From: Dictyostelium discoideum | Lineage: Eukaryota | Assembly: GCA_000004695.1 (NCBI GenBank) | Contig: CM000150.2 | Span: 4,000,001 to 4,064,000, forward strand | Length of the DNA: 64,000 bases | Direction of reading: 5' to 3' | Shown here: positions 1 to 64,000 of the stretch, piece by piece | How the letters are laid out: every line of letters begins with the position of its first letter | Numbering within the stretch: the stretch's first letter is position 1 | Translations under genes and position numbers: made by a program | Notes under the pieces: generated by a model | Seen by the model: only the letters and a program-made list of their open reading frames with translations | Databases searched by the model: none | What the model was told of the DNA's origin: nothing

Positions 1-110
1 TTTTCATTTTTTAATTATATATTATATATTATTGCTATTTACAATAATTTTTTTTTTTTTTTTATAAAAATTTAGATTCAGTTTTAAAAATTTTTGTTAT
101 TTTATTTGCA

Positions 111-349
111 GTTATTATAGCATTCGCTTTTATTATTGGGTTAAGTGTATTATGTAGAGAGAAATTAAAAAAAATTTGTTGTTGCTTTGGTCAAAACAGA
201 AATAGTTTAAATAATTTAAATCAAAATAATATAAATATAAATGATGATTCTCTAAATAATATTCAACAACCAAATGAAAATACACATTTATTAAATAATA
301 ATAATAATAATGGTATAAGTCTAATTAATAATAACAATAACAATAGCCA

Positions 350-432
<83 letters not shown>

Positions 433-647
433 GTAATAGTAATAGTGGAAACGTATTTAATCATAATGTACTCCAGGGTGAAACACCAGAATCAGATTGT
501 TGCACAATTTGTTTTGATTCAAAAATCAATGCAGTTTTGTTAAAATGTGGACATTGTGCAGTATGCTTGCAGTGCACTAGAAAAATTAGTATTTGTCCAA
601 TTTGTAGACAAAAAATTGATTCTGTAGTTCAAATGTATCAAGTTTAA
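111..647 (+). CDS. 3' terminal exon of a membrane-anchored C3HC4 RING-finger E3 ubiquitin ligase. The 5' part of the gene lies outside the window.
   Basis: An acceptor (tttgcag) at about 108-110 opens an ORF reading VIIAFAFIIGLSVL (hydrophobic helix), then a poly-Asn tract, then ...PESDCCTICFDSKINAVLLKCGHCAVCLQCTRKISICPICRQKIDSVVQMYQV with a stop near 645-647. The Cys/His spacing is that of a C3HC4 RING. Confidence 0.6.
338..432. repeat. (AAT)n trinucleotide microsatellite encoding poly-Asn inside the RING gene
   Basis: About 30 uninterrupted aat units are visible in the sequence. Confidence 0.9.
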
Positions 648-1178
648 TTGATGCATATATATAAAAAAAAAGTAGACATAATTCTTAAAAATGAAAAAAT
701 AAATTATGATCAATTTAATTTAATCCTTTTATCATTTTAATTTTAATAAAATTTTGTTCAACAAATATATATATATTTTTTTTTTTTTAACATTATTAAA
801 AAAGTTTTTTTTTTATTTCTAAATAAAATCAAATACACTATAAATTATATTAATAAACTGTAAAGTTAAATTTATTATGAAAAGTAAAAAATACTGTATA
901 TTTCAAATTCATTATTTTTATTATTATCTACTACATTGAAATTTTTTTTTTTTTTTAAAAAAAATAAAATTATATATGTATCTTTTAAATATAAATTAAT
1001 CATTACAATAAAATTTGTAAAAACCCCGCTTTTTTTTCTTTTTTTTCATTTCCAAATTTATTTAATTTTTAATTTTTTTTATATTTTATTTTATATTTTT
1101 TTTTAAACTTAATTTAAATTTGTTTTTATTGTTTTTCAGTTTATTATTATTAACAATGAAAAACCAATAAAAAAAAGA

Positions 1179-2462
<1,284 letters not shown>

Positions 2463-2802
2463 TAAAAAAACAAAAATAATAATTGATTATTACCAACACA
2501 TGTCAAAAGAATGAATCAAATAAAAAGATAATTTTTTTTTTTTTTTTTTTCTTATTTTTTTTTCATTTTTTTCTTAAATTTTTAATGCTTTTGTAATTTA
2601 ATTATTGTGAAAAATTAATACAATAAAAAAATGATTTAAAAAAAAAAAACCGGAGATTTTTTTATTTTTTTAGAGAATTTGATTCATTGAAAGGGTTTGT
2701 AGATCTAGATATTTTTTTTAAAATTTTTTTTATTTGGTTGGAACTTGTTTTTTTTTTTTAAATAATTTCACATCATAATACATTTAAATAAATATTAAAA
2801 AA

Positions 2803-5323
2803 ATGATTAATAAATCATTTTTATTGATATCAATTTTATTACTTTTAAATAATAGTAAAATTATAGATTCTACATCATCATGTCCAGCAGGTACAAATAA
2901 TATGGCAAATGGTGGTTGTCCAACTGTTATGTATCCTGATCTAAATTGTGAATGTGATAATGGACAATGTTTTGCATGTTTAGATATTGATGAATGTATA
3001 AGTGGTCATAATTGTGTAGCACCAGCATACTGTGTGAATGATTATGCAACATTTTCTTGTAAATGTCCACCAAATGGTTATACTCCAAATGGAACTGGTT
3101 GTGATGATATTAATGAATGTAGTTTAGGAAGTCATGATTGTGTAACACCTGCATACTGTGTGAATAAAATTGGTTCATTTACATGCGAGTGTCTAAATGG
3201 TTATACATTATCTTCAAATAGTAAATCATGTGATGATGTCGATGAATGTACTACTACTCCAACTATTTGTGGTTCTGCAACATGTATGAATACACAAGGA
3301 GGTTATAAATGTAATTGTCAAGAAGGTTATATCTATAGTCCGATAACAAGTAGTTGTTTAGATATTGACGAATGTACTAATCCATCCATTTGCGGTTCTG
3401 CAATTTGTAATAATTCACCTGGTAGTTTCTTTTGTCAATGTCTAAATGGGTATTCATATAATTCAGTATCAAAAGCATGCGATGATGTAAATGAATGTAT
3501 TGACACACCAACCGTTTGTGGTTCTGCAAAATGCACAAATATAGATGGTGGTTATATTTGTAATTGTGACATTGGTCTCAGTTATGATTCATCAACAAAG
3601 AGTTGTTTAGATTATAATGAGTGTAGTATGGGTACTCATAATTGTGTTTCACCTGCAACTTGTGTAAACACTCATGCTTCATTTACTTGTGAATGTATTA
3701 ATCAACCAGGATATACTCTTTCAAATAATGGAACAAATTGTATCGATATTGATGAATGTAGTTTAGATACTGATGATTGTATTTCACCTGCCTATTGTGT
3801 AAATGAGCCAGCTGGTTCATTTACATGTGTATGTAATGACGGTTATACTCTATCAGGTGATGCAAAAAGTTGTATTGACATTGATGAATGTAGTTCAAGT
3901 ACTCATGATTGTGTTTCACCTGCGACTTGCGTAAACAATGATGGTTCATTTTCTTGTATTTGCAAAGATGTACCAGGTTATTCTTTATCAAGTAATGGAA
4001 AAAGTTGTTCAAAAAATAATATTTCAATTTCATCAGTTATACCATCATTTACCAATGGAGGTGAAGCAAGTTTTATTGGTGTATTTGGAAATACATTTAA
4101 AGATTTATCATTGTTAATCGGTTCAAATAATTGTTCAATAATAGCCAACTCATCAAATTTAATAAAATGTACAGCCCCTCCAGGTCAAGGTGTCCATTCT
4201 GTTATATTAAATATAGATGGTGAACAATATATTGCAAATCAAATCTATCAATATCAAAATCAAATTCTTCAATGTCCAAATGATTGTTTATCAAAATTAA
4301 ATCAAGGTATATGTGATTCAAAAACAGGTCAATGTAAATGTAATACAGGTTTCAATTCATATGATTGTAGTGGTATTATAATTTTAGATGATACAAAGAG
4401 TAATGGTGGAATTAAATTTGATAATCATACCAATTCATTTACAACTGATGATAATAATGTTAAATTTTTGATTTATTATAAACTATTAAAAGAAGTTGGA
4501 TTTGATGGTCAGGTTTATAAAACTTACCCATTGAAAAAAGAATGGATTTTAAATAGTACTTTTGAAAATGAAATGATATTTGAACAAACCATTTCACATG
4601 ATTCAAATTGTAAAATTATTACTCACTTTCAAGAAATAAAAGATGAAAAAAAAGCATTTCAATTTGCAAATGAACAATTTTATTTGGAAAAAGGGTCAAT
4701 TAAAGTTACAATTAAAGTTACAAAATATGATTATATAAATAATTTAAATACCTTGGAATTGGAATTAATTTCATCAATTGAAGAACAAGATCAAAATAGA
4801 AATGATTGTAATAGTAAAGATATCGATATTGAAGATATTAATAGTCCAGCATCTTCAAAATTTAGTTTTATTAAAATTTCAAAAGATAATAAAATATTTT
4901 CTGGTAGATTTTTAAATAAATTATTATCAGATAATAGAGAAACCTTTTTTTCAACTGAAAATATTAAAGATTTGGAATCAAATTCAATTACAACTTTATT
5001 AAAATTACCACATTTTAATAATGAATGTATTATTGATCCTGGTATGTTTATTATTACTTAAACAAACATTATTTTATTATTATTTTAAATACTAATAAAA
5101 AAGTTTGTTAACTTTAGATTTTTCTGTATTATTATCAACTGATTTCAAAGAAAATTGTAAAGAGGATAATAGAAAATGGGTAATACCGGTTTCAATTGTA
5201 ATTCCAGTTGTATTCGTAGCTTCTGCCATAATTTTTATTTCAATAATTTATAAAAAATCAACAACAGTTAAAATTGGTTTAAAAAAATTTAAATCAATAA
5301 AATTAAATTCAATGAAAGGTTAA
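2803..5323 (+). CDS. ComC-like secreted/type-I membrane glycoprotein: signal peptide, about 9 calcium-binding EGF-like repeats, an IPT/TIG-like segment, EGF, a conserved C-terminal ComC-like domain, and a TM exon
   Basis: Exon 1 is 2803..5041 (ORF-track ORF 2803-5061). A phase-1 GTATGT intron runs 5042..5117. Exon 2 is 5118..5323 and encodes DFSVLLSTDFKENCKE...WVIPVSIVIPVVFVASAIIFISIIYKK (TM helix plus basic tail). EGF repeats carry the D-I/V-D/N-EC and C-x-C-x-x-GY motifs. The same domain order and intron position recur in the paralogs at 34417-38553 and 62615-64000. Confidence 0.7.
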
Positions 5324-5996
5324 GCACAATAAATAAAGTTAAAAAAAAAAAAAAAAAAATTGAAATTATTAATTTGTTTCTTTTTTTTTTATAAATCAAC
5401 CAATAATGATAAAATAATTTTCAAAACAATAGGTTAAAAATCATAAACACTAGAAACCATTGTAACTTATGTTGTTTTTGAATCAAAAACCATTAGAATA
5501 CTCATAAATACCATAAACAAATATATTAACATTAATATTATTAAAAATTTCTCATAATAAAAGAAATAATTATTTTTAAAAAACAAAGAATTTATTATTG
5601 TTTTGTAATTGTAGAAAATTTTACTATTTATTATAGAGTGGCTAGTTTGGAAGTACTGTGCTTGGTAAACAATAGTCTTTTATAATTTGATTTTTAAATA
5701 TTTTCAATTTGTTTGATGTATTCTGTTTTGTTACAAATTGAGAGTGTTTTGATAATGATAGTTTATAGTTTTTAACTTTGTTTATGCAATCCAAGTTTGC
5801 GGTACCATTTACTCTATTTATAGGTAGATATCCAAAAAATCTTTAAAGTTCGATTCCAGGTTTAAAGATTTTTTGTTTTTTTTTTGATATAAATAAACTA
5901 TTGTAGTATACAATTAGTATGTTATTTTTTATTTATTTATTTTAGGTTTTTTAGTTTTTGTGAATTTAAAATAGTATGTTATTTTAGATTAGGTAA

Positions 5997-7331
5997 TTAA
6001 TAATTAATTGGTGGTGTAATTGTTGGAATTGGTTCATTTGTGTTTATGCTCCATTCTTTTTTAAATTTTTTGATGGTTTCGGACCATTGGGTTTCTTTTT
6101 GAGTTTTTGTGAGGTTGTTTTTAATTGAGTATTGGTTAAAGTTTGATAAAGTTCTTGAATATTCCAATCTTATTAGCTTGTGCCATTTTGATTTTAATAT
6201 ATCATAATCTAGTGTTGTGTTGTTTATTTGGTTGTTCCAATTATCAATTGATTGAGTTATATTGATGTCAAATAATGATTTGCATAACCATATCCATATT
6301 TGGTGAATAACTAATGAGATTATGTTCCAATATGCATGTGTTCTGACTAGATCAAGATTTGTGTTTATATAATTCCAGTTGAACCTGTATTTTTTATATT
6401 GTGCGTTTTCTGCAAAATGAAAATTAATATTGATAGTTGGATCTGGTTTAAATGCTTTGTTGTTTGTTTGTGGTTTATAAATGAGTGTGTATAATTTTGT
6501 TGTTTGGTTTTTTGTTAGTGACCAGTTTTTGTTTCCATTGCAATTTTTATAAATAAAATATTTTAATTTGTCGTGGTTTATGAAGTTGAATGTGTGCTGA
6601 CAATTGAAAAACAAATGACCATAGGGATCATTATTCATTTCATTGTTGCAAATGGGGCAAACTTTGTTGTGTAGATGATTAATCGGAAGACATCTAGCAT
6701 GGAATCTTTGCATTGTATCACGGCCTTTTGGATCTTTTAATTTTTGAATTTTGACAAATAGTTGGTCGTATGTGTATTTCCATAATAGTTGTATTGATTG
6801 TTGGTGCGAAGTAAGAAGTAGATCTGAATATTTCTTGCCAATATAGTCTTTTGATTTACATTGGTGATTGTTTAGTATTGTCGAGTAGATTTCTTTGAGT
6901 GTTGGTGGTAATGGAATATTATTTGTGTTTAATGTTTGAGAGGTTTGATTTTTTATTAATATTGGTTGTAGGATTTGAACTTTATCTTTTAGATATCCAA
7001 TTTGAGTTGCATAGTTTTCCCATTCTTTTTTGATTTTTATAAGGTATGGAGAAGAGATTGATTTGTTGATGATTTGATCCATCCAACTTATCATGTATAT
7101 TGAATTTTTTGCAGATTTATGCATTTGTAAAAATCTGTTGTATATCCAAATCTTTTGAGCAACTTGTCGTAATTGTATATTCCACATACCCCAACCACCT
7201 TCTTTTAATGGTTTTAATGATCTATCATAACACATCGAAGGTATTTTTGCACGTGAATGGATGGTTGATGTGTTGTTTTCAATGGAATTGGTATTGAGAG
7301 TTGGTGATTCAGAATTTGCGGGAGAATTCAT
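5997..7331 (-). pseudogene. Retroelement ORF2 C-terminal (Cys-rich/zinc-knuckle) region, separated from the RT by frameshifts
   Basis: ORF-track ORF of 444 aa. It contains CPICNNEMNNDPYGHLFFNCQH. It lies downstream and out of frame relative to the RT fragment. Confidence 0.6.
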
Positions 7332-8026
7332 AAACCATGAGATTAATTTATTAATTTGAATTTCTTCATCTTTTGTAAATTCTTCAAGGTATGATAAATA
7401 TGTTATTGGTGATAGTGAGTAGGTGTTTATGATGGTTGTTTTTGTTTTTAAAATGTTGTGCCACTAGTTTTCCATAGTACTAATGATTTATTCAACGTTT
7501 TCATTGTTTCTGGTAATTTCCTATGTAAACCTTTATGATTAAAGAAATAGCCAAGGACTCTTTCAGATTGATCTTTTTTGGTTATTGGTATTCTTTTTGA
7601 TTGTGAAATATTGTTTATTATGTGTTTATCAGTGATTTTGTGGGGTTGATTTCTATTATTGCACTTTTGTCAAAATTTAATGATGATGATGTTGAAGCGC
7701 AGAAATTATCGAAATGTTTGATTGATTGTTGTTGTTGTTCGTAGTTGATGTTGTATGTTGTAGAGTCGTCTGCAAATTGGGTAAATTTGATTTTAATTTG
7801 TGGATTGGGTGAAATTGGTAATCCAATTATTGAATTGTCTGCATTGTTCTTGCTTATATTTCAATTACAATTACAAATAAAGTGGCTGAGATTGGGTCAC
7901 CTTGTTTTACACCTCTTTTAATATCGAATTTTCTGGTCGTTTTACCATTAATTGAAATTTTTGCTTGTGAGTCAGATAATAGCTTGTGGATTAAATTTAT
8001 TAATTTTATTGGTATACCAATATGAA

Positions 8027-9300
8027 TTAATGTTCTTTTAATACTATCGTGAGAGATAGAATCAAATGCTTTAAAGAAGTCAATAGTGTGATGATACCAG
8101 GGAGGTTTTTAGATTTGAGGTAGTTGATTAATTCATTGATGTTGATGTTGTCTATGATGAATCTGTGGGGTACGAAACCAGTTTGGTTGTTATTTATGAT
8201 GAAAGGAAGTATTCTTAGAAGACGTGCATTGATTACTTTTGAGAGGATCTTGTAATCAGTGTTTAGAAGTGTAATGGGACGACGATTTGATATGAGTAAG
8301 GGGTTGCCTTTCTTGTATATTGTGTGTATAAGACCTTCGGTGAATTCTGTTGTGATGTGGTGAGGATTTTCTAGTATATCGTTGAATAATGCAGTGAGAA
8401 TTGGTTTAACTTGGTTTAAATGATTAATGTAGAAAGCATTTGCAACGCCATCTGGACCGGGTGATTTGTTGGGGTTACAGGTTTTAATTGCAGCTTCAAC
8501 TTCATCTTGTATAAATGGTGAGTCTAAACCATTACAATATTCATTTTTTATGATGGGCCATGTGTTTAGCATGAGCTGGTGAGTAATTGGACAACATATT
8601 TGTAAGCTATATAGATTTGTGTAGAATTCAACAAATGCATTTTCAATTTGGTCGGATGTAATGATGTTACCATATTGGATTGATTCAATTTTTGCATCTT
8701 TTGATCTTTTGTTTAGTATTGCTGATAGATACTTGATAGGTATTTCTCCATTTATATGTTTTTTTAATATGTTTGTGTGGTTTTGATGTAATTTGTTTTT
8801 GTTACATATAATATTGTATTCGGCGATGCATTGTTCTTCAAGATGTTTGAATTTTGCTGCTTTTTCTAATAGTATTTGTTTTGCACGTTGAGTTTGTTTG
8901 TCTTTGTTATATTGATAGTTTTTTAGAGTTTTAATAATTTTTGATTTTACTTTTGACCAGTTTGTAAATTGATTGATTGATGTGTTATTGTGATTAGTTA
9001 TTAAATGATTGATAATATTGATTGCTTCATGGTCATTTGCAGTACCAGGTGATAATATCCATCTTTTCTTATGTTTATTTATTTGAAAAGGTGAAGAAAT
9101 TGTTGTTGATATTGGATTATGATCTGATAATGAAGATGGAATTTGGTGGACTTGTGTATATATATTTTCAGGGTCTATTCTATTGTATTGAGTATATATT
9201 CTATCTAATCTGTTGCCATGTGTATGAGTTGGAGTGTTTTTAAATTCACCTTGATCAATTAAATGGTGTTGGTATGTGTAGGATTGGATAATATCATCTA
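8027..9300 (-). pseudogene. Retroelement ORF2 fragment: APE endonuclease C-terminus fused to RT motifs 0-3, truncated at the 5' end and terminated by a frameshift at 8027
   Basis: ORF-track ORF 8027-8572 plus a continuous upstream reading frame. The RT motifs are PGPDG, RPITLLNTDYKILSKV, and QTGFVPHR. Confidence 0.65.
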
Positions 9301-9414
9301 ATAGTGAATTGTCGTTGTGGATACAGTTGAAATCTCCTGCGATAATAGATACATGTTGGGATTGGTTTTGTTTCTGGAATCGAACATGCGTCTGTTGACA
9401 TCACGAAAGAAAAG

Positions 9415-9497
9415 TCCGGCTTGCCAGATTCGAACTAGCAACCGATTGATCACTTTCTATACTACAGTCAATCGCGCTACCATTGCGCCAAAGCCGG
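9415..9497 (-). tRNA. tRNA-Tyr (anticodon GUA) with a roughly 11-nt intron 3' of the anticodon
   Basis: The minus-strand sequence is CCGGCTT TG GCGC AATGGTA GCGC G ATTGA CTGTAG[TATAGAAAGTG]A TCAAT CGGTT GCTAG TTCGAAT CTGGC AAGCCGG A, followed by a CTTTTC terminator. The cloverleaf pairs correctly, with GCGCAATGGTAGCGC in the D-arm and GTTCGAATC in the T-loop. A canonical intron after position 37 is expected for eukaryotic tRNA-Tyr. Confidence 0.8.
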
Positions 9498-9789
9498 ATG
9501 ATGAAAATAAAATTATTTTTACCAATTAAGGTTCGTTTTTTTTTCAATTTTTATTAAAATTGTCAGAGAATACCCTTAAACTGGCACCAAATAACTCAAT
9601 GTCGGTATCTACAGCAAATTCACCTAGATATCCATATGATTTTATGGAGCTGTATATTTAATAGGAATTGGATGATTGTTGATAAAAGAATAAAATTAAA
9701 TAAAAATACTTTTTTTTTTTTTGATGTAAATCAAAAACGAGTTTTTTAAATAGAAATAATTTATTGTTATAATTTAGAAAAAAAAAATT

Positions 9790-10233
9790 TTAAACTTTAC
9801 TTAAAGTAAGTTTATATTGGTAATTGTATGTACTACCCATGATAGCAAAACCACCACTATAAGATTTTACAATTTTGGAACTAGTTGGAATTTGATCTTT
9901 ACTGGTGCAATCTTCGCTATAGAAAACACCACTATAACCTTTAGTTATTTTATATTCAACATGGAGATTTTCACCAGAATTGTAAACACTAACTTTATTT
10001 GGATCACTGAAAAATGTTGATCCAATACCCTTTGAAAATGTATGATTATATGAACTAAAAACAATATTATTTTGTAATAATTGAGCCAACAAGAATATAC
10101 TTTGTGAACCATTATCCAAAGTTTGAGGAATTTCTGGTAATTTACATTTACTACCAAACATTTGAGCATTTGATACTAAACATAATGAAACTAAGAATAA
10201 TAAAAAAAAGGTAAAACTATTAGAAATTTTCAT
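9790..10233 (-). CDS. Small secreted protein (signal peptide plus about 125-aa mature domain), copy 1 of a tandem triplet
   Basis: ORF-track ORF of 147 aa, MKISNSFTFFLLFLVSLCLVSNAQ..., with conserved C, N-glyco sites and a GYSGVFY motif. It is about 80% identical to the 11450-11893 copy. Confidence 0.6.
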   Translation of the reverse strand: MKISNSFTFFLLFLVSLCLVSNAQMFGSKCKLPEIPQTLDNGSQSIFLLAQLLQNNIVFSSYNHTFSKGIGSTFFSDPNKVSVYNSGENLHVEYKITKGYSGVFYSEDCTSKDQIPTSSKIVKSYSGGFAIMGSTYNYQYKLTLSKV

Positions 10234-11449
10234 ATTTTTATTTTTATTTATTTAAAGAATTAAAGTTTAATATATAGAAAACAAATTAAAAAAAAAAAGG
10301 GTATAAATAGATTTTTTTTATCCTTTTTTTTTTTTAATTTTTAAAAATTAAATATTTCAATTTCAAAAACAACCCCAGAAAATTTAAGATAACTTAAATT
10401 TTTAAAAACTATTTCTAATTTAAAAAAATATTAAACAATTTTTTTAACTTAAAATTAAAAATTACCATCTTTGCAAATAAAAATAATTAAAGATATATTT
10501 ATAGTTATTTTTATTTTAAAAAATATTAAAGAAGTACGATTTTTATTGGATATTATTAAATTTAAAAACAGTTAAAATTTTAAATTTGAAAAATCATACT
10601 AAAAATTTTTTGAATTTTTCTTTTAATAGGAAAATGAAAAGGTTTTGGGGAATGTTTAAAAAATAAATTTTTATTTTTTTTATTTTTAAATTTTAACTTC
10701 TAAAAAAAAAAAACAAAAAAAAGAAATGAATAATAGAAATCTGATTAATGATAATCCTACATAATCAAATTATTCAAAACTGACCAACATAAACACCAAC
10801 GCCATCGAAAACATTAACAGATCCAATGAGAGTTTTAACCAATCAAAATGATGTAACTTTAGAATGTTTCGATCAAGAACATCAATCATAAATTTCGATA
10901 ATTGTATTAAATTTACCGCTCATTAAAACAAATTGGAGATAAGGTAATACTTCTTTAAAATCCAAATTGATGATCATTCGAACTATGGTGGATTCATTAA
11001 TGAGCAATCATCAATTCAAAAGCATCATCAACTGAAAACCACAATTCAAATATTATCAATATCACTATCATTAATTTGTATTTCAATACCAAATTATAAA
11101 CAATCAATAATCCTGATCCTTCAGTACTAATATATACTTATCTATCATTGGTTTCCATTTCTTTTGCTGCTAAATTTATTGCCAGACAGTTATTTTGGTG
11201 TCCCTCCAAATTACATAAACAGTTTTTAGGATAATATTTAACTCATTATTCTCTTTGACAATTCTATTAGCATCTTCAAATGATGAACTTTCTATTTCAT
11301 TTTATAATAAGACATTTAAAAATTATAATTCCATTTTGGGAAAAGGAGCCATTTTGTAAAACTTTAATAAAAATACATTTTTTTTATGTAAATCATAAAC
11401 AAGTTTTCTAAACAGAAATAATTTATTTTTTTTTTTATAAAAAATAGTT

Positions 11450-11893
11450 TTAAACTTTAGTTAAGATAAATTTATATTGGTAATAATATGTACTACCCAT
11501 GGTAACAGAGCCACCACTATAAATTACTACACTATAGGAATCAGATGGAATTTGACCTTTACTTGTGCAATCTTCGTTATAATAAACTCCACTATAACCG
11601 CTAACTATTTTATATTCAATATGGAAATTTTCACCAGAATTGTAAACACTAACTTTATTTGAATCACTGAAAAATGTTGATCCAGTACCTTTTGGAAATG
11701 TATGATTATATGAACTAATAACAACATTATTTTGCATTAATTGAGCCAACATGAATACACTGTGTGAACCATTATCCAAAGTTTGAGGGATTTCTGGTAA
11801 ATTACATTTTTTACCAGACATTTGAGCATTTGATACTGCACATAACGAAACAAAGAATAGTAAAAAAAAGGTAAAACTATTAGGAATTTTCAT
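11450..11893 (-). CDS. Small secreted protein, copy 2 of the tandem triplet
   Basis: ORF-track ORF of 147 aa, MKIPNSFTFFLLFFVSLCAVSNAQ... It shares flanking promoter-like sequence with copies 1 and 3. Confidence 0.6.
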   Translation of the reverse strand: MKIPNSFTFFLLFFVSLCAVSNAQMSGKKCNLPEIPQTLDNGSHSVFMLAQLMQNNVVISSYNHTFPKGTGSTFFSDSNKVSVYNSGENFHIEYKIVSGYSGVYYNEDCTSKGQIPSDSYSVVIYSGGSVTMGSTYYYQYKFILTKV

Positions 11894-13336
11894 GTTTTTA
11901 TTTTTATTTATTTTAAAGAATTAAAGTTTATATAGAAAATAAATGAAAAATAAAAATGAGAAAAAATAAATGTTTAAAATAGATTTTTATTTTTCTTATC
12001 CCTTTTTTTTTTTTTTTTTATTTTTAATTTTTAAAAATTAAATATTTCAATTTCAAAACCTACCTCAGAAAATATTAAATTTCAGATAACTTTAATTTTT
12101 GAAAAACTAACTCAATTAAAAAAATAAGTTTAATGAAAAAAATAAAAACAATTCTATTTGACCCTAAAAATAAAAATTCCCATCTTAAGCAATATTGTTT
12201 TTTTTTTTATTTTTTTTTTATTTTTTTAAAATAAAAGAAGTATGATTTTTAATTGAATATTTATAAAACCGGATACAATTTTCAATTTGAAGTATTATTC
12301 TGAATACTTTTTTTTCTTTTAATACATTTTAAAATAATTATTTTAATTAAAAAAAAAATTAAAAAATAATAATAAAATAATAACAATTTTTTAATTTGTT
12401 AATTAATAAAATTATTGGTTGAAAATTAAAAAGTTTTGGGGGGTGTGAAAAATAAATTTTTTTTTTTTATTTTTTAAACCCCAAAACTTCTGGAAAAAAA
12501 AAAAAAAAAACAAAAAAGAATTGAATAATCCTATGGAATCAAATTATTCAAAACGGACATTAACACTAACACCACCAAATCAGATTAATGGTTATCCTAT
12601 GGAATCAAATTTTTCAAAAACATAAACAGACCAAATGACAGGTTTAACCAATCAAAATGATATTAATAATAGATATTAAATTTACAAACTGAAATGTAAA
12701 TATATATAAATTAATTGTTACATACATATACATACATACATACACACACATATATATTATATACTATCGCAATAATTAAATTAAAAAAGTTTGTTCTTTA
12801 CAAGTACACATTCAAAGTGATCCAAACTCAGCAAATACATCAACAACCAATAATATTATTATAAAATTAGAATGGTTCAATCAAGCAACCATTCAATTTG
12901 CTAATAGCTAGTATTAAATACTTCTCATTAAAACAATTTGGAGATAAATAGCAATAATCGATTCAAAACCATCATCAATTGAAAATCAATAATTAGATTC
13001 AAAAATGAACTCAATTCAAACATTATCAATATTGCAATGATTCATTGGTAATGTAATACCCAATAATAGATAGCTATCTATTAATACTATAAACAATCAA
13101 TAATCATGACTTTACAGTATTAATAGATAGCTATCTATTATTGGGTTCCATTTCCTTTGCTGCTGTTGGTGTCCCTCAAGTTTACATTCAAAAAGTTTTA
13201 AGGATATTATTTAACTCATTATTCTCTCTGACAATCTTCTAATGATGAACTTTCTTTTTCAATTTAAAATAAAGTATTAAATAATTATAAGGCCATTTTG
13301 GTAAAAGGAGAATAAAACATTGTAAAACTCTTATAT

Positions 13337-13373
<37 letters not shown>

Positions 13374-13406
13374 ATGATATACAGAAATAATTTATTGTTT
13401 TATAAT

Positions 13407-13853
13407 TTAAACTTTACTTAAATTAAGTTTATATTTGTATGAGTGTGTACTACCCATGATAACAAAACCACCATCATAATATCTTAGAATATCGGAACTA
13501 GTTGGAATTTGATCTTTACTTGTGCAATCTTCGTTATAAAAAACACCACTATAACCCTTAACTTTTTTATATTCAACATGGAAATTTTCACCAGAATTGT
13601 AAACACTAACTTTATTTGAATCACTGAAAAATGATGATCCAGTACCTTTTGGAAATGTATGATTATATGAACTAATAACAACATTATTTTGCATTAATTG
13701 AGCTAACAAGAATACACTTTGTGAACCATTATCCAAAGTTTGAGGAATTAATGGTAAATTACATTTTTTACCAGACTTTTGAGCATTTGATACTACACAT
13801 AATGAAACAAAGAATATTAAAAAAAAAGGTAAAACTTAGAAATTTTCATATTT
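13407..13853 (-). pseudogene. Copy 3 of the secreted-protein gene, with a 2-nt deletion in the signal-peptide codons that causes a frameshift
   Basis: The upstream sequence reads atgaaaatttctaag-ttttacc where the intact copies read ...cctaatagttttacc. Only the distal 109 codons (13407-13736) remain as an ORF. Confidence 0.5.
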
Positions 13854-14520
13854 TTATTTTTATTAATATAAAGAATTAAAGTTTAATATATATAGAAAAT
13901 AAATGAAAAATAATTATTAAAAAAAAGTGTTTAAATAGATTTGTTTTTTTAATCCTTTTTTTTTTTTTGTTATTTAAATTTTTAAAAAAATTAAATATTT
14001 CCATTTCAAAACTAACCCCATCGAAATTTAAAATTTCAGACATATTATCTAAAAAAAAACTAATGCTAATAAAAAAAAAAAATAAGTTTTATAAAAGAAA
14101 AAAAATTCTATTTGACTAAAAATAATTCTATTTGACTAAAAATAAAATTACCATCTTGACCAATAAAAATAATTAAATATTTATTAATAGTTATTTTTTT
14201 TTTTTTTTTTAATTCAAAAATAAAAAATGGATGATTACTATTGGAAATTATTAAATTTAAAACCGTTGCAATTTTAAAATTTGTAATATCTTTATAACTT
14301 TTTTTGTTTTTTTTCTTTTTTATTAGAAAGATTAATAATAATAATAATAATAATAATAAATTAACAATAATTAAAAATAATTGGTTTATTTGTACCGAAT
14401 TTTTGGTGGAAAATGAAAAAGTTTTGGAGGGGGATATTTATAAAATAAATTTTTTTTTTTTATTTTTTTAATTTTTCTTGAAAAAAAAAAAAAAAAAAAA
14501 AAAACAAAACAAAAAAAGAA

Positions 14521-14679
14521 ATGAATAATGAAAATCAGATTAATGATAATCCTATAGAATCAAATGATTCAAAACCGACACCAACACCAACACCATCGAA
14601 AACAATAACAGATCAAATGATCGGTTTAACCAACCAAAATGATGTTAATAATATATTAAATTTACAAACTGAAATGTAA
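14521..14679 (+). CDS. Putative 52-aa micro-ORF, intact only in array unit 3 and transcribed divergently from the secreted-protein genes
   Basis: atgaataatgaaaatcag... encodes MNNENQINDNPIESNDSKPTPTPTPSKTITDQMIGLTNQNDVNNILNLQTEM*. The homologous blocks in units 1 and 2 carry early stops or indels. Confidence 0.25.
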   Translation: MNNENQINDNPIESNDSKPTPTPTPSKTITDQMIGLTNQNDVNNILNLQTEM

Positions 14680-14864
14680 CTTAATATTAATATTTTTATA
14701 TATATATATATATCAATAAATATATTCGTTACATATACTATATCGCAATAATTAAATTATAATAAAAGTTTTCTAACAATATATATTTTATCATTACTCA
14801 TTCTGTCTATCTCCCTCTTACTAAAACATTATTTAGATTAAAAAAACAATATGAAACCAATCAT

Positions 14865-15187
14865 ATGTTATCACACTTCAATGAATATTCATCTCAAAAA
14901 TATCATCAAATGTCTAGCGATTTTGAAAAGCATACAAAAATGTTAAAAGAAATGAAAAAAGATTTAGATTATATATTTAAAAAAACAAGGTAAATATTTA
15001 TAAATTATTCCTATTATTATTATTATTATCATTTAATTTAATAAATACTTTATTTATTATTTTATTAATTATTACTTTATTTATTTACAGAAATTTACAA
15101 ATATTATTAAATGAAAAATTTCAAATACCTGGCGTAACTGATCAATACAATGAAGAAGAAGATGAAGATGATGATGGTGATAATTAA
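14865..15187 (+). CDS. KxDL-motif-containing protein (KXD1/BORC-subunit-like), 73 aa
   Basis: Exon 1 is 14865..14989 and encodes MLSHFNEYSSQKYHQMSSDFEKHTKMLKEMKKDLDYIFKKT. A GTAAAT...ttatttacAG intron follows. Exon 2 is 15091..15187 and ends in an acidic tail (EEEDEDDDGDN). The KDLDYIFKK segment matches the KxDL signature. Confidence 0.5.
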
Positions 15188-15345
15188 ATAATAATTAAAT
15201 TGTAAAAGTAAAAATAATAATAATAATAAAATGATCATTTGTATATAAATATAGAATCAATAAAATTTTAGAAAATAAAAAAAAAAAAAACAATGTTATA
15301 TTTGGTTATGGGTATAAATGTACAATGTATTTTTCTTTTCTTTTT

Positions 15346-15377
<32 letters not shown>

Positions 15378-15408
15378 TATATATTGTTTTTTTTTTTTTT
15401 TTTTATAT

Positions 15409-15779
15409 TTATTGTTGTTGTTTTAAATTTGCTGTCCATTTTTCAACATTAAAATTTTGATATTTCTTTACAAATTCATGATTCTAAAGGATAAAAATAA
15501 AAAAAAAGAAATTGGTTAATATTAAATAGTGATTATTAAATAAATTTTTTTTTTTTTTTTTTAAAAAATAAAAACATACTAATAAGTTTGAAGCTGTTGG
15601 TCTTTCAGTTGGTTCTTTTTGTAAACATTCAGAAATGAATGACCTAAATTCCTTTGAAAAAGTTGATGGTAAAATTGGTACCTCTTCTTTTACGATACAA
15701 TCTAAAAGTACCCAAAATCCCATACCCTCTGGTACACTACTACCACTATCAACTAATCCACCATTGCTTATATCTAATA

Positions 15780-15848
<69 letters not shown>

Positions 15849-17578
15849 TCCTTATATTGTTATTACTATTATTTATATCTAAATTTTGAAGTTGTAATTG
15901 TAATGGTTGTTGTTGTTGTTGCTGTTGTTGTTGCTGTTGTTGTAATGGTTGTTGTTGTTGTTGCTGTTGTTGTTGCTGTTGTTGTAATGGTTGTTGTTGT
16001 TGATGTGGTAAATTAGAACCATAAGGGAATTTACCTATTGCGCATTCTAAAATTGTTAAACCTAAACTCCAAATTTCAGAATCGAAAGAATAAGACCTAC
16101 CACTTATACGTTCAGGAGACATATAGGTGACAGTACCAACCCAAGTTACAGCCTTTGAGAGAGTATGTTGTAATTGACCACTAACACCGAAATCTGCAAT
16201 CTTTGCTTCACCTTTATTGTTTACCAGAATATTTGAAGGTTTAATATCACGATGAATTAAATGTAACTTTCTGTGAAGGTAAACTAAACCTTGTAACACT
16301 TGAAATGCGATTTTACCCAAAACCGGTTCAGGAATGGTCGAAGTTTTCTTCATGATATCACTTAGTGATCCAAGTTCCATGAATTCCAATGCAATGAAAA
16401 TTGAGCCCTCTGTATAGAATGCATCATAAAATGAAACTATATATGGATAAGAGGTCTTGTGTAATGTCTTTAGCTCCAATATAATCTGTTTTCTAATATT
16501 CTCTTGAATATCCAATGTTATCACTTTCAATGCAATATATGTACCAGATGTTTCATGATATGCTAACTTTACAACACCACCTGCTCCTCTTCCTAATACT
16601 CTTATTATTTTTAAATCTTTTAAATCATATGATAAATTTGTATCATACTTTTAAAAAATAAAGAAGGGAGAGAAAAAAAAAAAAAAAATAATTAATAAAT
16701 TATAATAAATATATATAAATATATATATATATATAAAATTTAAAATATTTACATGTGGGTGATTATTAGCACTATTATTTAAATAATTATTACTACTACC
16801 ACTACTACTTATATCAAATGAAGAATTTGATGATGATTGTAATGCATTAAAATTATTGAAATTATTATTATTACCATAATTATTGTAGTTATTAAAATTA
16901 TTAAAATTATTATTACTATTATTATAATTATTATTATTATTATTACTATTATTATTATTATTATAATTATTATAATTATTATTATTATTATAATAATTTG
17001 TAAATGTATTATTAAAAGAATGTGAAGAAGTTGGTGTTGATATTGAAATACCAGATAGTTGAGGTGAATCAATACCATTATTCATAAGATTATTAAAATT
17101 ATTAAGATTATTGTTATTATTATTATTATTGTTGTTGTTGTTGTTGTTATAAAATCCTTGATTGAAATCCATACTTTCAGAAGAAGTTGGTGAAGCTAAC
17201 AACTGTGGGTTTAAATTTGAATGAAGTGATTTATTTTTATTTCTATCATTTACTGAACTGTTTTTTGGTGATTCACCTTTAATTAATAATCCTTTTTTGT
17301 TAATTAATAAATCACCTTCTTTAAATGTACCACTTGTAGTTCTTTTTAAATTTTTTTTATTTTTGTTTTATTTTTTTTAATTATATTTTCAATAATTAAT
17401 ATTTATTTACTTAAATTTTTAAAAAATTAAAATTATATTAATACATACAATGAATAACTATTTTCATTATTTTGAACAGGTGTTTCAACTTTTAAATTCA
17501 CTTTTTTACCAGTTTTAACTCCGACCGCATTATTATTATTATTATTATTATTACTACTATTATTATTACTATTATTAC

Positions 17579-17622
<44 letters not shown>

Positions 17623-17699
17623 TTATTAGTGGTGGGTGTATTAATGATATTATTACCACTACTACTTATATTTGTATTTGTATTTGTATTTGTATTCAT
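15409..17699 (-). CDS. mekA: MAP kinase kinase (MEK1-type dual-specificity kinase) with a long low-complexity N-terminus and a poly-Gln/Asn insert in the kinase domain
   Basis: Four exons on the minus strand: 17699..17449, 17341..16753, 16647..15580 and 15483..15409. The phases are consistent with ORF-track ORFs 17433-17699, 16651-17202 and 15484-16530, giving about 660 aa. Kinase motifs are GRGAGGVV, ALK, HRDIKPSNILV, DFGVSGQ, and the MAPKK hallmark VGTVTYMSPER, with a C-terminal NHEFVKKY. The mekA symbol is a tentative match to D. discoideum MEK1. Confidence 0.7.
15780..15990. repeat. (ATT/AAT)n plus (CAA/CAG)n coding microsatellites, poly-Asn and poly-Gln, inside the kinase domain exon
   Basis: Runs of att/aat codons are followed by repeated ttgttgttgctg units. 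The encoded sequence is NNNNNNNNNNNN and QQQQQQQQPLQQQQ. Confidence 0.85.
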
Positions 17700-17716
17700 A
17701 ATTATTATTTTTTGTT

Positions 17717-17768
<52 letters not shown>

Positions 17769-18085
17769 TAAAAATAAAAATAAAATATATATATATAAAA
17801 AATATTTTATTTTATTTTGTTCAAAAAGAAGAAAAAAAAAATCTTAAAATAAAAAAAATTTTTTCATTTTTTTTTTTTTTTTTTTTTAAAAATGTATGAT
17901 ATAATTTCAATTATTTCACAACAACTTTTTTTTTTTTTTCTTTTTGATCAAATTAAATTAAAAAAAAAAAAAGTGAGCAGTATTAATTTTAAAATATGGA
18001 TTAAAGAATATCAAAATTTTATGTTTATCTGTTTTGAAATCATTTAAAATTTTCAAATAGCAATAAATGGTAAGATAACTTTTTA

Positions 18086-18135
<50 letters not shown>

Positions 18136-18170
18136 CAAGAAAACAAAAGAGGCTTTACGACACTTTGGGT

Positions 18171-18321
18171 TGCAATTGCTCAAAAATTTCCGTCTAATTG
18201 TCCTAGCTATATGCTATTCTCAATAATTGTATTACTTTTATATTAAATAAATAATACTATTTTTGAGAATTGTCATTTTTGCTAAGACAATTAGATGGAA
18301 AATTTTGAAAAATTGTAATTC
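18171..18321. other. About 150-bp imperfect inverted repeat (long hairpin / TIR-like structure) in the mekA-to-JmjC intergenic region
   Basis: The left arm is gcaattgctcaaaaatttccgtctaattgtcctagc (18171-18207). The right arm is gctaagacaattagatggaaaattttgaaaaattgtaattc (18281-18321), whose reverse complement matches the left arm at about 25/27 positions in the core. The inner loop contains a nested partial palindrome (ctcaataattgtatta / taatactatttttgagaattg). Confidence 0.5.
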
Positions 18322-18523
18322 AAATCATTAGGTACCAACTCAAGATTCACAAGATGACCAAGTAATTGAACCAGGATGTTGATATGCCAGTAGATTGCAA
18401 TGCGATGCAGCAGATTCTGCAAAAATGAATAAAATACAAATAAATAATAAAAACTAATAATTTAATACAAAAAATAAAAAAGGTGTTTATTTTTCTTTTT
18501 ATTTATTTAATTTCTTTTTTATA

Positions 18524-18566
<43 letters not shown>

Positions 18567-18579
18567 TTCTTTATTATTT

Positions 18580-21529
18580 TTATACATCTAAATTCCAAAT
18601 TGAATTTGCTAATTCATCAATTGTTTGATAATTTCTAAGTAATGGATTATGTCTTGCAGCAGTTGTAAAAGCATCACAATGATGAATTAAAGTATATTGC
18701 ATAGCTCTTTTAATGAAATTTTGAGGATTTTCATTATAATAATCTAACCAACTCTTTTCATTTTCTTTGTTTGAATTTGGTAAAAGATATTTTGATAAGA
18801 AAGATTTTAATCTAACTTTATCCAATGCGAAGACCGAGATATAAAGTGAAACCAATTCATACCAACGATCACCAATTTTTGAGTCACCCCAATCAATTAA
18901 ATATTTTGGATCCCAAATTTTAATAGTTTTCTTTACTTCAACAAGTTTACAATCTTGATCGTCATTGTTTTTGCCTTTTTGATTTAACTGTTTTAATCTT
19001 GACGCTAAAGAATTCTTAATACCTTTTTTAGCAGATTTTGAAGTTTTATTTAATTTTTTAATTTTCTCTAATACTATTATTTCAGAGGTTGATTCAATAC
19101 CTAAAACATTTTCATCAGTTAAATCTGCATGAATAAAACATGGATCCATTGAATAATCTATTAATTCAGTTTTATCAATTGGTAAATAACTAGCCAATTG
19201 TGAACGAAGATGTGGAGGTAAACCATTCCAATTCCAATGATTTGAAATATATTTTGAATCAAGTGATAATAATTGATTTTTCCAAGGTAACCATTTATCT
19301 TTCTTATATTCATTTAATAATGATTTAATATTATCATCAATTAAAATTGATTGTTTTTCATTATTTTCAATATTATTATTATTATTATTATTATCATCAA
19401 TTTCAATTGAATGAATTAATGATACTTTTTCAACTAAGAAATCAACTAAATTGTCATCTAATACTTTAATATCTTCTTCTTCATCATCTTCGTCATTCTC
19501 ATCATCATTTTCATCTTCTTCAGGTGGTGATGGATATGGATAAGGTAATGAATCTGGTACAGGTTGAACATCTTGTAAATTTAAAGTATCTTTTAAATAT
19601 TCTGTTACAATGTACGGCCATTTCCATTCACATTGTAATTTATCACCTAATAAATCTTTAATATTACCATATGATAATAACTTTGGAAATGTTGAATTTA
19701 ATTTTGAATTCTCTTTAATCTTTGAATATAAGAATAACTCTGTTGACCATGACTTTTCACCACCCAATTCTGAACAATATAATTTAATAACATATTTTTC
19801 ATCAACAATGAAAACTGGACTTTGACCTGAATTTGGCATTTCTAAATATAATGTTGATTCTTTTGGTGGTAATTTAATTTGTTTTGATTTTACTTTTAAA
19901 TCTGAATCATCATCCTCATCCTCATCATATTTTTTACGATTTTCTTCTTTTTTTTTTAATTCTTCTTCTTCCTTTTCTTCATTTTTATTAATATTTGTTG
20001 TATTTATAAGTTCATCATTATCATTATTATTATTATTATTAATTATAATTGGTTTTTCATTAAATTTTAAATTTGAATTATTTAAAATTGATTTAATAAT
20101 TAAATCCCAATAATCTGTATCATCAAATGAATGAGTGAATTGATCATTTTTAAATTCAAATTGATTGAATTTATTTTGAAAATCAGGACGTGAAGTTAAG
20201 AGATGTTTTTTAAAATCATCATAATCTTTTTTTTGATCATTTGCTAAATCGGAACAAACTTCATCGAAATTTTGAGAATTACAAAAGTTTTGAGTTACTG
20301 CAATCGATTGTTCCATATTTAAAACCATATGCCACCAACCACCTGGTACGAATATAGTTTCACCAGGTTCTTGAATACATTCAATTGGACGATAGTCTGG
20401 TGGTAGGTAAGGGTAAACCTCTAATAGCCAAAGTAGGGATGGAGGTGAACCGTAGATTTTATCAACTACTTCGTCCGACTCTACTGTGTATGGTGTGAAA
20501 TTGGGTGGATACATTAACCAACGCTTTCTGCCAGATATTAGCGAATTCCAGGCACTCGTGCCGGCAGGGTCGATGTGCCACGAAGCACCGCTTCTCTCTG
20601 GACCGATTACAATCCATCGGAAATGGGGTCTGTGCTCTTCGCCATTATATTTAAATAAATCTTCAGGAAAGAATTTAGGTATATTATAATCGTCCAATAG
20701 TGATGGCACTTTCTCGCCAAATGCCTGATCGAATACATACAATGGCTCCTCATCAGTCTGAGTCTTCATATATTGACAATAGTCCCTAAACGTCATTTGA
20801 ATACGCTTATTATCCTGATGTGATATCTTGAATACAACATCACCACATCTCTCTATCAATCTCTCCTCTGACCATTCATTCTTCTCCATCATTGGTGTAC
20901 CTCTCTGTGCATTCTTAAATATAACCGGTATCGATGGTATCTCATACTCCCTTTGGAACTCCTCAACTGTCAACTCATCACTCTCAATATGTTTAACATG
21001 TCCGAAATCAACACCATAGTCTTTAACCTTCATATGTCTTCTTAACCATCTCGTATAAACTTCATGTGAATAGAAATCTAAAGAAAATTAATTAGATTTA
21101 TTTATTAATTCATTCATTCATTCAATCAATATTTTAATGTTATAACTTACCTGGAAAATGTAATGGAATATATGGTTTTTTAAATTTATTAAAAGAATTT
21201 GGATAAAGATATGATAAAGCACTAATTTTCCAATTTTCAATATATTTTACAAATTCTTTTCTACCTTTAATCTCTCTTAGGAATGCATCTTTCCAAAGTC
21301 TATCATCACCTAATAAAATATAAAATGCTGGACTAACACATTGATATTTCAATAGTTCACTACATGTGAATTCATTGAAAACAACGTTCAATAAAATTTG
21401 ATCCTCTAAAATTGATAATGCACCCAATGATTTAGTTCTAAGATCTGTTTCTCCAATTACAACTTTGACACCTTTTGAATTTATAATTTCTTGTTTTTTA
21501 TCTTTTTTATCTGGTCTTTTATAAAATTG

Positions 21530-21580
<51 letters not shown>

Positions 21581-21604
21581 TAATGTGTTTTTAAGAACTA
21601 CCAT
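18580..21604 (-). CDS. Three-domain fusion protein of about 980 aa: F-box, JmjC (JMJD6/PSR-like cupin), and APH/choline-kinase-like phosphotransferase fold
   Basis: Exon 1 is 21604..~21151 and carries an F-box-like motif (LSILEDQILLNVVFNEFTCSELLKYQCVSPAFYILLGDDRLWK). A GTAAGT...ctttAG phase-1 intron follows. Exon 2 is 21077..18580. The JmjC motifs are HIDPAGTSAWNSLISGRKRWLMYPP and FVPGGWWHMVLN. The C-terminal region carries APH-like motifs (FIHADLTDENV, IDWGDS). Confidence 0.7.
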
Positions 21605-21623
21605 TTTATTTTATTTATTATTT

Positions 21624-21656
<33 letters not shown>

Positions 21657-22200
21657 CAATTTATTTAAATTTTTATATAAAAATGAAGTTTTAAAATTAT
21701 ATAGTTTTTTTGAATTAATAAGTAAAAAAAAATAATATTCTTTTATTATTTTTATTATTTTTATTATTTAAAAAATAAAATAAAAAAAAAAAATAAAAAA
21801 ATTCTTTAAAATTTGAAATGTTCCACCTGAGAAAATGGGTCAAATTTTATTAATTTTTTTTTTTTGAAAAAAATATCTTTTAATTTTTATGATAATTAGG
21901 TTCCAACCGATTATTATGATGTATGCACAAATTTTTTAAATGTAAAAAAAAAAAAAAAAAATTAATAAAAAAAAAATAATAATAAAAAAAAATTAATTTT
22001 TTGATATTTTTTTCAAAATAAAAGTTTTTTTTTTTTTTTTTTTTTTTTTATCATTATCAATTTTATTTTCAAGTAAGTGAGAACTTTTTTATGTTAAATT
22101 TCATACTTTAATACTACTTTATAAAATATAAAAAACTAATCGATTTTCTTTAAATTTCATTTTTTTTTTTTTTTTTTTTTTTTTAATCCTATCTTTCTCT

Positions 22201-22237
<37 letters not shown>

Positions 22238-22272
22238 CTTTCTTTTAATTTTAAATTAAACTCAAATAAAGG

Positions 22273-22379
22273 ATGTCAGGTTATCCAAACCAATATCCAC
22301 ATGGTTATCCACAACAAGGGTAAGTTTATTTATATTAATTTTTATTTATATTAATTTTATCATTTTAATTTATTAACAT

Positions 22380-22419
<40 letters not shown>

Positions 22420-22909
22420 TTTAAATAATTCTTAGATACCCACCACAACAAGGTTACCCACCACAACAAGGTTATCCACCACAAGGTTATCCACCACAAC
22501 AAGGTTACCCACCACAAGGTTATCCACCACAACCAGGTTACCCAATGCAACCAGGTTATCCAATGCAACCAGGGTATGTAAATTTAAACAATTGTTTTTA
22601 TTTTATCTTATCTATCCCCCCTCTTCCCCCTCTTCCTTATCTTATTTTATTTTATTTTATTTTATTTTTTTTTTTTTTACCAATATTAATATTTATTTTA
22701 CTTTTAAATAATGTAGTGTTGTAGTTCAACCAAATATGTACCCACAAGGTCATCACACTGCTTATCCAGTTGGTTATGGTCATCATGGTAAATTCAAACA
22801 TAAGGGTTACAAGAAACATCACAAGAAACATAAGGGATTCAAAGGTTTCAAGAAAGGATTCAAAAAAGGATTCAAAGGTTTCAAGAAAACTTTCAAATAC
22901 AAACATTAA
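22273..22909 (+). CDS. Small Gly/Tyr/Pro/Gln-rich protein of about 125 aa: (GYPPQQ)n repeats and a lysine-rich (GFKK)n tail. Member 1 of a local three-gene family.
   Basis: Exons are 22273..22319, 22436..22573 and 22717..22909. Introns are phase 2, with GTAAGT/GTATGT donors. The protein is MSGYPNQYPHGYPQQG|YPPQQGYPPQQGYPPQGYPPQQ...PGYPMQPG|VVVQPNMYPQGHH...HKGFKGFKKGFKKGFKGFKKTFKYKH. The antisense ORF 22652-22906 in the track is an artefact. Confidence 0.55.
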
Positions 22910-22976
22910 GATCTCTTTTTAAAAGAAATGGGTTTTGTTTTATTCTTTTTGTATTTTAATAAATATCAATTAATCC

Positions 22977-23007
<31 letters not shown>

Positions 23008-23305
23008 ACAAACGAGATTGTATATTATCTTTTTTTTTTTAAAAAAAAAAAAAAAAACAGTTTGAATTTTTATTTTAATAAATTCCATCTTTGGAATTGT
23101 TTTTACCTTTTGATGATAAAAAAAAAAAAAAAAAACATTGAAAATTTTATTAATTTAATAACTCCATCTTTGGAATTGTTTTTACCAATCTATAATAATT
23201 AATTTTTTATTATTATATTTTTTTCATTACTTTTTTTTGTTTTTTTTTTTTGTTTTTTTTTAATATTTAAACATTCAACAAAAGATTTTAAATACTTATT
23301 TCTTT

Positions 23306-23345
<40 letters not shown>

Positions 23346-23400
23346 AAACCAAATAAATTAAATAATAGATAAATAATTAATTAAATTTTACAACATTAAA

Positions 23401-23804
23401 ATGTCAAATCCACCATCCATTCCAGTGTATGTACCAAAAAAAAAAATTAAAAAATAAAAAAAAAAAAATAATTTACTAATACAAAAATTTAAATAAAAAT
23501 TATAGAAACACTGGGTTTGTTTTCAAAAAAAAAAAATTTTAAATTTAACATAATATTATTAAATAATTTAATTATTTTAACATTGTATTATTGATATAAT
23601 TTTATTTTTAAAATTAATAGATTAATTACACCAGATATGTATCCTCATGGTAAACATTCAAGTACTGGATTAACAGGTTCTCACCATAATAAAGGAAAAG
23701 GAAAAGGAAAAGGAAAAATAATGGGAAAAGGTTTTAAACATAAAAGAGGTTTAAGTTTTAAACATAATCCAATCTCAAAAGGAATTAAAAAAATTTTCAA
23801 ATAA
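23401..23804 (+). CDS. Small Pro/Gly-rich lysine-tailed protein (about 70 aa), paralog 2
   Basis: Exon 1 is 23401..23426 (MSNPPSIP). The intron has a GTATGT donor and ..aattaatAG acceptor. Exon 2 is 23621..23804 (LITPDMYPHGKHSSTGLTGSHHNKGKGKGKGKIMGKGFKHKRGLSFKHNPISKGIKKIFK*). The shared MYP.G.H core and basic tail match paralog 1. Confidence 0.5.
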
Positions 23805-24275
23805 AGAAGTTCATCATTTTGATTTTATAAAAAATAAATAAATAAATAAATTCATTTTTTTTTACTCAATTTATAATTTTTTTTTAATTTTTTTTTAATT
23901 TTTTTTTTGTTTTTAATAATTAGTAATTAGTAATTTTAATACTCATATTTAAAATGTTTAAGATAATTAAAAAAAAAAATTAAAATAAAATAAAATAAAT
24001 TTTTATTTTATTATTGTTATTATTTAAACATAAACAATTGTAAATTTATTTTTTTTTATTTTTTTTTTTTTCAAAGAAATGACACAAAAAGGTACCTTTA
24101 GGGTTTTCAATTAATTTTTTTTTTTTTTAAATTAATTTTCTAATTTTTTTTTTTTTTTTAAATTTTTTTTATTTTTTTTTAAATTAAAAAAAAAAAAAAA
24201 AAAAAAAAGATTTTTGTACTTATTCACACAAAATTAATTTTTATTAAACTTATATATTTCAAACAATTAAATAAA

Positions 24276-24616
24276 ATGTATCCATATAATAATCAAGGTT
24301 ATCCACCAGGGTAAGTAAAAATTATTTTTATTTTTTTTTTTTTTTTATCTTTCTGATACAAGTTCATTTATTAATTTATTTATTCTTTCTTTCTTTAATT
24401 ATAGCTACATTCCACCACAAGTTGGCATGCCAGGGTAAATAGCAATTATTTTTGCCTTTTTTTTTTTTATCCATTAAATCTTTATTAACACAAAGTTTAT
24501 TATTTCTTTAAATTTAGCTACATTCCACCTCCACCACAAATGGGTATGCCAGGGTAAATAGCAATTATTTTTTTTTTTTTTTTCTCTTTACTCTTAAAAC
24601 CATTTGTATTGACACA

Positions 24617-24650
<34 letters not shown>

Positions 24651-24998
24651 CTACTCTTTCTTTAATCCAGTTATATTCCACCACCTGTAGGTGTAGTTCC
24701 AATGCCACAAATGGGTATGCCAGGATGTCCACCAATGGTAGTTCCAATGCAACCACTTCCAGGACAATACCCAATGGGTGCTCCTTATCCATACAGTGGA
24801 GGCTATGGCTATGGTTATCGTGGTCACAAATTTAAGAAATTTAAAGTTTGTATTTAAAATAATAAAAAAAAAAAAAAAAATCAACAAATAGATTTTAAAA
24901 TACTAACTTTTTTTTTTTTTTTATTAAAAATAATAAAAATAATATTAAATATTAAATAGGGTTATAAAGGTTTCAAAAAAGGATACTATCGTTATTAG
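24276..24998 (+). CDS. Small Pro/Gly/Tyr-rich lysine-tailed protein (about 100 aa), paralog 3, built from five exons including two 30-36-nt micro-exons
   Basis: Exons are 24276..24310, 24405..24434, 24518..24553, 24671..24845 and 24960..24998. Exons 1-3 each end ...ccaGG|GTAAxT in phase 2, and each encodes one ...YIPPP(Q)(V/M)GMPG unit. The tail is HKFKKFKGYKGFKKGYYRY*. The antisense ORFs 24565-24792 and 24651-24887 in the track are artefacts. Confidence 0.5.
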
Positions 24999-25281
24999 AA
25001 TAATTAAAACTCTACTTTTTTTGTAAACATATTAATTCCTTTTTTTTTTTTTTTACATTTTCAAAACTTCAAAACTAAAATAAATTGTAAATTAACTTTA
25101 TATGACTCTTAAACTAAAAAACTATCACTTTTGTTTTGGTTTTTTTTTTTTTTTTTTTAATTTTTTTTTTTTTTTGATTTTTTTTAAAATCGAAAAAGAG
25201 GACAATATTATCGAATATATTGAAATAATCCTTTCTAATTAAAAAAAAAAAAGTATTTTTAATTATTTATCTATTTTTCCC

Positions 25282-25336
<55 letters not shown>

Positions 25337-25653
25337 ATAATAATAATAATAATAAAAAATAATAACAATAAAAAAAAAAATAAAAATGAAAATTAGTTTT
25401 TGAAATCTTTTTTTTATTTTATTTTATTATATCCTATTTTATTTTATTTTTTTATTATTATTTTAATAAAAAGAATTTTGATATCAAAATTATTATTAAA
25501 AAAATCATTAAAAAAAAAAAATCTTTTTTTTAAACTTTTTTGGTGCATATGCAATCAAAGTCCGACAGGATAGGAGTTACTTTTTTTATTTTTTTTTTTT
25601 TTTATTTTTTTTTTTTATTAATTTTTTCATTAAAATTTTTCAAAAATAAAAAA

Positions 25654-25697
<44 letters not shown>

Positions 25698-25967
25698 CCT
25701 ACAAATAAAAAGCTTTCAAATTAATTTAGGGTGTGTTGTTGTTATTAGTTTGTAACATAAATTGATAACTATTTATTTACACCACACTTATATATGATAT
25801 GTAAATAACAATAATTGTAGCAGAAAATAAAATAATAAAATAATAAAATAATAAAATAATAAAATAAAAACATAAATCAAATTTAAAAATTTATTTCTGC
25901 CCCGCTCCTATATTCCCCAGCCTACAGTTTTTTTTATTTTTTTGGTGTTTTTTTTTATTTTTTTTGG

Positions 25968-25998
<31 letters not shown>

Positions 25999-26153
25999 GT
26001 ATAAAAGTAAAAAAAAAAAAAAAAATAAAATTTAATTAATAAAAGCAAAAAAAATAAAATAAAAATAAAAATAAAAAATAGAATATAATCACATCAAAAT
26101 CACATATCGTTTAACATTTTATTTATACAAAAACTCCGCGTGTAAAATATATA

Positions 26154-26253
<100 letters not shown>

Positions 26254-26324
26254 TTAATATTAAATAAAAGAAAAGAAAAGAAAAAGATAAAAAAAACAAA
26301 AAACAAAAAACAAATTAAAATTTA

Positions 26325-27243
26325 ATGTGCAGACCAGAAGAGTTATTCGTAGATAGAATTAGTCCACATTTTATTTGTCCGATTGGTAAGTAATAGGTTA
26401 TATAATATTTAGTGTACATTGATTATATATTCCTAATAACAATAATTTCATATTATCAACTACAACTATAAATTCAACCACAATTACAACACAAATGATA
26501 ATGATAATAATGATAATAATGATAATAATGATAATAATAACCAAATAAATAGGAGGAGGTGTTATTGAAGATCCAGTTGTAACACCATGTGGTCATACAT
26601 TTTGTAACCCGTGTTTAATAAAATGGTTACAATCTAGGAGACAATGTCCGACTGATAGATTACCAGTTACAGATAAACAGTTGATTCAAAATTGGTTAGT
26701 TTATTATTACACTTCCGAACTTACTGTTAGATGCGATCATTATAATAAAGGTTGTTTATGGACGGGTAAGTGGTGTGTATTAGGTAGTCATTTAACACAA
26801 TGTCAAGCTGCATTTTCAAAGATTAGATTTTGGGTAAATAATCATCATCATTATTAATTATTAATTATTATTTATTAATTAATTAATTAATTTAAAATAA
26901 CCAATTAAATAACTTTTTTATTTTTTATTTTTTTATTTATTTTATTATTTTTTGTATTTTTTAGTTAAAATATCATGTTCCATTTGGACAACAAATTAGA
27001 GTTACAGGTAATTGCGATCAATTGGGTAATTGGGACCCAAAGAAATCATTCCCATTAAAATTTTTGCAAGGTGATACATGGGAAGGTGAAATTATTTTGG
27101 CACAAAGTGGAAGAATAGAATATAAATATTGTATTAGTTATTATGATACTGGTGAATTGGTGTATTGGGAAGCTGGTCCAAATAGAGTTATTTTAATTTC
27201 TGGTTCTTCAATTTATAGAAGAGATATCTTTAAAAATCCTTAA
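26325..27243 (+). CDS. RING-finger E3 ligase-like protein with a TRAF-type zinc finger and a C-terminal CBM20 starch/glycogen-binding module (about 207 aa)
   Basis: Exons are 26325..26385, 26553..26833 and 26965..27243. The RING spans the first splice junction: CPIG|GGVIEDPVVTPCGHTFCNPCLIKWLQSRRQCPTDR. The TRAF-ZnF-like segment is CDHYNKGCLWTGKWCVLGSHLTQCQ. Exon 3 carries the CBM20 signature residues (VTGNCDQLGNWDP, GDTWEGEI, RIEYKYCI, YWEAGPNR). Intron 1 contains an (ATGATAATA)n minisatellite. Confidence 0.65.
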
Positions 27244-27818
27244 AAAATAATTTAATAATAATAATAATAATAAAAATAATAAAAATAATAATAATAATGA
27301 TATGCAAAAAAAAATAAAAAAAATAAAAAAAATAAAAAAAAAATCATAGTCACAAATAGTCAATTTTTATAATAATAGAATATACATATCTTAAGGATAT
27401 CATATCTTATTTGTAAAAAAATAAAAAAAAAAAAACAAATAAAATAAATAAAGATGTTTAGAAAAAAAAATAAAAAAAATAAAATAATGGGAAATACAAA
27501 CCATTCCGACTATTAAAATTATCATGCCCAGCCAATTTAGTCAAATTTTTGAAAAATTTAAAAAAATAATTTTTTATTTTTTTTTTATTTTTTTTTAAAT
27601 TTTCAAAGAAAAAAGTTGAGGAAAACCATCGGTAATTCAAAAAAAAAAAAAAACTAAATTTATGCAATGGTACTAGTAATAGGTTATTATATAATATTCT
27701 CAATTCAATTAACCAAGTATTTGGGTAAACACCTGTCACTTTTTTATTTTGTTGTTATCATGATAACAACATTAAATTTACTGATTGCCCAATCAGCCTT
27801 TTACCAAAATAAAAATTT

Positions 27819-27856
<38 letters not shown>

Positions 27857-28748
27857 GGGAACTGGGTGAACTTAAAGCCAAAAAAAGATATTATTTTATT
27901 ACTACTTTCACACTTTGGCACCACAAACATGATTATTTTAATTTTTTTTTTTTTTTTTATTTATTTTTGTTTTCAAACGTGTTTTGAAGTTTTAGACTTT
28001 TTGAGGAAAAAAACATTGTTTTTATTTGAAAAAGAAAAAAAAAAAAAAATTGAATTTTTATTTTTAGTTTTATAAAAAAAAAAAATAAAAAAAATAAAAT
28101 AGATTCATTTTCAACCTCCATCCAAATATAAGGTAATAACTTTCTCTTTCTTTCTTTTTATTTTAAAATAAAAATAATTTTATTATAATTGTTTTTCTTT
28201 TAAAAAAAAAAAAAAAACAAAATCATTTTATTTTTATTTTATTTATTTTTATTTTTGTTTTTTATTTTTTTTATTTTTTTTTTTTTTTAAATACTCATAT
28301 TTTTTTTTATTTTATTTTTTTTATATTTTCAATTATTATCTAAAATATAAAATCCTATTTCCTATCCCGACATTATAAAATTTTCAACATACAATAAATA
28401 TAAAAAGTTTTAATATACAAATTATAAATCATATAATTTGTAAAATTAACAACCCACACCACACAAAAAAAAAAAAAAAAAACAAAAAAAAACCAGACCA
28501 CTCCACTCTATTTATTTTTATAGTCTGAAATTGCCAAAATAATCAACACTTCATTATTTAATTTTTTTTATTATAATTTAATTAAATAAATATTTATATA
28601 AAATTTGTTTTTTTTTTTTTTTATTTTCCTGATATTAAAAAAAAAAAAAAGAAATTAGAAAAATCATTATATTAATAATTTAAAACGTTTAAAAAAAAAA
28701 AACAAATAAAGAAATAAAGAAATAAAAAAAAAAAAGAAACTTTAAAAA

Positions 28749-29268
28749 ATGAGCCAATCAACTGCATATATTATTTTAAATATTTTAGTTATTTTAGCTG
28801 GTTGTTTTATAACAGCATGTGGTATTTATTTATTCGTTAATGGTTTATTCCATAGTATTATTGGATTTGTACTTGGTATTTATTATCTTTTGGCTGGTGT
28901 TTGTATTGTACTCCTCGAAATCGTCTTCCCACAAAAATTAGTAAATCTTTTTGGTTTTTATACATATTGGTTTGGTAAAGGTGCTCTTATTTCTTTGTAA
29001 GTATTAAAAAAATTAAAAAAAAAATATTAATTATTAATTAAAAAAAAAAATATTATTTATTAATTAAAATTTTTTTTTTTTTTTTTTTTTATAATATAGA
29101 ATTGGTTTATTAATCCTTGGAAATAGTGGATTCTTTTTAGCAGCTGGTATTATTGTAATTGCCGTTGGTATTGTTTGTATGATTTTCCATTTCCTTTTAG
29201 GTTGTCCACGTCCATTAATAAATCGTAGTGTTGAAAGAAAACCAGAACCACAAGGTCAACATGCTTAA
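28749..29268 (+). CDS. Small polytopic membrane protein (about 138 aa, 4 predicted TM helices), function unknown
   Basis: Exon 1 is 28749..28996. A GTAAGT intron follows. Exon 2 is 29100..29268. Hydrophobic helices are ILNILVILAGCFITACGIYLFV, IIGFVLGIYYLLAGVCIVLL, IGLLILGNSGFFLAAGIIVIAV and GIVCMIFHFL. Confidence 0.5.
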
Positions 29269-29285
29269 TCAATTTTTTTAATTAC

Positions 29286-29319
<34 letters not shown>

Positions 29320-29380
29320 AACAAGTCATGTTTTGTATATATATAATAAAAAAAAAAAAAAAAAAAAAAAAAAAACTTTA

Positions 29381-30378
29381 TTATTTTAATTGTTGTTGTT
29401 GTAATTGTTCTAATTTAATTGATTTTAAATAATTTTTTGATTTTTCAGATTTTAAAAAATATTTAAATAAATTTGAAAATGGATAAAAATTTAATAATAA
29501 AAAAAAGTTTAATTCAAATGGTAAAGTTATTCTTTGTTTTCTATTTTCAATTGCAGATATGGTAGCTTTTGAAATTTGATCAATTGAAACTTTTGGTAAA
29601 TATTTTCTTATAATTGGAAATTGATCATCATTGATATTATTATTTTGGAAATAGTCAGTTTTAATTTCACCTCCAATCACTTCCAATATATTAATACCAG
29701 TACCTGATAAATCAAATTTTAAACATTGAGTCAAACCCCTAATTGCCCATTTCGAACACGAATATCCAACACAACCCCCGATTGGTACTGACGAAACTGG
29801 TGTATTGATAATCACAATGGTCCCATCACCATTAAGTAGCATTGGTTTTAGTAATGAACTTATCATATTGAATGTAATTGAATATGATGATGAAATCAAT
29901 TCATTACATTCTTTAAAAGATGTATCTTCAATATATTTCCAAGTACCTGATCCAGCACAGTTTACTAAAATTTCAACATATTGTCCAAATTTATTTGAAA
30001 TATTTTCAATTTCTTGTTTACAATTTTTAAAATCTTCTTCTTTAGTTAAATCTGAACAAATATAATAACATTTTTCATTTCCAAATTGAATTTTAATATT
30101 TTCAATAATATTTTTTAATTTATTTTCATTTCTACCAATTAAAATAACTTTACAACCTTTTTTAGCAAATTCATTTGTAATACCTAATCCAATTCCACTT
30201 TTAATTTTTTCAAATAATAAAATTATTAATAATTTTATTTTATTTTAATTATTTCAATAAAATTATAATAATAATAATATATATACCTTGATGCACCAGT
30301 TACTACAATTAATTGATCAGATAATTTAATTTTATTATTATTACTAAAAATTAAATTTTTTAAAAAACTAAATACCAT
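29381..30378 (-). CDS. Short-chain dehydrogenase/reductase (SDR) family oxidoreductase, copy A (about 302 aa)
   Basis: Exon 1 is 30378..30287 (MVFSF...LIVVTGAS-). A phase-2 intron follows. Exon 2 is 30197..29381. The Rossmann motif TGASSGIGLG spans the junction. NCAG is present, and the catalytic Y-x-x-x-K is present as GYSCSKWA. Confidence 0.7.
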
Positions 30379-30542
30379 TTTTTTATTTTTTAACAAAAAA
30401 AAAAACAAAAAAAAAAAAAAAAAATTAAAAAAATGATTAGGAAAAATTATTAAAAAACAGATAATTTTTAACACCTTTTTTACCCACTTTTTTTTTTTTT
30501 TTTTTTTTTTTATTATTATTTTTTTTTTTTTTTTTTTTTATT

Positions 30543-31394
30543 TTATTCTTGTTTATTATTATTTATATTATGAAATTGTTGTTGTTTTAATTTAAATTGT
30601 TGTTGTTTTAATTTAATTTCAATTAAACGATTTCTTGATTTTTCAGAGAGTAAAAGATATTTTAATAAAATTGAGAATGGGAAAAAAGCGAAATATTTTG
30701 CAACATTTAACATTAATGGTAGGATTAACTTTTGTTTTCTATTTTCAATTGCTTTGATTGTACCTTTTGCAACTTGATCAACTGTTACCTTTGGTACGAA
30801 TTTACTGAGTAATGGGAAAGAGTCATCGCCGATACCGTTGTGTTGGAAATACTCGGACTTAGTTTCACCGGGTATCACCTCCAACACATTGACACCGGTG
30901 CCACGTAAATCGATTCTCAAACATTCTGTAAACCCTTTTAAAGCCCATCTCGAGCACGCATACCCAATACAACCACCCCAAACATTCACAGAAACTGGCG
31001 AATTAATATTCACAATAGTGCCCTCGCCATGAAGTAGCATTGGCTCCAATAGCAGTCTTGTCATATTAAATGCCGCGAAATAGGGTAACGACATCATATC
31101 ATTACATTCCTTAAACGATGTCTCTTCAATGAATTTCCAATTACCTGCACCTGCACAATTAACTAATATTTCCACATATTGACCATTATCATTTGAAATT
31201 TTACCAATCTCTTTTAAACAATTATTTAAATCTTCCTCTTTTGATAAATCTGCACTTATATAATAACATTGATTATTACCATATTCAATTTTAATATTTT
31301 CAATTATTTCTTTTAATTTATTTTCATTTCTTGCAATTAATATAACTTTACTACCTTTTTTTGCTAATTCTTTTGTAATTTCTAAACCTATTCC

Positions 31395-31433
<39 letters not shown>

Positions 31434-31583
31434 ATAATCAATAATTAAAAAATGAAAAAAATGAAAAAAATAAAAGGGAGTAATTAATATTTACCTTGAT
31501 GCACCAGTTACAACAACTAATTTATCAAATAATATTAATTTTTTAAAACCAAAAACTAAATAATTTAATAAACTTAATACCAT
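30543..31583 (-). CDS. SDR-family paralog, copy B (about 313 aa), in tandem with and co-oriented with copy A
   Basis: Exon 1 is 31583..31495. The intron has a GTAAAT donor. Exon 2 is 31395..30543. TGAS|SGIGLE spans the junction. The NCAGAGNW segment is about 60% identical to copy A. The catalytic-Lys position reads YACSRWA, i.e. Arg in place of Lys. Confidence 0.7.
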
Positions 31584-32293
31584 TTTTTTTATTTTTTTTA
31601 TTTACTTTAATTTTTTTATTTTTTTTTATTATTTTATTTTATTTTTTATTCTTTTTTTTTTTTTTTTTTTTTTTGTAGTAAAAAGTAGATTGTGGAATGA
31701 AAAAAAAAAAAAATAAAAAATAAAAAATAAGTAACACAAAAAAAAAAAAAAAAATAAAAAATAAAAAAAAAAAAATAAAAAATAAAATTTATGTTCAACC
31801 CAATTTATATTATACCGAAAATATCTTAGCCCATTTTTATCCAAAATTTTATTTTTGTTTAATTATGCCATCGCAAACAATTTTTTTTTTTTTTTCCCCA
31901 ACCTCCTAAAAATCATTGAATAAAATAATCAATAAAAAAAGTGTAATTATTATTATTGTTTTATTTTTATTTGTTCATTTTATTTTATTTTTTCCTTTTT
32001 GATAAAAATTTTAAATTAAAAAAATAAATAATTGAACTGTTTTTTGATAGAAATAATATTATTTTTAAATTAATCAAACAATTGTCCGATCATGATTAAT
32101 TTTCAATAAAAAAAAAAAAAAAAAATTTAAAAAAAAAATTTAAAAAAATGAAAAAAAAAAAAAAATTAAAAAAAATGGAAAAAAATATTCGTTAATTTCA
32201 TTTATTTTTAAATTTCAACAATAGGAACAAGGAAAAAAAAAATAACAACAACAACAATAATAATTAAATAAACCATATTTATATATTAAAAGA

Positions 32294-34133
<1,840 letters not shown>

Positions 34134-34416
34134 AAATAAATTTTAAAAATTAAAATTAAAATTAAAAATAAAAATTAAAAATAAAAATAAAAAAATAATT
34201 AAAATATCAATGATCAAAAATATCTAAAAAATTAAAAATAAAAATAAATTAAAAAAAAAGAAAAATCATCAAAAAAAAAAATAAAAAAATATCTTTGCAA
34301 ATATCTTTGCAAATATCTTTGGGAAAAAAAAAAGAATATTCTTTTTTTTAATCAAAAAAACCATTTTTTTTTTTTTTTTATTTCATCAATTCACATATCA
34401 AAAATAATAAAACACA

Positions 34417-38553
<4,137 letters not shown>

Positions 38554-38648
38554 ATACATATATTTACTTATAAAAAATTTTTTTTTTTTTTTTTATTGGT
38601 TTATTCTGGAAATAATTTAAAAAAGTTTTTAATTATTCCATACAAACT

Positions 38649-38680
<32 letters not shown>

Positions 38681-38698
38681 CTTTAAATTTAAATAGGG

Positions 38699-38924
38699 AG
38701 AGGTAGTACTCTTTTTTATTGACTCTGAAATGGTGCGATACAGAGCGAATACAACTTTAGATGTAATGAATAAAGGCATGCCGATATTATTATAATAACA
38801 TCTAAAAACCTCGAATAAAAAATAAGATTAAGTTCGAAAGCTATCACTTAGATAGCAGAACGATTTTAAGCGTTCTAGAACAGATACTACACTTGATTAA
38901 AGCTATTACGCTTCAAGAAGATTT
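38699..38924 (-). ncRNA. U2 spliceosomal snRNA gene
   Basis: The minus strand reads ATCTTCTTGAAGCGTAATAGCTTTAATCAAGTGTAGTATCTGTTCTAGAACGC.... It contains the invariant branch-point-recognition sequence (GTGTAGTATCTGTTC) and the U6-pairing region. A downstream Sm site reads TTATTTTTTATTCGAGG. The 3' stem-loops end in ...GTACTACCTCTCCC. GC content is far above the surroundings. Confidence 0.65.
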
Positions 38925-39292
38925 TTGTGACTTTATTGCTTTTTTAAGGCAAAAAAAGTGATTTTAAAAGTTTTTAATTTCTTCATTTTTATATTCAACT
39001 TTTAAAAAATAATAATTTTGGGAAAAAAAAATCATCACTTTAAAAAATTACAACAAATAATGAAATTTCAAAAATAAAAATTTTTTTTTTTTTAATGAGA
39101 ATAAAATCTAAATCGAAAACTTTTTTTTTTATTTAATTACCCTTAAGAAAAAATTAAATGTGAAAATAAATGTTATATTTATTTTAGTATTGTTTTTTTT
39201 TTATTTCTTAATGCACCATTTGGTTTTATCTAATTTTATAAACTAAAAAAAAAAAAAATTTATTTTTGGAATTAGTTAAATTTAAAAAAAAT

Positions 39293-40600
39293 TTAAATTA
39301 AAATATAATTAATACTTACATCTTTGGTATATTCACCCAAAACTTTTGTAAATTCCTCAATGGAATTGATGTTTTGTAGATCACCATGTTTATTTTCAGT
39401 TAAGAGAATACAATAGATAAGATGATCTTGGCAATCTGGATGATATTTAATGATTTTTGAGTCTGTATCACTTGGAAAAGCTTTACATATTTTTTTATTA
39501 ATTTCATTATAATCTTTATCATCATGACCTTCTTCGCTATCACTTTGATCGCCTTCGATTTTATTTGGGAATTTAAATGGTTCTAAATCATCTTTAATTT
39601 TAACTTCTTTCAATTGAATGATGTTTTCATTTTTAATAAATTTCAATTTTTTATAAAGTTCTTTTACTAAATCAATATTTTTTAAATCGATATATATCTT
39701 ATCTGGGAAAGGTGCGAGTATTGATGTTGGTTCGATAACGGTATTTTGTGTTATAGCAGTTATCGTTTCTTTCCCATCTTTATTTTTTGATGAGGTAACT
39801 GTTAATGTTGATTCAACATAGATATCTTTAAACAATTGGTAAGATTTGGATTTTTCAAAGCTACAAGTGACATCATTATCATCACATAAAATAATTTCCC
39901 CATTGATTGATGGAAACACATTGAAATCGAATAACTCTGATTTGTATTTATTTGTTGTAGTTTGATCCTTAAGTTGGGTTAATAGTGGAATATAAACATT
40001 GTCATAACCATAATTATATTCATTTGAAAATAATTTATCTTCATCTTTTTCATTATTGTAAACGATAATAAATGGATTCAAATGATAGTATTTTTCATCA
40101 TCTCCATAACCTTTAACCTTGGTTTCAAAGTCTAGCTTTCTGTTACCTAAAATTTCTTTGAGATTATTTGGATATTTAGTTATTAATCCGTTTAAATTCA
40201 ACTTTTGACCTGCAATGCTATTTAATCTTAATGATTCTTTTTTAAGATATTGATTATTCTCTGGGTGTCTAATTATACCAACTCTTCTGTAAAAGTATTC
40301 AGAAAGATATTTCATTTTATCACTACAAAAAGCACCACCTCCACGTGCCTCTTGCTTTCCATGCCAATTTAAATCACCAAAGCAAATAGTCCCACCACCG
40401 CCACCGCTATCTACTTTATCTATATTATTGAATTGATAAGAAATTTTAGAATGGTCACTTCCTGAATCAGCACTAATAACTTTTGACCAAGGTTTCGAAT
40501 CTGTAAGAAAGATAAATTGATTCAACTGCTTGAGAAATTGCATTTTCACCTTTTGTAATCTTTGTTTGAGTATGGACCATTGTTTCAAAATTATTACCAT
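39293..40600 (-). CDS. Hypothetical protein (435 aa) with Gly-rich segments (SGGGGGT, ARGGGA) and an acidic C-terminal region; no domain recognised
   Basis: ORF-track ORF with an in-frame stop immediately upstream of the Met at 40600. Codon usage is typical of the locus. Confidence 0.45.
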   Translation of the reverse strand: MVIILKQWSILKQRLQKVKMQFLKQLNQFIFLTDSKPWSKVISADSGSDHSKISYQFNNIDKVDSGGGGGTICFGDLNWHGKQEARGGGAFCSDKMKYLSEYFYRRVGIIRHPENNQYLKKESLRLNSIAGQKLNLNGLITKYPNNLKEILGNRKLDFETKVKGYGDDEKYYHLNPFIIVYNNEKDEDKLFSNEYNYGYDNVYIPLLTQLKDQTTTNKYKSELFDFNVFPSINGEIILCDDNDVTCSFEKSKSYQLFKDIYVESTLTVTSSKNKDGKETITAITQNTVIEPTSILAPFPDKIYIDLKNIDLVKELYKKLKFIKNENIIQLKEVKIKDDLEPFKFPNKIEGDQSDSEEGHDDKDYNEINKKICKAFPSDTDSKIIKYHPDCQDHLIYCILLTENKHGDLQNINSIEEFTKVLGEYTKDVSINYILI

Positions 40601-40987
40601 TTTAAAATTATCTATATAATGCCAAATTATAAAAAATTTAATTTTTTCCTTGTGGGTTTCTTCAATTTTTTCATTATACTCTTTATAAAGGTTTTTATTT
40701 GTTGTTTGAATGAAGTATCTCCCTTTATCACTTTCATAAATTTTATTATAGTGAACATTTGATTCAAGAGGATTTAGAGTCGGGTTTGATGATGTAATTT
40801 CTTGGTTTAGAATTAATTCTGCCTATTTTTTAAGAATATTGAATTGTCCAATTATTTTTTTTTTATTTTTTTTTTTTTTTCATTTCTATTATTTTTATTA
40901 TTTTATTATTATTTCTTTTATTATTTTTTTTTGTAATTAATCGAAACAAAGAGAACTGAGACTTAAACTCTTGTAAAAAATGTTAAG

Positions 40988-41032
<45 letters not shown>

Positions 41033-41314
41033 CATACAAAATAAAAATACTATGGATATTCAGTCCACCAAATGATTGCGATCAAAAATTAAAAATAAAA
41101 AAAAAATAAAAAAAATAACTGAAATTATTTTTTTTAATTTTCCCAGTGGTTTTGATCATCAATTTTTTCATTTTTTAAATTAATTTTTATTTTTATTTTT
41201 ATTTTTAATTTTTTTTATTTTTTTTTTAATTAATTAAAAAAGTCTCCCACATTTTTTTTTTTTTTATTTCATTTTCTTTCACAGCAGTTAATAAGTTAAA
41301 TTAAAAAAAAAAAA

Positions 41315-42649
41315 ATGAGTGGATTTATTAAAGATTTATCTCAACCTCAAAGTGAAGCTTTAAATCAATTTAAAGAATATTTAAATAAAAAAGAAACAAT
41401 TGTGCAAATTAAATCAGATATTAAAAATAAATTACCAACAACTACAACAACTACAACAACTACTAATACAGAAACAGAAGAATCATCATCATCATCATCA
41501 CCATCATCAAAAGAAGAAGAAAAACACTTAAAAATTTGGAATATTAATTTAGAAAATGATTCAAAAGAGCGTGATATTATTTTATTAAAATTTTTACGTG
41601 CTAGAGAATTTAAAATTGAAAATTCAAAACAAATGTTAATTGATTGTTTAATTTGGAGAAAACAAAATCAAGTAGATGATTATGAAAAGATAGTTAATGA
41701 AGCATTTCCAGACTATTATAAAAACATTGGTACCATTTTCAAGACTGATAAAGAGGGTAGACCAGTAATGATCAATCATTACCATGCAATTAATCCAGAT
41801 GTTATTTTCAAAGATGGTGTGGACCAATTTGTTCGTTGGAAAGTCCAACAAATGGAAATCGCCATTAGGGATACACTCATCCCATCGCAATGGGAAATTG
41901 AAGATTTAATAGTCATTCACGACTATAAAGATTGCTCATTCTTTAGAATGGATCCACGTATAAAACAAGCATCTAATCAAACCATTCAAACCCTTCAAAA
42001 TAACTACCCAGAATTTTTAGCTCGTAAATTCTTTATTAACATCCCATGGTTAATGGAGAAGTTGTTCTCAATTTTCACAGTATTCACATCAGAGCGTACA
42101 AAAAGCAAATTCATAATTTGTTCTGGAAATTATCGGGAAAAACTTTTAAAATATATTGAAGCAGATTCAATCGCTCCAAAATTATCTGGTTTCGAAGATA
42201 ACCAATCACCAATTTTAAATATTAAAATCAAACCTCAAAAATCACATTCAATTCAATTAGGTAAACTTGATGCTGATAAAACTATTGAATGGGAATTTTG
42301 TACAAATGAGATTGATTCTGAAATTGGTGCTAAAATTTTAATTGAACCAAATAACCAACCAACAACTTCTAATGATATTTTATATTTTAATAATAATAGT
42401 AATAATAATAATAATAATAATAATTCACCAACACCAAGTAATAGTAATTATCCATTCAATTGTTTTCTTTCAATTGAACCAAGAGAATTTAATAGTGGTT
42501 CAATTCAAATTGAAGATGATTCTTATTATACTTTAGTTTTTAATAATCATTTAAATAAACAATGTGATTTATTTTATCGTATAACTATAAAATCAAAAAC
42601 AACTCATTCTTCAACTACAACTTCAACAATCGAAACTTTAGGAAATTAA
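41315..42649 (+). CDS. Sec14-like / CRAL-TRIO lipid-binding domain protein (444 aa) with an N-terminal acidic Ser/Thr-rich region and a C-terminal extension
   Basis: Single ORF. The CRAL-TRIO N region is ILLKFLRAREFKIENSKQMLIDCLIWRK. The CRAL-TRIO core is GRPVMINHYHAINPDVIFKD...LIVIHDYKDCSFFRMDPRIKQASNQTIQTLQNNYPEFLARKFFINIPW. Confidence 0.7.
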   Translation: MSGFIKDLSQPQSEALNQFKEYLNKKETIVQIKSDIKNKLPTTTTTTTTTNTETEESSSSSSPSSKEEEKHLKIWNINLENDSKERDIILLKFLRAREFKIENSKQMLIDCLIWRKQNQVDDYEKIVNEAFPDYYKNIGTIFKTDKEGRPVMINHYHAINPDVIFKDGVDQFVRWKVQQMEIAIRDTLIPSQWEIEDLIVIHDYKDCSFFRMDPRIKQASNQTIQTLQNNYPEFLARKFFINIPWLMEKLFSIFTVFTSERTKSKFIICSGNYREKLLKYIEADSIAPKLSGFEDNQSPILNIKIKPQKSHSIQLGKLDADKTIEWEFCTNEIDSEIGAKILIEPNNQPTTSNDILYFNNNSNNNNNNNNSPTPSNSNYPFNCFLSIEPREFNSGSIQIEDDSYYTLVFNNHLNKQCDLFYRITIKSKTTHSSTTTSTIETLGN

Positions 42650-42886
42650 AATTAAAAATAAAAAAAATAAAAAAAAAAGATAATAATAAAGATTTTTTTA
42701 ATAAACACTAATTCTTTTAGATTTCTTTTATTCTTTATCCTTTTTTTTAATATTAATACAACTTTTTTTATTTTTTTTTTCTTTTTTTAATAAATTATTT
42801 AATTTTTTTGGTTAAAAAAAACTATTTTTGTTTTGTTTTGTTTTGTTTTAAATGAATCTCTATAGCTATAAAATATACATTATCTT

Positions 42887-45665
42887 CTAAAAATTAATAA
42901 ATTGGTCCAACTTTTTCATTAAATCTTCACTTGATATGTTAGATGCTGTTGGTGGTGATGATGTAACTGGTGTTGTTTTGTCTGTTGTTATTGTTGTGGT
43001 TGTCGCTGTTGTTGTTGGTGTTGTTATTGTTGTTGGTGTTGTTGTTGTTGCTATTCTTATTGATGGTGTTGTTTCTTGTGTAAATTGGTCCAATTTTTTC
43101 ATTAGTTCATCTGTTGATTTAGTTGATGCTAATGGTGGTGATGATGTAAGTGGTGTTGTTCTGTCTGGACTACTTGTTTTTATTGTTGATGTCGATACTG
43201 CTGGTATTGTTGCTGTTGTTGGTGATGTTGTTGTTGTTGGTGTTGTTGTTGGTGTTGTTGTTGTTGGTGTTGCTGCTGCTGGTTTTATTATAACTGGTGA
43301 TATTATTGTTTTCTCTGGACCTGCTGTTGTGGTTGTTGTTGTTGTTATTCCTGTTGCTGTTGTGGTTGTTGTTGTTGTTCCTGCTGCTATTGATGATGAT
43401 AATGTAATAGTTGGTTCAGCAGATGGTTTTGGTGCAGGTTTAATTCTAACCCAACCAAGTGTTTGAGTTCTTGGTCCTCTAGGTTTTGATGCAGTTGTTG
43501 GTGAACCTGTTGGCGTTGTTGTTGAATTTGATGATGATGAATTAGACTCATTACCACTACCACTATTATGATCATCGTTCAAAGGTGGTAAAGTTTCAAT
43601 AGTTGTAACGACTGATTGTGAAGGTAAAGTTGAACTTTCAATATTTGGACTATTATTTGAATAATTAACAACTATATTACTATTACTTCCACTACCTATG
43701 CTAATATTACTTGTATTTGTATTACTATTATTATTATCATCATTTGATAATTGATCCAAATCATTTAATTCTTCAATATCTTCAGAATCATTAATTGCAT
43801 CAGACATTGAAATTGGTAAATTAAGGAATTCATTTGTATTTAAAGGTGGTGGTATTTGTTTAATTAAAGTTTCAACGAATAATCTTTCATTGGGTACATT
43901 GTTTAACATTACATTTGCATCGGTTGAAGTACAACGTAAGATACAAGGTGCGAAAACCATAGCTAAATTACTAGTGCCCATTTTACTATGAGCAACAAAT
44001 TCGAATTTTGTGAAAATCTGTAAGAAATTAATTAGATAACATAATACACGTTGATTTATGATTGGTATGGTTTTAACGATTGCAATTGCATTGGTTGGTG
44101 TATCAATGCATTGTTGATAGAGTGAATCTGGTATTAAGGCAGTTGGTATATCACGTAACCACTGTTTTAATAATGCTGCTGGTGTTCTAACATCATCGAT
44201 ATTGGATAGATTGAAATCAGCCTTATCAATTCTAAGACGAGTTTCTTTAATGGTTGAAATGATACCAGGTACACGAAATATACCCTCGGTTACATGACCT
44301 TTCATTTGTGCGATTCTAGTTGACAACACTTGTAAAACGTATGGTACTTCCAATGTTGGATGATTATCCTTTTGTCTATTCATTAATTCATCCAATGATA
44401 CCTTAAATGATGCAGTTGGTAAAATTGGTTCATCCTTTTTAGTACCACCAATACCACCATTTAAATATGGATTTAAATTACCACTACTTGTATTATTTGC
44501 TGTTGCTGTATTATTATTACTACTTCTTGAAAATTGTGATAAAATTTTATTATTCCAAGTTAATGATATTGTTTTCTTTGTTAATTTACCTTCAATATAA
44601 GGTTCATATTGAAATGGTTGGGCCAATTGTTTTTTCATTAAATTCTTTCTAATAAATTCTTGAACATCATTAGTGATATCGATCATTTCAACTGATTTCT
44701 TTACAAATTCATAATTTTGTTGATAGGCTGAAGGCAACTCTATCAATACCGATACTAAATTTGTGAAATAACTTTTAGAGAAATGACTATGTGATATGAC
44801 GAAATGCTCGAAATCGTTGAGTATCTTTGGTAATTTCTCAGTGTTGTAGAGATGTTGGAAATCATTTGTCGCTTTAATTTGTTCACGATATTCTTCATCG
44901 CAATTTGAGAAATCCTGTTCACAACGTTGAATACGTCTTTCAATCTTTGAAATGTTATTTAAATCTGAATCAGAGGGTTGCTGTTGTTGTTGGTGGTCCA
45001 ATTGCTCACGATATTCTCTGAGTTCCATTCTACTTGATTCTAAATCCTTACCTGCTTTATCATATTTAAATTGTGATTTCTTCAATTCGTCAACCATCTC
45101 TTTCATATCCTGTTTAAGTTTTATACCCTCTTGTAGGATCTTCTTTCTTTTAGTCTCCATATCTTTAATCATCGCTTGAAGTGGTTGAATCACTTTATTC
45201 AATATAGAGGTATTCAATAGAGTATGTTGCTCAGATTCCATCATTGATGAATTTATTATCTTTTTCCAACTTGAATTATAACTTATAGCATTGATTGATG
45301 TACTTTCATCAATTGTCATCATGGTTTTTAATGATAATTTCTCTAATTTCTTTGAATGTTGTTCTTCTAATTCTGCTTTCTTTTTAAAAAAGTTTAATAT
45401 ATTTTTTGATTGTATTAAATCATTATCAGTTCTTTTAACTAATAAATCAAATCCATCCTATTAAATATATATTATAAATTGATTAATAAATTAATATTAT
45501 TATTTTTTTAATTTTTTTTTATTTATTATAATAAGTATGTGTGAGTGTGTGTGTTAATACACATATTATATATTATATATTTTCATATAATAAAATAGTT
45601 ACCCATAAATTATCTGTGAATTTAAATTTGGTTGTAGCTGGACTTGAATTCGCAGATGATGACAT
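42887..45665 (-). CDS. F-BAR (FCH) plus RhoGAP domain protein (about 877 aa) with a Thr/Pro-rich C-terminal tail
   Basis: Exon 1 is 45665..45603 (MSSSANSSPATTKFKFTDNLW). The intron has a GTAACT donor and aatAG acceptor. Exon 2 is 45457..42887 (DGFDLLVKRTDNDLIQSKNILNFFKKKAELEEQHSKKLEKLS...; the ORF-track ORF 42887-45322 is its distal part). The RhoGAP arginine-finger motif is GIFRVPG, with a conserved KQWLRDIP and NLAMVFAP. Confidence 0.7.
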
Positions 45666-45932
45666 GTTTGTATTTTTTTTTTTACCTTTCGATCTTTATT
45701 GGTTTTTTTTTTTTTTTTTTTGTTTTGTTTTGTTTTTTTTTTTTTTTTTGTTTTTTTTTTGTTTTTTTTTTGTTTTTTTTTTTTTTTATAATAATTATTT
45801 GTTGTTGGACCCAAAAAAATTTAAAAAAAAAAATTAAAAATTATAAAGAAATTTAGATAATTATATCTTTTTTTTTTTTTGGCTATTTGTTTTTTTTTTT
45901 TTGTTTGTTAAATTTATGAAAAGATAATATGC

Positions 45933-45963
<31 letters not shown>

Positions 45964-46127
45964 AAAAAAAAGAAAAAGGAAAATAAAATAAAAAAAAAAA
46001 TAAAAAATAAAAAAAAATAAAATAAAATAAAAAATAAATTAAAAAAAAAAAGTAAAATATCCTTATTTAGATTCGGTGGATCAATTTTTTTTTATTTAAT
46101 TTTTGGTATAACTCTTCCTTTTTCCCT

Positions 46128-46173
<46 letters not shown>

Positions 46174-46766
46174 TTAATTTTTATTTGAACTTCAAATTTC
46201 TTTTTCAAAAAAAAAAAAAAAATAAAAATAAAAAAAAGAAATTAAAAATCAAATTGTGACTTTTGGTTTAGGAAATTAAAAAAAAAAAAAAAAAAAAAAA
46301 TCAAATCAAATCAAAAAAAAAAAAATCTTTTTCATAGTGGGAAAAACGTAAATATCTAAAAAAAAGTTTTTAGGGGGCAAACACAATCCCAAATAAAGAA
46401 GACAAATACAATAGGAGAACCGACCTAACTTTTATAATAACAGAAAAAAAAAAAAAAAAAAAAAAAATGAAAAAAAAAAAAAAAAATTGAAATTAAATTG
46501 ATATTCGAAAATTTAAAAAATTGCAAAATTGATTGTAAAGCTGGTAAAAAATGAATTAATTTTTTGAAAAAAAAAAAAAAAATTTGTTCATTGTTAAAGC
46601 TTGAAAAAAAAAAAATATCTAACAAAAAAAAAGTAAAACAAAATATTTAATTCTCCTCAATAAGGACATTTGAGGAAAAACCGCACTGAAAGGTATCAAC
46701 ATGTTGTTTCTCCATCAAGCTTTTTATTTTTTTTTTTTGATTTTTTTATTTTAATTTTTTTTAATT

Positions 46767-46800
<34 letters not shown>

Positions 46801-47218
46801 TTATCATTTTTGTTTTGTTTTTTTTTTTTTTTCAATTATTTTATTTTTTATTTTATTTTTATTTTTATTTTTTTTTTTTTTTTTTGATGGGAATTATCAA
46901 TCAATTGATAATTCAAAAAAAAAAAACAAAAATAAAATAAAAAAATTTTAAATTAAATTTTTTTTAAAAAAAAAAAAAGTAATATATAAACCAATCACCA
47001 CCACACACTCACAAACACAAATAAAATCTATTTATATCAAATGATAAACTTAAAAATAAGAAAAAAAAAAATATTTATAAAAATAAAATAAAAAAAAAAA
47101 AAATATTTATAAAATAAAAAAAAAAAAAAATAAAAAAAAAAAATTAATTTTATTTCAAAAGTCTCTCAATTCAAATAAATTTTCAATAAAAAAAAAAAAA
47201 AAAAAAAAAATAAAAATA

Positions 47219-47249
<31 letters not shown>

Positions 47250-47423
47250 AAAATTATATAGTAAACGATCACTTACTAATTTTATATATGCCAAATAAAA
47301 TATATAATTTTTTGGTAGAAATTTATAAATATATATAGAGAAGTTGTGGGTTATTTTATTTTTATTTATTTATTATTTTTTTTTTTTTTAATTTCCAAAA
47401 TAAAAAAATAAAATAATTCAAAA

Positions 47424-47487
47424 ATGGATCATACTGAGTGTAACAATCGCATAGAATATTTACAGGTAAATATAATAATTTTATATT

Positions 47488-47520
<33 letters not shown>

Positions 47521-48802
47521 TTTACTACATATAAAATTTATAATTATTTTTTATTTTTTTTATTATTTTATTTTATTTTATTTTTTTTTTTTTTTCATTT
47601 AAAGGGTTAAAAATAGCAATATATTTATATTTACTAACTTACCACTACTACTCTCTATTTTTTATTTTTTTATTTAATTTTTTATTTTTTATTTTTTTTT
47701 TCACTCTCTACATTCGAACTGCCCACAATTTTTTTATATAAAAAATTTAATTTGTTTATATTTTTTGTATTTTATATCTTTTTTTTTTTTTTAAATTATT
47801 ATTATTTTTTTTTTTTTTTTTTTAATTATTATTATTTATTTTAATTATTTATTTTTTTAATTATTTATTTTTAATTATTATTATTATTATTATTATTATT
47901 TTTTTTTTTTTAACTTATTACAATTTTTTCAAAAAATAAAAATAAAAAAAAATAAAAATAAAATAACATAAACCACACACAATAATAATATTATTATTTT
48001 TTATATTCAATAAACACAATACAATAATAATAATAACAACAAAATACAACACAATAATAATTATTTTTTCTTTCAACTAAATACTATTTTATTTTATTTT
48101 TTATAATTTTTAATTTTTATTTAATTATTTAAAAAATAATTATTCCAATCAATTCTTATTATTATTTTATTTTTCCAACTAAAAAAAAAAAAAAAAAAAA
48201 AAAAAAACCAATAATTTATTTATTTTAAATTTAAATTTATTATTATTATTATTATTATTTTTTTTTTTTATTTTTTTTTATTATTTTTTTTTGATTCGTA
48301 ATAAACTAAATAAAGAATAAAGTATTAGAATTAGAATCATTGAATGAGAATTTGAAGGGTCAGTTGGAATATTTTCAAACTAAATTTTTAGAATCAAATT
48401 TAAATAGCGAAGGAAAGGATATTTCATCATGTTTAACAGAAATTTATAATAGTTTAAGTTTGGATAATAATAATAACAATAGTAATAGTAATAGTAATAG
48501 TAATAATAATAGTAGCAATAGTAATAATAATTCATATTCAAATTTTAATTCTAATAATAATACAACAAACAATACAAAAGTTATTAAAAATAGAAATTTT
48601 AAAATAAATTTAACAAATAGTAATAGTACAAATTCAAGTCCTTATATTTTTGGAAATAATAAAGATAATAGTAATAATAGTAATAATAGTAATAATAATA
48701 ATAGCAACACTGAGTTAAGTAATGACCATTTATCTTTAGAAGATAATATAGCAACAACAAATACAACAACAACTACAACTATAAATACATCTAATAGTAA
48801 TA

Positions 48803-48876
<74 letters not shown>

Positions 48877-49324
48877 CCAACATCAAACCGTCCACCAGTA
48901 GCACCTAGATCATTTATTAGATCAAATTCCGATACATTTATAACACCACCAGGTTCACCAACATCAAGTCGAAATAGTCCAACCAATAAATCATCACCTC
49001 AATTTTTATCACCACTTTCTAAATCACCATTATCACAATCAACTCAATCCACAACAGTATCATCTCCTTCGCCATCTTGGACAACAACAGTACCACAATC
49101 AAAAATGAGATCTGAAACAATTGTACAATCAAAATCACCCTATAGTCCAGATACAAATATATCAAATAAATTAATAAATGAATTAGCGTCAAATATTGGT
49201 GCTCCAAATAGTAATGGCTCTGAAAGTCCTTCTAAAAATTCACCAAGATCATTAAATAGTAATAATAATAATAGTAGTGCAACAACATCAATAACAACAC
49301 CACCAACAACATCAACACCAACAC

Positions 49325-49356
<32 letters not shown>

Positions 49357-50103
49357 GAAAGAAGACCAGAAGATAGAAGAAGTAAAACATCACCATTTCC
49401 AAATGTTGGTACAACAACACCACCATTATCAAATAGTGCACATTTAGTTAGAACGCAATCTGCAAGTGGTGCAAATGCAGTTAAACCTCAATCACAATTA
49501 AGTACAAGTTGTACAGTCAATATGATAGGTGGTGGTGGTACACCACGTAGTAACAATAGTAGTAATGGTAGTTTATATCATTCAATGAGTAGTAATGGAT
49601 TAATTGAAAATTTATCAACATCATCATCATTATCATTATCATCAACATCACCATCACCAAATAATAGTCAACAAAATTTAACGAATCCATTTGAAATTGG
49701 TGCAGATGATGAATTGGAAGTATTGGATGATCCAAGATTGGTGATGGTAAAAACTGAAAATGGGTTCATAGTTAAAGGTGGCACAATTGAAAAATTAGTA
49801 AATCGTTTAATTGCAAAACATGACCCAGATTTCACATCAGCTTTCCTTTTAACCCACAAATCATTCACAACTTCAATTGAATTGTTAGACCTTCTAATTG
49901 AGTTTTATGTAAATAATAAAGATTCCTCATCAATAAATTCGAATTCATCTTCCTCCTCATCATCAGCAGTAGCATCATCATCATTTTCAAATATAAATTG
50001 TAATATAAGTGATTTAAGTAGTAGTACAAGTTCAACAAATTCATTATTAATAAATAGTATAACAAATAGTCCAATTATAAATAGTAACAATCAAAATAAT
50101 CAA

Positions 50104-50148
<45 letters not shown>

Positions 50149-51387
50149 CAATTAGAAATTAATGGAGATAAAAAGAAAAAAGCAATTAGATTAAAGATTA
50201 CAAATGTTATAAAATCATGGGTTGATAAACATTATTATGATTTTTCAGAGGATAAACAATTGACTTTGAAATTGGATCAATTCATTACCAATCATATTAT
50301 GTTTGATATGGATAAGATTGGATTCAATTTGAAGAGATTGTTAACCAATGATCGTGTTGTACCAGTGCCAACCTTTACCCAGGGCCCGCCAACACCAATA
50401 CCACCCAAAATGAAATCAAATGGGTCGGAAATCAATTTCAAAGATTTAGATCCAACAGAGATTGCAAGACAATTGACACTCTATGAATCTGACCTATTCA
50501 GAAAGATTGGTGCAAAGGAGTGTTTGGGTCAAGCTTGGAATAAGGATGGTAAGGAAGAGAATGCACCAAATATAGTCTCGTTCATAAAGAGATTCAATCA
50601 AGTTTCGTCCTGGGTTGCCACAGAAATCGTTAGACAGGAGAAATTAAAAGATAGAGTTTCCTACATAAAGAGATTCATTTTGGTGGCTCAAGAATGTAGA
50701 AAACTAAATAACTTTAATGCCACAATGGAAATTCTATCTGGTCTTCAAAATTCCTCAGTTTATCGTCTAAGAAAAACTTGGGAACGTGTTGAATCAAAAC
50801 CATTACTAAAGAATACTTTAGATGAATTAATGAGTTTAATGTCAAGTGGTGCAAATTATAAAAATTATATTCAAGAACTTCATAATATTCATCCACCTTG
50901 TATACCTTATTTAGGTGTTTATTTAACTCATTTAACTTTTATAGAAGATGGTATGAAGAATGTATTAACAACAACAACTGCAACAACAACCAATACTACA
51001 ACTACAACAACAACAACTACAACAACAACAACAACAAATACTACAACTTCAAATAATAATAATCAACAACAATTAAATGGTGCAAATCGTTCATTTGATG
51101 ATGTTATTATTAATTTTGAAAAATGTAGAAAAATATCTGTGGTCATTAGAGAAATTAAACAATATCAACAACAACAATATCACCTTCATACTGAAGAGTT
51201 TACTTTACGTTATCTAAGTAATTTACCTTCAATTCAAACTCAAAAATCAATGTATAAATTAAGTTTAATTTGTGAACCAAAAGAAAAAGAAACTTCAAGT
51301 TTTGATAGTGGTTATGGTTCAGTTTCTGATCGACCTTCAAAAAAAGAATTTTCAGTGACTTCACTTTTAAATTCTTTTAAGTCTTAA
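47424..51387 (+). CDS. Ras guanine-nucleotide exchange factor (RasGEF N-terminal/REM plus CDC25-homology catalytic domain), about 1037 aa with extensive Asn/Ser/Thr low-complexity
   Basis: The main exon is 48316..51387 (ORF-track 48340-51387). Its REM domain reads GGTIEKLVNRLIAKHDPDFTSAFLLTHKSFTTSIELLDLLIEFY. Its CDC25 domain reads EIARQLTLYESDLFRKI...FNATMEILSGLQNSSVYRLRKTW...IPYLGVYLTHLTFIEDG. A candidate 42-nt first exon at 47424..47465 (MDHTECNNRIEYLQ|GTAAAT) splices in phase 0 to an ..aaagAG acceptor at 48315. This first exon is tentative. Confidence 0.65.
48780..48870. repeat. (AAT)n coding microsatellite (poly-Asn) inside the RasGEF gene
   Basis: An uninterrupted run of about 28 aat units. 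Confidence 0.85.
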
Positions 51388-51947
51388 TAATAATAATAAT
51401 AATAGTAATAATAAAAAAAAAAAAAAAAAAAACTTTTTTAAAAAAAAATAAAATAAACAATTAAAAAAAATTATTAGTGTTTTTACTTTTATCCATTTTT
51501 AGGATAAAAAGTGTTTTTTTTTTTTTGTATTTCCACCTCCCTCTCCATCCTTAATTAATTTTTAATTTTTTTTTTTTATTATCTTTTTTAAGATTTTTTT
51601 TTTTTTTATAATCCACCATCCCGTTTTTTTATAAATTTTCTGAATTTGGTGAAAAACACCAAATTCTATTATTATCTAAAAAAATAAAAAATCTTTTTTT
51701 AGTAAGTGTTCATAAGTTATAACTTTTTTTATTTTTTTCGTTGGTCAAAATTTTGAAAGAAAAAAAAAAATAAAAAATAAAAAAAAAAAAGTTTTTTTTT
51801 TCAATTTTTTTTTTTTGTTTTTTTATTTTTTATTTTTTTTTTATTTTTTTTTTTTTTTTGATTATCATACTCGTTTTTTGAAAAAACATTTCATATATTT
51901 TTATTTATTTATTTCACTTTGAAAAAAAATAAAATAAAATAAAAAAA

Positions 51948-52745
51948 ATGATAAGAAATTTAAAAAATTTAAATTTAGTTGGAAATAGATTTTATAGTAG
52001 TGGTGAAATTAAACATACAACAATTGTTAGTAATGGATTTGGTGGTATGTTAAATATTTTAGGTGAGAATCAACATGTTACATTTAATAAGATTGAATAT
52101 AATGCAGATGGTGATTATGCAATTTGTAAACATCAAGTTGAGAATAAACCATTCGAACCAACAATTGTAAGCAAAAAAGTATTTGAAAGTAGATTAACAG
52201 ATGCTCAAATTGGAGAGATTCAAAAACTTCGTTCAACCAATTCACAAAAACAATTAGCAGAGAAATTCCAAACTACACCATATATCATTTCACGTGTTTC
52301 AAGAGGTACACCAGAGAAACGTCAATCATTGATCGATCAATTCCTATTGAAGAATCCAAAAAAGATCGTAGATAGTGAAGATGTTAAAAAGAATCGTTTA
52401 CAAGATTGGTTCCAACGTAATCAACAAAGAGAATACGAACAAAAGGTTATCAAAGCTGCTACTTCTTTTGAACGTATTAAAAGACAAAGACATTCACTCA
52501 ATGCTCATAATCAACGTATTCATAAAGAATCTTATGAATTTGTTCAAAAATCTCAAATCTCTGAATCTGAAGAAAATCAACCAAGAGTTTTCACAATGGA
52601 AGAAAAGAGAGCAAAAGAAAAAGAATTATCAAAACTTCGTCGTAGAAAAGTTACAACTGAAAAAGATAAAATAAATGAAAGTAATCAACGTATTAAAAAT
52701 AAAACTGAGAGAAAGATTCAAAGAGAAGAACAAGGAAATAATTAA
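51948..52745 (+). CDS. Neugrin/Rrg9-family (DUF4050-like) protein, probably mitochondrial, 265 aa
   Basis: The N-terminus looks like a presequence (MIRNLKNLNLVGNRFYSS). The conserved block is GEIQKLRSTNSQKQLAEKFQTTPYIISRVSRGT (neugrin-type LA..F.VS...I.RV motif). The C-terminus is basic and coiled-coil. Confidence 0.45.
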   Translation: MIRNLKNLNLVGNRFYSSGEIKHTTIVSNGFGGMLNILGENQHVTFNKIEYNADGDYAICKHQVENKPFEPTIVSKKVFESRLTDAQIGEIQKLRSTNSQKQLAEKFQTTPYIISRVSRGTPEKRQSLIDQFLLKNPKKIVDSEDVKKNRLQDWFQRNQQREYEQKVIKAATSFERIKRQRHSLNAHNQRIHKESYEFVQKSQISESEENQPRVFTMEEKRAKEKELSKLRRRKVTTEKDKINESNQRIKNKTERKIQREEQGNN

Positions 52746-53111
52746 TAAATAATAAAAATAAAAAAATAATAAAAAAAAAAAATAAAAAAAAAAAAAGTTT
52801 AAAATTATATACACAAAAATTTAATTATAATTAAACATTATTTCTTATTTTATTAATGTTTGAATTTGGAAATAAAATAAAATAAGATAAAATTAAAATT
52901 TAAACATTTTGAAATAAAAAAAAAAAAATAAAAAAAAATAAAAACAAAATCTTTTTTTTTATATTTTTTATTTTATTTTTATTATTTTAACAAATTGAAT
53001 CTTCATTTTTTTTTTTTTTATGTTTTTTTTTTATTTTTTTTATTTTCATTATTTTTTTAATTTTCACCACAAAATTTTTTTTTAAAAAAACAAAAAAAAA
53101 TTAAATAGAAA

Positions 53112-54599
53112 ATGAATAAATTTGTTAGAGTTGGTCAATATGTTAAATCAAATTATCCACTTTATTTAGGTAGTAAACCAATTACAAAAACTTCATCAAG
53201 TTTAGAAGTTATTGATAAATTTACCAATGAAATTGCAAGTAAAATACCAATGGCAGATAAAGAAATGATTGAACAATCAATTGTTATTGCACAGAAAGCA
53301 TGTGAACCAATGAGACAATTATCAGCAGCAACCAAGAAACAAATTCTTTTAAATATTGCTAATGATCTTGAAAAGAGAGCAGATGAATTTGCTAAAGCAA
53401 TAGTTGTTGAAGTTGGTAAACCATTGGTTGATGCAAATGCAGAAGTTGGTAGAGCAATCGATACATTTACATGTGCAGCAGAGGAATCAATTCGTCAATA
53501 TGGTGAGCAGATTCCATTGGATATTTCATCACGTAATTTGGGTTTCCAAGGTATAACTAAAAGATTCCCAGTTGGTCCAATCTCTATGATTGCACCATTC
53601 AATTTCCCTTTGAATTTATGTGCTCACAAGATTGCACCATCGATTGCTGCTGGTTGTCCATTCGTTTTGAAACCATCAGATCGTACACCAATCAGTGCAA
53701 TGTTGTTGGGTGAACTATTGGCAAAACAAACACCACTCCTTCCAGAGGGTGCTTTCTCAATATTACCAACCACCCATCAAGATGCTTCCATTTTAAGTAA
53801 AGATGAAAGATTCAAGTTATGTTCATTCACTGGTTCACCAGCTATTGGTTGGAAAATTAAAAATGAAGCTGGTAAGAAAAAGGTGGTTTTGGAATTAGGT
53901 GGTGATGCTGCTTGCATCGTTGATTCTGCAACTCAACAATCAAGATTACCATCAATCGCTCAACGTATACTCTTTGGTGGTTTCTATTCTCAAGGTCAAA
54001 GTTGTATCTCTGTTCAAAGAGTTTTCATTCATGATTCACTCTATGATCAAATGAAACAACTATTGATTGATGGTGCTAAACCATTAATTCAACGTATGGG
54101 TGATCCAATGGATCCAACCACTTTTGTTGGTCCAATGATCACTGAACATGATGCTAAACGTGTCGAATCTTGGGTTAATAATGCTGTCTCCAAAGGTGCA
54201 AATGTTTTAGTTGGTGGTAAACGTAATGATCATTTCATGCAACCAACAATCTTGGAGAATTTACCATTGGATACTGAAATCTCTTGTAAAGAAGTATTTG
54301 GTCCTGTATTCTTTATTGAAAGATTCAATGATTTCAAACAAGTTGTTCAACGTGTAAACTCTTCAGAATTTGGTTTACAAGCTGGTGTCTTTACTGATGA
54401 TATTCATAAAGCCTACTACGCCTTTAACAATATAGAAGCTGGTGCTGTCGTTATCAATGATATCCCTTCAGTTCGTGTTGATGCTCAACCATACGGTGGT
54501 GTTAAAGAATCTGGTTTCGGTCGTGAAGGTATCAGACATACAATCGAAGAATATACTGAATTAAAATTAATGATTTTAAAAGATATTGGTAAAATTTAA
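53112..54599 (+). CDS. Aldehyde dehydrogenase superfamily enzyme (NAD(P)+-dependent, 495 aa), possibly non-phosphorylating GAPDH/GapN-like
   Basis: Single ORF. It carries the ALDH Glu active-site motif (VVLELGGDAA) and Cys active-site motif (FYSQGQSCISVQRVFIH), with the F-G-P and E-SGFGREG C-terminal motifs. Confidence 0.8.
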   Translation: MNKFVRVGQYVKSNYPLYLGSKPITKTSSSLEVIDKFTNEIASKIPMADKEMIEQSIVIAQKACEPMRQLSAATKKQILLNIANDLEKRADEFAKAIVVEVGKPLVDANAEVGRAIDTFTCAAEESIRQYGEQIPLDISSRNLGFQGITKRFPVGPISMIAPFNFPLNLCAHKIAPSIAAGCPFVLKPSDRTPISAMLLGELLAKQTPLLPEGAFSILPTTHQDASILSKDERFKLCSFTGSPAIGWKIKNEAGKKKVVLELGGDAACIVDSATQQSRLPSIAQRILFGGFYSQGQSCISVQRVFIHDSLYDQMKQLLIDGAKPLIQRMGDPMDPTTFVGPMITEHDAKRVESWVNNAVSKGANVLVGGKRNDHFMQPTILENLPLDTEISCKEVFGPVFFIERFNDFKQVVQRVNSSEFGLQAGVFTDDIHKAYYAFNNIEAGAVVINDIPSVRVDAQPYGGVKESGFGREGIRHTIEEYTELKLMILKDIGKI

Positions 54600-54670
54600 A
54601 ATAAATATAATTGTATAAAAAAAAAAAAAAAAAGGTAACATATTTATTTTTTATTTTATTAAAATTTTTT

Positions 54671-55437
54671 TTAATATGTTAAAGTTAAACCGTTTGATGA
54701 GAATAAAATTTTAACATTTTCTTCAATTTCAAAAATTTGGTTAATTCCAATATCTAATAATTCAATACCAATATTAATATTTTCAATGATTGATTTACAT
54801 TGATATTTTAAATTTTCTAATTTTAATTTAAAATCACCATTAAGAGTTTTAGTTTTACCCAATTCTTTTTTATCATTTTCTAATTTCTCTCTTTTTAAAA
54901 TTAATTCTTTGGTTTTAATTTCATTTTCTCTAATTTTGAATTCAACTTCACCTTTTTGAACTTGAAGATTACCGATATTATTACTTTTATTAATGATTTC
55001 AGAATCTAAATTCTTGATTTTATTTTCTAATTCTCTAATATTACTACTGAATAGACCTGGAATGTCACCGGAAAATGGCTTTAAACCACGGTTTAAATTA
55101 CTCCAGAAATCTTCTCTTGGTTTTTGTGCATTTATGTTATCATGTACTTCACTGATTTGTTGTTTGGAATTTCCAATTTCTTTAATGTAGTCTTGGATTT
55201 GACTTTCGTAACCTTGGAGTTGAACTTGTAAATCTTGATTTCTTTTTATTAATTCTTTTAACTCTTCTTATTTTTTAACAATTTCATCAGTAACTTGTAC
55301 TAATTGATTTATATTTTCTGTAATTAAAATTTCTTGATTATGAATTTCAACATTTACAATCGAAATCCTTTCTTCAAGTATACTATCAAGTTTATTTAAT
55401 TTAACAACTATAATTTGTTTTTCTGCATCATTCATTT
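54671..55437 (-). pseudogene. Coiled-coil protein gene interrupted by a single in-frame TAA after codon 56. It is either a pseudogene or a sequencing/polymorphic nonsense site.
   Basis: The ATG at 55437 opens MNDAEKQIIVVKLNKLDSILEERISIVNVEIHNQEILITENINQLVQVTDEIVKK, followed by taa (about 55268-55270). The same frame then runs open for 199 more codons to 54671 (EELKELIKRNQDLQVQLQGYESQIQDYIKEIGNSKQQ...LFSSNGLTLTY*) with heptad-repeat character throughout and no internal ATG. There is no GT...AG pair around the stop. Confidence 0.4.
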
Positions 55438-55514
55438 TTAATACTTTTTATTTATTATATTAATTATATAATTTTTTATTTTTTATTTTTTTTTTTTAAA
55501 AAGTAGTATTTATA

Positions 55515-55547
<33 letters not shown>

Positions 55548-55665
55548 ATATCTTAATCTTATTCAATCAATTTTCAAATCGTTAGATATTTGGTACAGGT
55601 TTGTGGAGTTTTTATTTTTTAAAAGAAATATACAAATAATATCTTTTCGAATAAACATGTTTAAC

Positions 55666-55699
<34 letters not shown>

Positions 55700-55931
55700 T
55701 ACATTTTATAAAAGATTTTTTTGAAGGACTAATTTCAAATAAAACTAAAAATGGTTTTTTTTTTTTTTTCCAGCCCGATCTAGATTAATTTTTTCAATCT
55801 AATCATGTTTTTATTTTATTTTTTTTGTAAAAATTTCGATTAGATTTAGATCAAATATATTTTTTATTTTTATTTTTTTTTTATTTTTTTTTTTCAAAAA
55901 AAAACTTTTTTATTATATTTATTATATTTAT

Positions 55932-56308
55932 TTATTTTTTATTATTATTCTTTTTTGAATTCCTTTTTATTATATTTTTAAATAAAAAAATAAAAACATT
56001 ATAATTATTTATCCAACAATAAAAAAAGAATAAATAAATACTTGAAAATGTAAATATTAAAACATCGAATGAAATTGGTTTAATTTGAATAAAACTCATA
56101 GTTGCTTTTGTTGGTTGATAAAATTTTACAGTATTTTCAATCTCTAATGTACCAGTTTGAAAAATATCTATTACACAATTTAATTTGTCATTATATTCTT
56201 TAAATATTAATTCAATACCATTAATTAAATCAATTTTATTATTATTATTTTGATTATTTATAATTGTTTGTTTTCTATTTTCATTATTATAATTATAATT
56301 ATAATTAA

Positions 56309-56357
<49 letters not shown>

Positions 56358-56498
56358 TATTATTTCAATTGGTTTTAAAGGTTGAATATAAGGAAACATT
56401 AAATTTGTATTTAATAAAACTTGATACATTGATAACATTGATTGTTCATTTATATCTAAAGAAAATTCTAAAAGTTTTGATAAATCATTATTATTATA

Positions 56499-56539
<41 letters not shown>

Positions 56540-57998
56540 TAATATTATAAATATATGATAATAATGAGGATGCAATTATTTTTGTATTTCTTTTTAAGAT
56601 TGGTAAACTTAATTTTGAATTTGTTGATAAAATTCCATTTGTAGTTGGTGTTGAAAATTGTTTTTGTGTAATTGTCATTGAATCAATATGTTTTCTTGAA
56701 AAGATTTCATGTTTAAAATTAATTTTTGGATTTGAAATATCAATTTTCTTTTGAATGATTGTTAAATTAATATCATCATTTTTTGCAGAGAATTGGTAAT
56801 TTCCAACAAGATTTTTAATTTTTAATGATTTTGTTAATGATTTTGAAATTTGAAGATATAATTTATTTTCATCATTTATTAATTCTTTTTCATTTTCATT
56901 TTCATCTCCATCATCATTATTATTTTTAAAAGTTGAATATGATTTCATACCAATTGAATCAATACATAATACATGATCAATTGAATTTAAAAATGATTTA
57001 GATTGTTGATCAATCCATCTTTTAACACCAAATTCATTTAAACTTGATGCACCAACTAATGTAAATACTAAATTGAATGAAATTGGTTGTGTATTTGGAT
57101 TTGAATATAACATTGAGAAAACTCTTAATAATTCAAAGATTGCTATTGAATTACCATGATTATTAATTTCACCTGATAATGCAGGTATAATACTATACGA
57201 ATCATAACTTGCTAATATTACAATTGTTTTTAGTGGTTGTGATGAATTTAATGATGATCGTTTACATTTTAAAGTTGTTTGAAAATTATAAGAATTTGGA
57301 TTATTTATAATTTCAGGTAACCCTAATGAAATTAAAAATTTAAAATCATTTTGTTGTTTTGGTGTGATAATTTTATCTTTTGAAATTTGGTGGTATGCAT
57401 ATTTAATTAATTCTTCATATTCTTCTTTTTTTACAAAATAAATTGGTACTTTAATTTTAATTTTTAAATTACTTGTATAAATTTTATCATATTCTGTTTC
57501 ACTTAATAATAATTTATCAATATTATCATCATTTTCACTATTTTCATTATTTTCATCACGATTAGGTAATGATGATGATGTTGATGACGGTGATGATGAT
57601 GATGATTGAAAAGGTTCAGTTGAAATTTTAACAATTATTGAATCAACTTTTTTTGAATTTAATATTAAAATAGTATCAATATTGAAATCTGATTGATCAA
57701 CTATTACTGATTTTCCTTCATAATCTGTTGATTGATAAAATTGTTTTTGATAAACCATTAATGATGAACTTAGACTTGCTTTTGAAGGTCCATTGATTGT
57801 TGACCCATTTTTATATTGTAACATTCTATATGCAAATATTTTATTATTTTCATTTCCTACTCTACTTTTATGTAAATTAATATTTGAAAAAAATGATTTA
57901 CTTTCATTTCTTTCAATTAGTATTAATAAAAATAGTACTATTATTATTAAATATAAAAATGATTTATTTAACATATTATTATTATTATTTAATTTCAC
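55932..57998 (-). CDS. Nicalin-like protein (nicastrin/M28-peptidase-fold, type-I membrane; 688 aa)
   Basis: The protein has a signal/TM N-terminus and a C-terminal TM (DVLIFTFSSIYLFFFYCWINNYNVFIFLF). The conserved nicalin block is KTIVILASYDSYSIIPALSGEINNHGNSIAIFELLRVFSMLY...LVFTLVGASSLNEFGVKRWI. Several poly-Asn inserts are present. Confidence 0.6.
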
Positions 57999-58449
57999 AA
58001 AAATGAAAAAAATAAAAAAAAAAAAAATAAAAAAAAAAAGTAAAAAAATAAAAAAATAAAAAAAAAAAAAATAAAAAAAAAATAATAATATGTGTGTGAA
58101 TGAATTTACAAAATCGTGCTATTAATAGAATTTTTTTTTTTTTTATGAAATTAATTTAATCCAAAAAAAAAAAAAAAAGAAAAAGGAAAAGTTAAGATCT
58201 TAATTGTTTTTTTATTTGAAGAACAATCATTAGGGAATAAATTTAATATTAAAAAAGGTTTATAAAAAAAATTATTCCCTACAAAAATGGTATTCTAAAA
58301 ATTTTGATAGACAAAACATTTGTTTTATAAAAATTATTGTGATTAATTACTTGTAAATAATTTTTTTTTTTAAAAAAAAATATTTTATTATTTATTCTTA
58401 TTTATAGTTTTGCAATTACAAAATTTGCCAAAAAGATTTAAAAAAAATA

Positions 58450-58483
<34 letters not shown>

Positions 58484-58683
58484 AGAATGGTTACATTGAT
58501 TTTTTTTTTTTATATTTTATGCATTTTTGAGTTTCTATTTAAATAAAATATAATAAATCATTGTTAAAAAGAAAAAAAAGAAAATATTAGTCCAGTATTT
58601 TTTCAATTTTTCGCACCCAAAATTATTTTAAGTTTTTTTTTTTTGTCCAGTGACAGACCATTAATTTTATTTTTTGGTTTTTG

Positions 58684-58714
<31 letters not shown>

Positions 58715-58776
58715 TTCATTTTATCAATTATCATTTATTCTAATAATAATATTAAAAAAAAAAAAAAAAAAAAAAA

Positions 58777-59072
58777 ATGGAACCATCAATAGACAATAAA
58801 CCATCTTTTAGAATTAATTTTACAAAAATGCACGGTGCAGGAAATGATTTTGTAGTTTTTGAAAAAAATAAAGTTGAAAGATTAAATGGCGATAAATCAA
58901 CAGTGACCTTTGAAGAAATTGTTGGATTTACAACAAAAATAGCACATAGAAAATTAGGAATAGGTTTTGATCAATTAATTGTCATTGATGATAATCCAAT
59001 TGATAAAAATGCAGCATATGGTATGGATGTAATTAATTGCGATGGTAATATTGGTATGTGTGTTATTAAAAC

Positions 59073-59105
<33 letters not shown>

Positions 59106-59949
59106 TATATATTTTATTTAAATAGTTAACAAATCATAATTATATTTATTAAATAAAGAGGTAATGTGTGGAAATGGTGTTAGATGTTTTTCAAAATATA
59201 TAGTTGATAATAAAGTTTTATCAAAAAATTTAAAAGAACAATTAAATTTTGATGGTGACGATGATATTGAACAAATTATTGAGACTAAATCAGGTATTGT
59301 CAAAACATATCCATTATTAAAACATCATTTAAATAATAAAGATAATGATGTTATAATGGTGAAAGTTAATATGGGAACACCAAAAGTTTCAAGATTTATT
59401 AACGAAATCGATCGTCATATTCCAAAAGTTTTAACAAATCAATCACCAATTGAGAGTTATATGTATACCATTGATATCGGATTACCATACTGTTCAAAAT
59501 TAGAATGTGTTTATGTAACAGTTGGAGGCAACCAATGTGTTGTATTTATCGATAGAAATATTGAATTGGGTTATTTAGATTCTTCATATGGTGATCATAC
59601 AAAATTCTCAACAATTGATTTTAAAGAGATTTCAGATATTATTCAAAGTAATGTAAATGGTTTTGATGATATTCCAAATGTTGAATTTGTAATTCAATCA
59701 CCACAAGATAAACTTGAAAATAAAGTTATCTCAAGAGTTGTTGAAAGAGGTAATGGTGAAACATTAGCATGTGGTACTGGTGCATGTGGTGTAGCAATAT
59801 CATCAATTCTCAAAGGTTATTGTAATGAAAATACTGAAATTACTGTTGAAATGCCTGGTGGTAAATTATTAATTCAATGGAATCCAAATAATGAAATTTT
59901 TAAAACAGGTCCAGCAACATCTGTCTTTAAATCTCAAATTTTAATTTAA
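58777..59949 (+). CDS. Diaminopimelate epimerase-fold (DapF/PhzF superfamily) protein, copy 1, about 355 aa, 2 exons
   Basis: Exon 1 is 58777..59053. A phase-1 GTATGT intron follows. Exon 2 is 59159..59949. The DapF signature motifs are FTKMHGAGNDFVVF (N-terminal), NCDGNIE|VMCGNGVRCFSKY (first catalytic Cys) and ERGNGETLACGTGACGVA (second catalytic Cys). Confidence 0.7.
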
Positions 59950-60149
59950 ACTTAAAATAAAATCATTCACTAATTTAATTATTATTATTATTATTATTTT
60001 TTTCTCAACTAATTCTCAAATTTATGGAAAATTTTTTTTAAAAAAAAAAAAAAAAATCCAAACCAGGGCAATTCCATTGCGCAATCTTTTTTTAAACAAA
60101 AAAAAAAAAAATAAAACAATTTTCAATTTCCAATTTTTAATTTTATTTT

Positions 60150-60186
<37 letters not shown>

Positions 60187-60238
60187 ATTGGTCATTATTT
60201 CGATTGTTATCTTTTAAGTTAATAATAAATATTTTAAA

Positions 60239-61396
60239 ATGGAACCAATATTAATTACAAATAAGCCATCATACAGAATTAATTTTACAAAAATGCAAGG
60301 TGCAGGAAATGATTTTGTAGTTTTTGAAAAAAATAAAGTTGAAAGATTAAATGGTGATCAATCAATAATGACCTATGAAGAAATTAGTGGATTTACAAAA
60401 AAATTATCACATAGAAAATTAGGAATAGGTTGTGATCAATTAATTATTATTGATGATAATCCAAATGATAAAAATGCAGCATATGGTATGGGTGTAATTA
60501 ATTGTGATGGTAATATTGGTATGTATATGTGTGTAAAAAAAATAAACCAAATTGAATAATTAACATAAATATATTTTAACAATAAAATATTTAAACAAAT
60601 AGAAAATATGTGTGGAAATGGTGTTAGATGTTTTACAAAATATATAATTGATAATAAAGTTTTATCAAAAAATTTAAAAGAACAATTAAATTTTGATGGT
60701 GATGATAAAATTGAACAAATTATTGAGACTAAATCAGGTATTGTCAAAACATATCCATTATTAAAACATCATTTAAATAATAAAGAAAAGGATGTTATAA
60801 TGGTGAAAGTTAATATGGGAACATCTAAAATATCAAGATTAATTAATGAAATTGATTATAATATTCCAAAAACTTTAAGTAAACAATCACCACTTGAAAG
60901 TTACATGTACACCATTGATATTGGATTACCATACTGTTCAAAATTAGAATGTGTTTATGTATCAGTTGGTGTTAACCAATGTGTTGTATTTATTGATAGA
61001 AATATTGAATTGGGTTATTTAGATTCATCATATGGTGATTTCTCAAAATTCTCAATGATTAATATTCAAGAGATTTCAGATATTATTCAAAGTAATGTAA
61101 ATGGTTTTGTTGATATTGCAAATGTTGAATTTGTAATTCAATCACCACAAGATAAACTTGAAAATAAAGTTATCTCAAGAGTTGTTGAAAGAGGTAGTGG
61201 TGAAACATTAGCATGTGGTACTGGTGCATGTGGTGTAGCTGTAGCTTCAATTCTCAAAGGTTACTGTAATGAAAATACTGAATCTATTGTTGAAATGCCT
61301 GGTGGTAAATTATTAATTCAATGGGATTCAAATAACAGTGAAATTTTTAAAACAGGTCCAGCAACAACTGTCTTTAAATCTCAAATTTTAATTTAA
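60239..61396 (+). CDS. DapF/PhzF-fold paralog, copy 2, about 357 aa, 2 exons, in tandem with and co-oriented with copy 1
   Basis: Exon 1 is 60239..60518. A phase-1 GTATGT intron follows at the position homologous to copy 1. Exon 2 is 60603..61396. The motifs are FTKMQGAGNDFVVF, CDGNIE|NMCGNGVRCFTKY and ERGSGETLACGTGACGVA. It is about 85% aa identical to copy 1. Confidence 0.7.
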
Positions 61397-61440
61397 TTTT
61401 TTTTTTTTTTTTTTTTTTTTCTAAACAAAATAATAAAAAT

Positions 61441-61490
<50 letters not shown>

Positions 61491-61904
61491 TACAATTATT
61501 TTATTTAAAATTTTATTAAATCTAGAAAAAAATGGTTTTAAAATATGAAAACCTGTTTAATTTTAAATTAAAAAAAATAAAATAAAAAAAAAAAAGAATT
61601 AATATATTTTCAGTATTGTAAAAAAAAAAATAAAATCAAATAATTACTTTTAAAAATTTTTTAAATAATTAATAAACGAATGTTTTGGTTGTTATAAAAA
61701 TTCCTAAACAGAAAAATAGAGTAAATAATAATAGATAAAATAAAAATATATTTAGAGGTTTATGTGAAAAAAATGCTATATAAGGTTCTACCATTATTTT
61801 TTTGAATATATAATATGTTTAAATTTTTTAAAATTAAATATTTTAAAATTAAAATAATAAAAAATAGTAATAATAAAAAAAAAAAAAAAACAAAAATAGT
61901 TATA

Positions 61905-61941
<37 letters not shown>

Positions 61942-62477
61942 AAAAATAGTAATAAAAAAAAAAAAAATAAAAAAAAAAAAAACAGATCAATTTTTTATAT
62001 AATATTTTGTTATTATTATTATTATTATTTCTCTTACTATTATTATATTTAATTGATAATATTTTTAATCGATCAAATTGTTTTTTTAATAACCCATATT
62101 AGTCATTTTACAAGTATTCAAACTTCTTATGTTTAAAAGATTTTTGAGATTTATTTTTTTTTTTTTTTGTTTTTTTTTTTTTATTAATGAGAAGATAATT
62201 TAATAAAAATTTTTAAATACAAACACAAAAGTATTAAAATGTTTATTTTACCACTTTTAATTGAATTTTTTTTAAAAAAATATAATAAAAATATAAAAAA
62301 TTGTAAGTAAAAACTAATTTATTACAATTTTTTGACATTGAATACTAATTTAATATCAATATTATATTTCAATTTTTTCAACCCTTACTTTTTTATATTG
62401 TAATAATAAATTAATTTACTAAATATCCAATTTAAATATTTGTTATTGGTGGTTTAATTTTTATTTTTTTTTTTATT

Positions 62478-62510
<33 letters not shown>

Positions 62511-62541
62511 AATTAATTAATTGTTTAGAAAATTCAAATTT

Positions 62542-62583
<42 letters not shown>

Positions 62584-62614
62584 AAGATAAATTTAAAAAA
62601 TTAATAGATTTAAT

Positions 62615-62865
62615 TTAATTTTTATTAAATTTTTTTAATTTAGTGGCATGTAAAATTACTTTAATTGTTGTACTTTTCTTATAAAGTGTAACTAATACGA
62701 CAACAATAATTGATACAACTACTACTGGTACAACAATAGCCACTGGCAATATCCATTTCTTTGAGTTACTATCATCACATTGATTTTTGAAATCACTATC
62801 TACTAAAACTGAAAAATCTATTTATAAAATATATATACATATATTAAATTTAGTATTTGTATTTT

Positions 62866-62915
<50 letters not shown>

Positions 62916-64000
62916 TATATATAATAATCATACCAGGATCAACAACACATTCATTTATACAATGTGGTAAATTTAATGTAATAATAATTGAATTTGAATC
63001 AGTTTTTGAAGTTGTTGAAAAGAAAGTTGGTCTTGAATCAGAGATTACTTTATTAATAAATCTACCAGCTAAAATTTTATTATTTTTTGAAATTTTGATA
63101 TAACTAAAAGTGGATTGATCATTAATATTTGTTGTATCAATTTCAGTATTTTTTGTATTACAATCTTCATTTTTATTAATTTGATCAACTGCTGATATTA
63201 AATCCAATTGTAGTGTATTTAAAGTACTTTGATAAGTATAATTTGTAATTGAAATTGTGAATTTAATAGAACCAGAATCTACAATGAAACTTGTATTGGC
63301 AAAAGTAAATTGTTTACCTTTCTCATCTTTAATCTCCTCAATAATAGTTTTTACAATGCACCCATTTAAAGTACCATTAATGAATTGTTTAAATTCATAA
63401 ATATTTGATTCTTTACTTTCAGTATTATTAAATGACCAATTCTTTAATAATGGATACTCTTTCACAACATTATTATTAAAATCAATTTCTTTTAATGATT
63501 TAAAATAAATTTGAAATTTAGTTTGATTATCTAAAATATTTGTTGAGCCTGATCCTGTGTCAATTGTTGTGTTAACACCTGCATTGTTATTGTTATTATT
63601 ATTATTACCATTTCCATTGCCAACACCATTTGTATTAATTACAGCACTACAATCATATAAAGTAAAACCTGAAAAACATTTACAAATTCCCGTTGTGGTA
63701 TTACAATTACCATTATTTGAGCATTTATTTGGACATTCAATTGTTGGATTTATATATTTAAAAATGTTATTACCAACATAGGTATAATCATTTTGAGTTA
63801 TTGTTACATTTTTAATACCACTACCTTTTGGTGCATTACATTTAATTACAGAACTTGAATTAAATATAATTGGTAAACATGGTTGATCACCGATTTTAAC
63901 TGATAAATCAGTATGTTTTGTACCAAAAAATCCATATAAACTAATTTCACCACCATTTATAGTTGTAGAATCAGAAGATGAGATATAATGGTAGGCTGAT
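62615..64000 (-). CDS. ComC-like glycoprotein paralog, 3' portion only (IPT/TIG, EGF, ComC-like C-terminal domain, TM exon). The 5' end lies outside the window.
   Basis: On the minus strand, exon n-1 is 64000..62934 (the ORF-track ORF 62818-63465 is its end running into the intron). A phase-1 GTATGA intron follows. The TM exon is 62817..62615 (DFSVLVDSDFKNQCDD..WILPVAIVVPVVVVSIIVVVLVTLYKKSTTIKV...*). The domain blocks are collinear with 2803-5323 and 34417-38553. Confidence 0.65.

Follow-up and report, generated by a model that had tools for sequence, protein, structure and literature searches.

A dictyostelid protein that joins a TRAF6/LNX-type RING head to a CBM20 module, a candidate one-chain ubiquitin ligase for glycogen

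DDB_G0270014 of Dictyostelium discoideum is a real, conserved and unstudied dictyostelid gene, the product of which fuses what homology and modelling identify as a RING plus first zinc finger (ZF1) of the TRAF6/LNX type to a carbohydrate-binding module of family 20 (CBM20). The favoured reading, to which we assign a probability of roughly 55%, is a cytosolic E3 ligase that docks on glycogen and ubiquitinates glycogen-bound proteins; its E3 activity, binding, substrates and outcome are all features that we infer. In strain AX4, the protein (EAL72357.1) is annotated as "hypothetical protein", and a literature search with the gene name, CBM20 plus Dictyostelium, and CBM20 plus RING retrieved neither a description of it nor an experiment. 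The genes adjoining DDB_G0270014 include none related to glycogen metabolism, and the neighbourhood provides no functional hint.

The gene was located within the window, i.e. the entire 64,000-nucleotide stretch of DNA analysed. Exon boundaries were set by enumerating all GT/AG pairs, which led to a model of 206 aa. The splice 26325–26385 + 26553–26833 + 26965–27243 on the + strand yields a protein that is residue for residue that of AX4. The original prediction of a compact three-exon gene with a RING split by its first intron was borne out, as positions 26325–27243 correspond exactly to the ATG-to-TAA span and the RING is interrupted within the G21 codon, which comes after the first ligand (C18) and before C33. 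The features are as follows:

26325–26385, + strand: exon 1, starting at Met1, ending after base 1 of the codon for Gly21 and including His15; the splicing product is DDB_G0270014
26328–26330, + strand: Cys2, in exon 1
26376–26378, + strand: Cys18, first RING ligand, in exon 1
26386–26552, + strand: intron 1, 167 nt, GTAAGT...TAG, phase 1
26553–26833, + strand: exon 2, with the remainder of the RING, the linker helix, the first zinc finger and the first CBM20 strand
Up to about 26659, + strand: exon 2 RING residues C33, H35, C38, C41, C52, D55 and R56 at the linchpin position, according to Pfam RING models
26732–26803, + strand: predicted TRAF6-type first zinc finger (C81/C88/H100/C104) in exon 2, according to TRAF6/LNX alignments and Foldseek searches with the AF2 model
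From 26819, + strand: first CBM20 strand in exon 2, starting at K110
26834–26964, + strand: intron 2, 131 nt, GTAAAT...TAG, phase 0, between W114 and L115
26965–27243, + strand: exon 3, with most of the CBM20 (F121, W137, F147, W153, E166, K168, W182 and N187)
27201, + strand: end of the Pfam CBM_20 match (aa 193)
27241–27243, + strand: TAA stop codon

The RING–ZF1–CBM20 fusion is real. That exon 3 with its CBM20 is a separate gene, wrongly joined by annotation, is extremely improbable. In keeping with such an artefact, no D. discoideum cDNA for DDB_G0270014 was found, as the transcript look-up returned genomic contigs only, but the orthologues speak against it. In Polysphondylium violaceum, residues 22–208 are encoded by one exon, so that the junction between the zinc finger and the CBM20 lies within a single exon. 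In Tieghemostelium lacteum, aa 1–114 are encoded by one exon, and a contig assembled from a public read run reproduces the gene minus exactly its 61-nt intron, i.e. a spliced transcript. Intron 2 of D. discoideum recurs at the identical codon position, again in phase 0, in T. lacteum and Acytostelium, and is missing from P. violaceum. Finally, the products of five species span 206–208 aa. The possibility that exon 3 belonged to another transcript, raised with the original prediction, was thereby answered in favour of the fusion.

The RING was recognised by the Pfam model zf-C3HC4_2 (E = 1e-11, aa 18–54; 44.9 bits vs. a cut-off of 27), and further RING models likewise scored above their cut-offs, namely zf-C3HC4 (39.5 vs. 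21), zf-RING_2 (34.4 vs. 27.3) and zf-RING_UBOX (34.1 vs. 25.2). The E3-type RING that had been foreseen is therefore present but non-canonical. Seven of the eight canonical zinc ligands are found (C18, C33, H35, C38, C41, C52 and D55), whereas the second position is occupied by Gly21 in all five dictyostelid orthologues, which departs from the canonical eight-ligand spacing. Judged only from co-variation, Cys2 probably replaces the missing ligand. It is part of a conserved N-terminal C-x-x-E-x-L-F motif, is invariant across 26 diverse relatives in the alignment of the N-terminal half, and is found in 32 of 33 relatives devoid of the second ligand but in none of the 14 that keep it. This N-terminal segment was modelled with a pLDDT of 95 by AF2. 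His15 was considered as a replacement ligand and set aside because its column varies among relatives (E, H, N, D or S), whereas Cys2 is invariant.

At the E2-facing positions of P19 and I20, TRAF6 has the same residues in the alignment. Moreover, P53, the proline after the seventh ligand, and the last ligand pair C52-x2-D55 (CPTD) match CPVD of TRAF6, and R56 follows the last ligand. The Pro-Ile contact for E2, P53 and a basic residue (Arg/Lys) after the last ligand are all conserved across the five orthologues. The domain also matches the Pfam U-box model (32.1 bits vs. a cut-off of 21.4; E = 1.3e-7), and the best match of aa 15–68 among PDB sequences is U-box 1 of Legionella LubX. The conservation of seven Cys/His/Asp ligand positions nevertheless favours a zinc RING that shows U-box-like features ("CPI...DPV").

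Searches of the N-terminal half against PDB sequences retrieved LNX1 (5h7r, E = 1.3e-12) and TRAF6 (5vnz, E = 2.2e-12), both with alignments spanning the RING and ZF1 (aa 10–109). Overall, the fold is shared with the RING–ZF1 structures of TRAF6 and LNX1/LNX2 (PDB 3hcs, 3hct, 5vnz, 5h7r and 5din) over ~100 residues, and the sequence similarity is significant (E about 1e-12). An AF2 model of aa 1–108 reached a pLDDT of 96.5 and was submitted to Foldseek, which returned matches with TM values of 0.81–0.87 and rmsd values of 1.4–2.2 Å, including TRAF6 (3hcu/3hcs/5vnz; TM 0.82–0.87, rmsd 1.4–1.9 Å), LNX1/2 (TM 0.84) and TRAF2 (TM 0.82). The full-length AF2 model, computed from an alignment of six sequences, had a pLDDT of only 38.7, the well-modelled part being the N-terminal half alone. 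The finger ligands C81, C88, H100 and C104, which are invariant in the five orthologues, follow a linker helix in the C-x6-C-x11-H-x3-C arrangement common to TRAF6/LNX. The Pfam model zf-TRAF (PF02176) did not match the 206-aa protein at E ≤ 1, and does match relatives with additional fingers; we attribute this to the model, of 60 positions, being longer than the single finger of DDB_G0270014. A TRAF-type zinc finger, as originally predicted, is not recovered by Pfam but is upheld by homology to the TRAF6/LNX structures, and aa 1–108 correspond, on alignment and modelling evidence, to the RING and ZF1 of the TRAF6/LNX type. The product resembles the TRAF6 head but is not a member of the TRAF family proper. 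Pfam returned no MATH domain, and the chain ends with the CBM20, which begins after ~5 linker residues, where TRAF proteins have further zinc fingers, a coiled coil and the MATH domain. Likewise, it differs from LNX in the lack of PDZ domains, and from both TRAF6 and LNX in the glycine at the second ligand position, accompanied by the conserved Cys2 of the N-terminal motif.

The C-terminal half matched Pfam CBM_20 (PF00686) over aa 110–193 with E = 5e-18 and 65.1 bits (cut-off 23.3), so that the third exon does score as a CBM20, the other point on which the proposed architecture could have failed. Homologues in the PDB include glucoamylase (6fhv, E = 1.6e-8), cyclodextrin glucanotransferases (CGTases), GDE5 (2z0b), STBD1 (8x8k, E = 2e-3) and 1ac0. 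The signature residues named beforehand are all present, namely W137 (NWDP), W153 (TWEG), K168-Y169 and W182 (YWE), of which W137, W153, K168 and W182 align with W543, W563, K578 and W590 of glucoamylase. The predicted glucan site 1 (W137/K168/W182, equivalent to glucoamylase W543/K578/W590), whose residue roles were taken from the literature (PMC9920598), is invariant in the five dictyostelid orthologues, as are E166 and N187, equivalent to glucoamylase E576 and N595. For site 2 (glucoamylase Y527, Y556 and W563), F121 and W153 occupy aligned positions and do not vary, whereas the middle aromatic would be F147 according to pairwise alignment but Gly150 occupies the position of CGTase Tyr633. 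Site 2 thus appears only partly conserved, and it varies across the family (PMC9920598). In total, 59% of the columns of the CBM20 half are invariant in the five species.

Among 1.84 billion representative proteins, the combination of a RING finger and a CBM20 was found in dictyostelids only. Ten proteins with multi-stretch matches were checked as further RING–CBM20 candidates and all were discarded as tandem CBM20 proteins without a RING, among them DPE2-type glucanotransferases and algal multi-CBM20 proteins. By sequence, the joining is an independent invention in Dictyostelia and not an orthologue of malin–laforin. The architecture had been called uncommon, which is correct as regards this distribution, but a CBM20 on an E3 ligase has a precedent in RNF213 (PMC11549300).

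Glycogen is the α-1,4-glucan store of Dictyostelium, and the CBM20 is the sole candidate targeting domain of the product. No signal peptide or membrane span is evident in the chain, which is therefore predicted to be cytosolic. Site 1 (W137/K168/W182) would dock the protein on glycogen, and the RING–ZF1 head would recruit E2~Ub. In TRAF6/LNX, the RING and first zinc finger are the smallest unit capable of binding and activating ubiquitin-charged E2. TRAF6 ligase activity needs the RING and flanking fingers (as summarised in PMC10181826), and in LNX2 the active unit is a construct with the flanking fingers, even though the finger found to be essential was the N-terminal one (PMC4741457). Ubiquitin would then be transferred to lysines of particle-bound proteins, either glycogen-metabolising enzymes or the ligase itself, and may mark these proteins or the glycogen particle for turnover, e.g. 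by autophagy. Artificial co-recruitment of a CBM20 and an E3 to glycogen suffices for its ubiquitination and lysosomal delivery (PMC13345935). A more ambitious and distinctly doubtful version would have the protein as an independently evolved, one-chain ligase for glycogen quality control or glycophagy, endowed with an undescribed RING variant in which Cys2 substitutes for the second zinc ligand and which also occurs in proteins of euglenozoans and other protists. Under this version, particle proteins, or the glucan itself given a suitable E2, would be ubiquitinated and degradation would ensue.

These readings were weighed against alternatives in which one of the two halves serves a different purpose. 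The CBM20 might sense glycogen-like α-glucans of ingested or cytosol-exposed microbes, with the RING depositing ubiquitin for xenophagy. This pattern-recognition role in cell-autonomous defence, which we regard as unlikely, would fit the TRAF6-like N-terminal half, the glycan-type modules (DM9 and beta-helix/NosD) carried by relatives of the RING–ZF1 module, the anti-pathogen function of RNF213, the only other E3 known with a CBM20 (PMC11549300), and TrafE, a TRAF-like RING ligase of Dictyostelium that decorates damaged vacuoles containing mycobacteria with K63 chains (PMC10181826). However, the dictyostelid CBM20 is strongly conserved, with site 1 fixed, unlike the positively selected CBM20 of RNF213, and the cytosolic glycogen of the amoeba itself would be a competing ligand. 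Equally hard to favour is a CBM20 re-purposed for another glycan, a phospho-glucan or a protein partner, in which case the target of the E3 would be unrelated to glycogen. Such a shift would be in line with the incomplete site 2, with a highly conserved C-terminal YRRDIF tail of no assigned role outside the Pfam model, and with other non-enzyme CBM20s that lack a demonstrated glucan function, such as that of RNF213 (PMC11549300). Nevertheless, the three site-1 residues and the N595/E576 equivalents are all invariant, and the CBM_20 score far exceeds the Pfam cut-off, which argues against re-purposing.

With respect to the other half, loss of the second ligand may have left a catalytically dead, RING-like scaffold, i.e. 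a glycogen-bound adaptor devoid of ligase activity. Gly21 in all dictyostelid orthologues and the U-box score point in this direction, yet conservation extends to the seven canonical ligands, the Pro-Ile contact and the Arg/Lys behind the final ligand, Cys2 follows the absence of the second ligand in the relatives, and the N-terminal segment is confidently modelled, which makes a dead RING quite improbable. More remote is the idea that ubiquitin is not placed on proteins but esterified to hydroxyls of the glucose units in the glucan. Glycogen is indeed ubiquitinated in cells, and forced CBM20–HOIL-1L proximity is sufficient for this (PMC13345935), but HOIL-1, the enzyme known to ubiquitinate glucans, belongs to the RBR ligases and has a catalytic cysteine of its own, whereas DDB_G0270014 encodes a simple RING without such a module, so that the E2 itself would presumably have to form esters.

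The ligase docked on glycogen, as favoured here, has partial counterparts in several systems. Malin (NHLRC1) is a RING E3 recruited to glycogen by the CBM20 of laforin (EPM2A) (PMC6116066, PMC11063907), and the original prediction regarded the fusion as a one-chain analogue of this pair. The likeness is confined to the shared logic of a CBM20 bringing a RING E3 to glycogen. The animal system consists of two polypeptides rather than one, the RING of DDB_G0270014 is of the TRAF6/LNX and not the malin type, and Pfam detected in its product neither the dual-specificity phosphatase domain of laforin nor the NHL repeats of malin. RNF213 (mysterin) is the only E3 described so far whose own chain includes a CBM20-fold domain, structurally defined in the human protein, and point mutations in the binding site of this CBM20 left recruitment unaffected (PMC11549300). 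In contrast to the 206-aa dictyostelid protein, RNF213 is a giant built on a dynein-like AAA+ core, and it ubiquitinates via an RZ finger. The CBM20 of RNF213 was identified from structure, is positively selected and has no proven glucan role, whereas that of DDB_G0270014 has a strong sequence match and a conserved site 1.

HOIL-1 (RBCK1) is likewise a ubiquitin ligase at glycogen, where the presence of DDB_G0270014 is a prediction. However, its RBR module esterifies glucose units through the catalytic cysteine, whereas the plain RING studied here would rely on E2 chemistry. STBD1 (genethonin-1) also has a CBM20 without being an enzyme, and its proposed role is to link glycogen to a pathway of degradation. 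It relies on a membrane anchor and a motif for interaction with the Atg8 family instead of a ligase domain. DDB_G0270014 also has the appearance of a naturally occurring form of the engineered CBM20/HOIL-1L proximity system (PMC13345935).

Interest in ubiquitination at glycogen is current, with Lafora disease linked to malin/laforin, polyglucosan disease to HOIL-1, a CBM20 in RNF213, and direct glycogen ubiquitination reported in 2026. To our knowledge, it has so far been described only from animals, with large or multi-protein machines. If the favoured reading is correct, an E2-activating head plus a glycogen-binding module within 206 aa would represent the simplest natural form of glycogen-directed ubiquitination. 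If the more ambitious one-chain version holds, it would provide the natural counterpart of the CBM20/HOIL-1L system and a functional analogue of malin–laforin outside animals. Dictyostelium mobilises glycogen on a large scale during development, and is haploid and genetically tractable. The fusion raises the questions of whether ubiquitin-dependent control of glycogen is older or more widespread than animals, and of whether a RING ligase needs no more than proximity to work on glycogen particles. In addition, the putative N-terminal cysteine swap could alter the criteria by which degenerate RINGs are classed as active or dead.

An identical protein is encoded in several D. discoideum strain assemblies, in which the gene spans 910 to 1034 nt. 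Intron 1, the position of which is kept in P. violaceum and Acytostelium but missing from T. lacteum, holds a microsatellite of the (ATGATAATA)n type.

AT content is very high across the window, broken by short islands of higher GC content; one of these coincides with DDB_G0270014. An ATG at 26325 opens the frame, which is interrupted by two GT...AG introns (GTAAGT...TAG and GTAAAT...TAG). When every donor/acceptor combination leaving the frame open was enumerated, one model with consensus-like sites emerged:

26325–26385, 26553–26833 and 26965–27243, plus strand: three exons of DDB_G0270014, encoding 206 residues

The predicted product is identical, at every residue from first to last, to D. 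discoideum AX4 DDB_G0270014 (EAL72357.1) in the public protein collection, and the interval 26325–27243 of the original prediction is the annotated coding span of this gene. Only short low-complexity ORFs were found on the minus strand at the locus. The start codon is closely preceded by a long (AAT)n microsatellite (26157–26250), and both introns (26386–26552 and 26834–26964) are rich in repeats. Across D. discoideum strain assemblies, the gene spans 910, 916, 949 and 1034 nt, compared with 919 nt here, and encodes an identical protein; we take these differences to be intron repeat-length variation.

Orthologous loci were retrieved and each protein was mapped onto its own DNA. The P. violaceum orthologue contains intron 1 only, so that a single uninterrupted exon encodes residues 22–208, with the remainder of the RING, the zinc finger and all of CBM20. 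The T. lacteum orthologue contains intron 2 only, again between the codons of W114 and L115; in Acytostelium subglobosum, both introns are present, as is a third. Public read run ERR3252990 yielded an assembled contig of 1268 nt that corresponds to the T. lacteum gene minus exactly its 61-nt intron, with otherwise identical flanks, and looks as spliced mRNA would. No D. discoideum cDNA of DDB_G0270014 itself was found. The single junction exon and the spliced contig indicate that exon 3 does not come from a different transcript, a risk recognised at the outset. The fusion of RING finger and CBM20 is real, and a mis-joined gene model is excluded in practice by the orthologous loci together with the transcript-derived contig.

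Several Pfam RING models match residues 18–54 (best E-value 1e-11), and the U-box model scores 32 bits. A dictyostelid family profile was compared with PDB sequences and aligned residues 10–109 with the 'Zn-RING-Zn' fragments of LNX1/LNX2 (E = 1.3e-12) and with RING-plus-first-zinc-finger fragments of TRAF6 (E = 2e-12), taking in the TRAF6-style C-P-x-D last ligand pair, the linker helix and a C-x6-C-x11-H-x3-C finger. AlphaFold modelling of the full-length protein from a six-sequence alignment gave a pLDDT of 38.7, and that of residues 1–108 from a 26-sequence alignment of N-terminal relatives gave 96.5. Foldseek searches with the latter model returned the following structures:

TRAF6 (3hcu, 3hcs and 5vnz): TM 0.82–0.87, rmsd 1.4–1.9 Å
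LNX1/2: TM 0.84, rmsd 1.5–1.7 Å
RAG1 dimerisation domain: TM 0.83, rmsd 1.8 Å
TRAF2 RING and first zinc finger (ZF1): TM 0.82, rmsd 2.4 Å

The RING plus TRAF-type finger originally proposed thus stands at the level of structural homology to TRAF6/LNX, but not by Pfam zf-TRAF, which gave no match even at E ≤ 1; in our reading, the length of this model exceeds that of one finger. Since a MATH domain is absent, the protein carries a TRAF6-like head but is not a TRAF; CBM20 takes the place of the MATH part of TRAF6 or the PDZ part of LNX. Residues P19–I20 are conserved and align with identical TRAF6 residues; they lie in the first zinc loop, the Ubc13-contacting loop of TRAF6. P53 is conserved in the dictyostelid orthologues, and the usual 'linchpin' position directly after the last zinc ligand is occupied by R56 (Lys in Acytostelium). 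Such features would be expected of an active RING. TRAF6 activity requires the RING and flanking fingers (summarised in PMC10181826). For LNX2, activity resides in the flanked construct, and it is the N-terminal finger that is indispensable (PMC4741457).

The second zinc-ligand position is Gly in all five dictyostelid orthologues (C-P-I-G vs C-P-I-C), with the other seven positions kept. Two codons are relevant here:

26328–26330, plus strand: Cys2
26385 and 26553–26554, plus strand: Gly21, split by intron 1

In an alignment of relatives from the representative-protein search that share the RING–ZF1 head, the Cys of an N-terminal C-x-x-[ED]-x-[LI]-F motif is present in 32 of the 33 that lack the second ligand and in none of the 14 that keep C-x2-C, which mostly have Gly there (Fisher's exact p = 4e-11, shared ancestry ignored). 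Cys2 is invariant across the 26-sequence alignment, and the first ten residues of the model have a mean pLDDT of 95. The simplest reading of these sequences is a ligand swap, in which Cys2 would complete zinc site 1. The RING of RAG1 likewise draws site-1 ligands from an N-terminal extension. The Gly/Cys2 variant, found in dictyostelids, a euglenid, diplonemids and metagenomic eukaryote-like proteins, is possibly a new RING zinc-ligand arrangement. The protein begins Met-Cys (26325–26330), and a Cys exposed by Met removal is a potential Cys/Arg N-degron in organisms with that pathway; speculatively, a zinc-bound Cys2 would be shielded from this role.

The CBM20 claimed for the C-terminal exon was confirmed by Pfam CBM_20 at residues 110–193 (E = 5e-18; 65 bits vs a cut-off of 23). 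Among solved starch-binding domains, the C-terminal half alone matched glucoamylase 6fhv (E = 1.6e-8), as well as cyclodextrin glucanotransferases (CGTases), maltotetraohydrolase, beta-amylase, GDE5 (2z0b), STBD1 (8x8k) and A. niger 1ac0. In glucoamylase numbering, CBM20 site 1 comprises W543/K578/W590 and site 2 Y527/Y556/W563; within site 2, general conservation extends to the Trp alone (PMC9920598). Alignment to a glucoamylase sequence with self-consistent numbering maps site 1 to W137/K168/W182, in agreement with HMMER alignments to CGTase. N187 and E166 are also conserved. Candidate site 2 comprises F121 and W153; its middle aromatic is ambiguous, being F147 or Gly150 depending on the alignment. 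Every one of these mapped residues is invariant in five species. The signature aromatics predicted earlier are present, and site 1 is kept. Invariant columns amount to 59% in the CBM20 half vs 56% in the RING, so conservation of CBM20 is no lower than that of the RING. The last ZF1 residue is C104 and the first strand of CBM20 begins near I111, leaving a linker of only about five residues.

A search of 1.84 billion representative proteins used a full-length family profile, with a listed cut-off of 73 bits. Positions 1–206 were matched by a single representative, the dictyostelid cluster; a fragment from Synstelium was also listed. The remaining top 150 were RING–ZF1 proteins with other tails or CBM20 proteins. 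All ten high-scoring multi-stretch matches checked were tandem-CBM20 proteins without a RING. Since proteins with both domains would sum their scores and rise into the list, the pairing of TRAF-type RING and CBM20 appears confined to Dictyostelia, although a very different RING plus CBM20 could fall below 73 bits; the architecture is as uncommon as originally supposed. The fusion occurs in D. discoideum, D. firmibasis, T. lacteum, P. violaceum, A. subglobosum, which has an additional partial paralogue, and Synstelium. Elsewhere, RING–ZF1 heads with the Cys2/Gly swap are joined to DM9 repeats or a right-handed beta-helix/NosD (search relatives P0016, P0030 and P0031), modules associated with carbohydrate binding or processing, which may point to a broader class of 'glycan-reader' TRAF6-like ligases. 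DDB_G0270014 is present in databases, named only "hypothetical protein" or "RING-type domain-containing protein", but is uncharacterised; literature searches returned no account of the protein or of a RING-finger–CBM20 architecture. We class it as a RING E3 whose targeting module is unusual and lineage-specific.

We consider it highly probable (above 0.95) that a TRAF6/LNX-type E2-activating head and a CBM20 with intact site 1 are predicted correctly within one short conserved chain. The complete path from glycogen docking to ubiquitination for turnover is given slightly better than even odds. By eye, no signal peptide or hydrophobic span was seen, so the protein is probably cytosolic. It would dock on glycogen via CBM20, the RING–ZF1 head would recruit E2~Ub, and ubiquitin would be placed on particle proteins or on the ligase itself, leading to turnover or glycophagy; TRAF6-like dimerisation, if present, might speculatively provide two CBM20s and tighter two-site binding. 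Malin is brought to glycogen by the CBM20 of laforin (PMC6116066, PMC11063907), and chemically forcing CBM20 together with HOIL-1L causes glycogen ubiquitination and lysosomal delivery (PMC13345935). The proposed analogy with laforin plus malin survives as recruitment logic only: lacking a phosphatase domain and NHL repeats, the protein belongs to neither family.

Both the co-variation of Cys2 and the conservation of the E2-facing residues speak against a dead RING. An alpha-glucan-sensing defence ligase is suggested by analogy with RNF213, the one E3 described with a CBM20, found by cryo-EM (PMC11549300), and with Dictyostelium TrafE (PMC10181826), but is disfavoured. The strong conservation of CBM20 argues against it. 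A CBM20 re-purposed for a non-glucan ligand is a rival reading, as is direct esterification of the glucan itself, which would require an unusual E2. Glycogen-directed ubiquitination is preferred; such a ligase is not surprising in principle, and DDB_G0270014 would offer a clean, minimal and genetically tractable natural example relevant to a topical question, that of ubiquitin at glycogen.

The downstream neighbour in D. discoideum strains and T. lacteum (4666–5192 of its locus) encodes a COPI_assoc-family membrane protein, so gene order is conserved on this side; upstream neighbours differ, with MIF4G and KIN17 genes in T. lacteum and P. violaceum. The surroundings in the window include:

28749–28997, plus strand: COPI_assoc ORF (Pfam 29.2 bits, just below the cut-off of 30)
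29384–29899 and 30546–31175, minus strand: two tandem short-chain dehydrogenase (adh_short) paralogue fragments
32874–34130, plus strand: splicing factor SF3a60/Prp9 homologue with a poly-Asn tract of ~45 residues
22736–22906, 23637–23801 and 24702–24854, plus strand: three small ORFs (51–57 aa), Gly/Lys/His/Tyr/Pro-rich, without Pfam match
21143–21604, minus strand: ORF preceding the next, F-box-like by eye, without Pfam match
18583–21033, minus strand: large ORF with N-terminal Cupin_8/JmjC and a weak phosphotransferase (APH) match near the C-terminus
9414–9497, minus strand: odd ARAGORN 'tRNA-???' with a four-base anticodon

The small ORFs, within a 4.7-kb interval upstream of DDB_G0270014, could encode small secreted or structural proteins or be chance ORFs. 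The Cupin_8/JmjC ORF may relate to the Skp1-associated JmjD6-like protein of PMC9485057. The 'tRNA-???' probably represents a false call, or else a tRNA with an intron that bacterial settings misread.

Follow-up and report, generated by a model that had tools for sequence, protein, structure and literature searches.

DapF-type diaminopimelate (DAP) epimerases share a two-domain fold, which is represented by structures from bacteria and plants (E. coli, 4IJZ; H. influenzae, 1BWZ/2GKE; A. thaliana, 3EJX; and a cyanobacterial protein, 9MRO). The same scaffold acts on other amino acids in the O-ureidoserine racemase DcsC (7VDY) and in the bifunctional DapF/glutamate racemase of Chlamydia (profile NF038284), and these enzymes use the same two-thiol chemistry that is proposed below for a gene pair from Dictyostelium discoideum. 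Horizontal acquisition of DapF has been described for Salpingoeca rosetta (PMC7971027), Paulinella ovalis-like cells (PMC3322482) and Herpetomonas muscarum (PMC3846528). In these three cases a bacterial-type DapF resides in the nucleus of a bacterivorous protist, sometimes with introns, usually without the full DAP pathway and sometimes accompanied by the DAP decarboxylase LysA (PMC7971027, PMC3322482, PMC3846528), and the D. discoideum genes are similar in being bacterial-type, nuclear and intron-containing. However, whereas donors are identifiable for these acquisitions (alpha-cyanobacteria, Bacteroidetes), no donor group is supported for the slime-mould clade, which is much older than those transfers and has diversified into several lineages of paralogues, including one with a degenerate motif.

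The window analyzed here comprises 64,000 nucleotides of D. discoideum DNA. Between positions 58777 (ATG of gene 1) and 61396 (last base of the stop codon of gene 2) of its forward strand lie two intact two-exon genes, exactly where the earlier note had placed them (Table 1). The spliced products of 355 and 357 amino acids match annotated D. discoideum proteins at 100% (XP_646484 for DDB_G0270030 and XP_646485 for DDB_G0270032), and as both had previously been annotated as diaminopimelate epimerase, they are not new as genes. Each gene contains one GT..AG intron in phase 1, located within a Glu codon two residues before Met-Cys-Gly-Asn-Gly. The claim of a phase-1 intron at an identical codon therefore holds for the two copies, but phase 1 is limited to the D. 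discoideum complex, since four further genes, examined from outside that complex, have a phase-0 intron displaced by one nucleotide. The catalytic motifs KM(H/Q)GAGNDF, E-x-M-CGNGVRCF and ERG(N/S)GETLACGTGACG are present, although the second had earlier been quoted one residue short, as E-x-CGNGxRCF. The proteins exceed E. coli DapF (274 amino acids) by 81-83 residues, in close agreement with the excess of about 80 residues attributed before to insertions; in the case of gene 1, an N-terminal extension of 12 residues and some ten insertions within the protein add up to 86 inserted residues when compared to E. coli DapF.

Table 1. Positions of the tandem DapF-like genes and of their active-site codons within the window.
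Feature	Position	Strand	Remark
Gene 1 (DDB_G0270030), exon 1	58777..59053	+	codons 1-92 and first base of Glu93
Gene 1, intron	59054..59158	+	105 nt, GTATGT..AAAG, phase 1; orthologues use the same site
Gene 1, exon 2	59159..59949	+	stop codon included
Gene 1, Cys96 codon	59167..59169	+	Cys73 of E. coli/H. influenzae, first catalytic thiol; from alignment with E. coli DapF
Gene 1, G215-G216-N217-Q218	59524..59535	+	degenerate counterpart of the G-N157-P-H159 motif
Gene 1, Cys297 codon	59770..59772	+	Cys217, second catalytic thiol
Intergenic spacer between the copies	59950..60238		AT-rich, 289 bp
Gene 2 (DDB_G0270032), exon 1	60239..60518	+	spliced translation identical to XP_646485
Gene 2, intron	60519..60602	+	84 nt, GTATGT..ATAG, phase 1
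Gene 2, exon 2	60603..61396	+	stop codon included
Gene 2, Cys97 codon	60611..60613	+	Cys73
Gene 2, G216-V217-N218-Q219	60968..60979	+	degenerate GNPH motif
Gene 2, Cys298 codon	61214..61216	+	Cys217

Unlike bacterial dapF, the two genes are nuclear and intron-containing, in a host without the upstream DAP pathway. The window has a GC content of 22%, and the neighbours of the pair (RasGEF, aldehyde dehydrogenase and ComC) are unrelated to the DAP pathway. In D. firmibasis and D. dimigraforme the order aldehyde dehydrogenase, unknown gene, DapF-like gene, ComC is maintained. Bacterial contamination or a recent transfer is ruled out by the low GC content, the GT..AG introns, the eukaryotic neighbours and this conserved synteny; spliceosomal introns, AT-rich coding sequence, neighbours and synteny likewise confirm that these are genuine nuclear genes, "eukaryotised" as had been proposed.

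In Pfam searches DAP_epimerase (PF01678) was the sole match, with two domains in each product and scores of 107 and 103 bits (cut-off 34.7; E = 6e-31 and 1.5e-29). Both genes also exceed the cut-off of 114.65 for the NCBIfam DapF profile TIGR00652, with 155.2 bits over profile positions 1-268 of 270. With such E values for PF01678 and 155 bits against 114.65 for TIGR00652, a chance match is not an issue. In a sequence search of solved structures the best relatives were all DapF, and when an AlphaFold2 model (pLDDT 86.8) was compared with the PDB by Foldseek, ranks 1-26 were all DapF or DcsC chains (E from 7e-27 to 3e-18; target-normalised TM 0.68-0.85; 20-29% identity). DcsC (7VDY) matched the pair at E = 1.5e-20, or at 1.3e-42 with a profile, and the Chlamydia profile NF038284 gave 35-37 bits against a cut-off of 350; no specific relationship of the pair to DcsC was seen, and the comparison with these enzymes is one of scaffold and two-thiol chemistry. 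On the evidence of profiles and modelled fold, both products are assigned to the DapF fold and carry both of its catalytic cysteines, as the earlier note had claimed.

The D. discoideum pair belongs to a DapF clade confined to Eumycetozoa, which includes all dictyostelid groups and the protosporangiids Clastostelium and Ceratiomyxa. The impression of an oddity or an isolated transfer in one dictyostelid is thus not sustained, and a family of at least three lineages emerges instead. D. discoideum possesses members of classes A, B and C, encoded by at least four genes. Class A, to which the window pair belongs, is restricted to group-4 Dictyostelium and has a longer branch than class B, which occurs in every dictyostelid group and is represented in D. 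discoideum by the canonical paralogue DDB_G0289455. The pair is 52-55% identical to class B, with which it shares the clade, the insertions and the intron site; however, class B has the full SMGNPHC motif, whereas that of the pair is degenerate. The single intron site is common to genes from Cavenderia to Dictyostelium. In a neighbour-joining tree of 276 columns the eumycetozoan clade was recovered with a bootstrap of 98, a value for monophyly that long-branch attraction could inflate, especially with respect to class C; class A obtained 98. The slime-mould clade branched among bacterial sequences and not with plants and cyanobacteria, which formed a separate clade with a bootstrap of 100, and a plant- or plastid-type origin was therefore rejected.

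Of 15 active-site positions examined, 13 are conserved in both genes when the change of Ser219 to Thr is counted as conserved (N11, F13, Q44, N64, C73, G74, N75, N190, E208, R209, C217, G218 and S219T, in the numbering of bacterial DapF), and the two catalytic cysteines are retained together with nine further residues that bind the substrate. Cys73/Cys217, Glu208 (E288 in gene 1, E289 in gene 2), Arg209, Asn11, Gln44, Asn64, Asn75 and Asn190 are thus shared with bacterial and plant DapF, from which the pair differs in its roughly 80 extra residues and in two replacements, Asn157 to Gly (gene 1) or Val (gene 2) and His159 to Gln (Q218 or Q219). All residues of the alpha-carboxylate/amine sub-site (Asn11, Gly74, Asn75, Gly218 and Ser/Thr219; roles according to PMC5296763) are conserved, and within the sub-site that recognizes the distal L-centre, Asn64, Asn190 and Arg209 are kept and Asn157 is lost. 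Among 441 non-eumycetozoan homologues, Asn157 is Asn in 435 and His159 is His in 440, and GNPH is maintained in every sequence of classes B and C and of the protosporangiids. In C. glutamicum DapF, exchange of the residue equivalent to Asn157 (N159A) nearly abolishes activity (PMC5296763), and His159 and Glu208 are listed among the catalytic residues of 1BWZ (PMC3581254). The loss of two almost universally conserved residues suggests that the pair probably no longer consists of ordinary DAP epimerases. Throughout class A, the cysteine pair, Glu208, Arg209 and the remaining Asn residues of the binding site show no variation. As the class A protein of D. purpureum retains His159, loss of the GNPH motif was stepwise and may be tolerated drift, and an Asn one position downstream of the lost Asn157 (N217 or N218) might stand in for it. 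Both the loss of Asn157/His159 and the canonical paralogue elsewhere in the genome had been overlooked in the earlier note.

The two copies are 86.2% identical at the protein level and 91.7% over the coding sequence, close to the 85% estimated before. Synonymous divergence between them (dS = 0.143) is lower than that between gene 2 and its D. dimigraforme orthologue (dS = 0.337), and D. firmibasis, D. dimigraforme and D. purpureum each have one copy at the syntenic locus, where tblastn detected no second copy or pseudogene within 6 kb on either side. The duplication is therefore recent and local, as had been supposed, and took place in the lineage of D. discoideum and D. citrinum; no alignment above background was obtained for the sequences that flank the copies. 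Divergence was asymmetric, with 30 gene-1-specific changes, among them V216G and S291N near the active site, compared to three specific for gene 2. Judged from these substitutions, it is gene 2 that has been conserved, whereas gene 1 diverges fast. The dN/dS ratio between the copies (omega) is 0.52 and that of the gene 1 branch about 0.7 (dN about 0.059, dS about 0.085), which is compatible with simple relaxation, whereas comparisons of class A orthologues gave omega values of 0.12-0.21.

D. discoideum is an auxotroph of the lysine type (PMC12923814), in line with the expectation that a dictyostelid would not use the DAP pathway. This expectation does not extend to its last step, since one paper reports LysA for Dictyostelium and Polysphondylium (PMC3846528), which makes a two-step salvage of lysine from DAP plausible. 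Expression and a response to Pseudomonas strains have been recorded for a PF01678 probe from chromosome 1 (PMC2474670), which may represent any of the chromosome-1 paralogues, as the array probes DDB0190752 and dafE (DDB0189351) are each assignable to these paralogues only as a group. The literature on DDB_G0270030, DDB_G0270032, DDB_G0289455 and dafE yielded nothing beyond one microarray table of 2008, and no biochemical report on any dictyostelid DapF-like protein was found. Bacterial walls contain diaminopimelate, and D. discoideum lives on bacteria. By our own estimate, however, murein DAP is a small pool when compared to the lysine of prey protein, so that the nutritional value of such a salvage is questionable.

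On balance, we favour the view that the pair encodes functional two-thiol amino-acid epimerases of altered specificity, probably derived from an enzyme of DAP-to-lysine salvage; the re-purposed epimerase of the earlier note is a reasonable reading of the sequences. A DapF gene was present in the slime-mould lineage before the Dictyostelia split from Clastostelium and Ceratiomyxa; it acquired one intron and insertions of about 80 residues, and subsequently split into the canonical class B, the divergent class C and the class A of group-4 Dictyostelium. Both genes of the pair would encode cytosolic, PLP-independent, two-cysteine epimerases. By analogy with the family, the C-alpha proton would be taken by one cysteine as thiolate (gene 1, Cys96; gene 2, Cys97), and the thiol of the other (Cys297 or Cys298) would return a proton from the opposite face; the Gly-Asn and Gly-Thr helix ends would hold the alpha-carboxylate, and Glu288 or Glu289 the amino group. 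The class B paralogue, together with the reported LysA, would turn the DAP of eaten bacteria into lysine. As class A has lost Asn157 and His159 and kept all else, the pair would most likely epimerise a DAP-like amino acid with altered substrate specificity or kinetics. What speaks against an altered function is that both genes still pass the threshold of the HMM by which NCBI names DapF. More tentatively, a single bacterial DapF may have given rise in slime moulds to a small family of cytosolic two-thiol epimerases, of which class A (GNPH changed to GGNQ/GVNQ) may use something other than free DAP as its substrate, such as another D/L-amino acid or a DAP-containing muropeptide of digested bacteria.

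Several other explanations were weighed against altered specificity. It is doubtful that the two genes encode ordinary diaminopimelate epimerases (EC 5.1.1.7) which, with LysA, salvage lysine from prey peptidoglycan and whose duplication raises the dosage. Such a role would account for the TIGR00652 equivalog score, the 13 conserved positions, the Asn at +1 of Asn157 and the reported LysA (PMC3846528), and in trypanosomatids lysine can indeed be replaced by DAP via LysA; it is difficult to reconcile with the replacement of Asn157 and of His159, given the effect of N159A in C. glutamicum and the catalytic annotation of His159. As the full motif is present in DDB_G0289455, the canonical role is already covered, and the 30:3 rate asymmetry does not fit pure dosage selection. 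Judging by these residues, a function as housekeeping LL-/meso-DAP epimerase seems unlikely for the pair. The omega values of 0.52 and about 0.7, the 30 substitutions of gene 1 including V216G and S291N, and the loss of one annotated catalytic residue could also indicate that gene 1, if not both copies, is redundant and drifting towards a loss of catalysis, or already serves as a non-catalytic binding protein (pseudoenzyme). This is quite improbable, as the frames are intact in all strains seen (five or more), class A was retained in both lineages carrying it (D. purpureum and the D. discoideum complex) at orthologue omega values of 0.12-0.21, and the catalytic and binding residues listed above are invariant across the class. 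Scarcely credible is the proposal that the proteins are PhzF-like isomerases, an alternative raised earlier, or proline-racemase-like enzymes. Neither PF02567 (PhzF) nor PF05544 (Pro_racemase) matched the pair at E ≤ 1 in the Pfam search, the DapF-specific GNDF, CGNG, NVEF, ERGxGET and ACGTG are present, and a PhzF-type active site employs Glu45 as acid/base and has no cysteine pair. The superfamily fold is common to all of them, and Foldseek matched these families at E values of about 1e-16 to 1e-15, but proline racemase chains appeared only at rank 27 or lower (12-16% identity) and PhzF chains only at rank 35 or lower (9-14%), after the 26 DapF or DcsC chains with their 20-29%. Thus, both the PhzF family and the proline racemase/hydroxyproline epimerase family were rejected.

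With regard to origin, the family occurs in dictyostelids as well as in Clastostelium and Ceratiomyxa, so that any transfer predates the divergence of Dictyostelia from these two genera, which bears out the great age suggested before. Vertical inheritance from an early eukaryote, with loss in almost all other lineages and no acquisition from bacteria, is considered unlikely for this clade. In its favour, the gene is old and its descent within Eumycetozoa strictly vertical, and no bacterial donor group is supported, the closest bacterial sequences coming from Nitrospirota, Desulfobacterota and Firmicutes alike. However, when 1.84 billion representatives were searched exhaustively with a profile, the next-best matches after eumycetozoan sequences were proteins of bacteria, and no other sequence from Amoebozoa or Amorphea was found among the best 150 of 22,299 matches. 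Among the long proteins of this search the only other eukaryotes were Cuscuta (a plant) and Triparma (a plastid-bearing stramenopile), the other longer proteins checked being bacterial or from metagenome contigs. The separation of the clade from the plant and cyanobacterial lineage and the independent DapF transfers documented for phagotrophs (PMC7971027, PMC3322482, PMC3846528) also argue against vertical descent, and the slime-mould DapF most probably derived from a bacterium.

The stakes are modest: the genes were annotated, there are published examples of comparable DapF transfers into protists, and the genetic mechanism is in no way unusual. If true, DapF together with LysA would constitute a minimal and directly testable route by which an essential amino acid is obtained from the cell wall of prey, and the genetic tractability of D. 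discoideum allows the salvage idea to be tested in this organism. The pair also raises the question whether duplicates can take on new substrates after hundreds of millions of years in a eukaryote, and having lost two near-invariant residues with the thiol pair preserved, the two genes provide a clean test case. If the substrate of class A is indeed not free DAP, this would be a new eukaryotic activity that processes bacterial cell-wall material.

The window carries two DapF-like genes, DDB_G0270030 (gene 1) and DDB_G0270032 (gene 2), arranged head-to-tail on the + strand at 58777-61396, in DNA that is AT-rich throughout the window (GC content 21.9%). This tandem pair is a real feature and both genes are already in the reference annotation, their spliced products being identical to the AX4 proteins DDB_G0270030 (Q55CJ7) and DDB_G0270032 (Q55CJ6), for which the UniRef name is diaminopimelate epimerase. 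In each gene a single intron splits a Glu codon two residues upstream of Met-Cys-Gly-Asn-Gly. What the earlier note had observed for the two genes therefore holds in all particulars except for one quoted motif, which was off by one residue. The genes around the pair are ordinary ones for Dictyostelium, the order aldehyde dehydrogenase/large - strand gene/DapF-like/ComC is kept in D. firmibasis and D. dimigraforme, and the window pair represents genuine, old eukaryotic genes. Elsewhere in the window, the tRNA-like call probably reflects a eukaryotic tRNA with an intron that was parsed under bacterial settings.

Coordinates of the DapF-like genes, their neighbours and a tRNA-like call in the window
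Feature	Position	Strand	Details
tRNA-like ARAGORN call	9414-9497	-	identity not called, four-base 'gtag' anticodon
RasGEF gene	48340-51387		neighbour
ORF	51948-52745		neighbour, without Pfam match
Aldehyde dehydrogenase gene	53112-54599		neighbour
Asn-rich ORF	55932-57998	-	688 aa, without Pfam match
Gene 1 exons	58777-59053 and 59159-59949	+	spliced product 355 aa
Gene 1 intron	59054-59158	+	105 nt, GT..AG, phase 1
Gene 2 exons	60239-60518 and 60603-61396	+	spliced product 357 aa
Gene 2 intron	60519-60602	+	84 nt, GT..AG, phase 1
ComC supersandwich-domain gene	62818-63465	-	

Pfam searches of both window proteins returned DAP_epimerase alone (PF01678, E = 6e-31 and 1.5e-29, two domains), and neither PhzF nor proline racemase was matched even at E<=1. 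The DapF equivalog profile TIGR00652 (NCBIfam) was matched over the whole model with 155 bits (cut-off 114.65 bits), and the closest solved structures are all DapF. When the AlphaFold2 model of gene 1 (mean pLDDT 86.8) was compared with the PDB using Foldseek, matches 1-26 were DapF or the DapF homologue DcsC, an O-ureidoserine racemase (target-normalised TM 0.68-0.85), while proline racemase and PhzF structures ranked about ten orders of magnitude behind. A proline racemase identity, like the PhzF-like alternative offered in the earlier note, was therefore rejected. Compared to E. coli DapF (274 aa), gene 1 has 86 inserted residues: it is extended by 12 residues at the N terminus and interrupted by about ten internal insertions, of which the largest (15 residues) follows the strand with the G-N157-P-H159 (GNPH) motif.

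Alignment with E. coli DapF revealed that both window proteins retain Asn11, Phe13, Gln44, Asn64, Cys73, Gly74 and Asn75 as well as Asn190, Glu208, Arg209, Cys217 and Gly218, and that Ser219 is replaced by Thr. In the DapF-DAP complex of C. glutamicum, the reacting carboxylate is bound by the backbone and side chains of Gly-Asn and Gly-Thr, the amine is bound by Glu212, and Asn74, Asn159, Asn194 and Arg213 recognise the distal L-centre; activity was nearly gone in the alanine mutant of each such residue (PMC5296763). Asn159 of C. glutamicum corresponds to E. coli Asn157 within the S-M-G-N-P-H-C strand, and this position is Gly in gene 1 and in D. purpureum class A, the group-4 Dictyostelium lineage that includes the window pair, and Val in gene 2. 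Catalytic residues listed for 1BWZ are Cys73, His159, Glu208 and Cys217 (PMC3581254), and His159 is replaced by Gln in both window genes. Among the 441 non-eumycetozoan homologues collected here, Asn157 is conserved in 435 and His159 in 440, and the GNPH motif is kept by all sequences of class B (the canonical lineage), class C (a divergent lineage) and protosporangiids. With Asn157 and His159 replaced, the window pair matches the family HMM yet departs from a canonical DAP epimerase at these two residues.

All dictyostelid groups contain homologues sharing the insertions (D. purpureum, Polysphondylium violaceum, Tieghemostelium, Acytostelium, Heterostelium, Cavenderia), and such homologues are also present in transcriptome data from two protosporangiid slime moulds, Clastostelium recurvatum and Ceratiomyxa fruticulosa. 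When 1.84 billion representative proteins were searched exhaustively with a profile, the top-ranked matches were exclusively from dictyostelids and protosporangiids, followed by bacterial DapF at 241 bits and below (sediment metagenome sequences, Thermodesulfovibrionia, Dissulfurispiraceae, Firmicutes); a plant sequence (Cuscuta) scored 214 bits. In a neighbour-joining tree (276 columns, 200 bootstraps), a weak method, all slime-mould sequences formed one clade (98%) apart from plants and cyanobacteria, which grouped together at 100%, and no bacterial sister group of the slime-mould clade was supported. The intron site is shared, with phase 0 in class B of Cavenderia (C. fasciculata) and D. 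discoideum and in D. purpureum class A, and a one-nucleotide slide to phase 1 in genes 1 and 2, D. firmibasis and D. dimigraforme. Taken together, clade, profile search, tree and common intron site support an ancient presence of DapF in slime moulds. A single early transfer from a bacterium is the simplest account; vertical descent with massive loss elsewhere is a conceivable alternative. Of the old, eukaryotised acquisition proposed in the earlier note, the age and the common intron site are thus upheld, and the bacterial source stands as the simplest account.

A third D. discoideum gene, DDB_G0289455, belongs to class B, represented by orthologues across all dictyostelids. Class A is confined to group-4 Dictyostelium and forms a long branch (bootstrap 98) sister to group-4 class B (66%). 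The more divergent class C, also found in dictyostelids (T. lacteum, P. violaceum, D. purpureum, D. citrinum, Acytostelium, Heterostelium), shows C-A-N-G and Q-R-G-C-G-V-T motifs; in the three members read, C-A-N-G replaces C-G-N-G and W-Q-R-G-C-G-(V/I)-T replaces ERGAGET, with Glu208 changed to Gln. Many class C members contain long low-complexity inserts, and the D. citrinum copy is on the same contig as the class A pair of that species.

The tandem duplication is young, and its two copies have diverged unequally. One copy is present at the syntenic locus of D. purpureum, D. firmibasis and D. dimigraforme, whereas all D. discoideum strains and D. citrinum have the tandem arrangement. The dS between genes 1 and 2 is 0.143, compared to 0.28-0.34 when gene 2 is set against the single-copy orthologues, in agreement with the recent local duplication suggested earlier. 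Relative to these orthologues, 30 amino-acid changes are private to gene 1 and 3 to gene 2, and three-point estimates give a dN of about 0.059 and an omega of about 0.7 for the gene 1 branch, versus about 0.015 and about 0.26 for gene 2. These per-copy values indicate that gene 2 is the conserved parental copy and that gene 1 is relaxed or adapting. Omega values of 0.12-0.21 between class A orthologues point to purifying selection on the class as a whole. Genes 1 and 2 share 86.2% protein and 91.7% coding-sequence identity, against 54% in their introns; their 300-bp flanks (58477-58776/59939-60238 and 59950-60249/61397-61696) are 58-59% identical. Intron and flank values are no higher than our rough estimate for unrelated AT-rich DNA. 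The contrast suggests rapid indel turnover in non-coding AT-rich DNA or exon-limited gene conversion. The E-x-MCGNGVRCF-x-KYI segment is missing from two 341-aa gene models of D. citrinum class A, almost certainly due to a misplaced intron boundary in automatic annotation and not to a true loss of the first catalytic Cys.

The window genes are intact, constrained and of DapF fold, and they preserve the two-thiol apparatus along with most of the ligand cage. Their products probably still exchange the C-alpha proton of a DAP-like amino acid or epimerise it, with a specificity or efficiency that would be altered relative to DAP epimerase, and the role of housekeeping LL-/meso-DAP epimerase would fall to DDB_G0289455. 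D. discoideum has the same essential amino acids as animals, lysine among them (PMC12923814), DAP decarboxylase (LysA) has been reported in Dictyostelium and Polysphondylium (PMC3846528), and in trypanosomatids lysine can be replaced by DAP via this enzyme. A salvage in which DapF and LysA convert DAP from prey walls to lysine is therefore plausible for the slime-mould family. Two PF01678 genes of chromosome 1 are represented on a D. discoideum array from 2008, namely DDB0190752 ('diaminopimelate epimerase') and DDB0189351/DDB0220128 (dafE, 'Diaminopimelate epimerase DafE, fragment'), whose probes are not tied to present-day paralogues; one such probe was expressed in vegetative cells and differed between cells fed P. 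aeruginosa PAO1 or PA14, a difference seen for DDB0190752 but not for dafE (PMC2474670, supplementary tables).

Dictyostelium is well known for genes of bacterial origin. Like the slime moulds, other phagotrophic protists possess a bacterial-type DapF, namely Salpingoeca rosetta (PMC7971027), Paulinella ovalis-like cells (PMC3322482) and Herpetomonas (PMC3846528). It appears to be undescribed in the literature searched that a DapF clade spans Eumycetozoa and comprises several paralogue classes, that the GNPH motif is degenerate in class A, and that the tandem copies have diverged in a strongly asymmetric way. The window pair offers an easily testable case for the salvage of prey-derived DAP and for neofunctionalisation of an acquired bacterial enzyme.
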